In this document: positions 1-64,000 of the stretch, piece after piece
How the letters are laid out: each line of letters starts with the position of its first letter
Position numbering within the stretch: the first letter of the stretch is position 1
Notes under the pieces: generated by a model
Seen by the model: the letters and a program-made list of their open reading frames with translations, nothing else
The model's database searches: none
What the model was told of the DNA's origin: nothing
Position numbers and translations under genes: made by a program
Assembly (NCBI GenBank): GCA_041167675.1
Contig: JBEEIB010000301.1
Location: 20,287-84,286, forward strand
DNA: 64,000 nt
Direction of reading: 5' to 3'
Source of the DNA: Verrucomicrobiota bacterium
GTDB lineage: Bacteria; Verrucomicrobiota; Verrucomicrobiia; Chthoniobacterales; JAFAMB01

Positions 1-437
1 CGTACTCCGTGCCTGATTTGGCGGGAACACTTTGCTGCGCTTTTAAGATCGCCTCATCGAATAGACCGACGGTGAGCTTGAGATCCGGCTTTGACTGCAG
101 TTCGCGAATCCTCTTGATCGTTTGGAGCCCACCAGCCGCGTCTCCCTTCAGTTCCTGCAGGGAGAGCTTGGCCGACAGAATGGAAATCAACGTAGCGTTG
201 TCCTTGATGTCGTAGTCGGAAAAAAGTGCGTCGAGATCGGCCGCCGCCTTACTGACGGTAGAGTCGAATACGGAGTCGTCGGATTGGAGCAGAGTGCTGA
301 CGGGCCCAGTGACCGGATAGGTAGCGCGCGGGAGGTCGGCCTGGCTGTGCACCTCCTTTTTTGAGTTGGTCGGCGAGAGCGGCGCTAACAAGGAATAATC
401 CGGTGAGGCCGAGAAAAAGGAGGGTGCGATGAGGCAT
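1..437 (-). pseudogene. N-terminal part of a secreted protein resembling S8-family serine peptidases, interrupted by a +1 frameshift in a T6 run (357-362); runs off the window edge
   Basis: ATG at 437 gives a signal peptide (MPHRTLLFLGLTGLFLVSAALAD). Removing one A from the A6 run gives an open frame to the edge: QLKKEVHSQADLPRATYPVTGPVSTLLQSDD...DYDIKDNATL...IRELQSKPDLKL, which resembles the N-terminal extension of large S8 peptidases. The catalytic domain is not in the window. May be a sequencing error. Confidence 0.5.
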
Positions 438-764
438 GTGAGTTTCTAAGCGAGGAAAGGTTGATTGAAAAGGCCGAAACGGCGTGAGGGGCGTTTGGCG
501 TTGTCGTCGTTCTCCGGCATTTGGCCGCCATTTCGCGAACCGCGCGGTGGCGACTGCGCCTAATGGTGAGTTTCGCTTGATTCCTTGCGGCCAAGTATTC
601 TCGACCCGGTAGACGTTTGACTTCGGTAGGACAGTCGCCGCAACCATAGACCGTTTCGGCGTTTGGTATTCTCGGCGCTCCCGGCGAATGAAGAATCAGA
701 CTACTCTACCAGCAAGACCGTTTCGGTCTTGTGAACGTTGGAACTCTGCGCAACCGTGCGAACC

Positions 765-2231
765 ATGGCACGACCGGCAAAAAGAACCAAGATCGTTGCG
801 ACAATTGGGCCGGCGAGTGAGAGCGAAGATATGCTCGCTCGCCTGATGGAGGCCGGCATGGATGTTGTCCGGCTGAATTTCTCGCATCGTTCGGCCGAGC
901 AAGCAAAACCGCTGGTCAAGCGTGTTCGCTGCGTGGCTGATAAGTTGGGCGTTTCGGTCGGGATCCTCGGTGATTTGCGCGGCCCCCGCATCCGAGTAGG
1001 CGAGATGCAAAATGGGATGATCACTCTTAAAACCGGAAACAAGATCATTCTCTCGGCAGAACCGATCATTGGGACGGCGGAGCGCATCGCCGTCAGTTTT
1101 CGGGGACTGGCAAACGATGTCTCGCACGGAACCGTTATTTTGCTGGACGACGGCAATATCGAGCTCCAGGTAATTGGGCTACAGCCTCGGGGCGAGGTGC
1201 TCTGTGAAGTTCTCCGGGGAGGGGAACTCAAGAGCAACAAGGGGGTTAACCTGAAAAATAGGCTGGTCTCGCTCCCTTCGTTAACGACCAAAGATTATCA
1301 AGACTTGGACTTTGCCGTATCCGAGCAACTTGATTTCCTTGCTCTGTCTTTTGTGCAGTCTGCTTCCGACGTCCGTTTTCTCAAACAAGCCCTGGCAGAG
1401 CGCGGAGCGAACATTCCAGTTATCGCCAAAATCGAACGTAAGAACGCCCTCGAAGACATCGAACGCATCGTCAAGGAATGCTATGGCGTAATGGTGGCCC
1501 GTGGCGATCTCGCATTGGAAATGAGCTTCGAAGATGTTCCGATTGCGCAGAAACAGATTATTTCTGCCTGCCGGCAAGCGGGCGTGCCGGTGATCACGGC
1601 GACGCAAATGCTGGAGTCAATGACGAATTTTCATAAGCCGACGCGAGCCGAGGCAGCTGACGTAGCTAATGCTATCCTAGATGGAACCGACGCCGTCATG
1701 CTTTCCGGTGAATCGGCGGTCGGTAAGTTTCCGGTGGAAGTAGTGTCAACCATGGCGATGATCGCCGCCCGGGCGGAGCAGGCATGGTTGAATGGAGAGC
1801 TTCCCGGGTTACCGGAACTATCGCGAAATGCCGATCTCGATGCCGCCGTGGGACAAGCAACGGCAATGATCGCAAGTACCGTTTCCGCGCGCGCAATCAT
1901 TACCGCTACAACATCTGGGACTACTCCCCGGCGAGTCGCTTGTCACCGGCCCAAAATGCCGATTATCGCGCTGTGTACGTCCGAGGAGACTTGCCGCCGC
2001 ATGAGTTTGACCTGGGGTGTTGAACCGGCGCTCGTTCCCATAATAACGAGCACTGCTCATCTGGTACGATTGAGTGCTGAGGCGGCAACGAAAATCCTGA
2101 AAGCGCAACCGGACGACGTTTTGGCGATCGCGGCCGGTACTCCGTACAATGTCACGGGAAAGACGAACCTAATCAAAGTCGAAGTGGTCGCCGATGGGCT
2201 GAAGGCGGAGGCTCAAGCCTTCGGAGAGTAG
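765..2231 (+). CDS. pyk: Pyruvate kinase
   Basis: KRTKIVATIGPAS, RLNFSH, DLRGPRIR, IAKIE, GVMVARGDL, ATQMLESM, PTRAE..DVANAILDGTDAVMLSGESA; ATG at 765 preferred over TTG 738. Confidence 0.97.
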   Translation: MARPAKRTKIVATIGPASESEDMLARLMEAGMDVVRLNFSHRSAEQAKPLVKRVRCVADKLGVSVGILGDLRGPRIRVGEMQNGMITLKTGNKIILSAEPIIGTAERIAVSFRGLANDVSHGTVILLDDGNIELQVIGLQPRGEVLCEVLRGGELKSNKGVNLKNRLVSLPSLTTKDYQDLDFAVSEQLDFLALSFVQSASDVRFLKQALAERGANIPVIAKIERKNALEDIERIVKECYGVMVARGDLALEMSFEDVPIAQKQIISACRQAGVPVITATQMLESMTNFHKPTRAEAADVANAILDGTDAVMLSGESAVGKFPVEVVSTMAMIAARAEQAWLNGELPGLPELSRNADLDAAVGQATAMIASTVSARAIITATTSGTTPRRVACHRPKMPIIALCTSEETCRRMSLTWGVEPALVPIITSTAHLVRLSAEAATKILKAQPDDVLAIAAGTPYNVTGKTNLIKVEVVADGLKAEAQAFGE

Positions 2232-2242
2232 GCGAGTTTGTC

Positions 2243-3142
2243 TTAGAGCTGCTCGATCCGATAACCGCGCTGACGGAGCGTTTCGATCAGACCGTGGTTA
2301 CCGACCAAATGGCCCGCGCCGACGATAACCAGGCAGTTGAAATTTTCGCGGGTTAGTCGCTCAATTTGAGGCAGCCATCGTGCGTTTCGCTTTGCGAACA
2401 TCCGATAAAACATTTCTGGATCATTGCTCTCATCCTGATTCAAGAATCGATCTAAGACGTCGACTTGACCGTTTCGCCACGCCTCCACCATTTCGGTCAA
2501 TGCGATTTTGTACTCGGGCAAGCTGCCAATAGTGAAAAGTAGCTGTTGCTCGCCCTTCTTTTCGTTCTGCAGCAGGACGTTTGCTTGGTCGCTAACGGTC
2601 TCGAGACCGAAGATCGGCTTATTAAGGGCCTTGGCTCGATGATAAAAGTAAATATCGACTCCAAGATCCTCCCGAAATCCAGCCAATTCAGTGTAACGGA
2701 GGGTTAAAAGTTCGGCCAACAAACTTGGTTTGAATCTCTTCGCTTTTTCATAGGAAATTCCCAATTGAGCGCAGGCCAGCTTCACGATCTGCAATGTGAG
2801 CGGAGAGACGTGGCGTGACAGATCGTCTCCTCGAGGATAAGTCCCAATTTCGCTGAACGCCTGGCGGACCTGGCCATTGGTCGCTCGGCCAATATCGACT
2901 TCAAAGGCCACCTGTTGCGAATCAGCGAAAGCACGTTCCAACGCCGGGTGAAGCGGATAAACGTTTTTCGGCAAGACGTGAACCGATCCGAGAAGGTAGA
3001 CGACGTTATGCTCTCCTCGAATCCGCCAAAGGGCACTCTTGCTTTTGCTGAAGCTGCCAAGATTAGAACAACCAGCCAGAAAAACGATCAGTCCGAGAAG
3101 AGCGACGGTACATCGACGTTCAACTTGCGGACGGATCTTCAT
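2243..3142 (-). CDS. TraB/GumN (TIKI-like) family lipoprotein
   Basis: Lipobox LAGC, LWRI...YLLGSVH, GVD, GLET...Q, RNARW, VGAGHLVG...L..LR.RGY.IEQL. Confidence 0.9.
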   Translation of the reverse strand: MKIRPQVERRCTVALLGLIVFLAGCSNLGSFSKSKSALWRIRGEHNVVYLLGSVHVLPKNVYPLHPALERAFADSQQVAFEVDIGRATNGQVRQAFSEIGTYPRGDDLSRHVSPLTLQIVKLACAQLGISYEKAKRFKPSLLAELLTLRYTELAGFREDLGVDIYFYHRAKALNKPIFGLETVSDQANVLLQNEKKGEQQLLFTIGSLPEYKIALTEMVEAWRNGQVDVLDRFLNQDESNDPEMFYRMFAKRNARWLPQIERLTRENFNCLVIVGAGHLVGNHGLIETLRQRGYRIEQL

Positions 3143-3995
3143 TGGGCTCTCGCACAGCTGGTGGCGGTTCGTTGCGCCTTTCTGAAACGGTTAATTTCTT
3201 TCCGACAATACCCATTACCCCGTCAAAGGCTTCTTCGGAGATTCCGTGTGACACTTTGACGCGAAAGCGTTCCCAAAGAAATTCTTCCATTCGCATCCAT
3301 TTACCGCGGTAGTTAACGCGCTGCGTCCAAGCGCAGACCGTGATGATGTTTTGCAGTAATTGAATACGCAGAAATAAGATACCTGCACCGACGATCAGCA
3401 CGGTACTCATCAGTAACAGAGCGGTTGAAATATTTTCCCTCAGATCGAGCTTTTTCTCACTGGTCAACGTGCGTTCAGCCAGCAGTTTGTCCTCGGTTGC
3501 CCGCATCTCTAGAATTTGTCGGCGAGCGGTCACCATCTGATCCCAAGCATTGGAATTCACGAGAGCACTGGCCCCTCTTTCGTTGCCGGCGGCGCGCAAT
3601 TCCATGCCTTGCGTCAGCTCCGCCAATTTGGCCTGCAGTGTTGCTTGAAGGTCGTCGGCCAGTTTCTCCTGCGCTGGATTATCCGCGACCAAGAGGCGAA
3701 GAAGGGAACTCTCAAGGAGCAGATTCGCTCGGGTAAGAACGTACACCCCCACGTATTCCGGCCGTCCGCTCAGCGCGTAGCCGCGCTCGGTGCTTTGAGC
3801 TCGATAGAGTGAAGTCTCAACAGTGGAGAGTTTCTCGCGTACTAGGTACGAGTGGCGGACCCAGAGAAGCGCCGTGTTTTGTTGGTTTCGGATCTGTCGC
3901 GAAATATAAAAGAATATGCCTGAAATCAGCAGCGGCACCAAGACAACAACCAGCAGCAGGTATTGCCGGTTGTGCTGGAGGAAGCTGCTTTTCAT
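3120..3995 (-). CDS. CHASE3-domain membrane sensor with a short C-terminal CAW...SHGI domain, no kinase
   Basis: TM helix, WVRHSY.V...L......AQSTERGYALSG...Y, LVADNPAQ (CHASE3), second TM, then TVCAWTQRV...W...EEFL......VSHGIS. Confidence 0.8.
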   Translation of the reverse strand: MKSSFLQHNRQYLLLVVVLVPLLISGIFFYISRQIRNQQNTALLWVRHSYLVREKLSTVETSLYRAQSTERGYALSGRPEYVGVYVLTRANLLLESSLLRLLVADNPAQEKLADDLQATLQAKLAELTQGMELRAAGNERGASALVNSNAWDQMVTARRQILEMRATEDKLLAERTLTSEKKLDLRENISTALLLMSTVLIVGAGILFLRIQLLQNIITVCAWTQRVNYRGKWMRMEEFLWERFRVKVSHGISEEAFDGVMGIVGKKLTVSERRNEPPPAVREPNEDPSAS

Positions 3996-4203
3996 CCTAC
4001 GTCTACTGCGTTAAATCCACAATCCACGGGCCATTTGGTATATTGCGGGCTGATGCATATTCTGCCGCGAATTGCGAACATTTGTACAGGCGTAATAGAA
4101 AATCATCGGGTAAAGGACAAAAAAAGTTTATATCTTGTTCGAAACAAAAATGCGGCACGGACCGGTAAATCGCGTACCGTGCGTGGACGGTTGAGGATCA
4201 TTC

Positions 4204-4881
4204 ATGCAGACCGAAAAGATTGAGGCGAACGCGCTTCCGGCCCAGTATCGGTCGCGCTATCGCGGAAGGCCGATGCTGATCGCTGGAGCCGTGGTCCTGA
4301 TATTGTTGCTGTTGTTGGCGGGTGGCTCGATCTACTATTTCGGCAAGCGGGAAATCTCGGCTACGGGTGGGTTGTATTTTTTTTCTCGGGCGGAGCTGAA
4401 TGTGCCGAGATTCGCACAAGCGGATCCTCGGTGGGCGGACGACTCACTCGGCTCAACCGATTCGACAATTGGCGGCGAAGGTTGCGCCGTGAGCTCTGCA
4501 GCCATGGTGCTTGCTTATTACGGAGTTAACGTCGACCCCGGAATACTTAATACCTTTCTGACTAACAATGACGGGTACACGCCCCAAGGCTGGCTTTATT
4601 GGGAAAAGGCGGCGGCTTTCGTTCCGGGAAAGGCCAAACACGTTTACGAAGATGCCCCTTCTTACTATCTAATCGATAGCAACCTGCTGCAAGGGAATCC
4701 AGTCATTATTCGGATTCGCCTAAGGTCCGGCATTACCCATTTTGTGGTGATCGTTGGAAAACGAGGGTTCCATTATTTGATCCAGGATCCGGGATCAAGC
4801 GGAGACAGTGGTATTTATCCTTTATACCGCCTGGTAGCAAAGATTGAGGCACTACGTTTCTACGAAAAATTAGGCGATTAG
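4204..4881 (+). CDS. Membrane-anchored peptidase C39-like family protein
   Basis: N-terminal TM; FAQADPRW, GCAVSSAAMV (Cys), HFVVIVG (His), IQDP (Asp). Confidence 0.8.
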   Translation: MQTEKIEANALPAQYRSRYRGRPMLIAGAVVLILLLLLAGGSIYYFGKREISATGGLYFFSRAELNVPRFAQADPRWADDSLGSTDSTIGGEGCAVSSAAMVLAYYGVNVDPGILNTFLTNNDGYTPQGWLYWEKAAAFVPGKAKHVYEDAPSYYLIDSNLLQGNPVIIRIRLRSGITHFVVIVGKRGFHYLIQDPGSSGDSGIYPLYRLVAKIEALRFYEKLGD

Positions 4882-4897
4882 CTGAGCGGCGAATATT

Positions 4898-5516
4898 CTA
4901 CCTGGCCCCAGAACCACCGAATACCGCTGGAGGTGTTAGAACGAGAATTTGGAAGTCGAGCCAAATCGACCAATTATCAATGTAGTCCAGGTCAAGCTTG
5001 ACCCAGGTTTCGAAGTCGCTGACTTCATTTCTTCCGAGAGATCTGCCATAGGCAGGTGATTCCCGGTTTTACGCTCAGGCGCCGTTGCTAGGCAGGATTA
5101 GCAAAATTTTCCACTTCATAAGTGGGCAGCGGGCGTGGCCCGACCAAGCTCATCTGGCCTCCGAGAATATTAAAAAGCTGCGGTAGCTCATCGATGCTGT
5201 ACCGGCGCAACCATCTCCCCAGCGGTGTAATTCTGGGATCATCATCCAGCTTAAAGACCGGACCGCTCATCTGATTATATTCTTCCGAGCTAGTCCGCGC
5301 ACTCCACCGGCATTCGGTCGGCCGCGTCATTTTCCTAACTTCCCGGACTGAGCTAAGTCGAGTGGAGGAAGCAATTGGCTCAATTTCAGGAACAACCGGG
5401 AAGCTCTCTCCAATGAACCATCGGATACTATGAGTGGCCCACAATGAGAGCACCAGGAGTACGGCATCAATAACCGGATTAAGCTGCAGATCGATTTCTT
5501 GCTTGCGCCCAAGCAG
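4898..5516 (-). pseudogene. Degraded exopolysaccharide priming sugar transferase (WcaJ/WbaP, Bac_transf family)
   Basis: C-terminal motifs [49 protein letters not shown], in-frame TAG at 5088-5090, RRLSVKPGITCLWQI, frameshift near 5036, GRNEVSDFETWVKLDLDYIDNWSIWLDFQIL; N-terminal remnant [12 protein letters not shown] starts at CTG 5516; most of the middle is deleted. Confidence 0.88.
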
Positions 5517-5561
5517 GCGAGGTTGCCTATTCCTTGATTTTCCAGTCGACGGCCAAAGTTC

Positions 5562-6272
5562 ATGGAGACCAAATTCGAACCAATAGATGTGCTCGAACGC
5601 AAGCCCTGGATTGTAGGAGTGGTGGCATCCCGAGCAGACTGGGAGTTGGTGACGCAGTCTGATTTTTCGGAGCTCGATTTGTGCGAGCTGCGTATGGACC
5701 TCCTAATCACGGAACAAATCCAACAGAATGAGTACTTAAAGCCTTTGCGGTTGCCAAAAATTCTGACAATCCGCGATCCTCGGGAGGGCGGGAAGGAAGG
5801 TCTGAACGAAAACGAGCGCTTGAGACTCTTTGAAGAATTTCTCCCTCATGTGGATTACATCGACATTGAATTACGGAACATTAGTCTTTATGCCGACGTG
5901 ATCGCCGCTGCGCGCGCTTCAGCGAAACAGTTGATTGTCTCAGTTCACGATTTTGCAAAAACGCCGGCGCTAGAACAGATGGAACGATGGGCAAACGAAA
6001 CCGAAACGCGATATCCGGGCGCGATCTTTAAAATTTCCACGAAATTGAGCCGTTGGGACGAAATGGTTCGACTCGGCAATTTTCTTGCTAACCGATCCCG
6101 AATCAGAGTAGCAGCGATGGGGATGGGACCATTGGGCAAAATTTCTCGGCTGCTTTTCGCCTGTCTGGGTTCGGAGCTGATCTACGCTGCTTGCAGCGAG
6201 GCGGTGGTGCCCGGTCAATGGGATTTTCGGACGTTGCGTTCGATTCTTTCGCAAATTCTCGAAGGTAATTGA
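5562..6272 (+). CDS. aroD: Type I 3-dehydroquinate dehydratase
   Basis: [37 protein letters not shown] (Schiff-base Lys), [14 protein letters not shown]. Confidence 0.92.
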
Positions 6273-7174
6273 TTTCGATTTCTGAGCGGTCGGAAGTCGG
6301 AGCCCAATGGTCGGACCTTCGTGCTTATTATTCCAATAATGCGAACCTAATGCTGTTAAGACGCATGTTCTGCTCTCTCATCTCAGTCTGCGGATCGGCT
6401 CCAACGATCGCTCTTTCGCTGACTGCCCTTTTTCTTGGGATGTCGAATTTATTACGCGCGGACGAGCCGCTCGCTCCCACGATCATGCTCCCCCTGCAGC
6501 GTGGCCCATTTGGAACACACCATTTTGTGCCGACGGGAGCTGCACGTGCGCTCGTGCTTTTTGGTTCAGGAGATGGAGGTTGGGGTCATTTGGAAAACCG
6601 GGTTTGTTCTATTCTGGCGAGCCAAGGCATCTACACCGTGGGGATCGACTTTAGTAACTATGCTGAAGCTGACTATGACGCGGGGACGTTGGCCTTGGAT
6701 TTTGCTACGGTAACTCAGAATGCATTGGCTCGAAGCAAAAATCCTGATCTTCCGGTGATTTATGGCGGTTGGTCGATGGGCGCAGTCCAGGCGGTAGCGG
6801 CCGCCGGAGGCGAAAACCGGCCGCAGAATCTGGTCGGCCTCCTGTTGCTAAGCATGGATAAGCGGGGCCGCTACGGTTTGCGCTTACCCGAAAGAGTGGG
6901 GCTTGAGCCAGAGGGAGAGGGTACCTTTGGGGTCGCAGATTTCACCGCGGGGGTGGCAAATCTTCGGGTGGTCCAGTTTGCTGCAGCTGACGATTGGATG
7001 AACAATACGGATTGGATAAGGGGTCTCCCATCTCCGCATCGATTATTCGAGCTGGAGAATTCAAACCATGACTTCAATGGAGCTGATCAGACGTTTGAAA
7101 ATGAACTGCTCGACGGCATCAATTGGATTCTAGATCCAGCGAAATCGGGCGGCGATCGAACGACGAGCGACTAG
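6269..7174 (+). CDS. AcvB/VirJ-family alpha/beta hydrolase (lysyl-phosphatidylglycerol hydrolase-like); start may be ATG 6350 or 6366
   Basis: SGDGGW, VGID, GWSMGA nucleophile elbow, NHDF; adjacent to a DUF2156 gene like lpiA/acvB pairs. Confidence 0.82.
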   Translation: MISISERSEVGAQWSDLRAYYSNNANLMLLRRMFCSLISVCGSAPTIALSLTALFLGMSNLLRADEPLAPTIMLPLQRGPFGTHHFVPTGAARALVLFGSGDGGWGHLENRVCSILASQGIYTVGIDFSNYAEADYDAGTLALDFATVTQNALARSKNPDLPVIYGGWSMGAVQAVAAAGGENRPQNLVGLLLLSMDKRGRYGLRLPERVGLEPEGEGTFGVADFTAGVANLRVVQFAAADDWMNNTDWIRGLPSPHRLFELENSNHDFNGADQTFENELLDGINWILDPAKSGGDRTTSD

Positions 7175-7205
7175 CGCCCACAGCAATCTTCATTGACGAT
7201 TCGAA

Positions 7206-8900
7206 GTGAAACCGAGCAAGGAATCCCAGGCAGAATTTCGTCGCACGCAACGCTGGGTCCACTTGGTTGCGTGGTTCGTAGCGACCGTTGGGTTGATCGG
7301 TATTTTCGAGGCGTTTCTTCCGAAGGAACCGAGTGTATTCGAATGGTTGGAACAATTCCTTCCGATCGATCTCTCCGAGTACGGTCGGATCGGGATGTAC
7401 CTAAGTGGTTTTTGCTTGCTCGGAATCGCTCGCGGCCTTTGGCGCAGGAAACAAGCCGCTTGGTGGATTGCCGTTGTACTGCTGTCTTTGACGGCAGTCC
7501 TGCAACTGGCTCGCGGACCGGATTTTCACCACGCGATTCCCACCGCGTTGATCTTAGGACTCCTGATTTGGCGATGTCGAGATTACATAGCCGAATCGGA
7601 TCGCGGTTCGATTCGCTGGGCATTCATCATTGGTATACCGCTGTTTATCGCGGTCTTTGCTTACGCCGTTTTTGGTCTCACCCATCTCCGGGGCCAGGTC
7701 ACCGGGCGCGGACATATCGCCGGCGCGGTGCAGACGGCCCTTGAGCTTATTTTTCTGCAATCGACCGACTCGGAAATCGCGACTACTCCGCGGGCTACGA
7801 ATTTTTTCATCCAAGTTAGTGCCGGCGGAATGTTTTGTGGTCTCATCATGGTCGTGCTTTTGCTGCGTCCGGTTTTTGAGCAAAGGGCCACTTCCAGTAC
7901 AAGTCTTGCTCGGGTTCGAAAGATTATCGACGATTATGGCTGCGATCCGCTCGATGAATTCGCTCTCCTGCCGGACAAACAGTTCTTTTTCGCATCCAAC
8001 GATCGCTCCTTTTTTGCGTATGCGCTCTGGCGAAATTTTGCGGTCTGCCTGGTCGGGCCGGTCGGTCCCGCGGAAGACTGGCTATCCGCCACCCGGGATT
8101 TCGTGCGGTTCTGCGCGGCCCAGGACTGGCAACCCGTATTTTATTTCGCGCGTTCAGAACTGCGACCAATTCTAAGCCAATGCGGCTTGAAAAGTTTCAA
8201 GGTTGGGGAGGATGCACGCCTAAGCATCACTGATTTCAATCTGAAGGGAAGCAAGTTCCAGAACCTACGGACTGCCTGTAACAAGGCTCGGAAAGAAGGC
8301 AAAGAGCTCCGCTGGTATCAACCGGGGGATGGACCCTTCGACTATGGACTTGAGGCTCAACTCAAGATCATTTCAGATGAGTGGTTGCGAGCAAAACAAG
8401 GAACGGAGATGGCTTTTGACCTTGGGCTGTTCAATCTACAGCAGATCCGAAAGCGTGGCGTAGCCACAATTTTTGATGCACACTCCAAATTGGAAGCTTT
8501 TGCCACTTGGCTACCATACAAGCAAGGTACCGGACGCAGTTTGGACCTGATGCGCAGCCATTCATCAGCGAAAGGTATAATGGATTTTTTGATTGTGGAA
8601 TCGATCGATCATTTTCGAGAGCACGAGGTGGAAGAGGTAAGCCTGGGGAATGCTCCCTTGGCTAATGTCGAACCGAATCGACAACTTTACGGAAGAGAAG
8701 AAAAGGCGGTAAAGTTTTTGTTCGAAAAATTCAACCGCTACTACGGCTACAAGTCTTTGTTCGAATTCAAGAAGAAATACCAACCGATCTGGCAAGGACG
8801 ATTTCTTGGATTTCGACCGAATGTGAATCTGCTTTTGGTCGCGCTGGCGCTGGTGAGAGTTCATTTGCCGCAAGGCCTTATCCGAATATTACGATCATGA
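7206..8900 (+). CDS. Aminoacyl-phosphatidylglycerol synthase (MprF/LpiA-like, DUF2156 C-terminal domain)
   Basis: Several TM helices, ARGLWRRKQAAW, GPVG, KVGEDA, F.L.GSKFQNLR, SDEWL, LDLMR, MDFL, SLGNAPL, YGYKSLFEFKKKYQPIW. Confidence 0.9.
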   Translation: MKPSKESQAEFRRTQRWVHLVAWFVATVGLIGIFEAFLPKEPSVFEWLEQFLPIDLSEYGRIGMYLSGFCLLGIARGLWRRKQAAWWIAVVLLSLTAVLQLARGPDFHHAIPTALILGLLIWRCRDYIAESDRGSIRWAFIIGIPLFIAVFAYAVFGLTHLRGQVTGRGHIAGAVQTALELIFLQSTDSEIATTPRATNFFIQVSAGGMFCGLIMVVLLLRPVFEQRATSSTSLARVRKIIDDYGCDPLDEFALLPDKQFFFASNDRSFFAYALWRNFAVCLVGPVGPAEDWLSATRDFVRFCAAQDWQPVFYFARSELRPILSQCGLKSFKVGEDARLSITDFNLKGSKFQNLRTACNKARKEGKELRWYQPGDGPFDYGLEAQLKIISDEWLRAKQGTEMAFDLGLFNLQQIRKRGVATIFDAHSKLEAFATWLPYKQGTGRSLDLMRSHSSAKGIMDFLIVESIDHFREHEVEEVSLGNAPLANVEPNRQLYGREEKAVKFLFEKFNRYYGYKSLFEFKKKYQPIWQGRFLGFRPNVNLLLVALALVRVHLPQGLIRILRS

Positions 8901-9583
8901 TTGCTCAGTACGCCCGCTGGTTTTTCGAACGATTCAAACGATCGTGTACCCGTTCTTTGTCTGGGATGGTTCTGCTCAATTTCGGTGGTTTCGGTCTTTT
9001 CCTATTCTTTTGCTATTGGTGGGTTTCTCGCGCCGGCGGCTTTCCGTTGTTCGATTCCGTTGAGCAAATTCCGGCCAATGAAGTCGCTCTCGTCCTTGGA
9101 ACCGCGCCAGTGCTGGTGAGTGGACTTCCGAATCGCTACTTCGTTTCTCGAATCAATGCCGCAGCTGCGTTGTTTCATGCAGGCAAAGCTAAGGTGCTGC
9201 TCCTTAGTGGAAATTGCCGTGACGATGGGTACAATGAGCCGGCGGCAATGCGTGAAGCCCTGACGGTTCGAGGTGTCCCGAACGAAGTCTTGCTGGAAGA
9301 TCCAGCGGGCATCCGAACGTTGGATTCAGTGGCCCGCGCGAAATCGGTCTTCGGGCTCGATCGATTAACTGTGATTTCACAGGAATTTCACAACCGGCGC
9401 GCCCTATTCTTTTGCAAGCATTTTCAAATCGATGGAATAGCGCTCAATGCGGATCCCGCTGTGCACCGCAGCTGGCGTTTGACTTGTCGAGAATTTGCAG
9501 CTAGAGCGGTCGCAGTTCTGCATGTTTGTGCGAAGTCGGTCCCAAGTAGCCGAGAAAGCGATGTCGCGGGTATAGCGAGATGA
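8897..9583 (+). CDS. sanA: SanA/ElyC (DUF218) family envelope protein
   Basis: ALVLGT, NRYF..RINAAA.L, LLSG....YNEP..M, GVP, DPAGIRTLDSVARA, ISQEFHNRRA, REF.AR. Confidence 0.85.
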   Translation: MIAQYARWFFERFKRSCTRSLSGMVLLNFGGFGLFLFFCYWWVSRAGGFPLFDSVEQIPANEVALVLGTAPVLVSGLPNRYFVSRINAAAALFHAGKAKVLLLSGNCRDDGYNEPAAMREALTVRGVPNEVLLEDPAGIRTLDSVARAKSVFGLDRLTVISQEFHNRRALFFCKHFQIDGIALNADPAVHRSWRLTCREFAARAVAVLHVCAKSVPSSRESDVAGIAR

Positions 9584-9614
9584 CAGCGCGAGTTTAGCAG
9601 ATAGGATCATTATT

Positions 9615-9980
9615 GTGCACATTTCTCTCCTTAAATCGAAAATCCATCGCGCTACGGTGACAGGAGCCAACGTGAACTATGAAGGCAGTATCACGATTTC
9701 GGCCGATCTCGCAGACGAAGCTGGCCTGGAAGAGTATGAACGCATCTTGGCTGGTAACATCACCAATGGTGAGCGATTTGAAACCTACGTGATCTTTGGT
9801 GCCAGGCGGCGCGGTTTGGTCGAGTTAAATGGCGCAACTGCCCATCTGGGGAAACCCGGTGATGTCCTTACGATTATGAGTTTCGGCTGGTACGATGTTG
9901 AAGAAGCAGCAAGTCATCAGCCTAATGTAGTTCTGCTCGGTGCCAACAATAGTGTGATTCGTCAGATTGCGGCGGTTTGA
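9615..9980 (+). CDS. panD: Aspartate 1-decarboxylase
   Basis: KSKIHRATVT, NYEG/SITI autocleavage site, NGERFETYVI, LNGATAH. Confidence 0.96.
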   Translation: MHISLLKSKIHRATVTGANVNYEGSITISADLADEAGLEEYERILAGNITNGERFETYVIFGARRRGLVELNGATAHLGKPGDVLTIMSFGWYDVEEAASHQPNVVLLGANNSVIRQIAAV

Positions 9981-10031
9981 ACGGACCGGGTATCGGTCTG
10001 TCAAATCTACGTCGAGCACGCCTGGGCCGGA

Positions 10032-11663
10032 ATGGGCGATCAGATGTGCTCGCAAGAGCACATGCATTCTCGATTTTGGGTTTGTGTCGGACTGTATTTC
10101 CTCTCATCCGCTTTCGCGGATTCGGCTGAGACTTCGAAGATAACCGAAGTAGTTGTTTATGGCGATCGCGCTCGGATCTCGCGCGAGGTAACGGTGAATG
10201 TACCTGGGGGAGACTCTCAGTTTGAGTTAGCCGGTCTTCCTGGCGACTTGGACGAAAATTCTGTCGGAATCACCGTTCGATCCGGCAGTTCCGTAATCAT
10301 TCGCGGCATGGACGTCCAGAGGGAGTTCTTGAGCGAGAATGCGGATGCACGCAGCTTGGATCTCCTGAAGCAACTTGATCAACTGCAGAATCAGAAGCGA
10401 GCCCTTCAATCGCAACAAGGTGTGTTCGAGGATAAACGGGAATTCTTTCGCAAGCTGAATACCGGCGGGGATCGCAACGATAAGCAGGTATTCTCGGCTG
10501 ATGAACTCAAGAAGCTTTATGATTTGTATTCGGGGGAACTGGCGGCGATTGCCAGCGCGTCTCTCCCGCTCGACGCAGCGGATCGCAAACTGAACCCTGA
10601 GATCGAGCGGATAGAGAAGGAACTCGGCCAACTCAGTCAAAAGAAAGAGCAGCACCGGGTTTCGGTCACCGTTCAGTCCCAATCTGCTGCCGAGCTTCGC
10701 ATCGAACTGCGGTACGTGGTTCATAACGCTTGGTGGCTTCCAGTTTACGAAGCACGAGTGGACACCTCCAGCGGCAAGGTTTCACTAATGTATGACGCGA
10801 TGATTCGGCAGCGTACAGGTGAGGATTGGACCAAGGCGAGACTGACGGTATCCACTGCTCGTCCTGAACAGAATAATCAACTGCCGGAACTGGAGCCTAA
10901 GTACTTGCGATTCTCGCAACCAGTGCCGGCGTCCCCTCCTCGCTCGATGGCCTTCAAATCGGAGAAGCCAAGTGCGACTCCAACGGCGAAGGAGGAGGCA
11001 ACCGAGCAAGATAACGTGGCTCAAATTGAGAGCGCACAGCTGGAAAGCAACGGACTTTCGGTGGCCTACCAGGTGGCGGTACCCGCAACCATTCCGTCCG
11101 ATGGACAAGCGCATCGAACTAATCTCACCCAAATTGAATTGAGCGGTAAACTGTCATACGCGACGAGCCCCGGGTTGGAACCGGCCGCGTTCCTGAAAGA
11201 GCATCTAACAAATACCGGCCCCGATCCGCTGCTGCCGGGAAAGGTGAATCTGTTTCGAGATGGTGATCTGATCGGGAGCCTGCCGCTGCCGCTAATTTCG
11301 GCTGGAGCGGAGTTTGACCTGTTTTGTGGCCGAGATGACGCAGTAAAAATCGAACACAAGGAATTGGTAAATCGCGATGCGGAAATTGGAATTCTTTCGC
11401 ACCGCAAACAGAATCAGCGGAAGTATCAGATTGCCATCCAAGACTTTCGCAAGAATCCGATCAAGCTAACGGTTTACGACCAGATTCCGATCTCCCAGGA
11501 TAATGATATTACCGTGACACCTGGGCAATACTCCCTCAAACCAACCGGTGTCGACAAGGATACCGGGAAGATCACCTGGGACCTGGATTTGGCCCCAAGC
11601 GAGAAGAAAACAATCGAATTTGACTACACGGTTGAATGGCCTGCCGGAAAGACGATTGAATAG
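10032..11663 (+). CDS. DUF4140/DUF4139 (MuiA-like) protein; start likely 10062
   Basis: ITEVVVYGDRARISR, coiled coil, Y.V.NAWW.P.Y, RQRTGEDW...LTVSTARP, TIPSDG, LLPG, DQIPIS, G.ITW. Confidence 0.88.
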   Translation: MGDQMCSQEHMHSRFWVCVGLYFLSSAFADSAETSKITEVVVYGDRARISREVTVNVPGGDSQFELAGLPGDLDENSVGITVRSGSSVIIRGMDVQREFLSENADARSLDLLKQLDQLQNQKRALQSQQGVFEDKREFFRKLNTGGDRNDKQVFSADELKKLYDLYSGELAAIASASLPLDAADRKLNPEIERIEKELGQLSQKKEQHRVSVTVQSQSAAELRIELRYVVHNAWWLPVYEARVDTSSGKVSLMYDAMIRQRTGEDWTKARLTVSTARPEQNNQLPELEPKYLRFSQPVPASPPRSMAFKSEKPSATPTAKEEATEQDNVAQIESAQLESNGLSVAYQVAVPATIPSDGQAHRTNLTQIELSGKLSYATSPGLEPAAFLKEHLTNTGPDPLLPGKVNLFRDGDLIGSLPLPLISAGAEFDLFCGRDDAVKIEHKELVNRDAEIGILSHRKQNQRKYQIAIQDFRKNPIKLTVYDQIPISQDNDITVTPGQYSLKPTGVDKDTGKITWDLDLAPSEKKTIEFDYTVEWPAGKTIE

Positions 11664-11679
11664 GGGAGCCGCCGGTCTG

Positions 11680-12918
11680 TCAGTCATTCTGAAAAAGCGC
11701 GGCAAAGGCTCCGTCCATATTATTCTGGAGCGGTCCGACTTTACGAGATTCCAAGCAGGCTAGTTGCGGAAATTGGTTGAGAATCTCCGAGACCACCTGC
11801 TCATTTTCTTCCGGTTCAATGCTGCAAGTGCTGTAGACCATCCGTCCGCCTCGGCGCAGATAAGGCACGATATTCTCGACCATGCGGAGCTGCAGATGAG
11901 ACATTCTGCGGAAATCATCGGGGGTGAGCCGCCAGCGTACATCGGTGCGGCGCCGAATTACGCCGGTATTTGAGCAGGGGGCATCTACCAATATGGCATC
12001 AAACGTGGGACTTCCGGCTGGAAGCGGGCTCCTTAGCCAATCTACCAGGATCACTTCGGTATTGGTTACTCCTAACCGGACGAGATTTTGCTGTAACCGA
12101 GAGAGGCGCAGGGGTTCGTAGTCACCGGCAAACAGTTGCCCTCGGTTTTGCATCAATTGTGCAAGATAGCAGGCCTTCCCGCCAGGAGCGGCGCACGCAT
12201 CGAGTACTCGCTCCCCCGGTTTCGGAGCAAGCAGCTCGCATGGAATCAGTGTACTCGGATCTTGCACGTAAACCACGCCGGCCGAAATCCACTCGGATGG
12301 AAGATGTTCTACCTCGAGACAGTCCTCTCGATCGGGCAAAGGCTTTGCGCCCGGCACGCTATGCAGCAGCTCGCCTGGGGTTACCCGAAGCTCGTTGGCC
12401 CGGACGTAAATCTTAGCCGGCTGGTTGTTCCATGCACAAAGTTGAGTGGCTTCCGTTTCACCCCATGCTCCCTGCCATTTGAGATAAAGAAATTCCGGAT
12501 GGGAATAGCGAACGTGTACTGGCGCGTTTTCGAGTTCTTCGAGGACCGCCTCTTTTTCGGCAATTGATTTCCGCAGAATAGCATTCACCAGAGTTCGTGC
12601 CGGCCCGGCAATATTTACCGTTTCGTAGACAGCCGCGTGTGCGGGAATCCGCATTTTGTAAAGTTGATACAAACCAAGCCGTAAAACTTGGCGAGTCGCA
12701 GAATCCAATTTGTTTGCCCGAAACCTACGGATGACAAAGTCCAATAGGGTACGATTTCGGATTACTCCGTAAAAAGTCTCGGTGACAAAGGCTCGATTAC
12801 TTTGTGGAAGGTCGGATTGTTCAAGCGTTCGGTGCAGGACTCCGTCGGCAAACTCGCGGCTGGATTCCCAGCGCTGCAGCGCTTTCAAACAACAGATGCG
12901 AGGATTACTGGCTGCCAT
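11680..12918 (-). CDS. rsmB: 16S rRNA m5C967 methyltransferase RsmB/Sun
   Basis: NusB-like N-terminus (LRLGLYQL...P.HAAVYETV), YSHP, QD..T, VLDACAAPGGK, DAPCSNTG, YSTCS. Confidence 0.93.
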   Translation of the reverse strand: MAASNPRICCLKALQRWESSREFADGVLHRTLEQSDLPQSNRAFVTETFYGVIRNRTLLDFVIRRFRANKLDSATRQVLRLGLYQLYKMRIPAHAAVYETVNIAGPARTLVNAILRKSIAEKEAVLEELENAPVHVRYSHPEFLYLKWQGAWGETEATQLCAWNNQPAKIYVRANELRVTPGELLHSVPGAKPLPDREDCLEVEHLPSEWISAGVVYVQDPSTLIPCELLAPKPGERVLDACAAPGGKACYLAQLMQNRGQLFAGDYEPLRLSRLQQNLVRLGVTNTEVILVDWLRSPLPAGSPTFDAILVDAPCSNTGVIRRRTDVRWRLTPDDFRRMSHLQLRMVENIVPYLRRGGRMVYSTCSIEPEENEQVVSEILNQFPQLACLESRKVGPLQNNMDGAFAALFQND

Positions 12919-13018
12919 AGACAACGCGCACAAAATGTTCTTTCCCCTTCCGCTGGCCCGGATGCTGAAAGTTAAGGTTCCATAAAATTTAACCGGTGCC
13001 ACCGGTTTTGGGGGAACG

Positions 13019-13155
13019 GCTTTGGAAAGGAGAGGCTGCCGAATCCTCCAAATGGTCCGCAGATGGGTGCGGTTGTCTTTCCGGCTACGTGAGCTTTGTT
13101 GAAACGGCCGTCGAGGCGGACCACTGGCGTGGTTGGGACTGCCTATCGCCGGAGC
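13019..13155 (+). ncRNA. Candidate structured RNA (long interrupted hairpin) between rsmB and ugd
   Basis: Nested pairings 13019-25/13149-55, 13033-36/13141-44, 13042-45/13131-34, 13053-60/13116-23, 13070-75/13105-10, 13078-81/13101-04; G-U pairs work on the + strand. Confidence 0.3.
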
Positions 13156-13163
13156 AAAAGCGC

Positions 13164-14483
13164 TTAAGCCACAGCGGCCTTAGTCCATGGTCGCCCGATC
13201 GCGTAATATTGAAAGCCGAGATCTCTCATCGTTGCCGGGTCGAATAGATTCCTTCCGTCGAAAACGATTGGCGTGTGCATACGGCGGCGTACTTCGGTCA
13301 GGTCCACGTTGCTAAAATCCGGCCACTCCGTCGCTAAAACTAAAGTTTCCGCATCCTGCACCGCCTCGAGTGCGGAATTGGCCAGACGAACTCCTGGACA
13401 AAGCTTAAGTTCTTGTACTCTTTCGTTGCCTTTAGGGTCGTAGGCCGTCACCTGAGCGCCTTCTTGGAGAAGATCGTTTACCAGATCGACCGCCACCGAG
13501 CTCCGCACGTCATCGGTATCGGGTTTAAAGGTAAGGCCCCAAACCGCGATTCGCTTTTCCTTCAGCACCCAGAGCTTGTCACGTAACTTCTTTACGAAGC
13601 GCTCGCGCTGACGCTGGTTTATCCTCTGGACTTCCCGCAGGAGTTGGAAAGGTTCGCCGATTTGTTCGCTCAGGGCTATGAACGCGGCAATATCCTTGGG
13701 GAAGCACGACCCGCCGTACCCGAGACCGGCGTTGAGAAAGCTGCGTCCGATTCTTTTGTCCGCTCCAATCCCATCGGCAACCTTTTCGACATCTGCTCCA
13801 CTCGCTTCGCAAATGGCGGACAGCGCATTAATATAAGAAATTTTGAGGGCAAGAAAGGAGTTGGCGGCGTGCTTGATCAGTTCGGCGCTATTGATGTCCG
13901 TGACCATGATGGGCGCCATGAACGGTTCGTAAACCTTTTTCATGATCGCTAAAGCGCGCTCGCTGTTTGATCCGATCACAATGCGATCGGGTTCCAGGAG
14001 ATCGGCAACCGCGCACCCCTCGCGCAGAAATTCAGGATTGCTTACAACGTCGAAATCGACATTCACTTTGTTGTATCGCCGAATGGTATCGGCCACTTTT
14101 TCTCCGGTCTTCACCGGGACAGTGCTCTTGTCGACGATTACCCGGTATTCTTTGAGCACTGAAGCAATTTCGCGAGCGACCCGCTCGATGTAAGTCAGAT
14201 CCACGCTGCCATCGGTTTGCGGGGGGGTCGGAACGGCGATGAATACAACTTCAGAGTTATCGACCCCTTCTTCGATGCTGCCGCTAAAATGCAGGCGGTG
14301 GGCCGAGACGTTCCGCTGAACCAGTTGTTCAAGACCAGGTTCATAGATCGGGACTTTGCCATTCCGGAGGGCCTTCACTTTGCGTTCGTCATTATCAACG
14401 CAGATCACCTCGTGGCCCACTTCCGCAAAACAAGCGCCGGTAACCAACCCAACGTAACCGGACCCGATAATTGCAATCTTCAT
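13164..14483 (-). CDS. ugd: UDP-glucose 6-dehydrogenase
   Basis: GSGYVGL, IAVPTP, KSTVP, SNPEFLREG, AELIK, GYGGSCFPKD, FKPDTDD.R, DGRN. Confidence 0.96.
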   Translation of the reverse strand: MKIAIIGSGYVGLVTGACFAEVGHEVICVDNDERKVKALRNGKVPIYEPGLEQLVQRNVSAHRLHFSGSIEEGVDNSEVVFIAVPTPPQTDGSVDLTYIERVAREIASVLKEYRVIVDKSTVPVKTGEKVADTIRRYNKVNVDFDVVSNPEFLREGCAVADLLEPDRIVIGSNSERALAIMKKVYEPFMAPIMVTDINSAELIKHAANSFLALKISYINALSAICEASGADVEKVADGIGADKRIGRSFLNAGLGYGGSCFPKDIAAFIALSEQIGEPFQLLREVQRINQRQRERFVKKLRDKLWVLKEKRIAVWGLTFKPDTDDVRSSVAVDLVNDLLQEGAQVTAYDPKGNERVQELKLCPGVRLANSALEAVQDAETLVLATEWPDFSNVDLTEVRRRMHTPIVFDGRNLFDPATMRDLGFQYYAIGRPWTKAAVA

Positions 14484-14556
14484 AAGGACTCTGAAATCAA
14501 AGCTGTTCCAATAACGCCGTTTGCCCGTATGTCCAGCGAAAGCTCTTGTCTGGATC

Positions 14557-16815
14557 TTATAGACCGCTGCTCGGATTCAGATCAATCGGCAGACCGAAGC
14601 GAGGCAAATCTTTGAGTGTTAAGATCAGCTGAACGCCGACGTCTTGCTTTCCGCCGCCGTTGTCGCGGGTAATTAGCCCGAGAGAGGCGACCCAACTGCT
14701 TAAATCGCGATGGATGATATACCGCTGCTCTTGGAAGCGGCCGATCGTAGCCTCGTAATTCTCGTAAACGCTGAATCCCCAGTTATCATTGATGCGATAG
14801 TAAGTTTGCAGGTAAATTTGATGGCTGTTCGGGAAGTTGGGATTGTGGTCCAGGTAGAGGTCACCTAAAGAGATATCGAGGCTTGGCGTAACCGTCCAAG
14901 AAAGATACGTATTGACCTCCCAGAACTGTTTGTTGCTGAAAACCGGTAGCTGCGAATTTACAACCAGAGCGAGCCAAGGCACCGGGTTGAACCGGACATT
15001 GTTGACGAAGTCGGAGTAGTGGCCCGGCTGATACGGGTTTTTGAAATTAATATCGAAATAGTTGTCTACCTCCAGCCAGTTCATGGTTGTGTTATCGCGC
15101 CTGGTTTGCAGGCGATTCCGAATACCGAGTCGCCAGACGGTCGAATGGTCAATCGAATCGGTCGCGACAAATTGGGGGAAATCAATCGGCGGTATCTGAG
15201 AGCTTGGAATGAAGCGATCAAAAGGGAGTATATCGTTCGGCTTGAGCGTCGGATTCGAAACCCAGGAGAAGTTAGTAAAGGGTTGAATGACGTGGCGCAA
15301 TCCATCCAAGCCCAGCCATCGGATCTGAACGCCTTCGTATGCTCGGGACAGCTTGAAGGAAGCCTCAACGCCAGCGTTGAACACAAGCCGCGTTCCTGCC
15401 CCTTGGCTCTGAACCGTACCTTCGGCCGGAAACGTGTTATTGAATAAAGAGTTCGCCTGGACGAATTGCCCGGTAGGGTCGTAGTACGTACCTCGAATCC
15501 CGACGCGCGGGACGATCGAAAGCCATCCAAAATAAGTCTTTGGGTAGGTAAGCTGGTGGAATGTATCAAACCGAAATGCGGCGTAGTTGGGATTTGGCGT
15601 GCTAGACACTCCGGGCGTAATCGGCGTGGTTGCGACAGACGGGAATGCTTCGCGCAGGTAACCGGCGCTGGTGGTCGCCTCATAAAAAATGGGGGAATTG
15701 AACAAGGGCGTGCGGGCCACTTCCCAGGAAAACTCGGGTAACCGCTCAGTGGTCTGAAAAAATGGGTTTACCTGGTAACGCACGAAACCGCTGAGCGTGT
15801 AAGCTTCTCCCTTTTTAATGACCTCGACAAAATTGTCTGGCTGCGGATTGGTCTCGAATTCAAATGGATAAAAATCCTGGAGCAGAAACGCGTCACTGAG
15901 TTTATTTACCTCGACTACGGCAGAGATATCGCTCGTGAGAAACGTCCGCGACTCGTAACTGAGCCGGTAGCGGCCGGGACTTATCCGTGGTCGTCCCAAA
16001 GACGTCTCGTTCAGGTTAGGCTCCTGGTCATTGATAAAAAAGGTCTTTAGGGTGCCGACGTTCTCGTCGTTGTCGCCAAAACTGTACTTGAGATCCAACC
16101 CAATCGAGGGACCGCGTAACGAGCTGTAGTTAAGATGCAAAGTCGCGTCAGTATAATCATTTACCGGAAACTTGATCAGGGTGAACAAGAACGCATTGTA
16201 GGTGCTGTTGTATCCAACGCTGGGTAAAATTGAGAATTCGTCATTCAGCGACTGATAGAGGTATGGGAACCAGAAGACCGGTATGGTGCCGACATATAAG
16301 GTGGCATTGGTAAAGATGACCCGATCATTCGGGTAAATCCGCATGCCTCTGGCTTTGAGGTGGTAGTCCGGTTTGGACGAATCGCTCGTGGTCAGCGAGC
16401 CATTGTAGACTTTGTATTCGTTCTCCTGAATGGAGGAGAGATTCTCTCCGGTAAATAGGAACGGCGTCTTAGCTCCACCAAAATCCGCTGCATTCAGTTT
16501 CTTGGTTTCGAGGTTGTAGACCGCCCGGTCACAAACAAACAAATAATCGCCTCGATAGATCCGCACGCGATCTTTCAGAAGCACATCGTGCGTGTCCGGG
16601 TTGTATTCGGCGTACTCGGAGTAGATCGCTACATCGCCGTAGTGAATGACGACATGCTTCTGGGCGATGGCGATGCCGCCTTCAAATTTGGTTTCGCCGG
16701 CGGTAATCTCGACCGGGAATTCGCCGAACTTCGGGAGCTCCGTAATGTCTTGTTGGGCCCGACAGATTACCGTAAATAAAAGCAAAAGAGAGAAGGCGAT
16801 TAGCCGGCCAAACAT
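14557..16815 (-). CDS. lptD: LPS-assembly outer membrane protein LptD
   Basis: Signal peptide, OstA-like N-domain, PVFWFPY, LSD..FL.DF, aromatic-rich beta strands, HRDLSSW near the C-terminus. Confidence 0.82.
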   Translation of the reverse strand: MFGRLIAFSLLLLFTVICRAQQDITELPKFGEFPVEITAGETKFEGGIAIAQKHVVIHYGDVAIYSEYAEYNPDTHDVLLKDRVRIYRGDYLFVCDRAVYNLETKKLNAADFGGAKTPFLFTGENLSSIQENEYKVYNGSLTTSDSSKPDYHLKARGMRIYPNDRVIFTNATLYVGTIPVFWFPYLYQSLNDEFSILPSVGYNSTYNAFLFTLIKFPVNDYTDATLHLNYSSLRGPSIGLDLKYSFGDNDENVGTLKTFFINDQEPNLNETSLGRPRISPGRYRLSYESRTFLTSDISAVVEVNKLSDAFLLQDFYPFEFETNPQPDNFVEVIKKGEAYTLSGFVRYQVNPFFQTTERLPEFSWEVARTPLFNSPIFYEATTSAGYLREAFPSVATTPITPGVSSTPNPNYAAFRFDTFHQLTYPKTYFGWLSIVPRVGIRGTYYDPTGQFVQANSLFNNTFPAEGTVQSQGAGTRLVFNAGVEASFKLSRAYEGVQIRWLGLDGLRHVIQPFTNFSWVSNPTLKPNDILPFDRFIPSSQIPPIDFPQFVATDSIDHSTVWRLGIRNRLQTRRDNTTMNWLEVDNYFDINFKNPYQPGHYSDFVNNVRFNPVPWLALVVNSQLPVFSNKQFWEVNTYLSWTVTPSLDISLGDLYLDHNPNFPNSHQIYLQTYYRINDNWGFSVYENYEATIGRFQEQRYIIHRDLSSWVASLGLITRDNGGGKQDVGVQLILTLKDLPRFGLPIDLNPSSGL

Positions 16816-16946
16816 GGGAGAGATCAGAGCATTGAAAATGAATTCCAGCGAATCGCGGCTAGGCGATAAAAGCAAGGAGAAACCTTTACTTAGACGACCA
16901 GCGGTAAAGCCACGGCGGCTAGCCGAGTCTTGCTAGACCGTCGTTT

Positions 16947-17918
16947 CTAATCCGAATAGCCGTTCGGGTGCTTTGCGTGCCAGGCCCACGCGCTCTGAAC
17001 AATTTCGTGGATGTCCTGATATTTCGGTGTCCATCCCAACTGCTTTTTGGCTTTTTCCGATGCAGCGACCAGTCGCGGAGGATCGCCTGGCCGCCGCGAT
17101 TTTTGCAGAACCGGAATTTTGTGTCCGGTTATCTGGCGGCAAGCTTCGATGACCTCAGAAACGGAGACCCCTCCGCCGGTTCCTAAGTTGAAATAGCCGC
17201 TCTCGGCCGTCGAAAGGGCAAGGATGTGGGCCTGGGCGAGATCCCGGACATGGATGTAGTCACGGATGCAAGTGCCATCGGGAGTGGGGTAGTCCGTACC
17301 AAATATCTCCGCATGCGTGCTATGCCCAAGAGCGACGGCGAGGATGCGCGGGATCAAATGAGTCTCTATCCGGTGATGTTCACCAAATCGCTCGGACGCT
17401 CCTGCCGCGTTGAAGTAACGAAGGGCAACATATTTGATCCCGTGAATTCGCTGGAACCAGCGGAGGATCTTTTCGAACATCAATTTTGACTCTCCGTACG
17501 GATTAATCGGATTTTGCGCGTTCTCTTCGTCGATTGGCACTCTTTCCGGGATACCGTACGTGGCGCAGGTAGATGAGAACACGAAGCTTTTCGCTCCTGC
17601 CTCAACCGCCGCATGCAGCAGGTTAAGGCCACCGTAGACGTTGTTATGAAAATACTTGTATGGATTCTCCATCGACTCGCCCACCAGCGCGTTTGCAGCG
17701 AAATGCAATATCGCCTCTGGTCCGGTTGAGCCGACTGCGGAAAAGACCGATTCGGGATCGCGCAGGTCCCCCGTGATTAGCCGGGCACGAGGATCGACCG
17801 CCTGCCGATGCCCCTCCGAACAATTATCGAAAACAGTGACTGCGTGTCCGAGGTTGAGCAGTTCCTCAACACAGACACTTCCGATGTAACCAGCCCCGCC
17901 GGTGACGAATACATTCAC
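16947..17918 (-). CDS. galE: UDP-glucose 4-epimerase
   Basis: TGGAGYIGS, HFAA..LVGES, FSSTCATYG, NPYGESK, LRYFNAAGA, DGTCIRDYIHV. Confidence 0.96.
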   Translation of the reverse strand: MNVFVTGGAGYIGSVCVEELLNLGHAVTVFDNCSEGHRQAVDPRARLITGDLRDPESVFSAVGSTGPEAILHFAANALVGESMENPYKYFHNNVYGGLNLLHAAVEAGAKSFVFSSTCATYGIPERVPIDEENAQNPINPYGESKLMFEKILRWFQRIHGIKYVALRYFNAAGASERFGEHHRIETHLIPRILAVALGHSTHAEIFGTDYPTPDGTCIRDYIHVRDLAQAHILALSTAESGYFNLGTGGGVSVSEVIEACRQITGHKIPVLQKSRRPGDPPRLVAASEKAKKQLGWTPKYQDIHEIVQSAWAWHAKHPNGYSD

Positions 17919-18030
17919 AGGGCGTGAGCCTAGCCGGATTTTCTGGGCTGCCTAGCGAAAAAAAGTCAGACGCTTTCTGATTCGGAGGCGACCGTTTTCG
18001 TGAGAGCGCAATTGCACCGGCCGAAGCCAG

Positions 18031-18528
18031 CTAGATTTTGGATTGAAGAATGGATACCATTCTTCGGACGTAGCCGGCGCGACATCGCGGGCGCAGAATC
18101 TTGAGACTGTCTTGGTAAGAACCAAGCTCGAGCAGCTCTATTGTTACATCTCTTGAGCCCCAGTAGCTCATCATTGCGCGAGTGGGCATATAAAGGTCGA
18201 TCGTGTTCTTTCCCACCAGGGCAGAACCGTAGTCGTCAATGACATAAAGCTGTTTTTGGCCGAGAATCTTGAACTTGGTGCCCAGAGGGAATCTAGACCA
18301 GTCGGCGGCCGCGCTATTGCATCCGCCAACGGCTAATTGAGTACCAACCGCATTGCTCCTACCATATCGGCGATGGCCGGACTCCGAGTGCGTATATGCG
18401 GTCATCCTTACCTGCACGGTTTTCGGTGAGCCTTTGGTGGATGCCGCAGATTTGTTGTGAAAATCATCGAGCGCACAACTTGTAACCAAGAACGACAATC
18501 CCGCCGAGAGCAGGGGGAACAATTTCAT
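18031..18528 (-). CDS. 3D-domain lipoprotein (putative peptidoglycan lytic transglycosylase)
   Basis: Lipobox VTSC; MTAY, SAAADWSRFPLGT, IDDYGSALVG, TIDLY. Confidence 0.85.
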   Translation of the reverse strand: MKLFPLLSAGLSFLVTSCALDDFHNKSAASTKGSPKTVQVRMTAYTHSESGHRRYGRSNAVGTQLAVGGCNSAAADWSRFPLGTKFKILGQKQLYVIDDYGSALVGKNTIDLYMPTRAMMSYWGSRDVTIELLELGSYQDSLKILRPRCRAGYVRRMVSILQSKI

Positions 18529-18770
18529 AAAGCCCGGAAAGTTCTTGTTTCAATCGGGATGTCAACAGATATCTCCAAATTCCACATTGTCGTGAAACTG
18601 TCAGAATTAGGGGGGTGAGTCCGATTTCGCGACAAAACGCAGGCAAATTTTGTCGCTCTTTGCCCGATATTATGCCAAACCGCGTTTCGTTGGGAAGATA
18701 AAAATGGGCGAAACGGACGAGCGGTCGCGACGAGGCGGTGACCGACTAAACTCTTGGCAGACTATGCCCG

Positions 18771-19583
18771 TTAATCTACGCCGGCGACGCTTTCTTCTTT
18801 GATATCGCTAAATCGGGCAAACGCGCAGATACCGCGTTGAGAAGATCGGATGAAATTCCAGAACTCCTGGACCGAGGCCGACCAAGTCGTTTCCGCCGCA
18901 CGTTCTATGGCCTCGGTGGTTTTCAAGCCTGAATGATACAAGAGTTCATGTGCTTTTTTTACCTCGGTTCGCAAAGCCGAACCGAATCCTGCCCGGCGCA
19001 GTCCCAGGCTATTGATCCCCACAATGCTGTTCATTCCGACCGCGATCGAGAAAGGAGGGATATCTTTGCTGATTGCCGCAGAACCGGCCACCATGGATAT
19101 CGTTCCGATCCGAATCTTCTGGTGAAAGACCGCGCCACCGCCGAGAAACGCTCGGTCGCCGACCTGGACATGACCTCCCAGCAACACATTGTTGGCTAGA
19201 ATGACATGGTTTCCTATCTGCGCGTTATGTCCCAAATGCGCCCCCACCATCAGCATGTTGTGAGAACCGACGATGGTCGCGCTCCCGGGTTCCGTACCGC
19301 GATGAATCGTACAATGCTCCCGGATGACATTGCCATCCCCTAGCTCTACCCGCGTCGAAGAATTGCGATCAAACGCGAGGTCTTGCGGTAGTCCTCCAAT
19401 GACACTTCCATAGCCGATCAGGTTTCCGGATCCGATCCGAACTTCTCCAGTGAGGATTGCGTGGGCCTGAATCTCATTATCCGGGCCAATGACTGTTGGG
19501 CCCTCGATTACCACATAGGGCCCAATCTTTGTCCCCGGCCCAATTTCGGCACATGAATCGATAATTGCGCTCGGATGAATCAT
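18771..19583 (-). CDS. lpxA: UDP-N-acetylglucosamine O-acyltransferase
   Basis: MIHPSAII, hexapeptide repeats, PQDL, IRE..TIHRGT, AHLGHN, HQ, DIPPF, GIN.LGLRRAGF. Confidence 0.9.
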   Translation of the reverse strand: MIHPSAIIDSCAEIGPGTKIGPYVVIEGPTVIGPDNEIQAHAILTGEVRIGSGNLIGYGSVIGGLPQDLAFDRNSSTRVELGDGNVIREHCTIHRGTEPGSATIVGSHNMLMVGAHLGHNAQIGNHVILANNVLLGGHVQVGDRAFLGGGAVFHQKIRIGTISMVAGSAAISKDIPPFSIAVGMNSIVGINSLGLRRAGFGSALRTEVKKAHELLYHSGLKTTEAIERAAETTWSASVQEFWNFIRSSQRGICAFARFSDIKEESVAGVD

Positions 19584-19726
19584 TCGGAACTAATAGAATG
19601 CTTCCCGGCGGTCTGTCGAAACATTCGAAGAAATGAACGCGTTCGATAAGGCGAAAGCCTGGTCGGAGGCGTCCGCAGCAGGGATCAGCACCTGCCGGTC
19701 CGAGGCGGGATCGAACGGACTGCCGA

Positions 19727-21184
19727 CTAAGCCTCCGCCATTGCCGTATCGGCTGGGGCGACATCGCGACCTCGGCTCTTGGGAACCAACAGCAATAGCA
19801 GCGATGCGGCAGCAAGAAGGACCAGGTTAATTAAACTTGAGGTCACGAAGCCATGTGCGTAGTCCGCTGCCGTGGCATGAGAAGGAATTGCGGAGAAGAC
19901 GATAGCGCCAATTACCGCAATACCGGCAGAATTAGCCACCTGTTGGGCCATTGATGCAACGCCGGCAGCGGAACCGGCGTCTCGCGCGGGTACCCCGCTA
20001 AGCACCGTATTGTAAAGCGGAGCAGTAACCAGACCCCGGCCAACTCCGTAGATGAAGCAGGTGAAAACAAAAGGCAGAGAGGCCTGGCCGTGGCTTGCGT
20101 TGGCCTGAATTGACATGCAAACGAGCGAGATCGCCAAAACTCCTGCGCCAAGATGCAGCGAATTCCGTCCGAGGAGACCGTTGAGCTTTCCAGAAAACGA
20201 AGATCCCACCAGGAATCCGAACGAGAATGGAGCGAGCAAGAGTCCGGCGTGAAATGGATCCAGTCGCAAGCTGAGCTGCAAGAACAGGCTTAGCACCAAT
20301 ATCATCGAAGTGTGGCCGGCGAAGTAAATGCAAGTGACCAGAATTCCGACCATGAATCCTCTGTCCTGGAACAGACGGGGCTCGATCAATGGGGATCCTC
20401 CGTCCAACGAGTAACGGCACTCGAATCGATAGAATGCCAAAAAGAGAGGGATGCTGGCTGCCAGGGCTCCCCATGCCCATTGTGGCCAGCCAGCATCTGT
20501 GCCCTCCATGAAAGGCAGCGAAAACAAAAACAGCGCGATCGTCAGTAATACCGTCCCAATCAAATCGACACCGGGCGGGTTCTTGGCCTTCGATTCGTCC
20601 AAGATGAGAGACGCGGCCAGAATGGTGATTAGCCCAAGAGGAAGATTAATGAGGAAAATTGGTCTCCAACCCAGGTGGAACAGATCAGCTTGGATCAGAA
20701 AACCGCCTAGGATTTGGCCGACAATCGAGCCGAACCCGATCATCGCGCCGTAAATGCTGAAGGCGAGACGCTTCGACGATCCAGTGAAATTAACCTGAAT
20801 GAACGAGAGAGCCTGAGGAAACATGACTGCTGCAGCGCAGCCCTGCAGCAGACGCCAAAATACCAATGTTCCGGCATCGCCAGCCCAGCCACAGAAGGCG
20901 GACGTCGCGGCAAAGCCTGCCATTCCCAAAATGAAAACCTTTTTCCGGCCAAAGATGTCGCCTAGCCGGCCTCCGGTGATGAGACAGACGGCATAGGTCA
21001 GACCGTACCCGGCGACAATCAACTCGGCTTCGCTGAAGCCTGCGTGTAAAGAGTTCTTGATCGACGGGATGCCAATATTGGCAATGAAAAAATCAATGAC
21101 TCCGAGGAAAGGCCCCACTAGCAAGATAAGGAGGGATATCCATTTATTTCGCTCAACCTGACCTGATCCAAGCCGGTTACCCAT
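19727..21184 (-). CDS. MFS DHA2 (EmrB/QacA-like) efflux transporter
   Basis: DFFIANIG.PSI, GGRLGDIFGRKK, RLLQG, GWRPIFLINLP, many TM segments; ATG 21184 preferred over the 21286 ORF start. Confidence 0.92.
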   Translation of the reverse strand: MGNRLGSGQVERNKWISLLILLVGPFLGVIDFFIANIGIPSIKNSLHAGFSEAELIVAGYGLTYAVCLITGGRLGDIFGRKKVFILGMAGFAATSAFCGWAGDAGTLVFWRLLQGCAAAVMFPQALSFIQVNFTGSSKRLAFSIYGAMIGFGSIVGQILGGFLIQADLFHLGWRPIFLINLPLGLITILAASLILDESKAKNPPGVDLIGTVLLTIALFLFSLPFMEGTDAGWPQWAWGALAASIPLFLAFYRFECRYSLDGGSPLIEPRLFQDRGFMVGILVTCIYFAGHTSMILVLSLFLQLSLRLDPFHAGLLLAPFSFGFLVGSSFSGKLNGLLGRNSLHLGAGVLAISLVCMSIQANASHGQASLPFVFTCFIYGVGRGLVTAPLYNTVLSGVPARDAGSAAGVASMAQQVANSAGIAVIGAIVFSAIPSHATAADYAHGFVTSSLINLVLLAAASLLLLLVPKSRGRDVAPADTAMAEA

Positions 21185-21335
21185 TTTAAGGCTGGCCGGT
21201 GGATGCCTGAGAAGCCGGAAATTGGCGTTCTTTTGGTCATTAGGAAAAGGCGTACGGACCAAGAGACGATTCATAGGCTGGGGCAAAGTAATTTGAATAG
21301 ATCAATAAGTGAAATAGCTGGTTGCGCACGCTCCC

Positions 21336-21350
21336 ATCTGAAATATAGAT
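21336..21350. promoter_or_regulatory. LysR-type operator (T-N11-A)
   Basis: ATCT-GAAATAT-AGAT dyad between divergent MFS and LysR genes. Confidence 0.55.
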
Positions 21351-21406
21351 TGATCTGGCTGACCGGCCGCGCAGCCGCGCGTCCGTTTGTGAGCCGCATT
21401 AGGGCG

Positions 21407-21499
21407 GTAGGGATGTGCTCCCGCGAGTCCGTTCCGAACCCGGATCGGCCGGAGCTGGTCCTGACCGAATGCAGAGCGCACGCGCAGGAGCACGTCCCT
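21407..21499. repeat. REP/REPIN-like inverted-repeat element
   Basis: GTAGGGATGTGCTCCCGCGAGT (from 21407) is inverted against ACGCGCAGGAGCACGTCCCT (21480-21499); GTAG end as in RAYT-associated REPs. Confidence 0.55.
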
Positions 21500-21520
21500 T
21501 GAAAGGCACACCAGAACGGA

Positions 21521-22420
21521 GTGACGATGGAGCTACGACACCTACGCTATTTTAAGACCGTCGCGGAAGAACTGAGTTTTACCCGAGCCTCGGCATTGCT
21601 CCACGTAGCTCAATCCGCGGTGAGCGCGCAAATTCGGGATCTGGAAACCGAACTCGGCATCGCGTTATTCGAGCGCAACAGTCGTCAGGTTCAACTCACC
21701 GCAGCCGGTAAAATCTTCTTGAGCGGAACTGATCAAATTTTTCGCACTTTGGAAGATACCGGACGAAAACTCCGCCGGATTGGTCGAGGGGATGCTGCCT
21801 CCCTCGCTATCGGCTTCATCGGCGCTCAGAGCCACGAGTGGATGCCGCAAGTGCTGAAGCGATTCCGAGCGGAGCACCCTGGTGTCGAAGTCACGTTAGC
21901 GGAGATGGTACCTTCTCAGCAAATGGAGGCGCTCCTCGCCCGAAGTCTGGATATTGGTCTAGTTGGCCCGATCGACGGAAAACCGCCGCCTGGCCTTCGA
22001 CTGGAATGTATCACCGAAGAAGATCCGATGGTTGGAGTTCCGAACGATCACCCCATCGCAAAGCTGGACTGGGTCTCTCTCGCGCAGCTTCGGGATGAGC
22101 CATTTATCTTTACGTCCAGCAAGAATTCTCCGAATTACCGAGCTTGGTTGTCCCGGTTGTTTAATCGGGCAGGTTTCACACCCAGAGTTGTGCAGGAGGT
22201 AGATCGGGCGCGCACCGGTGTCCAATATGTTGCCGCGGGATTCGGTATCTCCATTTTTGCAGAACATATCAGCCGGCTGCCTGCGCCGGGTGTCAGCTTC
22301 GTTCGGCTCAGGCCAGTTGGCCCCAAAATCCGATATGGAATTGCTTGGCGGAGAGGGCCGGTAACCGAAGTAGTTACCCGCTTTATCGAGTATTCGAAGG
22401 ATCAGTATCGAAAGAAATAA
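21521..22420 (+). CDS. LysR-family transcriptional regulator
   Basis: MELRHLRYF..VAEELSFTRA..LHVAQSAVSAQIRDLE.ELG..LFER. Confidence 0.96.
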   Translation: MTMELRHLRYFKTVAEELSFTRASALLHVAQSAVSAQIRDLETELGIALFERNSRQVQLTAAGKIFLSGTDQIFRTLEDTGRKLRRIGRGDAASLAIGFIGAQSHEWMPQVLKRFRAEHPGVEVTLAEMVPSQQMEALLARSLDIGLVGPIDGKPPPGLRLECITEEDPMVGVPNDHPIAKLDWVSLAQLRDEPFIFTSSKNSPNYRAWLSRLFNRAGFTPRVVQEVDRARTGVQYVAAGFGISIFAEHISRLPAPGVSFVRLRPVGPKIRYGIAWRRGPVTEVVTRFIEYSKDQYRKK

Positions 22421-22452
22421 CGCTGACACGGTAACGCCGGTAATGCCGGGAA

Positions 22453-22488
22453 TGGATCTGGCGCCTCGATTGTGGTGCGTTAGCAACT
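22453..22488 (+). repeat. Left arm of a 36-bp inverted repeat (partner 23467-23502)
   Basis: TGGATCTGGCGCCTCGATTGTGGTGCGTTAGCAACT; 35/36 identical to the reverse complement of 23467-23502. Confidence 0.9.
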
Positions 22489-22630
22489 CTTGCCTGACTC
22501 CGTTAATTAATACCGGCTATTGGTATTACCGATTACCGATAGGTAATGACCGATACCCTCCCGCGCGGAAATCCGTTCGCGGCGTTCTCGGCGCTATCGG
22601 CGCTACCGTGCGTTGTCGGCGTTCCTCTAC

Positions 22631-22803
22631 TTAAGCGATCACTCCGGCTTCCTTAAAGCTGAAATAGCCGGTACTGCCGTTGTGCGGTGTGCCGATAATC
22701 ACATGATCGTGCAGCGTGATTGGCAAGATTCTCGAAGCTTCGGCGACGCGTCGGGTTAATCTGCCGTCTGCTTCACTCGGTGAGGGATCGCCCGACGGAT
22801 GGT
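22631..22803 (-). pseudogene. Duplicated 3' fragment of radC (direct repeat of 23550-23722)
   Basis: Near-identical 173-bp copy at a 919-bp offset, encoding [18 protein letters not shown]...HDHVIIG...[11 protein letters not shown]-stop; weaker similarity continues about 40 bp past the stop. Confidence 0.95.
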
Positions 22804-22944
22804 ATGTGGACTGAATAGTTATGTGGGCGCCGCAGCTGTGATGCGCGCCTAGTCAGCCTGGGCAAGGTCCCAACGAATCAGCTGCTAAACATAACTGCGG
22901 CTTCGACAACCAGGAAAGGCCGCTCCTTTCGAACGACACCTCCG

Positions 22945-23382
22945 TCAAGCCTGGCAGCTTGACTCAGAATCTACGTCTGGAGGAAATGGCCACATGATTC
23001 GAAACTCACCGGAAATAATCTGGATGCCCCGCCAGATGAGTTTGCCGGCAAAGTTTGTCTCGGGTGGCTTTTTATTGGGCGCAGCTTGCAGGCGGAGCGT
23101 TCCGAACGCGAACAGGCAGTCTCCTCGAATCACGCAGCCTGTTAGATCGCCTGATGCAATCTGGAGAGCATCCCGACAAAAGTTTGCAACGCCGCGTAGT
23201 CCAACAAATCCTTGAAAGTACTTCGCTGAAGGTGAGGAATCAGACAAAGTCTGTTGCTGCGAGCTACCAGAAACAAGGGCCCATCTTGCTTGGTCGTCAA
23301 CGACACTTGCAAGGGAAGCGGCGACGTGTCCGGTGTAAAGAGCCTCGCAAATAATTTCGGCGATTTCAGAGCGTTCCATCAT
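22945..23382 (-). CDS. Hypothetical protein, possible SnoaL/NTF2-like fold
   Basis: 145-aa ORF; N-terminal helices, DDQARW, G..G...F, GDCLFAFG.LRL pattern typical of NTF2-like proteins. Confidence 0.5.
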   Translation of the reverse strand: MMERSEIAEIICEALYTGHVAASLASVVDDQARWALVSGSSQQQTLSDSSPSAKYFQGFVGLRGVANFCRDALQIASGDLTGCVIRGDCLFAFGTLRLQAAPNKKPPETNFAGKLIWRGIQIISGEFRIMWPFPPDVDSESSCQA

Positions 23383-23466
23383 ACTTCTAGGTCTGGTCCC
23401 CTCTTATCGGCACTGAGGTTTCCGGCTTAAACAGGTATGTTATCGGCAACAGCGACAATTTAAAGC

Positions 23467-23502
23467 AGTTGCTAACGCACTACAATCGAGGCGCCAGATC
23501 CA
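23467..23502 (-). repeat. Right arm of the 36-bp inverted repeat (partner 22453-22488)
   Basis: AGTTGCTAACGCACTACAATCGAGGCGCCAGATCCA. Confidence 0.9.
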
Positions 23503-23549
23503 GTTTCCGGCGTTATCGGCGCTCCCGTGCGTTTCCGGCGTTCCTGTCC

Positions 23550-24248
23550 TCAAGCGATTACGCCGGCTTCCTTAAAGCTGAAATAGCCGGTACTACCGTT
23601 GTGCGGTGTGCCGATAATCACATGATCGTGCAGCGTGATTTGCAAGATTCTCGAAGCTTCGGCGACGCGTCGGGTTAATCTGCCGTCTGCTTCACTCGGT
23701 GAGGGATCGCCCGACGGATGGTTATGAACGAGAATAAACGAGAATGCGGAATGCGTGATTGCGGCTTTAAAAATTTCTCGAGGATGAGCCAGACTTTCGT
23801 TGAGAGTTCCAAGGGAGATCTCTGGCACGGCGATGAGTCGCTGTTTGGCATCGAGTAGCACGGCTCGAAGGGATTCGCGGTCCAACAGACGCATCTCGGG
23901 GCCCAGCAGATCGTAAATTGTCTGCGGGTTATCGATCGGCTCGTTCCTGATCCGCTCTGCCGCAAGGCGGGCTCCGACCGCGAAGGATGCCGCCAGCTGG
24001 AGTCCTTTGGCTGAGCCGATACCTTTTACCTTCGCTAATTCCAAGACGGAAGTTCGAGCGAGACCGGCAAACGATCCGAATCGTTGCAAGAGCTCTTCGG
24101 CCAACGCGATGACGTTGGTACCGCGAGTCCCCGTCCTCAGCAGAATGGCGATTAGTTCAGCGTCACTCAGCGCAGAAACACCGCGCGATAATAGCTTTTC
24201 TCGCGGTCGCTCCTGTAAAGGTAGCTCATGAATGGTGCAGTCAATCAC
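23550..24248 (-). CDS. radC: RadC family JAB/MPN-domain protein
   Basis: ERPREKL, LSDAELIAILLRTG, Hh[31 protein letters not shown]; GTG 24248 likely start. Confidence 0.95.
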   Translation of the reverse strand: MIDCTIHELPLQERPREKLLSRGVSALSDAELIAILLRTGTRGTNVIALAEELLQRFGSFAGLARTSVLELAKVKGIGSAKGLQLAASFAVGARLAAERIRNEPIDNPQTIYDLLGPEMRLLDRESLRAVLLDAKQRLIAVPEISLGTLNESLAHPREIFKAAITHSAFSFILVHNHPSGDPSPSEADGRLTRRVAEASRILQITLHDHVIIGTPHNGSTGYFSFKEAGVIA

Positions 24249-24391
24249 TGAGAAACATATAATTAAAGAGTTGTAATAACTGCAAGCTCGTTTTTGAGTC
24301 AAATAAGGGACCGAAACTAAAACCCTTTGGGTCGGTATCTCTCAATTTTGAGCAAGCAAACCGAGCATTCTGCGCCTACAATGCCAACCAC

Positions 24392-24724
24392 ATGAAAAAA
24401 CTATTGCTCAGTTTGTTATCAATTGGGGCGCTCGTTGGTAGCGCAAATGCAATGGCGCCCTTAGGGCCGTCTATGATCAATCATTATCGGCAAGGTGACC
24501 AGCGCACCATAGTCGTTCCGGCCTCCGACGGGATCTATAATAATGCGTTTCTTGGACCGTTACACCGAAAGAGCAGCTTTGTGTTCCTTGGACCATTGCA
24601 TCGCGGGACTAGCTTCGCGTTCCTAGGACCGTTACACCGAAAGAACAGCTTTGTGTTCCTTGGACCATTGCATCGCGGCGGTCGCTTCGCCTTTATTGGA
24701 CCGCTCCATCCTGAGAAAGCCTAG
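24392..24724 (+). CDS. Small secreted protein with five tandem 12-aa F[LI]GPLH[RP] repeats
   Basis: Sec signal MKKLLLSLLSIGALVGSANA (AxA site); repeat units differ mostly at synonymous positions, supporting this frame. Confidence 0.8.
   Translation: MKKLLLSLLSIGALVGSANAMAPLGPSMINHYRQGDQRTIVVPASDGIYNNAFLGPLHRKSSFVFLGPLHRGTSFAFLGPLHRKNSFVFLGPLHRGGRFAFIGPLHPEKA
24545..24724 (+). repeat. 36-bp tandem repeat x5 in an A-B-A-B-C arrangement (72-bp higher-order unit)
   Basis: Units start at 24545, 24581, 24617, 24653, 24689. Confidence 0.92.
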
Positions 24725-24744
24725 TTTAAAATTCGTAGCCGCGA

Positions 24745-24778
24745 GATCCTGGCCGAAAGAAAACTTCGCGCCGGGATC
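24745..24778. terminator. Hairpin between convergent genes, possible bidirectional terminator
   Basis: GATCCTGGC-CGAA...TTCG-C-GCCGGGATC; no clear U-tract. Confidence 0.4.
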
Positions 24779-25277
24779 AAGGTGCAATGAAGGTCGCGTG
24801 ATCAGCCACGACTTTCCAGCCATCCGGGAACTTCCGGAAAATTGCCGTATCGGTTGAGTACGAATTCCGGTTACCGGTTCGAACAGTCCACCAACTGAGC
24901 GCGAGAGCCAGATCTGGACCGAGGCTTTGAATTTTGACTCGCTCGATCGAACAAACGGCCATGTCTCGACGATCAGGATAACTTCGCTGATATGTCGCCA
25001 GAAGATTGTTCCAACCGATGACTTGTTCCCCATCCGACACAATCAATAAATTGTCTGACTTCCAGAAACACTCCATGTAATGCTCAATATCGCGAGCGTT
25101 CCACAGCGCTAGCATTTGGTTCATCACACCGTAAATTGCATGGTCGTCCGCATTCGCGGGAGTTGATGGCACTGAGGGTTTGTTGGAATCGAAGGTCCAA
25201 TCGCCGTATGACTGGCCATCCTCGGCAATCAAGGCCTGCGACAACGAGACCAGAAAGATGGCAATAAGAATTCGCAT
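24777..25277 (-). CDS. Secreted NTF2-like protein (DUF4440/YybH family)
   Basis: Signal peptide; WNARDIEHYM..FWKSD.L, GW..LL..Y.RSYP....M, TAIFRKFPDGWKVVADH. Confidence 0.85.
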   Translation of the reverse strand: MRILIAIFLVSLSQALIAEDGQSYGDWTFDSNKPSVPSTPANADDHAIYGVMNQMLALWNARDIEHYMECFWKSDNLLIVSDGEQVIGWNNLLATYQRSYPDRRDMAVCSIERVKIQSLGPDLALALSWWTVRTGNRNSYSTDTAIFRKFPDGWKVVADHATFIAP

Positions 25278-25535
25278 TACGGTTGGTTAAGGCCCGGGCG
25301 ATTTCTGACCCGGCCCACTGAGGGTAGCAGGCCGAAAAAGCAGAAGGCTATCTAATACGTAAAGTTTTTTAATCAAGGAGTATGTAAAGTTTTTCAGGAT
25401 CAAGGAGTTGCAGTATCGAAAAAGCGATGATTCTGAGGTCCAGCGATCGGCTCCTCCTCATCGCAGCACTACTCCATCGACTCGATCGCTCCGCGAACGA
25501 GGACGACCGTTCGATGCCCTCGCACCCGGGTTGAG

Positions 25536-26972
25536 TTAGCCCAGTAGTCCGAGACCGAGCTGAGGGAATATGCCGAAGAGGAAAATCAGAAGCACCAGCG
25601 CTGAGATGGTTACGGTTGAGAGCCGGCTCACCGGAATTACCGAGTTATTGCCGACAGCGGTTTGCCAGTACATGGCTCTGACCACTTTGAGATAATAGTA
25701 GAACCCGCAACCTACTGTGACGACGCCTAATACCAGGAGCAGGAATTGCTGTGATTGGTAAGCGACTTTGAACACCAGGAATTTGCCTAAAAACCCAGCG
25801 GTCAGCGGTACACCGGAGAGTGACATCATCGCGACGAGCAGACCAAAAGCAAGAAAAGGAGAGCGTTTTCCGAGACCATTGAAATGCGCAATGTCGTCAC
25901 CTTCGGAATGCTTCGCCACGATGATCAAAATAAGAAAGGAAAGCAGAGTCATCAATAGATAGGCCGCCAGATAGACGACCACCGCCAAGCCGGCATCAAA
26001 CGCCCCTACGCTGGCTACGGCCATAAGCAAGTAACCGGCGTGCCCAATACTCGAGTAACCAAGAAGCCGCTTAAAATTGGTTTGCGGGAGAGCCGCAAGA
26101 TTGCCGTAAATCAATGTCGCGGCGGCTAAGACAACCATGGCCAAAATCAACTTGTCCCCGATCGCCGGTAGACGCTGGAAGGTTTCGACGACACGTAAAA
26201 GAACGATGAATCCGACCGCCTTCGACCCCACTGATAGAAACGCAGTGATCGGAGTCGGCGCCCCTTGATAAACATCCGGAACCCAAAACTGAAATGGCGC
26301 GGCCGCCACTTTGAATCCTAGACCGACCAGGACCAACATCAAACCAAACAACAAACCGTGCAGGTTACCGACCGGAATTGAGCCGAGCGCCTGACCGATG
26401 TCTGCCAAGTTGGTGTGGCGCGTAATTCCATAGATCCAGGTAACGCCGTACACAAAAAAGCCGGTCGACAACGCACCGAGAATCAAATATTTCGCACCTG
26501 CTTCCAGCGAAGCGGCATTCTTCCGCGTGAAAGCGACGAGTGTGTAGAAAGAGACGGTGACCAATTCCAAGGATACAAAGATCAAGATGAAATCGGTGGC
26601 GGAAGCCATCCACATCATTCCTGCGCAAGTGAGTATCGGTATCGAATAGAATTCTCCCAAGCCAGCGTCAGGTGATGTCCCATGAACATAGGCGCGGATG
26701 GTGTCCGCATAGTCGAGCGACATTACTAAGATAACGATCGTGGTCAGGACCACGAATTTCTTAAAGAATAGAGCCGCTGCATCCTGGGTATAACCAGCTA
26801 CCCCGCTGTGGCTTGAAACCGAACCAAACTGCAAAAGCAAAAACACCGCGGCCAACCCGATGATGCCCAACCAAGCGATCAGGTTGCGACTTTGTTTTTC
26901 CGCGAATGCCTCAAACAGGAGAAGGCACAATCCCAACCCGAGAACCAACAGCTCTAGAATAATGGGCGACAT
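25536..26972 (-). CDS. nuoN: NADH-quinone oxidoreductase subunit N
   Basis: GEFY, LEL, EAGAKY.ILGA, FKVAAAPFQFWVPDVYQGAPTP, KRLLGYSSIGH, GFLGKF. Confidence 0.96.
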   Translation of the reverse strand: MSPIILELLVLGLGLCLLLFEAFAEKQSRNLIAWLGIIGLAAVFLLLQFGSVSSHSGVAGYTQDAAALFFKKFVVLTTIVILVMSLDYADTIRAYVHGTSPDAGLGEFYSIPILTCAGMMWMASATDFILIFVSLELVTVSFYTLVAFTRKNAASLEAGAKYLILGALSTGFFVYGVTWIYGITRHTNLADIGQALGSIPVGNLHGLLFGLMLVLVGLGFKVAAAPFQFWVPDVYQGAPTPITAFLSVGSKAVGFIVLLRVVETFQRLPAIGDKLILAMVVLAAATLIYGNLAALPQTNFKRLLGYSSIGHAGYLLMAVASVGAFDAGLAVVVYLAAYLLMTLLSFLILIIVAKHSEGDDIAHFNGLGKRSPFLAFGLLVAMMSLSGVPLTAGFLGKFLVFKVAYQSQQFLLLVLGVVTVGCGFYYYLKVVRAMYWQTAVGNNSVIPVSRLSTVTISALVLLIFLFGIFPQLGLGLLG

Positions 26973-26977
26973 AAAGG

Positions 26978-28459
26978 CTATTTGAGAAAGAGGCGAAATC
27001 CCGGTTCAACCACCTGAAGGATTATCTGGGGGGCGAACCCAAAAAACAGAAGCGCAGCGACTAACAGCACCACCGGCCAGCCAACCGATAGACTGACGTC
27101 TTGTACGCCGCTCCAACGCTGGGAACGTTCGCCGAAGAATATTCCACGATAAGCCCGGAGCATATAAACCGCGGAGATGACAAGGCCCCACAATCCGCCA
27201 ACCGCCGCCCATTGAAAGCCGTTGAATGGCGAACCGGGAGTCGCGGTCTTAAAGGCGCCGAAAAAGATCAAGAGTTCGGAAGCGAAGTTGGCGAAGCCTG
27301 GCAATCCGATCGAAGCAAAGGTCGCCAGGCCGAAAAGAAAACTCAGCAACGGCATCGACTTCGCTAGGCCGCCCAGATCGCGGTAATCCAGTGTTCCGGT
27401 TTGTTTCCGCAGCTCACCGCTAATGGCGAATAGCGCGGCGATCGACAGTCCGTGCGCCAACATGAGCAAGGCGGCACCATCGACTCCGATCAAATTTGCG
27501 CTTACCACCCCAAGAAAGATATAGCCCATGTGCATCACGCTGGAGTAGCCCAGCGTGAGGTCGAGTTGCTTCTGCGCGATAGTTACGAGACCGACGAAAA
27601 TAATGTTTCCTATCAGCAACAGAAGAATCAGCCAGGTCCAGTGCCGAGCTGCCTCTGGCATTAGCGGGAATGCGATCTGCAACAATCCATATAACCCAAA
27701 CTTTTTGAGCACGCCGGCATGAAGCATCGAGACTGGAACCGGGGCCGAAGCATATGCTTGTGGTGCCCAGGTATGAAAAGGGAATAGGGAGACCAGCGTG
27801 CCAAAGCCGATGAGCAAAAGCAGAAATATCGAATTGGCTCCAGATCCGGCGAAAACACCCGAAGCGGCCATGGCCTGCAACCGCGGAATATCAAAGGTGC
27901 GCTGCTGATCTGGAACCAGCAGATAGAGACCGATCAATCCGACCAAAAGGATAATGCTACCGATAGAAAGATAGATTGTGATTTTCCAGGCAGCAGTTTG
28001 GCGATTGCCGGTTCCCCAAATTCCAATCATCAAGAACGTCGGAATTAGTGCAAGTTCGTGAAACGCGTAGAAAAAGAAAAGATCAAGCGAGGCAAATGCC
28101 CCTGCGGCAGCAGCCGCGATGAACATAATGCAAGCCATATAACGGTGAGAGTAATCCTCGACCGTTGGTGATACCCACGTCGCGGCCAGCGCCACCAGCG
28201 ACGTAAGCAAAAGCATCGTCGCGTTCAAGCCATTGACGCCGACGACAAATTTAAGATCCCAAGGGACGACTAAGGGAAATCCAGAGACAAATTGATATCC
28301 ACCTGCGTGGTGATCGTATCCGAGGAAAACGATGAGCGCTGAGACCAGAGCCACGATGGTGCCGGTGATGGCAGTTCTGCGAGCGGGCAGCCCGGCCAGA
28401 ATCGCGAGTCCGGCGACCAATGGCGCGAGATAGGTGAGGTGAACCAGCAGCGTAATCAT
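26978..28459 (-). CDS. nuoM: NADH-quinone oxidoreductase subunit M
   Basis: DLFFFYAFHELALIP, FPFHTWAP, YSSVMHMG, AHGL, GLPGFANF..E; ATG 28459 overlaps the nuoL stop. Confidence 0.95.
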   Translation of the reverse strand: MITLLVHLTYLAPLVAGLAILAGLPARRTAITGTIVALVSALIVFLGYDHHAGGYQFVSGFPLVVPWDLKFVVGVNGLNATMLLLTSLVALAATWVSPTVEDYSHRYMACIMFIAAAAAGAFASLDLFFFYAFHELALIPTFLMIGIWGTGNRQTAAWKITIYLSIGSIILLVGLIGLYLLVPDQQRTFDIPRLQAMAASGVFAGSGANSIFLLLLIGFGTLVSLFPFHTWAPQAYASAPVPVSMLHAGVLKKFGLYGLLQIAFPLMPEAARHWTWLILLLLIGNIIFVGLVTIAQKQLDLTLGYSSVMHMGYIFLGVVSANLIGVDGAALLMLAHGLSIAALFAISGELRKQTGTLDYRDLGGLAKSMPLLSFLFGLATFASIGLPGFANFASELLIFFGAFKTATPGSPFNGFQWAAVGGLWGLVISAVYMLRAYRGIFFGERSQRWSGVQDVSLSVGWPVVLLVAALLFFGFAPQIILQVVEPGFRLFLK

Positions 28460-30249
28460 GATGCGAACAGGATGAGGTAGAGCAGCAGGACCACTCCAAG
28501 ACCGAAAAGGAACGCATACGCTTGGAGATTCCCGATTTGGAGAAATCGAAGGGCAAACCCGCAACTCCAGGTCATACCGCCGAGCCCGCGAACAATACCG
28601 CCGTCAATGATCCAGCGGTCAACAAAACCGGCAATCTGAGCGAGCAAATCCTGAGTCCATTTGACCAGCGCAGAGTAAAATTCGTCGATGTAAAAACGGT
28701 TAGCAAAGAGGGGAATCGATATTGGATCTTTCGATTTCTCCCGATAGAAAACAAATCCGACAAAGCTGCCGCCCAAAAACACTGCCAGCGAAACCACGAT
28801 CGCCAGGACCGGTACGCCCTCGCGTTCGGGCACCTGAAGGAAGAATGTGGAGAGTGGAGGAAAACCGATGATCGCAGCCGGAATCGCTAGAAGGACGAGG
28901 GGGATCGTCATTACCGGAGGTGATTCCTTGGCGTGAGCAGCGGCTTCGGATCGATGCGCGCCGAGAAACGCGACCACAAAAAGGCGCGCCATATAGTATG
29001 CCGTGAAGAACGACGCTAACTCGATCACTAAGGCGGCTACGATGTTGTGCTCGAAAGCGGAAGCTACAATTCCGTCTTTGCTCCAGAATCCGGCGAACGG
29101 AGGACAGCCGGCCAGGGCCAAGGCGCCAATCAGAAAGGTCCAGAAGGTGATCGGCATTTTGCGTTGCAATCCGCCCATCTGCCAGATGTTCTGCTCGTGA
29201 TGCAGGCTGATAATCACTGAGCCTGCTCCCAAGAACAGAAGGGCCTTAAAGAAGGCGTGAGTGAATAGATGAAGGAGTGCAGCCTCGGGCACTCCCAGCC
29301 CCAGAGCAGAGACCATCAGGCCGAGTTGGGAGAGCGTCGAGTACGCCAGGATGCGCTTAATATCATCCTGTTGCGTGGCCATTAGAGCCGCCAGAAGCGA
29401 AGTGATCAGGCCGATCCAGAGAACCACGGTCAAAGCGATCGGAGCTGGCTCAAAGAGGAAGAAAACTCGGGCCAGCATGAACACACCGGCTGCCACCATG
29501 GTCGCGGCATGGATCAGTGCCGAGACCGGGGTCGGACCTTCCATCGCGTCAGGTAACCAAACGTGGAGCGGGAATTGAGCAGATTTGCCAACTGCGCCGC
29601 AAAAGATAAAAATGGCGGCCACGTTGAGGTAAATCGGATTAAGCCCGAGTGTGGACCATTTCGGTCCTAGCTCCTCAAACATCACCGTGCCGGAAGCCGA
29701 CCAAACCATTAGGATTCCGATCATGAACCCGAAGTCACCGAGGCGGTTTACGATGAATGCCTTATTCGCCGCGTCAGCTGCGCTCGCTCGAGTAAACCAA
29801 TGGCCGATCAGTATATAGGAGCTGACACCTACCAACTCCCAAAAGATGAACATCATGATGAAGTTGTTGGCCAGCACAATGCCGAGCATCGAAAACATGA
29901 ACAGCGACAAGGCCGCGAAATAACGCGAACGCCCTCGCTCATCTTTCATGTAGCCGATCGAGTAAATGTGGATGAGCAATCCCACGCCGGTTACTACCAG
30001 GAGCATCATCTTGCTGAACTCGTCGATCTGGTAACCGAGCCGGACTTGGAAGACGCCGAGATCGATCCAGTCAAAGCTGGCGTTTTGGTGGGGACCGGCA
30101 AAAACCGTGAGACTGGTAAGGAACGAAATTGCCACTGCCGTCACCGAGAGGTAGGAGCTAGCCTTTCTGAACGGCTGAGTGGCCACCGTGATGAGCGCGG
30201 CGGCGATCAGGGGCGAAAAAAGGATAATCCAAGGCGCCGAGTTGTTCAT
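28456..30249 (-). CDS. nuoL: NADH-quinone oxidoreductase subunit L
   Basis: WELVGVSSY.LIG, NRLGD, GKSAQFPLHVWLPDAMEGPTPVSALIHAATMV, YSTLSQLG, HAFFKALLF. Confidence 0.97.
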   Translation of the reverse strand: MNNSAPWIILFSPLIAAALITVATQPFRKASSYLSVTAVAISFLTSLTVFAGPHQNASFDWIDLGVFQVRLGYQIDEFSKMMLLVVTGVGLLIHIYSIGYMKDERGRSRYFAALSLFMFSMLGIVLANNFIMMFIFWELVGVSSYILIGHWFTRASAADAANKAFIVNRLGDFGFMIGILMVWSASGTVMFEELGPKWSTLGLNPIYLNVAAIFIFCGAVGKSAQFPLHVWLPDAMEGPTPVSALIHAATMVAAGVFMLARVFFLFEPAPIALTVVLWIGLITSLLAALMATQQDDIKRILAYSTLSQLGLMVSALGLGVPEAALLHLFTHAFFKALLFLGAGSVIISLHHEQNIWQMGGLQRKMPITFWTFLIGALALAGCPPFAGFWSKDGIVASAFEHNIVAALVIELASFFTAYYMARLFVVAFLGAHRSEAAAHAKESPPVMTIPLVLLAIPAAIIGFPPLSTFFLQVPEREGVPVLAIVVSLAVFLGGSFVGFVFYREKSKDPISIPLFANRFYIDEFYSALVKWTQDLLAQIAGFVDRWIIDGGIVRGLGGMTWSCGFALRFLQIGNLQAYAFLFGLGVVLLLYLILFAS

Positions 30250-30253
30250 TTCA

Positions 30254-30571
30254 TCAGAATTTCAAAGAGTTGAGATCCTCAACGTGCGTCGTCTGTCGAG
30301 CTCGGTAGAGCGCTACAATGATCGCAAGCCCGACGGCGACCTCAGCCGCGGCGACGGTGATGATGAAGAACACCAAAATCTGCGCGTTATAATCCGGCAA
30401 TCCGTTTTGAGTATTGAACCTGGAAAATCCGATTAAGGACAGATTTGCCGCATTGAGCATCAACTCCAGAGCCATGAAAATGGCAATGAGATTACGCCGC
30501 AGCAAAACGCCGGCAAAGCCGATCGAGAAGAGCAATCCACTGACAATCAGATAGTCGTTCAACGTGACCAT
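30254..30571 (-). CDS. nuoK: NADH-quinone oxidoreductase subunit K
   Basis: RRNLI...[20 protein letters not shown]. Confidence 0.96.
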
Positions 30572-30573
30572 TA

Positions 30574-31077
30574 CTATTTCAACTCTCGTTTGCTCAATAC
30601 GACGACGCCGATAGATGCGACCACGATCAGAGCTCCGATGATCTGGAGCTGTAATTTATACTGCCGGAAAATTGTCAGCCCGATATACCAGACATCAGCA
30701 TGTTGCCCGTGCTGGATGGCGGGAAATGAGGCAGATCCGTCCTGGAAGCCGTAGCTGACGTCAAAAAGAATCTTAACAAACAAAGCGACAACAACGATGC
30801 CGCCAAAAAAGGCGGGTAAATTCAGCCTGCGGCGCTGCTCCGCTTGGAGATCCAGCAACATGATGATGAAAAGGAAAAGAACCATCACCGCTCCGGCATA
30901 GACCAGGATCTGAATCACTCCGATAAAGAAAGCATCGAGCGATACGTACAGTGAAGCGAGGGCCAGGAAGCAAACGACTAAGCTGAGCGCGCTGTTCACC
31001 GGATTGCGGCAAATGATGACCATCAACCCGAAAAGCAACATGATCGCGGAGAAGGTCCAGAATAGCGGAGGAGCCAT
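30574..31077 (-). CDS. nuoJ: NADH-quinone oxidoreductase subunit J
   Basis: [28 protein letters not shown]. Confidence 0.95.
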
Positions 31078-31081
31078 AAGG

Positions 31082-31612
31082 TCACTTCTTCTCGTTCCAC
31101 TTATTGACTAGGCCGGTCATCGTTCCGCCCAGTTCATACAAGCGCTTTTTATCGTGCACCATTTCTGCTCGGGTTAGCCCGGTGACCGCGTAATCCTTTC
31201 GCAAAAAAATGGCCTGTTCCGGACAAACTTCCTCGCAGAGCCCGCAATAGATGCAGCGAATCATGTCAATTTCGAACTCTTCCGGAAATTTCTCCACCTT
31301 CCGCCAACGATCCTTCTCCGGTATTTCTCCGGGCTTGATCGTGATCGCTCGGGGCGGGCAAATAAATTCGCAGAGCTGACAGGCAACACATCGTTCCCGA
31401 CCATAGTCATCGTTCACCAAAGTCGGTGCGCCGCGATAGTGAGGCGGTAGATGGGTATCCCATTTTTCTTCGGGATACTGCATAGTCACCTTCTTTTTCC
31501 CGGACAGAATAGCGAAAAAATGTCTAATGGTGATCCCGAGACCGGTTAGCAGAGCTGGTATGTAAGCCTTCTCGGCCAGAGTCAATTTTGGGCGCGGAAT
31601 GGTATAAGCCAT
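31082..31612 (-). CDS. nuoI: NADH-quinone oxidoreductase subunit I
   Basis: T.QYPEE, CVACQLCEFICP, CIYCGLCEEVCP. Confidence 0.96.
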   Translation of the reverse strand: MAYTIPRPKLTLAEKAYIPALLTGLGITIRHFFAILSGKKKVTMQYPEEKWDTHLPPHYRGAPTLVNDDYGRERCVACQLCEFICPPRAITIKPGEIPEKDRWRKVEKFPEEFEIDMIRCIYCGLCEEVCPEQAIFLRKDYAVTGLTRAEMVHDKKRLYELGGTMTGLVNKWNEKK

Positions 31613-31620
31613 AGGGTCCT

Positions 31621-32751
31621 TTACTTGGGCATTATTGCCAGAATGATGGCCACGAGCAGGATATTGACGAGCGCAATCTCAAAGAAGAAATACCAGCCGA
31701 GTCGCATCAGCTGATCGAAGCGGAAACGGGGTAGGGTCCAGCGGACCCAAATAAAGAAAAATAGGAGAAGCGCAACTTTCAGGAAGAAAGCGGCGATATG
31801 AGCGAGACCAAGCAGGACACCGAGCCAAAACGGAAGCTGTTCGGGGGCGGTTGGCAATAAAGGAATGTGCCATGCGCCAAAGAATAGCGTCACGATAATC
31901 GCTGAGCCTGCGATCATAGCGGCGTATTCGCCCAAAAAGAAGAGAGCGAATTTCATCGACGAATACTCAGTATGATAACCGCCGACTAGTTCGGTCTCTG
32001 ATTCCGGCAAATCAAAGGGAAGGCGATTGGTTTCGGCGAACATTGAGACCAGGAAAACGATGAAAGAAACAAAAAGCGGAATCCAAAGCAGGAATTTCCA
32101 GATGCTGATAGAACTGATCAATTCCTGAAAATTGATCCCGGTAAAAGAGATGCCTTTTAGCCAAATCGGCGAGATTAACCAGCCATTTTCAATTTGGTAT
32201 CTTACGATCGCCGGCAAGTTGAGTGTCCCGCAGATGAGGAAGATGGGAATGACCGACAAGCCGAGCGAGAGCTCGTACGAAATCATCTGAGAACTCGAGC
32301 GGATGCCGCCGAGAAACGGGTACTTGGAATTAGAGGACCAACCGGCCAAAACAATTCCATAGACCCCAAGCGATGAGACGGCGAACACCCAAAGCACCCC
32401 GACGTCGACGTTGGCGACTACCATCGGCTGCCCAAACCATGTGCTGCCAAAAGGAACAACGGCCAGCGCCATGATCGAAGGCGCCATCGCGCAGGCCGGA
32501 GCAAGCCAGTAATAAAATTTGTTTACATGGGCCGGTGTGAAATCCTCTTTCAAGAGCAATTTCAGGGCATCAGCGATCGGTTGCAGTAGACCGAGCGGGC
32601 CAACTCGATTCGGACCAACCCGATCCTGAATCATGGCACTTACTCGGCGCTCGGCGTACACCGTGTAGGAGACCATCGGCAGAATGACGGCGAATAATAG
32701 TCCGAGCGTTTTGAGTAACGAGATGGCGATACCAATGAGAAGATCGCTCAT
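31621..32751 (-). CDS. nuoH: NADH-quinone oxidoreductase subunit H
   Basis: ERRVSA.IQDRVGPNRVG, QPIADALKL..KE, AETNRLPFDLPESETELVGGY.TEYS, RWTLPRFRFDQ. Confidence 0.97.
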   Translation of the reverse strand: MSDLLIGIAISLLKTLGLLFAVILPMVSYTVYAERRVSAMIQDRVGPNRVGPLGLLQPIADALKLLLKEDFTPAHVNKFYYWLAPACAMAPSIMALAVVPFGSTWFGQPMVVANVDVGVLWVFAVSSLGVYGIVLAGWSSNSKYPFLGGIRSSSQMISYELSLGLSVIPIFLICGTLNLPAIVRYQIENGWLISPIWLKGISFTGINFQELISSISIWKFLLWIPLFVSFIVFLVSMFAETNRLPFDLPESETELVGGYHTEYSSMKFALFFLGEYAAMIAGSAIIVTLFFGAWHIPLLPTAPEQLPFWLGVLLGLAHIAAFFLKVALLLFFFIWVRWTLPRFRFDQLMRLGWYFFFEIALVNILLVAIILAIMPK

Positions 32752-34424
32752 ACGTGGGCGTTTTCTGGCGCAGCCGCTTGGACATCATTCTGTTCAAGCT
32801 GAATCCCGAGATCCCCGATCTTGCTCAAGCCAAGGCCGTGCAGATGCGGGATTCCTTCAGCCATCTGTTTAAAGACGTCTTCAATCAGATAGACACCATT
32901 GGAACCGGTGAATCCCTGGAGGAGATCTCGTAAGATTTCCCAGTCATCTCGCGCTTCTCCCGGGCCTCGAATTGCTCGATTTAGTCGCTGCAACCGGCCT
33001 TTGATATTGACCATCGAACCCCGTTTCTCGGCAAACGAGTAACCAGGTAACAACGCGGTGGCGTAGGTGCTCGTCCGGTTTGGAAGGATATCGATCAGGA
33101 TAAATGCTTCGAGTTTTTCGAGATCAGCCGTGGTCAGCCCTGCGTTCATTACGTCCTCACTCAATGCCAGAACCGCCTTGATGCTGCCCGCCTGCACCCG
33201 CTGGAAGATTTCCGGCAGCAGGCTGCCCGGTTCTTCTTGGGCCACCCCAAAAAGATGGGCTCCGACAATATTTGGATTGCGAAAGCTGCTGAGAAGTAAT
33301 TCATCACTCTCGCCAACGCGGGGGACAATGTCGTGGTATTTGATGCCAAGAGCCTCAATCAGCTTCTTGCTGAGCCAGAGTTCTTCATTGGTCATTTTAC
33401 CAGACGCAATCATGGCGATTTCGTCTCCCTGGAATCGCCGAAGGTCATCGACTGCACGAGCGATCGCGGTCGTCCAGCTCGCGTCTTCCTGGGCGGAGCC
33501 TAGCCGAACGCGCGGTTTGGTTAATCGCTCCGGCGCGTTAACATAGTGAAAGTTGAGTCGCCCGTAATCACACATCCACGAAGAGTTAACGCTGTTGTTT
33601 TCGCGCGGGGTCTGCCGATAGATGACGTTTTCGCGGGTGCCAACAATGGTATTACACCCCGTCGCGCAACTTGTGCAGATGCTTTTGGTTTCCTTCAGAA
33701 ACCATACGCGCATCTTGAAACGGAAATCGGTGTTGGTCAGTGCACCGACCGGACAAATATCGACCGTGTTTAACGAATAGTTGCTATCCAGTTTTCGGCC
33801 TGGATGGGCGGTGAGATAGGTGTGGCTACCCCGGCTGGCAAATCCAAGGACATCGTCCTTCGCCACTTCTTTCATGAAGCGAATACAGCGGGAGCAAAGA
33901 ATACAGCGCTCATCATCAAGCGTGACCCGTGGCCCAAGTTCCACTCGCTTCGGTTTTTTGACTTTTTCCTCGAGAAACCGCGAGCCGCCCGTACCATATT
34001 GTACGCTGAACTCCTGTAGCTGGCATTCTCCGGCCTGATCGCAAATCGGACAGTCGAGCGGATGATTGATGAGAAGGAATTCCATTACGCCGTGCCGGCA
34101 TTCACGGACCAACGGTGAATCCGTTCTGACACCCATTCCATCCGCGATATCCTGCGCACATGAAATTTGAGGACGCGGGATCCAGTTGATAATCGGTTTA
34201 CCGTCCGTTCCAGTTTCCGGCTTGCGGTCCGGACCGAGTCTCGGCATTCCCATTTCGATCAGACACATGCGGCAGTTTCCCGGAGAGCTGAGCTTCGGAT
34301 GATAACAATAGTGGGGAACGAATTTGCCAGCCTGGGAGCAAGCCTCGATTACGCGGGTTCCTTTGGGGAACTGATGCCACACGCCATCGATCTGTACGTT
34401 CAAAAGTTCTACGGAAGCACTCAT
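32748..34424 (-). CDS. nuoG: NADH-quinone oxidoreductase subunit G (short form)
   Basis: CYHP.L...GNCRMC, NHPLDCPICDQAGECQLQ, RCILCSRC, DICPVGAL, CTSCATGC...C. Confidence 0.95.
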   Translation of the reverse strand: MSASVELLNVQIDGVWHQFPKGTRVIEACSQAGKFVPHYCYHPKLSSPGNCRMCLIEMGMPRLGPDRKPETGTDGKPIINWIPRPQISCAQDIADGMGVRTDSPLVRECRHGVMEFLLINHPLDCPICDQAGECQLQEFSVQYGTGGSRFLEEKVKKPKRVELGPRVTLDDERCILCSRCIRFMKEVAKDDVLGFASRGSHTYLTAHPGRKLDSNYSLNTVDICPVGALTNTDFRFKMRVWFLKETKSICTSCATGCNTIVGTRENVIYRQTPRENNSVNSSWMCDYGRLNFHYVNAPERLTKPRVRLGSAQEDASWTTAIARAVDDLRRFQGDEIAMIASGKMTNEELWLSKKLIEALGIKYHDIVPRVGESDELLLSSFRNPNIVGAHLFGVAQEEPGSLLPEIFQRVQAGSIKAVLALSEDVMNAGLTTADLEKLEAFILIDILPNRTSTYATALLPGYSFAEKRGSMVNIKGRLQRLNRAIRGPGEARDDWEILRDLLQGFTGSNGVYLIEDVFKQMAEGIPHLHGLGLSKIGDLGIQLEQNDVQAAAPENAHV

Positions 34425-34433
34425 AACCTCGAA

Positions 34434-35801
34434 TCAAGCCTGCTCCGTTTTGGAGCCATTCTTTGCGGCGTAGGCCGCGAATTCATCACGAAACTTGGCG
34501 ACGAAGCTCTGAGTAGGCCAAGCGCAAGCCTCGCCAAAAGCGCAAATTGTTCGTCCTGCGATGTTATCCGCGACGCTCGTGAGGACATCCGGATCTCTTT
34601 GGTCCCCTCCACCCTGCAGCAGACGACCCGTCATTTTGCTCATCCAGAGCGAACCTTCGCGGCAGGGAGTGCATTGGCCGCAGCTTTCATGCGCATAGAA
34701 TTCGTTAATGTTATTAAGCGCCCAGACCATATCCCGTGAGTCGTCCATGACGATTACTCCGCCCGAGCCGGCCATGGAGCCGACCGCAGCCAAGGAATCA
34801 AAATCCATTCGGATATCATCGATCCCAATTTCCTGTTCGGTCACCGTACCATCGGACTGCTTGCTTTTGATCTTGTAGCGCTCATCGGCGCGCAGCACTT
34901 TCGCCGAGCTTCCTCCCGGAATCACCGCTTTCAGTTTGCGACCCGGTTTTAATCCCCCGCAGACATCGTAAATCAGCTCGCCCATCGTCAAGGCGCCCAC
35001 CTCCAACTCGTAGTATCCGGGCTTTTGTACATCACCGCTGACGCAGAGAAGACGAGTGCCGGTATTATTGGGACGCCCGATCTTGGCAAACTCCGCACCG
35101 CCCATGCGGACGATATGCTTTACATTGCAGAGCGTCTCCACGTTGTTGACGACTGTCGGACTCATGTACAAACCGAGGACCGCCGGAAAGTAGGGAGGCT
35201 TAATCCGAGGATAAGGGCGTTTTCCTTCCAAAGATTCGATCAGACCCGTCTCCTCCCCGCAGATATAAGCGCCGGCCCCCCGATGGACGTAAATCTCAAG
35301 ATCAAAGCCGCTGCCCAAAATGTTCGAGCCGATATAGCCGCGACTTTTTGCTTCAGCGATCGCCTGTTCGAGAATCTTGGCGCCGAGCGGAAACTCGCCT
35401 CGAATATAAATGTACGCCAGTCGGGCATTCACGGCGTAACAGGAGATGATCATCCCTTCCAGTAGTTGATGCGGATCCTGGTGAATGATGTAGCGATCCT
35501 TGAACGTGCCCGGCTCCGATTCATCGGCGTTGCAGATGAGGTAGACCGGCTTGGAACCGCCTGGCTTGATGAAGCCCCATTTGGCGCCGCAAGGAAAGCC
35601 GGCGCCGCCACGTCCCCGCAGACTAGAGGTTTTAACCTCATTAACGATTTGCGCGGGCGTCATTCGGAATGCGGCGCGCAAATCTTCGTAGCCGCCATCC
35701 TTTTCGTAGCAATCGATGTCTGTAGTCCAACCTTCCCGGTCGATGTTTTTGAAGATGATCCGCTTTTCGCGAGGATGCGGGGTCCGTAGGATTGCGGCCA
35801 T
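34434..35801 (-). CDS. nuoF: NADH-quinone oxidoreductase subunit F
   Basis: LRGRGGAGF, NADESEPGTFKDR, GAGAYICGEET, HESCGQCTPCREG, TICAFG. Confidence 0.97.
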   Translation of the reverse strand: MAAILRTPHPREKRIIFKNIDREGWTTDIDCYEKDGGYEDLRAAFRMTPAQIVNEVKTSSLRGRGGAGFPCGAKWGFIKPGGSKPVYLICNADESEPGTFKDRYIIHQDPHQLLEGMIISCYAVNARLAYIYIRGEFPLGAKILEQAIAEAKSRGYIGSNILGSGFDLEIYVHRGAGAYICGEETGLIESLEGKRPYPRIKPPYFPAVLGLYMSPTVVNNVETLCNVKHIVRMGGAEFAKIGRPNNTGTRLLCVSGDVQKPGYYELEVGALTMGELIYDVCGGLKPGRKLKAVIPGGSSAKVLRADERYKIKSKQSDGTVTEQEIGIDDIRMDFDSLAAVGSMAGSGGVIVMDDSRDMVWALNNINEFYAHESCGQCTPCREGSLWMSKMTGRLLQGGGDQRDPDVLTSVADNIAGRTICAFGEACAWPTQSFVAKFRDEFAAYAAKNGSKTEQA

Positions 35802-35803
35802 GG

Positions 35804-36298
35804 CTATTGATACTTTTGCAGCAATTGCGGAGCTTCATCCTCCGAAACCGCCTCGTAGAAATCATCGTCGATCATACAAACCGGACCGGTGCCGCAACTC
35901 GCCAGACACTCGACAAATTCAAGACTGTATTTTCCGTCCGGGCTTTTTAGCACGTGGCTGCCATGTTCATGCTGTTTTGGATCAATCTTGGCATGCCGGC
36001 AAAATGTCTTCAGTAGCGAATAGCTACCCGCCATCGCACAGGACAATGTACGGCAGACCCGGATGTGGTGCTTTCCATAAGGCTCCTGACGAAACATCGG
36101 ATAGAAAGTCACCAGCTCCAAGATGTTGATCGGTTCCAGCTCCAGCTTTTGGGCAACCCAGGTGATCGCTTCATCCGTAATGTAACCAAAGTGTTCCTGA
36201 ATCAGATGGAGCAACGGCAAGGAAGCACTACGCTTCGAGGCCGGGTAATGGGTGATTACCTCGTCGATCCGTGACTCCAGCTCGGATGGGATTTCCAT
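35804..36298 (-). CDS. nuoE: NADH-quinone oxidoreductase subunit E
   Basis: TFYPMF, VCRTLSC, ECLASC. Confidence 0.95.
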   Translation of the reverse strand: MEIPSELESRIDEVITHYPASKRSASLPLLHLIQEHFGYITDEAITWVAQKLELEPINILELVTFYPMFRQEPYGKHHIRVCRTLSCAMAGSYSLLKTFCRHAKIDPKQHEHGSHVLKSPDGKYSLEFVECLASCGTGPVCMIDDDFYEAVSEDEAPQLLQKYQ

Positions 36299-36300
36299 GT

Positions 36301-36591
36301 TTAATGTTCGGTTAAATGCTCCGGTTCTTTGACCAAATGCCCATTCTGAAATCGAAGAACGATCGTCTGGTTGCCTTGCTCATAGTAATAAGTAAGCAAC
36401 GTTGCCGGTTTCTTATCGATTTCCCCGTCCTCTTCTTTTTTCTCCCGGTTAGGGCTTCCTAAAATTGTCTCCACTTCCTTCGGACTCATATTGAGTCTGA
36501 CCTGCTCCAGATTGCGATTGGCGATCTCGCGGTTACAACCTTCCAGGAAAAACGCCGCGGTGAATACCACGATGATAATCCGGAAGGCCAT
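36301..36591 (-). CDS. Small lipoprotein, SmpA/BamE-like fold
   Basis: ATG 36591, lipobox LEGC, MSPKEVETILGSP...YYY.......LRF.NG.L. Confidence 0.7.
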   Translation of the reverse strand: MAFRIIIVVFTAAFFLEGCNREIANRNLEQVRLNMSPKEVETILGSPNREKKEEDGEIDKKPATLLTYYYEQGNQTIVLRFQNGHLVKEPEHLTEH

Positions 36592-36595
36592 AACC

Positions 36596-37846
36596 TCAAC
36601 GGTCGCACTCGCCCATAACAAAATCCAAACTGCCGAGCACTGCGACAACGTCCGACATCATGTGGCCAAGTAAAATCTTCGGAAGAATACTGAGATTCAC
36701 AAAAGAGGGCGCCCGGATCTTTAGACGATAGGGAACGCCGCCACCTTTGCTATGAATGTAGAATCCAAGCTCACCCTTGGGATTTTCCGCCCCAAAATAG
36801 ATTTCGCCGGCCGGCGCATCCACCCCTTCGGTGTGGATAATGAAGTGATGGATGAGTTCCTCCATCTTCAACAGGACATCTGGCTTGTATGGCGGGTAGT
36901 TCTTTGGATCGGAAACGTGGATTGAACCGGAAGGAAGGCTCTTTATCGCTTGATGCAAAATCTTGACGCTTTGTCGCATTTCTTCGATGCGGACAAGATA
37001 ACGATCGAATGCATCACCCACGGTGCCGATCGGGATATCAAAGTCATACTTTTGGTAGTCAATGTACGGCTTTGCTTTGCGGACATCATAATCAATCCCG
37101 CTACCTCGAAGGTTCGGTCCGGTGATTCCATAGTTAATCGCATCTTCCTTCGAGATCACACCGAGATCCTTCGTGCGATTGACAAAGATCGGATTTCGGG
37201 TCAGTAGCCGATCGACTTCGTCAAGTTGCGGCACGAACTCGTCCAGAAATTTGTTGAGAGCGGCTAAAAACCCGTCTGGTAAGTCCCGCGTTTGACCACC
37301 GATCCGGGTATAGGAGGTCGTGAAGCGGGCTCCGGTCAGTAGCTCGATAAGATTGTAAAGCTTCTCCCGTTCCGTGAATGTGTAGAGGAACACAGTCATT
37401 GCGCCGACATCCATGGCAAACGCTCCGAGGCCGAGAAGATGGGCCGAAATGCGAGCCATTTCGCAGCAGATTACTCGGATCGCTTTTCCGCGAGGCGGCA
37501 ACTCCCATCCGAGTAGTTTCTCGACCGCTAAAGCATACGCGACGTTGTTTGAAAGCGGTGCCAGATAATCAAGCCGGTCCGTATAAGGAACGAATTGATT
37601 ATACTGCATGTTCTCCGCGATTTTTTCGTCGCCGCGGTGCAAATAACCGATGTCTGGAGTAGCCTTAGTGATAATCTCACCATCGAGTTCCAGCACTACC
37701 CGGAGCACCCCGTGCGTAGCCGGATGGGAAGGCCCCATGTTGATCGTCAGCTTTTCGCCGAGAAGTTCGGATTCATCGATGGTCTCCAGCGACTTGGCCG
37801 TCCGAGTGAACGAGTCCGGAATTTCTATTTCGCGCGAAGTAGCCAT
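36596..37846 (-). CDS. nuoD: NADH-quinone oxidoreductase subunit D
   Basis: NMGPSHPATHGVLR, GYLHRG.EK, DRLDY, ENPKGELG, GSLDFVMGECDR. Confidence 0.97.
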   Translation of the reverse strand: MATSREIEIPDSFTRTAKSLETIDESELLGEKLTINMGPSHPATHGVLRVVLELDGEIITKATPDIGYLHRGDEKIAENMQYNQFVPYTDRLDYLAPLSNNVAYALAVEKLLGWELPPRGKAIRVICCEMARISAHLLGLGAFAMDVGAMTVFLYTFTEREKLYNLIELLTGARFTTSYTRIGGQTRDLPDGFLAALNKFLDEFVPQLDEVDRLLTRNPIFVNRTKDLGVISKEDAINYGITGPNLRGSGIDYDVRKAKPYIDYQKYDFDIPIGTVGDAFDRYLVRIEEMRQSVKILHQAIKSLPSGSIHVSDPKNYPPYKPDVLLKMEELIHHFIIHTEGVDAPAGEIYFGAENPKGELGFYIHSKGGGVPYRLKIRAPSFVNLSILPKILLGHMMSDVVAVLGSLDFVMGECDR

Positions 37847-37901
37847 AGGTGCGGGGTAGGGCGAAGTTACATAGCTCTTATTTGGCGTCGCAAGCGATTA
37901 T

Positions 37902-37919
37902 TTGTGAAAAATTTCACAA
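37902..37919. promoter_or_regulatory. Rex (NADH/NAD+ redox repressor) operator
   Basis: TTGTGAA-AAAT-TTCACAA, a perfect match to the Rex consensus TTGTGAA-N4-TTCACAA, about 55 bp upstream of nuoD and between divergent nuo and ndh. Confidence 0.8.
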
Positions 37920-38153
37920 GCAATCAAAAATGTATGCTCTTTCCTTTTCACTCGACCCCGATCTTTGGCCCGAAGCTCGCCTGAATAACCGAGCCGCGCT
38001 GCGATCCGGTTTGCTTCCGTTTGTTCAATCGCACGTCTTGGGATGACTCTCACCGGTACCTGAATACAGCGATCAGGCTAATTCGTTGCCCAGCAATGGC
38101 TCCTTAGCTCGATGGATAGGTGCGCTTAGGCCGCGATCACCTTATTGTAGCCC

Positions 38154-39476
38154 ATGGAAGCACCCGTCGCTCCAATCGAAACGTTGCCGAAGGTTGTCAT
38201 CGTAGGAGGAGGCTTTGGCGGTCTCTATGCCGCAAAAGAGCTCGCGGAAAAAGATGTACGCGTCACTTTGGTCGACCGCACGAACCATCACTTATTCCAG
38301 CCGCTCCTCTATCAAGTAGCTACAGCGGGGCTTTCGCCGGCGGACATCGCACAACCGATTCGGCACATCCTGAAAGAGGCCAAAAACACCGAAGTGGTAA
38401 TGGCGGAAGTGGACCGCATCGATACGCAGTCAAAACAAGTTCACACCACTAAGGGCCTGATCTTTTCATATGATTACTTGATCGTCGCCGCCGGAGCACG
38501 GCATTCTTATTTTGGTCATGACGAATGGGAGCGGTTTGCTCCAGGTCTGAAGAATCTGGAAGACGCTCTCGAATTGCGGCGCCGGATTTTGAAGGCCTTC
38601 GAGGCCGCGGAGATAACTAATTCCGAAGAGGAACGGCGAGCTGCTCTGACTTTTGTTGTGGTGGGAGCTGGACCGACTGGAGTCGAAATGGCAGGTGCGG
38701 TTGCAGAACTCGCGGGCCATACGTTAGCCGAAGATTTTCGTCACATTGATCCGCGCGCGACTCGCGTCTTGCTGGTGGAAGGTGTCGCGCGCGTGCTACC
38801 GGCTTTCCATGAAGATCTGTCCCGCTCAGCACTGAAGCAGTTGCAAAGTATGGGTATCGAAGTGCGTACGGGGACGTCGGTCAAGGAAGTCACGAATCAT
38901 GGCGTAACCGTGAACGGAGAATTTATTCCCAGTTGGACCGTGATCTGGGCAGCCGGAAATGCCGCCGCGCCGGTTGGCAAGAGTTTGGGCGCGGAAACGG
39001 ACCGAGTCGGCCGAGTAATCGTAAATGAGGATCTAACGGTTCCGGGCCACCCGGAGGTTTTCGCGATCGGTGATATGGCATGCTTCAAACACCAAACCGG
39101 CGAACCATTGCCGGCTCTCTCACCAGTCGCGATGCAGATGGGCCGGCATGCCGCGAAAAACATTCTTTCCCGCCTGCAAGGTCAGAGGCTGGCAGCATTT
39201 CGTTATTTCGATAAAGGCACGATGGCAACGATTGGCCGGAACAAGGCGATTGCCGACCTCAAGTTTGTTCGTTTCGGAGGATATCTGGCTTGGCTAAGCT
39301 GGCTATTTGTCCATCTGATCTTTTTAATCGGTCTCCGTAATCGATTGCTGGTTTTCTTCCAGTGGACCTGGGCTTACCTGACCTATGGTCGGGGAGCACG
39401 ACTGATCTACGGGACGTTCAAACCGCAGGTCGACAAGATTAAGGAGAAAGAGGAGAAAGTAGAATCCAGAGTTTAG
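38154..39476 (+). CDS. ndh: Type II NADH dehydrogenase (NDH-2)
   Basis: VVIVGGGFGG, FQPLLYQVAT, VVGAGPTGVE.AG, WAAG, FAIGD, Y.DKGTMATIGR. Confidence 0.92.
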   Translation: MEAPVAPIETLPKVVIVGGGFGGLYAAKELAEKDVRVTLVDRTNHHLFQPLLYQVATAGLSPADIAQPIRHILKEAKNTEVVMAEVDRIDTQSKQVHTTKGLIFSYDYLIVAAGARHSYFGHDEWERFAPGLKNLEDALELRRRILKAFEAAEITNSEEERRAALTFVVVGAGPTGVEMAGAVAELAGHTLAEDFRHIDPRATRVLLVEGVARVLPAFHEDLSRSALKQLQSMGIEVRTGTSVKEVTNHGVTVNGEFIPSWTVIWAAGNAAAPVGKSLGAETDRVGRVIVNEDLTVPGHPEVFAIGDMACFKHQTGEPLPALSPVAMQMGRHAAKNILSRLQGQRLAAFRYFDKGTMATIGRNKAIADLKFVRFGGYLAWLSWLFVHLIFLIGLRNRLLVFFQWTWAYLTYGRGARLIYGTFKPQVDKIKEKEEKVESRV

Positions 39477-39555
39477 ACTCTGGCATCGCGCTCAAGACGC
39501 GTTGCGCACCTCGAAGGGGTGCGTCTATCGCCCAAACGCCCAGCGTCTAACGCCC

Positions 39556-40401
39556 ATGCTCGATAGGATCCGCCGAATTCTTCAGTTCATCCGCTTTTCT
39601 CACACTATCTTCGCCCTTCCATTTGCGGTTGGATCGATGCTGGTGGCTGCCCACGGTCTTCCGGACTGGCCGCTTGCCTTGCTGATTCTGTTGGCGATGG
39701 TCTTCGCCCGGACCGCGGCGATGGCGTTTAATCGCCTGGCCGATTGGGAAATTGATCAACGCAACCCGCGCACGGCCGCCCGCCACAAGCTGGTTGCCAA
39801 ACCGATGGCGATATTGCTCGTGGTTCTTCCGGCGGCCTCCTTCATTGCCGTCTGTTGGTTCATTAATCCACTTTGCTTTCTGCTTTCGCCCGTCGCGCTC
39901 GGAATCATTTTCTTCTATTCCTACACCAAACGGTTTACCTCGTTTACTCAGTTTGTACTGGGACTGTCTCTGGCAATTGCTCCGATCGGAGCTTGGCTGG
40001 CGGTTCGCGGTGAGTTCGCTTTACCTCCGCTGATACTCGCTCTTGGCGTGATTTTTTGGGTCGGCGGATTTGATCTGATTTATTCGATCCAAGATTACGA
40101 TTTCGATCGTCGGACAGGCCTGCATTCGATGGTGGTCAAATATGGGATTCCTTCGAGTCTTCGCCTTGCGCAGATCATGCACGGCGCTCTGCTGCTATGC
40201 CTCATTGGTTTTGGCTGTGTCAGTGGACTTGGCTTGGTCTATTATGGAGCGCTGTTGTTGGTTGGTGGTGCCCTTTTCTATGAGCATCGCGCCGCGTCCA
40301 AGCTCGACTTAAAGGGAGTCAACCAAGCGTTTTTCCAGAGCAACGCATTTGTCAGTATTGTTTTCGTAGCGGCAATCGCTCTGGATCTTGTGATTCGCTG
40401 A
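39556..40401 (+). CDS. UbiA-family prenyltransferase (MqnP-like)
   Basis: IRFSHTIFALPFA, ARTAAMAFNRLAD..ID.RNPRTA.R, YSYTKRF, GFDLIYSIQD..FD. Confidence 0.88.
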   Translation: MLDRIRRILQFIRFSHTIFALPFAVGSMLVAAHGLPDWPLALLILLAMVFARTAAMAFNRLADWEIDQRNPRTAARHKLVAKPMAILLVVLPAASFIAVCWFINPLCFLLSPVALGIIFFYSYTKRFTSFTQFVLGLSLAIAPIGAWLAVRGEFALPPLILALGVIFWVGGFDLIYSIQDYDFDRRTGLHSMVVKYGIPSSLRLAQIMHGALLLCLIGFGCVSGLGLVYYGALLLVGGALFYEHRAASKLDLKGVNQAFFQSNAFVSIVFVAAIALDLVIR

Positions 40402-40474
40402 AACCCTTAGTGGTACAAGCGGCCGTACCCCGATCCGGCGGCTGATTTTTGGTCTGAGGCTATCGGTCTGCAAA

Positions 40475-40502
40475 TGATCCATCAAAGTATCATGATGGAT
40501 CA
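40475..40502. promoter_or_regulatory. Palindromic operator upstream of metH (SahR-like)
   Basis: TGATCCATCA-N8-TGATGGATCA perfect dyad; core ATCAA-N6-ATGAT is one mismatch from ATCAA-N6-TTGAT. Confidence 0.5.
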
Positions 40503-40555
40503 ATATATCGTTTGCGGCTCCCTTTTCGCCGTGCTAGCTTTTGCTCCTTGTCGCT

Positions 40556-43500
40556 ATGGCGAAGCAACTTCCTCAATCAAGTTCATTCAATATATTAGAC
40601 GCGCTCGCCCAGCGCATCCTAATCCTCGACGGAGCGATGGGTACAATGGTTCAGCGGTTTCGCCTCCAAGAGGAAGATTATCGCGGTGGCCGCTTTCGAG
40701 ATCATCCGATCGGCCTGAAGAACAATAATGACGTTCTCAATCTGACTCAGCCCCAAATAATCGAACAGATTCATCGTGAATATCTGGCGGCGGGTGCGGA
40801 TATCATCGAAACCAATACTTTCAATGCGACTGCGATTTCTCAGGAGGACTTCGGCCTGCAGAAATTGGTGGCAGAGATGAATCGTACAGCGGCGGAATTG
40901 GCCAAGGCTGCGGTCGCCGAGTGCATGGCCGTGGATCCTTCTCGGCGGCGATATGTCGCTGGATCAATTGGCCCGTTAAATCGCACGCTCTCGATCTCCC
41001 GCGACGTTAACGATCCGGGCAAGAGGGAGGTGACCTGGGAGCAAGTGAAAAACGCCTATGGCGAGCAAGCGCAAGCGTTGCTCGAGGGAGGCGTCGATTT
41101 GCTATTGGTGGAGACGACCTTTGATACCCTCAATCTGAAAGCGGCGTTATTTGCGATCGAAGAGGTATTTGCCAAGATAGGCTATCGAGTGCCGCTGATG
41201 GCCTCCGGAACAATCACTGACGCAAGCGGACGTACGCTGACCGGACAAACGACCGAGGCTTTCTGGATCTCAATCTCCCACGCTCCGCTACTCAGCGTCG
41301 GGCTCAATTGTGCTCTTGGGCCCAAGGAGCTTAGACCGTACATTGAAGAACTGGCGCGGATCGCACCAATCTACGTTTCTTGCTATCCTAATGCCGGCCT
41401 GCCCGATCCGCTGTCGCCGACTGGTTTTCCGGAAACGCCGGAATCACTGGCTCCTCAGCTGAAAGAGTGGGCAGAGTTGGGTTGGCTGAACATAGTCGGT
41501 GGATGTTGTGGAACCACACCGGAACACATCGCCGCGCTCGCCAAGTTGGTAGGCGGTCTTCCGCCTCGGAGACTACCGGAAAAGAAAATCCAAACTCAAT
41601 TGAGTGGTTTGGAGCCTTATCAATTTGGCTCAACCTACACCGTCATCGGTGAGCGAACCAACATCACTGGCTCACCGAAATTTTCGAAACTCATCTTGGC
41701 TGGAGATTTTGATGGAGCGTTGGCCGTCGCTCGCCAGCAGGTCGAGGGGGGAGCGAACATTCTCGATGTTAACATGGACGAAGGAATGATCGATTCCGAA
41801 GCGGCCATGCGGAAATTTCTGAACTTGGTTGCAGCTGAACCGGACATCTCCCGATTGCCGATTATGGTGGACAGTTCAAAATGGTCCGTGTTGGAGGCTG
41901 GTTTGCAGTGTATTCAAGGTAAAGGCGTTGTTAATTCGATCAGTTTGAAGGAGGGCGAGGAAAAGTTTCGAATCCACGCTGAGTTAGTGCGCCGGTACGG
42001 CGCTGCCGTTGTCGTGATGGCATTCGACGAAAAAGGACAAGCCGACACATTTGAGCGCAAAATCGAAATTTGTGCGCGGGCTTACCGGCTATTGGTAGAA
42101 GAGATTGGCTTCCCTCCGGAAGATATCATTTTCGATCCGAACATACTTACGGTCGCTACTGGTATGGAGGAACACAATTCCTACGCGAAAACATTTATTG
42201 AGGCGACAAGATGGATTAAGGCCCATCTGCCGCACTGCCGGGTAAGCGGAGGAGTTAGCAATATCTCCTTCTCATTTCGGGGTAACAATGCTGTCCGAGA
42301 GGCGATGCACGCGGCTTTTCTCTATCATGCGATTCAGGCGGGTATGGACATGGGAATCGTGAACGCTGGACAGCTGGCGGTGTACGAACAGATCCCGGCG
42401 GTTCTCCTCGAGCTGGTCGAAGACGTGCTTTTCGACCGGCGCAAGGATGCGACGGAGCGGCTGGTAGATTTTGCCGAGCGGGTAAAACAAACCGCCAAAG
42501 CAGAGGTGAAAGACGAGGCTTGGCGATCTACCGAGGTGGAGGAGCGGCTGGCCTATGCTCTGATCAAAGGCATCGTCGATTACATCGATGTTGATACCGA
42601 AGAGGCGCGCCAAAAGTACTCTCGACCAATTTCCGTCATCGAGGGTCCGCTGATGAAGGGAATGAGCATCGTTGGCGATCTATTCGGATCCGGGAAAATG
42701 TTTCTTCCCCAAGTGGTAAAGAGCGCGCGGGTGATGAAAAAAGCCGTCGCTTATCTCATGCCGTTCATGGAAAAAGAAAAGGAAACTAATCCGGAAAGAC
42801 GAGCTCAGGGCAAAATTGTGATCGCCACGGTCAAGGGAGACGTTCATGACATCGGTAAAAATATCGTTGGTGTCGTGTTGGCCTGCAACAATTTCGAGGT
42901 GACGGATCTCGGGGTTATGGTACCCGCCGAAAAAATCTTGGAAGAAGCACGAAAGCGAAACGCCGACGTAATTGGACTGAGCGGATTAATTACTCCGTCG
43001 CTCGATGAGATGGTCCATGTCGCCCAAGAGATGGAGCGACTGGGTTACACCGAACCGCTGTTGATCGGCGGAGCAACCACCAGCCGCGCTCATACCTCGG
43101 TGAAAATTGCACCGCACTATTCCGGACCGGTTATTCACGTGCTGGATGCGTCGCGAGCCGCTGGGGTGGTGTCCTCTATGCTGAGCGAAGATCTCAAGCC
43201 GAGCTTCATCGCGAAAAATGCTGAAGAACAGAACAAGCTTCGTCTGGAGTTTCAGCAAAAGATCAGCAGTAAACCTTTACTCTCGATTGGAGCGGCCCGA
43301 GAGCGGAAAGAACCGATCGATTGGAGCACGGCTCAGATTGATCGACCCAGCTTTTCTGGAGCGGAGTCGATCGGAAGCCAGCCGCTCGATGAACTGGTTT
43401 CTTACATCGATTGGTCGCCATTTTTCCATACTTGGGAATTACGTGGGCGATTCCCGGCCATTCTCGATGATCCAGAGGTGGGATCCCAGGCTCGACAGCT

Positions 43501-44275
43501 GTTCGAAGACGCGCAGAAACTACTCCAGGATATCGTGAACAGTCGTCTTATCACTGCCAAAGGAGTCTACGGATTCTGGCCGGCTAATAGTGTGGGTGAT
43601 GATATTGAGGTATACCATGAGGAATCCCGGACGAACGTGCTTGCAGTCTTCCGCATGCTCCGTCAGCAAATGGATAAGCCCTCGGGTCAGTTCAATCATT
43701 GCTTGGCCGATTTTATCGCTCCGAAGTCGAGCGGACGGGCTGATTATCTTGGTGGTTTCGCGGTCACCGCCGGACATGGCGCGGATGAGTTAGCGCGACA
43801 GTTTGAAGCCGACCATGACGATTACAATGCCATCATGACCAAAGCTTTGGCCGATCGATTGGCCGAAGCTTTTGCTGAATACCTGCACGAGCGGGCCCGA
43901 AGGGAATGGGGGTTTGGCGTCGAAGAGAAACTGAGTAAAGAAGATCTGCTCCGAGAATCATATCGTGGGATTCGACCAGCGGCTGGATATCCGGCCTGTC
44001 CGGACCACACCGAGAAGCGAACGCTCTTCGATCTTTTGCAGGCGCAGAAAGCGACCGGCATACAGTTGACAGAGAGTTATGCGATGTGGCCTGGTGCTTC
44101 GGTCAGCGGGCTCTATTTTGCGGCTCCCAACGCGAAGTACTTCGGAGTTGGAAAGATCGGTCGCGATCAGATCCAAGATTATCAAGTTCGCAAAGGGTTG
44201 CCTTTGGAAGAAGTCGAGCGCTGGCTGGGTCCGTATCTAAATTATCAACCTCCGAGCGCGGTAGCAGCCAAGTAA
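40556..44275 (+). CDS. metH: Cobalamin-dependent methionine synthase
   Basis: [34 protein letters not shown] (B12-binding), [22 protein letters not shown]. Confidence 0.98.
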
Positions 44276-44480
44276 CGATCTCACATTCGCAGGATCCATC
44301 GGCGCCCGAGTCGGATGTGTTCGTTCCGTCAGGAATGCGGTGAAAGTAGGCCAGTATTTTGTAGCGCCTGCGATCAAATGTTCCTTCGGGACGGATCGAA
44401 AAAAAGATTCGCGGCCAATCAGGGCTGGCAATTTGACCATGACCGAAAAAACTCCTGGCTATAGGCCATCTCCACCGATC

Positions 44481-45284
44481 CTATTCCTTCTGCGTGCCAG
44501 GCTCAAATTTCTCCAATTCGGCAAATACATATCCGACGAAGATATCGGCTTCAACTCGCAGTGGGATTCGATAATTGTCGTCTGAAATCCATCCCCGGCC
44601 GCTCTTGAACCGTTTGTAGGTCTTGAGCTGTAAATGTTGATCGATCGATTTGAAATTTAGATTAACTTTGATCGCATTGCGGTCGGTGTCGCCGATTCGA
44701 ATCTTTTCTCGGCCAGCTACCTGCAGCGTAGCCAGGTAAGCGGCATTATTTGCATAAATAACCATCACCTCTTTTTCGCCCTCCGTCAGCGGCTGGCTCC
44801 GGAGCCAGAAGTATGCGGTCTCAAAGCTAAAAATCGGCGCGAATTCTATGGTTCGCGTTTTGGGTGGTTCTTTTGCTGGAGTAACATCCCGCAAACTAGT
44901 GGTTGTCTTGGAATTGAAATCAATGGTCGTTTTGACATCTTGTGACGCATACTTTTCGTTCTGGACGATACGCGTCGGCAAGAGAGTCGAGCGACGGGAA
45001 AGACATTCATGCTCGAGGTCTAAACGAAAAAGGGCGCGTGCCAACCCAACCGTTCCCCCGTTCGCCTCGGTTTTCACCAGATCACCCTCCCGCGTTAGGT
45101 GGACGTCCGCTTCTGCAGCGGTGATTCCGCTCCAACCAAAGCGATAGGCCAAATGGGCGTTGGGCGGGAACGGAAAAGTTCCCGGGCCTTTGCTGGTCGT
45201 TACGGAATCGGCCCACGGCGGCATCTCGGCCGCCCGACCCACCGACAGAAGAATGACGACGCAAAATGGAAGGAAGATCTTCAT
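44481..45284 (-). CDS. DUF3108 family secreted protein
   Basis: Signal peptide, YRFGWSGITAA, V.GREKI, WISDD..RIPLRVEA.IFVG.V.AEL; ATG overlaps the upstream stop. Confidence 0.8.
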   Translation of the reverse strand: MKIFLPFCVVILLSVGRAAEMPPWADSVTTSKGPGTFPFPPNAHLAYRFGWSGITAAEADVHLTREGDLVKTEANGGTVGLARALFRLDLEHECLSRRSTLLPTRIVQNEKYASQDVKTTIDFNSKTTTSLRDVTPAKEPPKTRTIEFAPIFSFETAYFWLRSQPLTEGEKEVMVIYANNAAYLATLQVAGREKIRIGDTDRNAIKVNLNFKSIDQHLQLKTYKRFKSGRGWISDDNYRIPLRVEADIFVGYVFAELEKFEPGTQKE

Positions 45285-46030
45285 TTGGGTATGATGCGCT
45301 CGACGCTCTGGGTATGAATCCAACCGCTCGAACCATTACTGAGACGACAAAAGGTCCAGTCACCCCGTTCGGTTGCCAACCTCAGTTCCTGACCGGCACC
45401 CATTGTTACCACCGTGCGCGAACTTGCGGCCGGTCCGAATCGAACATCCGCACTTTGGTCGACGAGCACCGCGAGATTCGGATCTTTCATCCCGTTGCCG
45501 ACCCAAAGCGTGACCGCCAAGCTCAAAACCAAAAACGGAGCAAAAACGAGCAACGCGATTTTGGCCGCGGTACGAAAGCGCTGAATGGTCGCCCACAACA
45601 AGGCTGCAATTGCTGTGAGCCAAAAAAAGATTGCGGTGCTAACGAACCAAAAATCGGACCGTAGCCTCAGCCATTGATAAAAAGGATGCTCTTCGGTACT
45701 GCCGATCGAATGGAGGACCGCAGCGAGATTCTGCTGAGCAGGAGCGAAATTTGGGTCCAACACCAATGAACGACGGAAATTAAGGATCGCTCGTCCTTGC
45801 TCTCCTTCCTTCAACCAGACGTTGCCAAGATTGAAAAAAAGCTCCGGGGCCGCTTTGCCGGCCGAGATCAGCTGTAGATAATTGGCTCTCGCTTCCTCGT
45901 ATTTTCCTTCGCGATAGGCCTGATTCGCTTTCTCCAGCGTGATCAATTCGGCGCCAGAGGCAGCGACATTTGCAAGAAGGACCCAGGTGCTCGCCGCGAT
46001 CAGCAAACGTTTTATGGCGCCTTTTCCCAT
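45281..46030 (-). CDS. BatE-like TPR/SH3 protein
   Basis: ANQAY.EGKYEEA, FNLGN, G.AILNF.R.L.LDP, TM pair, SH3-like GDW......NG.SGWI. Confidence 0.8.
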   Translation of the reverse strand: MGKGAIKRLLIAASTWVLLANVAASGAELITLEKANQAYREGKYEEARANYLQLISAGKAAPELFFNLGNVWLKEGEQGRAILNFRRSLVLDPNFAPAQQNLAAVLHSIGSTEEHPFYQWLRLRSDFWFVSTAIFFWLTAIAALLWATIQRFRTAAKIALLVFAPFLVLSLAVTLWVGNGMKDPNLAVLVDQSADVRFGPAASSRTVVTMGAGQELRLATERGDWTFCRLSNGSSGWIHTQSVERIIPK

Positions 46031-47757
46031 GCGTCGATCAATTCTTTGATTTCCGTGTGCTCGGCCGCAGAAAGGGTATACGCCTGCCCGGCGTAGACAC
46101 AGTTCGCGCGTTTCTCGATCACACGATTCAGACCGTTCCGGATTTCCTCCGGTATCTCTTTTTGTTGCAGCGCCTCTTCCGCCGTGATGTGGCGAAGAGC
46201 CCCTTTGGATCGGACGAGCGGATCCAGCTGGATGAGGCGGACGGCTGCCGAGAGGGCCACTTCAGCTTCGGGAGCGGCAAGTTTTCGCCGCTGGGCACGT
46301 CGATCGGCTAAGAGCACTCGGAGAGGTGCTCGCTCTTGTGACCGCCGTTTTCTCCAATGGCTGATCGCTAACCCAGCCGCGATCGCGGCCGGAATGAGTT
46401 GGATTAACCAAAAACCGGGATTTCGGTTGACCGGTTGAAATGACCCCCGGGTTTCGCCTTTGGCGACGAAGTCGGTCAGACCCAAATTTGGCTTTTGCGC
46501 GGGACTGGCCGGCTGGGGGATATTCGGGGTGGGCTGGGAGCCAGGTTGTGATAGTTGCGGACCCTCTACACTGATCTCTTTAGGAGCAAGATCCAACGTC
46601 ACATACTTTTCCTGGTCCGGATCGAAGTAGGAGAAACTTGCGGCCGGCGATTCGTGAACCGGCGCATTGGCCACGATCGGATAATGGAAGGTCTTAACCG
46701 CGTTCAAGCCAATGTCATCCTGGGCCTCAATTTCGGATGTTGCCTGGTGGACGTGCCAAACGGGGCTTGCGGCCAGGGTGGGCGCTTGAACTCGATCAAA
46801 GCTGCCGTTTCCAGAAATTTGGATCTGTAGATCAAGCGGATCGCCCACGCCAGCGTGACTTGGGTGAACCGAACCCGTCATCGTAAATGTCCCGACCGCT
46901 CCAGTGAAGTTCGCCGGACGACCGTCCGTGGGCAAGGCCTTGATTTGAATTGTCGCACCGTTGGTAGCGATCGACGCTTCTTTCCGTTCATATCCGCTAA
47001 ACCCATTGCTAAATGGTGACCGATCAAAGTCATCATCAAAACCGGGTGGAGCGTTTCGTAGCACCGGAACATGCAACAGAAATTCTTGCGTTGCCGACCG
47101 AAGATCCAGTCGTCCGGCTCGGACTCCGGTTATCGCCGTTTTGTAGATAAGTACTCGATACCAGCGGCCATTCACCTGGACCTCTTTCTCGGCCGGGTCC
47201 GGGTACTTAGCCGTTACGAAACCATCGCCATCTACGATGGGAAGTTGTCCCTGCGGATACGGCTGATACCAGATTCGCCGATCAAAATAATACCGAAGTT
47301 CTACCGGAACCGGTTCTCCGACGTAAGCGGAATCTTTCGGAACAACTAGCTCTCCGAAATACGACTTGTTAGGTTCGGCTGGTTTATTCGTTTCCTCTTT
47401 AAGAACGGTCAGAGTCAAAGGCGCACTTTGAATTTCGCGGCCGTTGAGATTCAACTTCACCGGTGGAATCGAGAATGTGCCCTCTCGTTGCGGAGTGATC
47501 ACGTAAGTGAAATTGACACTGAACAAAGTCTCGCCATTCAATGTCTGCATTCGCGTCGATTGGCCGGCAAATCGAATCGAAAGACCATCTGCCGAGATGT
47601 TTGGAGGTTCTGCCATTCGGAGGTTTCGGACTTCTACTTCCAACTGAACGGGCTGGGAGACGGTAGTATGCTCGCTGGACAAAGTTGCTTGAACCTTTGA
47701 TTCGCCCGGATCGGTTCTCGCGACAACGCAAATTAGGAAAAGCAGAGCCAGCTTCAT
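46012..47757 (-). CDS. BatD family protein
   Basis: P.REGTFSIP, YVGEP, LP..GRP..FTGAVG.F, G.G, FSYFDP....Y; position in the Bat operon. Confidence 0.85.
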   Translation of the reverse strand: MKLALLFLICVVARTDPGESKVQATLSSEHTTVSQPVQLEVEVRNLRMAEPPNISADGLSIRFAGQSTRMQTLNGETLFSVNFTYVITPQREGTFSIPPVKLNLNGREIQSAPLTLTVLKEETNKPAEPNKSYFGELVVPKDSAYVGEPVPVELRYYFDRRIWYQPYPQGQLPIVDGDGFVTAKYPDPAEKEVQVNGRWYRVLIYKTAITGVRAGRLDLRSATQEFLLHVPVLRNAPPGFDDDFDRSPFSNGFSGYERKEASIATNGATIQIKALPTDGRPANFTGAVGTFTMTGSVHPSHAGVGDPLDLQIQISGNGSFDRVQAPTLAASPVWHVHQATSEIEAQDDIGLNAVKTFHYPIVANAPVHESPAASFSYFDPDQEKYVTLDLAPKEISVEGPQLSQPGSQPTPNIPQPASPAQKPNLGLTDFVAKGETRGSFQPVNRNPGFWLIQLIPAAIAAGLAISHWRKRRSQERAPLRVLLADRRAQRRKLAAPEAEVALSAAVRLIQLDPLVRSKGALRHITAEEALQQKEIPEEIRNGLNRVIEKRANCVYAGQAYTLSAAEHTEIKELIDAWEKAP

Positions 47758-47758
47758 C

Positions 47759-49570
47759 TCACCAATCCTTGAGTACCGGTCGATCGGTTTTTTTGCGCCG
47801 AGACAGATCAACGTGGTCCTCGTCGTCTCGGAACGAATCAAGCAATCCGTTTGCTTCTTCCGGACTCATCTTTTGCCCATTAGGCATCTCGCCCTCCGGT
47901 TTCTCTTTGGTTGCGTCGTTGGGTTCGATTGCACGTAAATCTCCTTCCTTCTTCTTCTCCGGACCAGAATCTGCATCCGGGGGAGCCGCTTGGCCGTTTC
48001 TAGAACGATCTTGAGAAGGATCAGAACCTCGGTTTGACTGGCGGCCGCTGTTTCCTTGAGATTGACCTTCTCCCGAGGGAGGGCCCTTTGATTGCTGTTT
48101 CCCGTTCGAGTTACGGGCTCCTCCTTCCTGCTGCTTTCGTTTTTTCAGCTCTTCGATACGGCGTTTTACCAGAGCCAAATTCTTTTTTGCTGCCTCATCA
48201 TTTGGATCGATCGCAAGCGCTTGTTCATACAAGTATTCCGCATCTTGGTAACTGGTCAGTTGCCGCTCAATATCTTCTTGCCAATCGCCCTGTCTAAAAA
48301 GGGCGTTTCCACCATTGTAGTAGGCCTTTTCGCGAAGAGTCGTATTGGGACTTTGCAGAACCTCAGAGAAATTCTCGAAGGCTTGGTCGTATTTTCCCAT
48401 CCGGTAGGCGGCAGTGCCGGCATTGAAATTCAGTATCGGATCGTGCGGCGAGCGTTCCAATTCCTGCCGCCATTGCCGCAGCGCTCCATTGTAATCTCCT
48501 TGCTGATACAGATCAAAAGCGCTAGCTGCCTTGGCCGATGTGCCGATGGCAAATGTGAGAATGAGCAATAATGGGACAGTCGCTCTTTGGAATCGCTGAC
48601 GTTCGCTAAGAATCGAAGAAATCACCAGGAAGAGTAACCCGCAGGCAAGAGGCCAGCGATAGCGCTCAATCGGGATACGGAAAGTGTGCTGGCCAAGCTT
48701 GGACTCACTCAGGCGATTGATACCGTCGCGAACTAGGCGCGAAACGCTATCCGGCTGCAGACGGAGGTAAAAGCCGCCGGTCGCTTGCGCAATGCCTTTC
48801 AGGCGGGCCTCGTCCAGCTTGGTTCTCACGGTCTTTCCACTACTGTCGCGGAGTAGTTGCCCATTTGGCAACGGGATCGTTGCTCCGTCTGGAGAGCCGA
48901 TGCCGACGGTGAAAATCCGAATGCCGTTTTTGGCGGCACGGTCTGCTTCGGCAACACCATCTTCGTCCAGCTCCTCGCCATCGGTGACCAGAACCAGAGC
49001 TTTGTAATTCTCGCCGTTGCGCCCAAGAATTAGTTCACCTGCTCGGATGGCGGCGGCAATATCGGTGCCACCGCGAGCAACCGTGTTGGTATTGAGTTCG
49101 TTGAGACTGGCGATAACCGTGTCGTAATCAATCGTGAGTGGTGCTTCGACCTGTGCTTCCCCGGCAAATGCCAGCAGCCCGAATCGATCTCCCGGCATGG
49201 ATTCAATCAAATCTTCGGCCGCTAATTTGGCGCGAGCTAGTCGGCTAGGCGATAGGTCGGTACTGAGCATACTTTTCGAAGTGTCTATCGCCAGGAGAAT
49301 ATCGCGCCCTTGAAAGTTCTGCGTTTCCCGAACTTCGCCCCATTGTGGTTGGGCCAACGCGAAAACAAAGCAAGCTAAAGCGATAAGAAAGAGAACGCGC
49401 CGGCAAAAGCGGAGACGCTGGTCAACCGTGTCGGTCAAAGAGGGTAGCAACCTGGAGGCCACAATCCGCTCGAGCCGTTGGCGCACGAGCCGGTCGCCTC
49501 GGCCCATCAGAATGGCCGCGACCGGCACCAAAATAAGAAGCAGCAGCGCAAAGGGTTGTCCGAAACTCAT
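47759..49570 (-). CDS. BatB/BatC-like vWA + TPR fusion protein
   Basis: LAQPQWG, MIDAS DTSKSM, PSRL..AK, PLT.D, TDGE, C-terminal TPRs and Q/S-rich tail ending KDW. Confidence 0.85.
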   Translation of the reverse strand: MSFGQPFALLLLILVPVAAILMGRGDRLVRQRLERIVASRLLPSLTDTVDQRLRFCRRVLFLIALACFVFALAQPQWGEVRETQNFQGRDILLAIDTSKSMLSTDLSPSRLARAKLAAEDLIESMPGDRFGLLAFAGEAQVEAPLTIDYDTVIASLNELNTNTVARGGTDIAAAIRAGELILGRNGENYKALVLVTDGEELDEDGVAEADRAAKNGIRIFTVGIGSPDGATIPLPNGQLLRDSSGKTVRTKLDEARLKGIAQATGGFYLRLQPDSVSRLVRDGINRLSESKLGQHTFRIPIERYRWPLACGLLFLVISSILSERQRFQRATVPLLLILTFAIGTSAKAASAFDLYQQGDYNGALRQWRQELERSPHDPILNFNAGTAAYRMGKYDQAFENFSEVLQSPNTTLREKAYYNGGNALFRQGDWQEDIERQLTSYQDAEYLYEQALAIDPNDEAAKKNLALVKRRIEELKKRKQQEGGARNSNGKQQSKGPPSGEGQSQGNSGRQSNRGSDPSQDRSRNGQAAPPDADSGPEKKKEGDLRAIEPNDATKEKPEGEMPNGQKMSPEEANGLLDSFRDDEDHVDLSRRKKTDRPVLKDW

Positions 49571-50571
49571 GGTGCGCTCCTCCAAATAGTTTCCCCTAAA
49601 ATAGTGCCAACCCCCAGCAGAACCACTCCCGCTCCGACGAACCAGGAAAAATAGTCCCGATAATGTTGAGTCTGTCGAACATCCATTTCGGTCTTCTCCA
49701 AACGATTGATCGCGCTGAAAATCGCTTCCATGCCTCTCGTATCGGTCGCTCGGAAGAATTGACCACGGCCAATGTCCGCAATTCTTCTACAGGTGTCCTC
49801 CTGAAACGGCATGTATTCCTCGGTATAGAATTTATTTCCGAACCGATCAGTTTCCGGAAAAGGCACCAATCCATTTGTGCCGGTACCGATTGTGTAAATT
49901 TTGATGCCAACCGCAGCGGCTGCCTCTGCTGCTGTGTACGGAGGAACGGAGCCGGCGTTGTTGTCACCATCTGTTAATAAAACGATAACTCGGCTCTTGG
50001 CCTTGCGATCCCGCAGTCGGTTGGCAGCGCTCACCAAAGCGGATCCGATTGCGGTGCCGTCCTCGGTGAGGCCGATCTGTAGCCGGCTGAGGTTCGCGAG
50101 CAGCCAGGTATGATCCAGGGTAAGCGGACTGACCAGAAATGGGCGGCCGGCAAACGCAATCACTCCGATTCGATCGTTGGGCCGCCCTTCAATGAACCGT
50201 TCCGTCACCTGCTTCACCACATCGATACGACTCGCTCGCTCGCCTCCAATGGTAAAATCTTCCGACAACATCGAGCGAGACACATCCAGCAAGAGCATCA
50301 CATCAATGCCGCTGGCGTGAATCTGGGAGCTGGTAGTGCCGAACTGGGGACGCGCCAAACCAAAAATGAGGCTGAGAATAGCGGAATAAAAAAGTATCCT
50401 TTGGATGAAGATTCGCTTCCATCCAGCCGATTTCAGCCCATTTCGAAAAACGCGAACTGGCCCAAACTGAAGGCTAGGCGATTTCATTCGCCGCTGGCAG
50501 AACCAAATCAGAGGCAGCGCAAAGAGAAGTAACAAGAACCAGCTTTGCTCAAATCGGAAGTGCATGGTCAA
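49567..50571 (-). CDS. BatA-like vWA domain protein
   Basis: LARPQ, DVSRSM.SED, PLTLDH, DGTAIGSAL, LLTDGDNNAG, FFRATD. Confidence 0.9.
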   Translation of the reverse strand: MTMHFRFEQSWFLLLLFALPLIWFCQRRMKSPSLQFGPVRVFRNGLKSAGWKRIFIQRILFYSAILSLIFGLARPQFGTTSSQIHASGIDVMLLLDVSRSMLSEDFTIGGERASRIDVVKQVTERFIEGRPNDRIGVIAFAGRPFLVSPLTLDHTWLLANLSRLQIGLTEDGTAIGSALVSAANRLRDRKAKSRVIVLLTDGDNNAGSVPPYTAAEAAAAVGIKIYTIGTGTNGLVPFPETDRFGNKFYTEEYMPFQEDTCRRIADIGRGQFFRATDTRGMEAIFSAINRLEKTEMDVRQTQHYRDYFSWFVGAGVVLLGVGTILGETIWRSAP

Positions 50572-51074
50572 ACGGTCTCGTCGATCCAGGCCGTCGCCTG
50601 ACGCAGTAAGTTAATCGGTGCTGTTGCAATTGTTGCTCGCGCGAATTTGAGCCGATCGCAACCCTGGAGAAACTCTTGCAGACGCTCTCTCTGCCCGGCA
50701 GCGAATAATCTCTGTGGTGCGGTATGCATCAAAAATTCTTCCGTCGATTGCCGGCACGCTCGCAGCCCATATTGGCGCTCGAGAAAACCCCGCAGAATCC
50801 ACGAAATTCGAAATGCGGCTTCAGGTGGGTCGAGGGTTGCGATTTCGCCATCCAGTCTGGTTAATTCAGAGTGCGCCCATTCCTTGGGCAGGATGGGAGG
50901 CAGGACGACCTTTCCTCGGTTCGGCCAAAAGGCATAGGCAAGTAAGGCGACTACCAGCAAGGCGGTCAGGATGCCGACAATTCCCCAGAGCGGATGCTGA
51001 GCAATCGGTGGTCGGATATCCTCGATATCCTGGACGATCTCAGTCAGACCGAGGAAAATGAAATGAGTCATCAT
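50568..51074 (-). CDS. DUF4381-like Bat operon membrane protein
   Basis: IEDIRPP, single TM, LR.FLE, STEEFL, CDRLKFA. Confidence 0.75.
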   Translation of the reverse strand: MMTHFIFLGLTEIVQDIEDIRPPIAQHPLWGIVGILTALLVVALLAYAFWPNRGKVVLPPILPKEWAHSELTRLDGEIATLDPPEAAFRISWILRGFLERQYGLRACRQSTEEFLMHTAPQRLFAAGQRERLQEFLQGCDRLKFARATIATAPINLLRQATAWIDETV

Positions 51075-51961
51075 CTGATCCGGAGTAGCCGCTGACGGCG
51101 GACAAAAAAGCTCCGCAACGCGGGAAAATAATCTTGATCTGTTCTCAGCGGGATTATCCCGGCCTTTCCTCGCAAAAAGATTGCATCTCGATTCTTCCGC
51201 TGCTCGTCGGCTAGGCGAGCGAACTCGCGGCGGGCAGCAGTATTCGAGAAATCAATTTCCGATCTGACGCCAGTTTCTGGATCCTGTACTTCTACAATCC
51301 CGGCCGGCGGTAGTTGCCAGTCTCCAGGATCTTCGATCGGAACGGCAATCAGATCGTGTCTTCGCGCACAGATCGAGAACGGCTGCTCAAAGCCGTCCGC
51401 TTGAAAGTCGGATAACAGAAAAATCACTGCCTGCCGGGTGGTAACGCGATTAATGAACTCCAGCGGCTTCGCCAGATCGGTGCCGCGACCCTTCGGTTCG
51501 AAAAATAAAATCTCGCGTATTAGTCGGAGGGTATGGGTTCGTCCCTTCTTTGGCGGTATGTAAAGTTCGGTTTGATCGGTAAAGAGCAAGAGACCAACGT
51601 TGTCATTATTTCGGATCGCACAAAAAGCCAGGAGTGAAGCCACCTCCGCCGCCACCTCGCGCTTGCTTTCCGAAACGCTGCCGAAACCTCCGGAAGCGCT
51701 AATATCGACCAGCAACAAAACGGTGAGCTCGCGTTCTTCCACATATTTTCGTACGAATGCTTCCCCCATTCGAGCGGTAACGTTCCAATCGATTGAACGG
51801 ATTTCATCACCGACTTGGTAAGGACGAAAATCATCGAAATTCATCCCGCGCCCTCTGAAGACACTATGATACTGTCCCGCGAAAGCGGTTTCTACCATCC
51901 GCCGAGTGGTTAATTCCAACCGACGGATCTTTTTGATAATCTCTTTGGTTGAGCGCATCAA
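51071..51961 (-). CDS. DUF58 family protein
   Basis: G.YHSVFRGRGM.F...R.Y..GD..R.IDWNVTAR, EERE, DISAS, LSDF. Confidence 0.92.
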   Translation of the reverse strand: MMRSTKEIIKKIRRLELTTRRMVETAFAGQYHSVFRGRGMNFDDFRPYQVGDEIRSIDWNVTARMGEAFVRKYVEERELTVLLLVDISASGGFGSVSESKREVAAEVASLLAFCAIRNNDNVGLLLFTDQTELYIPPKKGRTHTLRLIREILFFEPKGRGTDLAKPLEFINRVTTRQAVIFLLSDFQADGFEQPFSICARRHDLIAVPIEDPGDWQLPPAGIVEVQDPETGVRSEIDFSNTAARREFARLADEQRKNRDAIFLRGKAGIIPLRTDQDYFPALRSFFVRRQRLLRIR

Positions 51962-52947
51962 GGCACCGGTAGGCCGGCGAAGATGCGTTGGACGATCGTG
52001 TCGCTCGTCACCTCTTCCGCCTCAGCCTCGTAGCTAACAATGATTCGATGGCGAAGAACGTCCGGCCCTATGGACTTTACATCGTGTGGTGTGACATATC
52101 CCCGACCTTCAATGAACGCGTGGGCACGGGCCGCCAGCGTCAAATAGATAGTGGCTCGCGGCGAAGCCCCGTAACGTACTAATCCCTCCATTCCCAGCTG
52201 ATAATCTCCCGGACGTCGCGTTGCCCAGATAAGATCGACGATGTAGTCCTTTACCCGGTCATCGATAAAGATGCGGTTCACAACGTCGCGAGACCGAATG
52301 ATCATATCTGGAGCGGCGACCCCCTGTACCGAAAAATTGGGCGCGGATGTGCCCATCAGATCTAAGATCTGGCGTTCTTCAGTCTTGCTGGGATAATCCA
52401 CGTTTAATTTCAGCATGAACCGATCCAACTGCGCTTCCGGTAGCTGATAGGTGCCTTCTTGTTCAAGGGGATTTTGGGTTGCCAGAACAAGAAAAGGGTC
52501 GGGTAAGAGATAGGACTGCTCTCCAATGGTCACCTGTCTCTCCTGCATCGCTTCCAATAAAGCGCTCTGTACCTTGGCCGGGGCCCGATTGATTTCGTCC
52601 GCCAATATGAGATTAGAAAAAATCGGGCCTAATTTTGGTCGAAAGTCTCCGTCCCGGGGATTGTAGATTAGCGTTCCGACAATGTCAGCCGGAAGAAGAT
52701 CTGGCGTAAATTGAAGTCGGCGGAATCCAGTCTGGATACAACCGGCCAAAGTCCGAATCGTGAGGGTTTTCGCCAATCCGGGAACACCTTCCAGCAAAAC
52801 GTGTCCATTTGCCAGCAGACCGATCAGTAGACGATCAACCAAATATCTTTGACCGACCACCACCCGTGAAATTTCGTTCTGGACGGCGCTAACCCACGTC
52901 CCCGCGGTCTTCACCTCCTCAGTTAGCGCTTCTGTAGAAATCGTCAT
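51958..52947 (-). CDS. moxR: MoxR family AAA+ ATPase
   Basis: HVLLEGVPGLAKT, QFTPDLLPAD, LADEINRAPAKVQSALLEAMQE, ATQNP.EQEGTY.LPEAQLDRF, GASPR. Confidence 0.95.
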   Translation of the reverse strand: MTISTEALTEEVKTAGTWVSAVQNEISRVVVGQRYLVDRLLIGLLANGHVLLEGVPGLAKTLTIRTLAGCIQTGFRRLQFTPDLLPADIVGTLIYNPRDGDFRPKLGPIFSNLILADEINRAPAKVQSALLEAMQERQVTIGEQSYLLPDPFLVLATQNPLEQEGTYQLPEAQLDRFMLKLNVDYPSKTEERQILDLMGTSAPNFSVQGVAAPDMIIRSRDVVNRIFIDDRVKDYIVDLIWATRRPGDYQLGMEGLVRYGASPRATIYLTLAARAHAFIEGRGYVTPHDVKSIGPDVLRHRIIVSYEAEAEEVTSDTIVQRIFAGLPVP

Positions 52948-53212
52948 AAAGGTCTTTTGATAGGATGCAACAAAAGGCTTCTCGAAGAAAACGCAAACAC
53001 CCGTTGACTTCTTGTTCGAGGCCCAGCGAGCACCAAGATAGCTTCGAGCGACCGACTGGCTGGAGGCGGTTGGGCAGCCGCCTCTGATGGCCAGTTTATG
53101 ATCGCCAACGTTTTACAATGATCTCCAAAGTGAGGTACATCGCTTTTCAATCCACCAGCTGCGATTGGAATTGGGTTGAAACCGTGCTGAAAATTCCGCA
53201 TTTTGAAGCAGT

Positions 53213-54502
53213 TTGTATCCGACTCCCTGGCAGAGGAAAACCCTTTGGAGTGCGATCACTTGCGTCTCTCTCATAGTGATCGCGGCGGTTATTTTCTTAA
53301 CCGCGTTGGTGGCGACCCGGACCGTCCTTTTTTTACAGCCTCTTTTGGTACCGTTTGCGATCGCCGGCGTTCTTTCCTATCTGCTCGAACCGCTGGTCAG
53401 CTGGCTCGCCCGGCGCGGTTTACCTCGGCTTATCGCGGTCATTATCGTATTTGCCGTCTTCGTTTTGGGCGGAAGCCTCTTATTTATTGGGATTGGTCCG
53501 TCAGTCTCATTTGAGAGCCAGAAATTTTTCACCGCCCTGCCGGGTTATTTGGAGAGAAGCTGGGGCTTATTCGACGATTACCTGGAACATAGTCTGACCA
53601 AAATACCTCAGCTAGGACCCCAGCTAGGACCCCGGCAACCGGACACAAATCCGGCGCCTAGCCCTCCGCCTGATTCCATTACTTCTCCCGGCCCGACGGT
53701 GAGCCCAATTCCCGGTAGTGCTTTTGAGCGTTACCGAGACAACCCCTATGTCCAGCAATCGCTGCAGTATCTAAAGGATCAGCTGCCGGCGCTTGCTCAG
53801 CAGACATGGACATTCATCCAGACGAGCTTGACCGGGGTGTTCGGCGTTTTTGGCTATGTCTTCGGCCTTTTTATTGTACCGATTTATCTGTTCTTCTTTC
53901 TCAAAGAGAGTCCGCGCATTGCGTCGTCTTGGAGTAACTTTCTGCCGATTCGGAATTCGGAATTCAAAGACGAAGTTGTCACCGTTCTTACCGAGATCAA
54001 CGGCTACCTGATTGCTTTCTTTAGGGGCCAATTGGTGGTTAGCCTGATCGATGGCACCCTGGTTGCCGCCGGTTTGTCGATCGTCGGGCTCCAGTTCGGG
54101 TTCTTGATCGGGATTTTCTTAGCCTTCATCGGGATCATTCCCTACGTCGGCTACGTTGTCTGTTACGTTCCCGCGATGATCATTGCTTTCGTGCAGTTCA
54201 ATGATTTTGCCCACCCATTTTGGGTCACGGTCGTCTTCGTGATTGTATCGCAGATCGACGGAATGGTCGTAGCGCCGCGCGTTGTCGGCAATTCCGTTGG
54301 CCTGCACCCGATCACGGTGATTTTCTCGGTTTTTTTCTGGACACTGGTTTTTGGCGGACTAGTGGGTGCGGTCCTGGCTATTCCGCTCACCGCTACGGTC
54401 AAAGTGTTGATGCAGCGTTATGTTTGGGAGCGTCGCCGGAATCTGTTTTTCGACAAGGTCGATCCCAAGGACGAAGATAGCGAGATCGAGATCGCTACGT
54501 GA
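53213..54502 (+). CDS. AI-2E family transporter (PerM/TqsA-like)
   Basis: PFAIA..LSYLLEP.V, YLFFFLKE, FFRGQL, IPYVG, PRVVG.SVGLHP, G.VGAVLAIP. Confidence 0.9.
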   Translation: MYPTPWQRKTLWSAITCVSLIVIAAVIFLTALVATRTVLFLQPLLVPFAIAGVLSYLLEPLVSWLARRGLPRLIAVIIVFAVFVLGGSLLFIGIGPSVSFESQKFFTALPGYLERSWGLFDDYLEHSLTKIPQLGPQLGPRQPDTNPAPSPPPDSITSPGPTVSPIPGSAFERYRDNPYVQQSLQYLKDQLPALAQQTWTFIQTSLTGVFGVFGYVFGLFIVPIYLFFFLKESPRIASSWSNFLPIRNSEFKDEVVTVLTEINGYLIAFFRGQLVVSLIDGTLVAAGLSIVGLQFGFLIGIFLAFIGIIPYVGYVVCYVPAMIIAFVQFNDFAHPFWVTVVFVIVSQIDGMVVAPRVVGNSVGLHPITVIFSVFFWTLVFGGLVGAVLAIPLTATVKVLMQRYVWERRRNLFFDKVDPKDEDSEIEIAT

Positions 54503-54505
54503 TGA

Positions 54506-54676
54506 AGAAGCCAGAAGCTAGAATTTAGAATCGAGAGCTATGGACCGGTGACTCGGGACAACCGATTGCTGCGTGCGAGCGCCCTACGAGGATAGTGGAT
54601 GGCCGGTGCTGGCGTTTCCGTTCCACGGTTCGCAATTCTAAATTCTAGATTCTGGCTTCCGGCTTCTGGCCTCTAG
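54506..54676. repeat. Inverted arrays of 7-bp AGAA[GT]NN repeats between convergent genes
   Basis: AGAAGCC AGAAGCT AGAATTT AGAATCG at 54506-54533 and the complementary array at about 54632-54676. Confidence 0.75.
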
Positions 54677-54685
54677 TCTCTCGCC

Positions 54686-56038
54686 TCACATGTGCGCGAT
54701 GATGTTATCGCCGAATTCGGAGCACTTGATCTCAGTTGCTCCCTCCATCAGCCGAGCAAAATCGTATGTGACTCGTTTGCTGGTAATCGCTCCATTGAGG
54801 CCTCGAATGATGAGGTGCGCCGCTTCAGTCCAGCCCAGGTGACGTAACATCATTTCACCGGAAAGCACCACCGAGCCAGGATTGACCCGATCGAGATTTG
54901 CGTATTTTGGAGCAGTACCGTGGGTAGCCTCGAAAATAGCGTGTCCCGTATGATAGTTGATATTTCCGCCGGGAGCGATGCCGATTCCTCCGACCTGGGC
55001 AGCCAAGGCGTCGGACAAGTAATCGCCGTTAAGGTTAAGGGTAGCGATCACGTCGAAGTCGTCTGGCCGAGTCAAAACCTGCTGTAACGTGATATCGGCA
55101 ATGGCGTCTTTCACGATGATTTTGCCTTCGGCCTGCGCGGCTTTCAACTCATCATTAGCGGCCTTTTCGCCCTGAGCGGCTTTGGTCTTTTCCCACCGAG
55201 CCCAGGAGTAAGTCTGATCCTTAAACTGCGTGTCAGCCAGTTCGTAACCCCAATCGCGAAATGCTCCTTCGGTAAATTTCATGATGTTCCCTTTGTGGAC
55301 CAGGGTGACCGATTTTCTCTTCGCTTCAATCGCATAGCGGATCGCGGCCGCGACCAAACGATTGGAACCGAGGCGGCTCACCGGTTTGATACCGATACCG
55401 ACTTCCATTTCGGTCCGGCCCAATGTGGGCTCAAAACTGAGGAATCCTTTTATCGCTTTCTCGGTTCCAAACCGGACTTTGGCGAATTCCTTCGGAAATT
55501 CTTTCTCCAGGATGCTGAGAAACTTCTGCGCCTCGGGTGAACCAGCTCGAAATTCGATCCCGGCGTAAATGTCTTCGGTGTTTTCTCGAAATATCACCAT
55601 GTTTACCTTCTCCGGATGGCGAACTGGAGAAGGCACCCCTTGGAACCATTGCACAGGCCGAAGGCAAACATACAGGTCGAGAAGTTGTCGCAGAGCAACA
55701 TTGAGTGAACGGATGCCGCCGCCGACCGGGGTGGTCAACGGCCCTTTGATACCGACCAAAAACTCTTTAAATGCCTGAACGGTATCGTCCGGTAGCCAAG
55801 TGTCGAACTTCTGTTTGGCAGTCTCTCCGGCAAAAACCTCGAACCAGGAAATGCGTCTTCGTGCCCCGTAGGCCTTCTCGACCGCCGCATTAAACACTCG
55901 CTCGCTGGCTGCCCAAATGTCACTGCCGGTCCCATCGCCGCGGATGAAAGGAATCACCGGATTGTCCGGACAGTGAATCTTACCGTTTTCAATCGTGACT
56001 TTGCCACCGGCCGGTGGCTGGACAGTTTGATATGACAT
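54686..56038 (-). CDS. icd: NADP-dependent isocitrate dehydrogenase
   Basis: [69 protein letters not shown]. Confidence 0.97.
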
Positions 56039-56237
56039 AAAAATTTGGATGAAACCGGTCTCGCGAACGGTTGGGAATTATTCCGTCACCCAAAAAATTA
56101 GCCAACGCAAATAGAAACCGCAGTGCGTTTTGACGGCCGTGACCTCCGAGTTTGGAGGCGTGAAATTCCACGTTTTGGGGTGGGGGGTGCTTTATTTGCA
56201 AATGTCACCCCCTGTGCTTTACTGCCCAGGCCATAAG

Positions 56238-56250
56238 TTAACCTCGTTAA
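56238..56250. promoter_or_regulatory. Candidate MarR autoregulatory operator
   Basis: TTAAC-CTC-GTTAA dyad just upstream of the MarR ATG (56265). Confidence 0.4.
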
Positions 56251-56264
56251 ATTTCTATCTTGCT

Positions 56265-56741
56265 ATGATTGTTACTGAGCCGAGGGAGGAAACCGAAATC
56301 CATGCGCAAGCAGAGGAGTTGGCTCAGATTCTGATGAAATTGCAGCGGTCTTTTCTTGCTCATCTTTCGGCGGAATTGAGCCGAGGCAGTGTCTCTTTCC
56401 CGCAGTACTTCCTCCTGACCTATTTGGAGCACAAGGAAGTCATCAGCATGTCCGAGATTGCGGCAAAAATGGGGCACACGACTGCCGCAGCTACCGGGCT
56501 GGTCGATCGGCTGGAGCGACTGGGATATGTACATCGTGCACATGCAGTGGACGACCGGCGCAAAGTGATGGTAAGGATCACGCGCAAAGGATCGAACCTG
56601 GTAACGCGAATCCGTCAAGACATGGTGGACACAATCACGCTTCTGTTGAAAGAACATCTTACCGCCGAACAAGGCAGGACCTGGTTAGAGGTCTATCGGA
56701 AAATTACGCAGTTTTGCGATACAACCGTAAACAAAGAATGA
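56265..56741 (+). CDS. MarR family transcriptional regulator
   Basis: MSEIA......AAATGLVDRLE..GYV.R....DDRRKV.V.IT.KG. Confidence 0.93.
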   Translation: MIVTEPREETEIHAQAEELAQILMKLQRSFLAHLSAELSRGSVSFPQYFLLTYLEHKEVISMSEIAAKMGHTTAAATGLVDRLERLGYVHRAHAVDDRRKVMVRITRKGSNLVTRIRQDMVDTITLLLKEHLTAEQGRTWLEVYRKITQFCDTTVNKE

Positions 56742-58312
56742 GAATCTCTTTATTCGCCTTAATCCCATTGACCGGATTCACTGCCTCGCTTTTGGCCGGC
56801 GAGTCAAACGGAGGCTATCGCAGTCACGCTTTGACGATCGACGAGGCGGTCCAGATAGCGATCAAGCAAAACCCAAATATTCTGCGGCAGGTTCAGGAAT
56901 TGAAACGCAACAAAGGATTAGTCTATGAAGCGCAGGCGAGATTGTTGCCGCAGGTGACCGCCAGCACCAGCTACACGCAGACCGACCCGGGACTGGTGTC
57001 GAATACGACTGGTGGTGGGAGAACAAACCTCGATTTGGTTACTACGCAAGGTATTGCTTTTCCCCTCAGCTCACTTCTTTCCAGCCAACGGTCGGCCACC
57101 GAGAATTGGACGGTGCAAATCCAAGTGACCCAATTGCTTTACGACGGCGGAGCCACTATCGCTTCGCGGAGAGCGGCCCGGATCAATGAGGATGCGGCAT
57201 ATTACACTTTGCGAGATACCATCGATTCGACAGTGGAAACGGTGCGAACGCAGTTCTACCAGATCCTTCTCAATAAGGCGCTGGTCCAGGTCCAGGAAGA
57301 GTCAGTCAACCTGCTGCAAAGCCAATTGGAAGATCAGAAAAGCCGGTTTGAAGCGGGGACTGTACCTCAGTTCAACGTGCTGCAAGCTCAATCACAGCTG
57401 CAGAATCAGATCCCGCTACTGATTCAAGCTCAGAACAATTATCGGATCTCTATGGTCCAGCTGGCCAAAACTCTCGGCATTCCGGCCGGTCGCCAATATT
57501 CCACCGATGAACCATTGCCGGTTGCCGGCCGACTTACGTACACGCAGATCAAGTATGATTTATCCAGCGCGCTGATTACGGCGCGAGCAAATCGTCCATT
57601 TCTCAAGGCCCAAAGATCAAACGTACTTTCCAGTGTCGAGCAGGTCACCGTTTCCGCCTCCGGTTGGAAACCAACGATTTCGGCTAATATCGGGCTCAGG
57701 CAGACAAATAGTCCTCGAAGCGCTCAATTGGATAATACCCTGCAAGGCTGGTTTTTCGGATTCACCGGGTCCTGGAATATCTTTGACGGCGGCAATACTT
57801 ATGGAAGCGTGAAAGCCGCTCGAGCGAGCTTGGAAGAGAACAAGGTCACCTTGGATGACTCGACCCGGCAGGTTGAGCTCGACGTATCGACTGCTGTCGA
57901 CAATCTGCGGAATGCGCAAGAGACTATCGCGGCATCGGAAACGGCGGTTCAAGTCTCGCAAGAAGCCCTCCGCTTGTCCAATGAACGTTTAGCGGCCGGA
58001 ACCGGCACGCAGTTGGATGTTCTCACCCAGCAGACTGCGCTGACCACCAGTCGTTCCAACTTGGTTACGGCCCAGTTCAACTACATTGCCGCGGTGGCCC
58101 AATTCCAGTTCGCAACGGGTACTGAGACCAAATACAACGATACGTTTGATAGCCCAGATAAGCGGCCTTTGACATTAACCAACGGGGAAGCGAATAAGGC
58201 GCTCCGTTCTCGGTATGACTCTCCATTGGATCCGTGTAAACCCGCTACCACCAAGGCTAAGAAAGAATCTTTGACCCCGCCATTGGGCAAAATCGAGTTC
58301 TCTAACGATTAA
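56738..58312 (+). CDS. TolC family outer membrane protein
   Basis: LT.DEAV..A..NP, A.LLP.V, QLLYDGG, RFEAG, W.IFDGG, R..AG.GT.LDV. Confidence 0.92.
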   Translation: MRISLFALIPLTGFTASLLAGESNGGYRSHALTIDEAVQIAIKQNPNILRQVQELKRNKGLVYEAQARLLPQVTASTSYTQTDPGLVSNTTGGGRTNLDLVTTQGIAFPLSSLLSSQRSATENWTVQIQVTQLLYDGGATIASRRAARINEDAAYYTLRDTIDSTVETVRTQFYQILLNKALVQVQEESVNLLQSQLEDQKSRFEAGTVPQFNVLQAQSQLQNQIPLLIQAQNNYRISMVQLAKTLGIPAGRQYSTDEPLPVAGRLTYTQIKYDLSSALITARANRPFLKAQRSNVLSSVEQVTVSASGWKPTISANIGLRQTNSPRSAQLDNTLQGWFFGFTGSWNIFDGGNTYGSVKAARASLEENKVTLDDSTRQVELDVSTAVDNLRNAQETIAASETAVQVSQEALRLSNERLAAGTGTQLDVLTQQTALTTSRSNLVTAQFNYIAAVAQFQFATGTETKYNDTFDSPDKRPLTLTNGEANKALRSRYDSPLDPCKPATTKAKKESLTPPLGKIEFSND

Positions 58313-58320
58313 GGAAGGGA

Positions 58321-58980
58321 TTGAAGGAGACGCTCCCAGTTCAGTTCTTTCCTGCGCTATCTGAGGCCGGGGCCGTTGAGCACGGATTTATTCTGCGGAT
58401 TCCCGGCTTGGATGTCCAGACCGACCGGGAATCCGCGTTACAACGGCTGGAGCATTACCATCGTGACCAGTTAGCGTCGATCGGAACTCGATCGCTTAGG
58501 TTAGCCGAACAGATTCACGGTAATGGCGTAGCTACGATCGATGCCGGATCGGCGGCAAAGACCAAGGAGGTCGATGGCTTGGTTACAATGGATCCGAACG
58601 TTGTCCTCGGGATTTATGTCGCGGATTGCTGCGCCGTCTTTCTGGTGGATCCCATTCGTCGAGCGATCGGGCTCGTGCACTCGGGCAAAAAAGGGACGGA
58701 GCGAAATATCGTGGGAGCAGCAATTCGAAAATTGCGGAACGAGTTTCATTCTGAGTCCAAGGATTTGATTGCCGTGCTGAGTCCCTGCATTCGACCGCCA
58801 TATTACGAAGTCGATTTTGCCCAGTCGATCGTGGCCCAAATCCGGGCCGAAAATGTCAGCAAAATTTATGATGACGGAGAAAATACCGGGTCTGACCTCG
58901 AGCGATTCTACTCTTACCGGATGGAAAAGGGACGAACCGGACGAATGCTGGCCTATCTGGCCTTGCGAGATAGTTCTTAG
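58321..58980 (+). CDS. PgeF/YfiH (laccase-domain, purine nucleoside phosphorylase-like) protein
   Basis: QIHG, DGLVT, YVADC, HSG, SP.I...YEV, FYSYR...GRM. Confidence 0.88.
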   Translation: MKETLPVQFFPALSEAGAVEHGFILRIPGLDVQTDRESALQRLEHYHRDQLASIGTRSLRLAEQIHGNGVATIDAGSAAKTKEVDGLVTMDPNVVLGIYVADCCAVFLVDPIRRAIGLVHSGKKGTERNIVGAAIRKLRNEFHSESKDLIAVLSPCIRPPYYEVDFAQSIVAQIRAENVSKIYDDGENTGSDLERFYSYRMEKGRTGRMLAYLALRDSS

Positions 58981-59011
58981 CCGCTGGGCTACCTGTCCGG
59001 GTTCGTCGACA

Positions 59012-59670
59012 TTACTGAGGCGGCCCGCGCCCTCTTCTCTTAGTCCGGACGCTGTGTAGTCGCTCCGTAAAACCGCCCTTTTCAACAAAAGCGGCAGCCA
59101 ACGAAGCGATCTGTCGGTCCAGAAGACTGCATGCTACCGCAATCAGAACAAGTGCCGCATTTGCGGCGAGTTCTCGATAGCTGGACCGTTTGGACTTGGC
59201 GGACGGCGTGGACCTGTTGGACGGTCCACAATGTTCATGTTGTCCATTGTGTCCATGCCAGTTCCCGAACCCAATCCGCTACGGCGTCAGCCGTGGCACA
59301 ACGTTTGGCAATCAGTTCATCTTCGCCGCGGATCTTCGCGGCTCCACTGCTCCAGCCTGCGTTGGCGCAAGTAGTCTTCATAGTCGAGTCGGAGTTCTTC
59401 CAGGCTGGCGCGCGCCACATTCGTCAGCTTTAGCTCTGTTTTTTTCGAAGTAGCGCTGGCCTTGCTTCCTTCAGCGATATTTTGTGCGCCACTGCGCGCA
59501 GCTTGCACCATCTGATCGTGGGTACGGTCGCGCCTGTCACGTACCGATCGCAGAAACGCACCGTCCCATCGAAGCAGAGCTGAGCTACCTGAAAGCTTTT
59601 GAGTTTTCGATAACCGCCGTGGACTGGAATCAAATCCTCGGCGGACTTCGATAGGTTCCGGATCTTTCAT
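59012..59670 (-). pseudogene. Four-helix-bundle (23S rRNA IVP/bAvd-like) protein with suffix domain, four frameshifts
   Basis: Joined frames: LIPVHGGYRKLKSFQVAQL..D.TVRFCDRY / RDRTHDQMVQAARSG.QNIAEGS...SKKTELKLTNVARASLEELRLDYED / LIAKRCATADAV / YRELAANAALVLIAVACSLLDRQ......F...GGFTERL; shifts near 59650, 59539, 59322, 59260. Confidence 0.85.
59182..59255. repeat. 9-bp-period inverted repeat array inside the four-helix-bundle gene
   Basis: (T/C)GGAC at 59182, 59191, 59200, 59209, 59218 followed by GT(C/T)CA at 59224, 59233, 59242, 59251. Confidence 0.85.
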
Positions 59671-59878
59671 CGCGTTAGAATATTGGTATCGGATTAGGGG
59701 GGCGATCCCTCAGCAGATATAATAATACATATATAAAGAGTTGTATTTAGGTCACGATGAAATTCGATAACCTTTGTCGCTTGCCATTGGCTAGGCATTC
59801 ACTAATCACCTCCCAGCAATCGGTTCTGCTTCCTGAGCCACGAAGATCGGGCGGCCTCGCATTATCTGCTATCTCCCC

Positions 59879-61831
59879 TCACCACTCGGATCCGCCATCG
59901 ATGGCAATTTGCGCGCCGGTCGTCTTTGAAAATGCGGAACCGCAGACCGTCACCACCAGCTCTGCCACATCTTGACTGCAGATTTCGGTCCGCAGAAAAT
60001 TAGCTCGGCGGTACTCGTCGACGGTCATACTCCGGCATCTCGCCCGTTGCGCAAGGACCTCCGGCGTCCAGATCCCGGTATCAAAAACATTATCGGGGTG
60101 CACGATCTGCACTCGGATTCGAGACACCCCCCATTCTGCAGCGGCAGATCGTACTAGCTGGGTGAGGGCGGCTTTCGCCGCGGCATAGGCGGCAGTTCCC
60201 TTCCCTGAGGGTGCGAGATTTTGCGGCGAAACTACGATTATCCGACCGCCGCGCGGTGATTCATTGAGGTACGGATAGCAACTGCGCAGCAAGTTGAAGT
60301 TCGCGTCCAGATTAACTCGCATTGCGTGCTGCCAAGCGCCCAGTTCCAGATCAACAATCCGTCTGGCTGAAGGCAGGAAACCTGTATTCAGAACTAAAAT
60401 ATCGATTCCACCGAAACGCTGCACAGTCCGGTCCAATGCATGGGCTACCTCCTTTTCGTTCGTGACGTCGGAAGGAAGACCAAGAAATGCGGAAACATCG
60501 GTCAAAGCCGAAATAGCGGGATTCAAATCCAAGCCCGCGACTGCTGCCCCCCTCGCCAGGAATGCCTTAACCGTTGCGCGACCAATTCCTGATGCCGCGC
60601 CAGTGATCAGAGCGATTTCCCCGGCGAATGCCAACTTTCTCTCCGAATCGGTCTTTGCGGTTCTCGCGAATCCGAATCGCAACAGATCGAACTCTGAGAC
60701 GGGTTGCCAACTGCCCAACTGCTCTGCCTGAAGGATGATTTTGGCTGTGTGCTGGAAGGCTGTGGCTACGAGATCGGCTTCTTCGGGTTTGTCTCCGACG
60801 GCCAGAAGTCCGAGCGCCGGATCGATGATGATTCGCGGGGTCAGGTCGGGAAGCTCGCCTATATTGCTGGCTCGCTGGAGGAAGTAGTCCCGATACCGCT
60901 CAACGAAAGCTTGAACATCGCGTCCGGCCAAAGGCGATCGTTTCAGGAAACGAAGATGCTCTGGTGATGCTGGACCGCGGTTGAGCAACACGACCGCGTC
61001 CGGGCGAGCCATGAGCTCTGGAAGGAACTCATTCTGGTGAGTTGAGAGGATCATTGGTCTCCCGGCCAGCTCGGAAAGTCGGCGCCTAAGCTGTGCCAAT
61101 TCAGTCCGTGCGACTAAACCACCGGCGTTTGTTGTTCTAGTGACGCGTGCTGGGCTGAGTGATTTCTGAATTCTCTCTTCCGCCGCACTCACTAAATGTA
61201 GCATTTGCCGATACGACTCCTCGGGAGTCTCGCCAAAAGTACATAGACCTCGCTTGGCCAGAACTAAACCGTCTGGTTTCTTTGTACGCCGAGCTTCTAG
61301 TGCTTCTGCAACCGCTTTTGCGAGATCGAAGTTGGATTGAAAATAGGGAATAAGAAGAATGTTCCGCCCGAAGACCGACTGGATCAGCTCGGCGGCGCGT
61401 GGCGTATTGGTCAGGCTCAAAATCGCATCGGCGCTGACCTGATCTACGTATTTGGCTGGAATCACCGCATGAAGCAATGCGTCCAGTGTCGGCTCTGCGG
61501 AATCTGGTTGGTTCGATGCTAACCGGATCTGTAGTTCCAGCCCGCGGGCCGAGAGTCCTGGCAGACTGAGCAATCGAAGCAGGTGATCCCGACGCAATGG
61601 GATAAACTGCGCGAATTCGATGTGCGCGAGATTAGTGCCGGTCGCGTGAACATATATCAACTCGGCAGGTTCTCCGAAGAGATCCTTCTCCGTGGTTTTG
61701 ACCGAGACGGTTCCTCCGAATGTGCAACCGAGATCAGGTTCCTTAGCCAACAAGCGTGCGGAATAGATTCGCTGTTCGAGTTCGTTTGAATTCCACCGTT
61801 CGCTTTCAGCAGAGTTCCAAAGACTTTTCAT
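59879..61831 (-). CDS. Bifunctional class II aldolase-like / short-chain dehydrogenase fusion (aldolase site degenerate)
   Basis: MKSLW, RIYSARLL, GG.VSVK, LLHA.IP..YVD, PRII; SDR TGAASGIG, FGGIDILV.N.G, YAAAK, HPD.VFDTG.W, KTTG.....DGG. Confidence 0.85.
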   Translation of the reverse strand: MKSLWNSAESERWNSNELEQRIYSARLLAKEPDLGCTFGGTVSVKTTEKDLFGEPAELIYVHATGTNLAHIEFAQFIPLRRDHLLRLLSLPGLSARGLELQIRLASNQPDSAEPTLDALLHAVIPAKYVDQVSADAILSLTNTPRAAELIQSVFGRNILLIPYFQSNFDLAKAVAEALEARRTKKPDGLVLAKRGLCTFGETPEESYRQMLHLVSAAEERIQKSLSPARVTRTTNAGGLVARTELAQLRRRLSELAGRPMILSTHQNEFLPELMARPDAVVLLNRGPASPEHLRFLKRSPLAGRDVQAFVERYRDYFLQRASNIGELPDLTPRIIIDPALGLLAVGDKPEEADLVATAFQHTAKIILQAEQLGSWQPVSEFDLLRFGFARTAKTDSERKLAFAGEIALITGAASGIGRATVKAFLARGAAVAGLDLNPAISALTDVSAFLGLPSDVTNEKEVAHALDRTVQRFGGIDILVLNTGFLPSARRIVDLELGAWQHAMRVNLDANFNLLRSCYPYLNESPRGGRIIVVSPQNLAPSGKGTAAYAAAKAALTQLVRSAAAEWGVSRIRVQIVHPDNVFDTGIWTPEVLAQRARCRSMTVDEYRRANFLRTEICSQDVAELVVTVCGSAFSKTTGAQIAIDGGSEW

Positions 61832-61932
61832 GCCACGTTGTTCCCTTCCCCAAAAATCCGCCCCCCCAATCGAAAGACCGTACTAAATTATTAGATTTGG
61901 TTTTCGTTGAAAGAGAGCAGTTTTGTCTTTGA

Positions 61933-62676
61933 TTGCGTTTTTTGTGCCAAGTGGTGACGAACTTTCTTCAGCCTCACCGGAAATTTGATCCTTCATTGAC
62001 TGAGATCATGGATCGGCCACAACCGATATCGGATGATCTCCGGCTTGATCTCGACAATATCGAAAAATTGAATCGTCGATTTGGGAGTTATGACCTGATT
62101 CGTCACTTTCTGAATCGATGGATTCTTCCCGCTGAATCGGTTTCCCTGCTGGATCTATGTACCGGCTCGGGCGACATCCCAAGGTTCATAGCCGATTGGT
62201 CGCGAGCACAGAATTCGATCGTCAGAATTCATGCGGTCGATTTCCAGCCTTCGACGCTTTCTATCGCCGAAGCTAGATCAGTGCATTATCCTGAGATTAG
62301 CTACGAAGCAGCGGATGTGCTTCGCTTTAGGCCGGCCCAACCATTCGACATCATTATTTGTTCGCTTGCCTTGCATCATTTCGCATTCCCTGACGCGGTC
62401 AATCTATTGCGGAGAATCCGGGGTTTCGCGCGCCGCGGCGTGGTAGTAGCGGACTTGGCACGTTCGGATTTCGGGATTGTAGGGATTTACCTCCTGACCA
62501 GCTTGTTAGTTAAGCATCCAATGAACAGATTTGACGCTCGGCTTTCGATGCGTCGTGCCTTTTCCTTTCGGGAACTGGCAGCCGCGGCAGTCGCGGCGGG
62601 GTGGTCGGGATTTGGCCATCGCCGCTTTCCGGTAAGCCGACAGGCGATCTGGCTGGAGAGTAAAGCGCCGGCTTAG
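61933..62676 (+). CDS. Class I SAM-dependent methyltransferase
   Basis: E.MD, DL.NI..LNR.FG, LLDLCTGSGDIP, FDI..CSLALHHF, DL.R, DA.LS..RAF. Confidence 0.88.
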   Translation: MRFLCQVVTNFLQPHRKFDPSLTEIMDRPQPISDDLRLDLDNIEKLNRRFGSYDLIRHFLNRWILPAESVSLLDLCTGSGDIPRFIADWSRAQNSIVRIHAVDFQPSTLSIAEARSVHYPEISYEAADVLRFRPAQPFDIIICSLALHHFAFPDAVNLLRRIRGFARRGVVVADLARSDFGIVGIYLLTSLLVKHPMNRFDARLSMRRAFSFRELAAAAVAAGWSGFGHRRFPVSRQAIWLESKAPA

Positions 62677-62822
62677 GAGGCGGTTGAACCACGGGCGCAA
62701 GTTACAGGAACCAACAGCCTCCTGGCCAGTCCGTTTCAGGTAATCATCTTTCAGAGCTCCTTCATCCAGTCGCTCCATTGACGAAAGGGGACGAATCGCT
62801 TAGTCAACATAGACGCGTTCCG

Positions 62823-63314
62823 ATGAACATCCGAACTGTATTGCCGCTGATTCTCTTCTCGATTTCGGCTCGGATCTATGCGGACACGGCAATCGATCTG
62901 AACCGATTTCAAGTAAGGGTAGAAAAGGGAGCGCAGGCTCGAGCAGAGATCGTAGATGACACCGAGGCAGGTCAAAAGGCGTTACTCGTGACAGTATCGA
63001 AGCCTGGTCCAGAGTTCTGGAGTGTAGAGTTGCGCGCGCCCGGTTTCCAATTCCAGGCGGATAAACATTATGAGCTCAAGTTTCGAGCGAAAAGCGCACC
63101 GGGCGAGTACGTCTATTTCGTGGCAGAGAAGAATTCGGGTAATCAGGAATCGATTGCTCTAGGGACAACACTGAAAATCCCCGAGCAGTGGACAGACTGC
63201 ACGGTCGTTCTTGACGTAAACCAGAACGGTGACCCAGGGCGGCTCACCATTAGCGATCTTGCAGTCGAGCCATCCAGTTTTCGATTCTGCGATTTTGAGC
63301 TGATAGAGAAGTAG
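62823..63314 (+). CDS. Small secreted protein with a CBM4/9-like galactose-binding fold
   Basis: Signal peptide; V.V.KPG.E.W.V.L, Y.LKFRAKS, W, beta-rich. Confidence 0.55.
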   Translation: MNIRTVLPLILFSISARIYADTAIDLNRFQVRVEKGAQARAEIVDDTEAGQKALLVTVSKPGPEFWSVELRAPGFQFQADKHYELKFRAKSAPGEYVYFVAEKNSGNQESIALGTTLKIPEQWTDCTVVLDVNQNGDPGRLTISDLAVEPSSFRFCDFELIEK

Positions 63315-63318
63315 CTCT

Positions 63319-63446
63319 AGAATTCAGAAGCCAGAAGCCGGAATCTAGAACGTCCGTTGCCCAATGCCGCGACCGACCATTTGTGGTTCCCAGATTACGA
63401 ATTCTTGCTCCTGGCCTCCGGGCTCTGGCTTCTGGCTTCTGAATTT
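63319..63446. repeat. Inverted arrays of 7-bp AGAA[GT]NN repeats between convergent genes
   Basis: AGAATTC AGAAGCC AGAAGCC GGAATCT at 63319-63346 and the complementary array at 63399-63446. Confidence 0.75.
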
Positions 63447-64000
63447 TGCCTCTCGGCCAAATACTCTCGCGCTAAGTCGCTGCGCTTCAGCTTGCCGCGG
63501 GCATTGACCGGGAGAGAAGAGACCAGTTTGAAATCGCGTGGCACCTGCCAGTCGGCCAACCCAATTCGGCAGTGCGTCTCGATCTGTTGTCGGGTAGTCG
63601 ATTCATGAGCGAGAACAAGCGCGACCAGATCCTCATTGCGATTCAGTGAGGGAACACCGAAGGCGATGGCATCAATGATCCCAGGCAATTTACGCAAATG
63701 TTCTTCTATGACCGAGGGATGGACTTTCTTACCAGCGACGTTGATTGAGTCCGACGCGCGACCGTAAAGTTGTGCACCGTGCTCCAGCCATCGGACCAGG
63801 TCTCCCGGGACGAAGCGCATACCATCAAGGACCTCGGGTTCCGGATTAGGGAAATAACCATCGCCGACATTCGGGCCATGAACTTCGATCCGATCATTTT
63901 CGCGAGGCCGGATTTCCACACCATTCATCGGGGTACCCACAAATCCGGAAGGAGCATCCAGTTTTCCTTTTCGATCAAAAGCGATCCCACCGCATTCAGA
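63395..64000 (-). CDS. AMP-binding (acyl-CoA ligase-like) enzyme, C-terminal part; start beyond the window
   Basis: SECGGI, VG.P..GV, GY, GDL, GR..D.INVAGKKVHP..IE, LP.N.RGKL.R. Confidence 0.88.
   Translation of the reverse strand, partial: SECGGIAFDRKGKLDAPSGFVGTPMNGVEIRPRENDRIEVHGPNVGDGYFPNPEPEVLDGMRFVPGDLVRWLEHGAQLYGRASDSINVAGKKVHPSVIEEHLRKLPGIIDAIAFGVPSLNRNEDLVALVLAHESTTRQQIETHCRIGLADWQVPRDFKLVSSLPVNARGKLKRSDLAREYLAERQNSEARSQSPEARSKNS

Follow-up and report, generated by a model that had tools for sequence, protein, structure and literature searches.

In the window, by which we mean the whole 64,000-nucleotide stretch of Chthoniobacterales DNA analysed here, an open reading frame at 24392..24724 on the + strand encodes an apparently exported tandem-repeat protein of 110 aa plus stop, and its sequence is exactly the one given in the initial annotation. 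The layout described there, a signal peptide, a 31-aa spacer with an LGP and five repeat units, is also found on the sequence of the frame. More specifically, residues 1-20 (24392..24451, +) resemble a Sec/SPase I signal peptide, with MKK, a hydrophobic core and SANA, the cleavage being placed by the AxA rule; read by eye, such a signal is present in 12/12 rows of the alignment A2, and in an AF2 model of the protein the only helix covers residues 2-16, in the signal region. The mature N-terminal segment (residues 21-51; 24452..24544, +) is conserved and non-repeated and contains the LGP within P-L-G-P. Its consensus reads M-x-P-L-G-x5-H-Y-x-x-G-D-x-R-T-I-V-V-P, with M21, P23, L24, G25, H31, Q34, G35, D36, R38 and T39 as invariant columns of A2, and a motif of this type is also seen in the paralogues at loci L002, L011 and L013. 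The five units then occupy residues 52-110 (24545..24721, +) with the core [AV]-F-[LI]-G-P-L-H-[RP]: unit 1 is AFLGPLHRKSSF (24545-24580, residues 52-63), unit 2 VFLGPLHRGTSF (24581-24616, residues 64-75), unit 3 AFLGPLHRKNSF (24617-24652, residues 76-87), unit 4 VFLGPLHRGGRF (24653-24688, residues 88-99) and unit 5 AFIGPLHPEKA (24689-24721, residues 100-110), all on the + strand. The protein has no Cys.

The repeat pattern is confirmed to be far beyond chance. In fact, Tandem Repeats Finder gives a period of 72 with 2.2 copies, 86% matches and a score of 249, as well as a weaker 36-bp period, and the pairwise differences are 3/36 nt between units 1 and 3, 4/36 between units 2 and 4 and 10/36 between units 1 and 2. 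Since units 1/3 and 2/4 differ at so few positions, a recent 72-bp duplication is indicated, and these counts together with the 72-bp period back the A-B-A-B-C order that had been attributed to such an event. The codon alternation reported earlier is exact, with CCG TTA CAC CGA in units 1 and 3 and CCA TTG CAT CGC in units 2 and 4, and unit 5 has CCG CTC CAT as was stated. Between the 8 core codons of an A unit and those of a B unit there are 5 synonymous differences in about 6.5 synonymous sites and 1 non-synonymous difference in about 17.5 non-synonymous sites; in the comparison between units that had been suggested as a check on selection, synonymous change is thus saturated and the peptide is nearly invariant. 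As for the basic ends of the cores, RK and RG are present in the window protein (RK after only 2/5 cores), but they are not kept in the orthologues, where HKK, HRR, HPT and HPC are found instead.

Beyond a 52-bp spacer (24725..24776) between two convergent stop codons, with no convincing terminator inside, a second gene lies on the opposite strand (24777..25277, -). It encodes an NTF2-like partner of 166 aa, probably exported, with an N-terminus that by eye resembles a signal peptide, a W-x-F-D-S segment and an NTF2 cone. The earlier statement that no modifying enzyme is adjacent, if it was meant to imply an isolated gene, does not hold given this conserved exported gene 52 bp downstream. On sequence the partner is a marginal member of the DUF4440/AtzH-like families, in that it passes narrowly both the AtzH-like model (28.5 bits; cut-off 27) and the DUF4440 model (26.4 bits; cut-off 25.2) of Pfam, and in NCBIfam it falls below the cut-offs of SgcJ/EcaC (25.9 vs 33.95) and HpxZ (23 vs 135). 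The AF2 model, with a pLDDT of 83, is an NTF2 cone for which Foldseek ranks the NTF2-like protein 3b7c (E 4.9e-10) and AtzH 6bjt highest, followed by SgcJ, ketosteroid isomerase and CaMKII hub domains. The partner thereby shares its cone with the DUF4440/SnoaL_3/AtzH-like/SgcJ superfamily. Unlike the solved NTF2-like relatives, which give no pointer to its ligand, it appears to be exported, has the conserved N-terminal W-x-F-D-S and belongs to an expanded subfamily specific to Chthoniobacterales. Among orthologues its dN/dS is 0.04-0.29, and the residues D63, Y67, Y96, R113 and H160 (numbering as in the partner profile A1) are invariant.

The repeat protein is likewise conserved among relatives. 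Of 698 candidates in a word-index search, 15 proved homologous at E<=0.01, all 15 metagenome- or MAG-derived and labelled 'hypothetical', with the signal peptide and the N-terminal segment in common. Near-identical relatives (P0001-P0015) have 3 to ~7 units, and the same-genus orthologues have 2 (L006), 4 (L004) and 10 (L005); homologues that keep the frame and vary in core number, as had been predicted, do exist, with between 2 and 10 units among the orthologues. Moreover, the frame, the signal peptide and the N-terminal motif are kept across paralogues at 30-39% identity. By phmmer against 1.84 billion representatives, 22 matches were obtained at E<=0.001, of which about 6-9 are true relatives in our judgement, namely P0004, P0013, P0016, P0019, P0020 and P0025, with P0023, P0030 and P0035 as possible further ones, P0020 being judged from its match row and P0035 likewise without a retrieved sequence. 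The remaining matches, read by eye, were set aside as eukaryote-like repeat proteins or apparent translated CRISPR repeats (P0024, P0026, P0031). The dN/dS of the repeat gene is 0.07-0.22 over the N-terminal 45 codons of four orthologues. The gene is real and its selection acts at the level of the protein; the codon divergence between units and the orthologue dN/dS uphold the earlier proposal of an exported repeat product under selection for its peptide. Contigs from three metatranscriptome libraries, from three studies, fall on the repeat gene (X16, 24411-24644; X17, 24577-24775; X15, 24665-24993), which is a weak sign of expression only, because RNA libraries can contain DNA. At least half of the sampled words were found in 14 soil DNA runs.

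The repeat protein is in no curated family tested. For the window protein, Pfam gave 0 families at E<=1 and the sole NCBIfam line was Phr_nterm (E 0.34), lying over the signal peptide; for ten diverse proteins of the family, nothing in Pfam rose above gathering. The view of an undescribed protein is sustained in this respect, as no known structural repeat family was matched in Pfam, by the window protein or the 10 relatives, or in NCBIfam. The best feature score in the ESM Atlas was 0.79, below the useful range, and a word-index search with the repeat protein of the L008 type scored 0/3060 candidates, probably through composition filtering. Around the locus, Rfam on 18000-30000 and PADLOC each gave 0 matches, and a scan for promoters and terminators gave 0 promoter-like sites and 2 terminator-like sites, the latter within shuffle expectation. 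A phylum-wide DNA pattern of three spaced P-x-H-P codon groups matched 67/401 genomes, a sample in which the window's order was represented by 9 further genomes and its family by none; it was discarded as too permissive, the listed matches being low-complexity or unrelated and only C293, from the window's own genome, a true array. A word-based search of the open-access literature found no paper on the repeat family or on a pair of an NTF2-fold protein and a repeat protein.

Across the family, the core has 8 residues, A-(F/V/M/I)-x-x-P-x-(H, less often R/K/Q)-P, and the linker after it is freely variable over 2-7 residues, so the unit period can be 10, 11, 12, 13, 14 or 15 aa. The copy number runs from 2 to >50 units, and the proteins stop 3-5 residues past the last core. 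Most units start with A-F and some read F-x-F-x-G or x-A-F-G. The His position is occupied by His in 23/30 distinct proteins, and in the other 7/30 (L013, L018a, L020, L021, L026, L067, L069a) it has R, K, Q or P or is missing. Many unit types can be distinguished, for example AVLGPIHPCR., AVLMPIRPKS., AVLMPTHPRG., AVTLPWKPSSE., AFLPPTGSRV and VFG[AG]PTHPGNGL, then AVTVPWRPASEF, AFFMPTHPQQDL, AFTIPPHPQQGV, AFNMPTHPPRLI and AFVMPFRPRRAT, and also AMFMPTQPTHARL, AFYLPTHPTSEGL and AFFVPPPPRSEEQV; units such as AFLGPLHPTGSF, AATGPFHSITEFEL, AFGMPTHPVNSY and AFTMPTHPPQADL are examples of the non-dibasic kind. The commonest is AFTMPTHPPQADL, with 36 copies of this type in L050 (526 aa) and at least 54 in L025 (720 aa, open at the locus end); it contains Met-x-x-His in the form AFTMPTHP, and the window's own unit is without Met. 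A second motif, A-(M/A/G)-x-P-(L/P/F/M)-G-x(4-5)-x-H-(Y/F/I/L)-(R/K), stands directly after the signal peptide in many members; in the window protein it is MAPLGPSMINHYR, and in proteins of the L007/L021/C293 type it is repeated three times at the C-terminus as AMLPLGxExGRHIR. With the shallow 12-row alignment A2 as its input, AF2 modelled the window's repeat protein at a pLDDT of 43 with no secondary structure past the signal helix, by which the array is predicted to be intrinsically disordered. Linkers of free length and changing copy numbers point the same way as this prediction, and a disordered chain of short linear motifs fits the array better than a solenoid or a cross-beta fibre does.

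In all orthologous and paralogous loci that we examined, the partner and the repeat gene are neighbours. By tblastn the partner was found beside the repeat gene at L001, at L002 and, in relatives, wherever a locus has a credible repeat match (L004, L005/L010, L006, L007/L012, L008, L011 and L013), with identities among the partners of paired loci down to ~33%. The window has RadC and nuoN as further neighbours, and RadC is kept only in three orthologous loci; at L002, L011 and L013 the neighbour, assigned by eye, is an ORF like the Fe-S subunit of succinate dehydrogenase/fumarate reductase. Only the NTF2-like gene is common to the paralogous loci, the other neighbours being different. As RadC stays only in orthologous loci and the partner in all, the pair travels as a module through differing contexts. 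The window's genome itself has two further, paralogous repeat genes. At L002, a repeat gene with 14-aa units of AATGPFHSITEFEL is followed by a convergent NTF2-like paralogue; a third array, with 12-aa units of AFGMPTHPVNSY, runs off the start of contig C293, and the first bases of contig C146 encode the tail of the C293 peptide and the rest of that protein, with a convergent NTF2-like gene at C146:343-843. Since the ends of C293 and C146 overlap and so complete the third pair, 3/3 arrays in the window's genome are paired. Conversely, all three distinct copies of the NTF2-like subfamily in this genome are paired, a fourth match at the end of C667 being a partial near-duplicate of the C146 copy.

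The same association is seen on a larger scale. The profile A1, built from nine partners, was scanned over one genome per species, all genomes in the comparison being uncultured MAGs, and gave 70 loci, of which 68/70 come by record title from Verrucomicrobiota, Verrucomicrobiae or Chthoniobacterales MAGs and 2/70 from Acidobacteriota MAGs. A convergent tandem-repeat ORF stands just past the partner in 26/70 loci, which amount to 28 modules, as L018 and L069 have two complete modules each in tandem; the spacer is 29-190 bp in intact related modules. At L022, L039 and L041, frameshift-broken arrays reach right up to the partner gene. Since long arrays break short-read assemblies, an array may have been missed in some of the 44 loci counted as unpaired; the partners at L032 and L033, for example, are near-identical, yet only L033 is paired. 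Altogether, the module is conserved and its two genes are duplicated together, and within the searches made the repeat family occurs only in uncultured Chthoniobacterales.

A quick IQ-TREE phylogeny of the partner with SH-aLRT support was made from 75 distinct sequences, after identical rows and rows of <120 aa were dropped; 29/75 are paired and 46/75 have no repeat gene within 2.5 kb. The paired or unpaired label changes 9 times on the tree vs 23.4 times in shuffles, with 0/500 shuffles as low, and the type of the repeat unit tracks the partner clade. The deep partner lineages are all paired, as are 10/11 rows of the window's clade, and pairing thus looks ancestral, followed by an expansion of unpaired paralogues in other genera, whose neighbours are unrelated genes. 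Such clustering points to a stable module and is not a proof of contact, because co-inheritance alone would also cluster the label and accounts for part of the pattern. The 46/75 unpaired sequences also mean that the NTF2-like protein can occur where no array adjoins its gene. In a search for longer proteins that might be fused forms of the partner, 0/436 candidates were found at E<=1e-10, a weak sign against fusion. A complex prediction for partner residues 20-166 with residues 21-110 of the repeat protein, run with no controls, scored 0.22 against a mark of 0.32, which speaks neither for nor against contact.

To understand this pair, we tentatively favour a plausible reading in which the repeat protein presents many short linear motifs in one multivalent array and the NTF2-like partner binds or acts on them outside the cytoplasm. 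Both products carry export signals as judged from their sequences, and they would leave through the Sec route to the periplasm or beyond, where the array would stay as an intact polymer and the partner would bind or act on each core motif, with the N-terminal motif perhaps as its primary docking site. The copy number of units would then set the valency and could change fast by unit duplication. That the two products are in physical or enzymatic contact, and that the array remains uncleaved, are both steps that we infer. The reading is consistent with a core that is kept in the family as the period (10-15 aa) and the copy number vary. The two genes, being convergent, are not co-transcribed. The NTF2 fold serves enzymes as well as protein or peptide binders. 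It includes immunity proteins too (PMC3482391), and Imm-NTF2 would be an analogous case in which an NTF2-fold protein recognises another protein, as we propose here; however, the Imm-NTF2 models gave no match to our partner at E<=1, and the neighbour has no toxin domain. In all, the evidence points to the module as an undescribed two-protein system.

The initial annotation had instead suggested the precursor of a signalling or antimicrobial peptide, and of this suggestion the layout of leader and cores stands, but conserved processing sites and linked processing enzymes are missing, so it is not the best-supported reading and seems to us rather unlikely. According to it, the exported array would be cut into 10-14-mer proline-containing signalling or antimicrobial peptides, with the N-terminal motif as the leader and the NTF2-fold neighbour as an extracytoplasmic maturase or a self-protection (immunity) protein. 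The signal peptide, the leader-like segment and the near-identical cores are indeed real across the family, the units show concerted evolution, and the variation in unit number among the near-identical relatives P0001-P0015 also speaks for it. Fungal KEP/dikaritin-type and insect PrAMP (apidaecin-type) precursors are built, like the repeat protein, from a signal, a pro-region and a variable number of tandem near-identical units, and some units of the family, being proline-rich with P-x-H/R-P, look somewhat like those of PrAMP polyproteins. For instance, AVLMPTHPRG, AFVMPFRPRRAT and AVLMPIRPKS, which we take to resemble the PRP/PHP motifs of proline-rich antimicrobial peptides, may by analogy be counted for this reading. 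The KEP and PrAMP precursors are eukaryotic, and their units are bounded by conserved dibasic or dipeptidyl processing sites. In our family, unlike in these, there is no family-wide delimiting site and no linked processing enzyme, and the NTF2-fold protein is the sole conserved partner. More specifically, the secretion signal of a KEP-type precursor is there as read by eye (MKK, hydrophobic core, SANA), but no between-unit cleavage motif is conserved: the orthologues have HPTGSF and HPCR in place of dibasic separators and the paralogues HSITEFEL and HPVNSY, and the basic residues after the core, on which the earlier analogy with neuropeptide and KEP precursors was based, are missing in most members.

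Similar considerations apply to bacterial precursors. Multi-core RiPP precursors such as those of cyanobactins have a leader-like segment and then repeated cores, and here a conserved leader is likewise followed by 2 to >50 cores; at the window and the paralogous loci, however, no co-localised known enzyme class, RRE, leader peptidase or exporter was found, and the NTF2 fold is not a known RiPP maturase in the literature searched. Across the differing genomic contexts of the pair, neither a protease nor an ABC exporter nor a known RiPP enzyme/RRE is linked to it. Arrays of >50 units and >700 aa, or of only 2 units (L006), would be unusual among bacterial precursors, and the convergent order is atypical of toxin-immunity or precursor-maturase operons; the lack of an Imm-NTF2 match at E<=1 also counts against an immunity role of the partner. 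Bufferin precursors are DUF2282/BUF proteins that contain Cys and are encoded next to an MNIO (DUF692) enzyme, by which they are modified; the window protein has no Cys, no Pfam match and no MNIO neighbour. Bufferins are RiPP precursors exported by Sec (10.1101/2024.03.18.585515), with a Sec signal on the precursor as in our repeat protein, and insect proline-rich antimicrobial peptides are encoded as pre-pro-polyproteins (PMC11549390); exported RiPP precursors, such polyproteins and NTF2-fold immunity proteins may be taken as precedents for the precursor reading.

A bolder proposal, which we regard as speculative and improbable, would be a new extracytoplasmic peptide-maturation system, in which the exported precursor, made of a docking leader and 2 to >50 cores, would have its cores modified or cut outside the cytoplasm by an NTF2-fold enzyme. 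Its variant would be a prokaryotic counterpart of the FG-repeat/NTF2 type of multivalent binding, where a disordered array of Phe-Pro motifs would be bound by the NTF2-fold protein. The ligand of NTF2 itself is a disordered FG-repeat array of nucleoporins, made of short Phe-containing motifs. The A-F starts of the units may be compared with these Phe motifs, with the difference that here both proteins appear to be exported. As analogies, then, polyprotein peptide precursors and the NTF2 recognition of disordered Phe-containing repeats would be the nearest functional ones.

It is also improbable, in our estimate, that the repeat protein is self-sufficient as a His-based metal buffer, an adhesive or matrix protein, or a subunit of an amyloid or solenoid fibre, with the NTF2-like neighbour linked only indirectly through a common process or as a chaperone. 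In favour are a single His per unit in 23/30 distinct proteins, the Met-x-x-His of AFTMPTHP, the alternating hydrophobics S-F-A-F-L ahead of a G-P turn in the window unit, and the variation in copy number, as is usual for surface and matrix proteins. Nevertheless, the His-based metal-binding alternative raised earlier loses weight, because 7/30 distinct proteins have R/K/Q/P in place of His or lack the residue, and the family, unlike the His/Met metal-binding repeat proteins, has no invariant ligand in every unit; the window unit lacks Met as well. The amyloid-like alternative raised with it fares no better, because neither a solenoid nor a cross-beta register would easily accommodate a period that varies over 10-15 aa, and the AF2 model shows disorder and no strands. 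Compared with functional amyloids (CsgA, FapC) and beta-solenoids, there is no model match, no Pfam repeat family being above cut-off for 11 family proteins, no fixed register, and no secretion or nucleator gene of the curli/Fap type nearby. Moreover, the strict pairing of 3/3 arrays in the window's genome calls for a more direct link to the partner. Finally, a non-functional tandem repeat at the DNA level or a mis-called ORF is highly improbable: the repeat DNA is open in several frames, in all six over the L016 and L025 arrays, but a single frame with its signal peptide and N-terminal motif is kept across the diverged paralogues, synonymous change between units is saturated under a conserved peptide, and dN/dS is low as given above.

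What was a lone odd ORF is now a defined two-gene module, with an array of 8-residue cores, a docking-like N-terminal motif and a dedicated NTF2-fold partner. In its general kind it is already known, as exported tandem-motif proteins with a dedicated partner are, and the module is lineage-restricted. The repeat family merits a family model of its own, because the current libraries leave it blank. Chthoniobacterales are abundant and mostly uncultured soil bacteria, and most of the proteins they export have yet to be characterised. Binding of the array by the partner would make the two a new type of multivalent motif-reader pair in the bacterial envelope; if the partner modifies or cuts the array, this would be a new extracytoplasmic route to ribosomal peptides and a new function for the very large and mostly unassigned DUF4440/NTF2-like superfamily. 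Should the maturation reading be true, bacteria would have their own counterpart of the polyprotein peptide factories of eukaryotes, and the module would be the first class of RiPP-like system whose maturase has an NTF2 fold.

The exported NTF2-like subfamily, of which the convergent partner adjoining the repeat gene is one member, is strongly expanded in other genera of Chthoniobacterales, with several copies per MAG. In this expanded unpaired set, which comprises loci L027, L029-L032, L034-L038, L040, L042-L049, L051-L059, L061-L064, L066, L068, L073 and L075-L083, no repeat gene is found within 2.5 kb of the NTF2-like gene, and the genes flanking the copies are unrelated; in L035, L046, L052 and L063 the NTF2-like copies stand in tandem. 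Two members, L045 and L064, come from MAGs titled Acidobacteriota (Terriglobia, Bryobacteraceae). Since both have very short branches beside Chthoniobacterales copies in the partner tree, and the L045 gene is almost identical to the L034 copy, this suggests either binning contamination or very recent transfer.

Other repeat ORFs are observed near several of the unpaired paralogues. On the minus strand, those at L078 (1311-1724) and L079 (1306-1641), both about 600 bp upstream of the NTF2-like gene, and that at L081 (131-859), about 1.5 kb upstream, share a hydrophobic N-terminal stretch followed by an 11-aa Gly/Trp-rich repeat (GGYGGGWINGRGG...WVNRW), and they may represent a different repeat partner or else a coincidence. 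At L040, the C-terminal end of an upstream plus-strand ORF (1699-2109) is a micro-repeat of Met, Pro and Lys (MEPMKPMEPMKP...MKPMH).

Among the matches in the representative protein library, P0024, P0026 and P0031 carry a recurring block FQSPLHRGTxFN and are rejected as false positives for the repeat family, for on reading their sequences they look like CRISPR repeat arrays that were translated and called as proteins.

Upstream of the repeat gene itself, a 145-aa ORF on the minus strand (22945-23382) is bracketed by two pairs of repeats. One pair is direct, with 220-nt copies at 22584-22803 and 23503-23722 that are 94% identical; the other is inverted, with 36-nt arms at 22453-22488 and 23467-23502 that are 97% complementary. 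In the minus-strand gene for RadC (23550-24302), the 3' end falls within the second copy of the direct repeat, and the arrangement across 22453-23722 looks like an insertion that duplicated this 3' end. An Rfam scan of 18000-30000, this repeat region included, gave zero matches.

Within the repeat family, one branch has a C-terminal extension past the array, found in L007 (1165-2514, plus strand), in L021 (3106-4338, minus strand) and on contigs C293 and C146 of the window's own genome. The extension contains three copies of AMLPLGxExGRHIR with acidic/Ser-rich spacers between them, and this motif resembles the one that the window protein carries directly after its signal peptide. The assembly of that genome is broken inside or beside its third repeat array, at the starts of C293 and C146, which both encode the same peptide tail, and at the end of C667, which bears a near-duplicate of the 5' part of the C146 NTF2-like gene. 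Evidently, the repeat arrays of this family fragment short-read assemblies.
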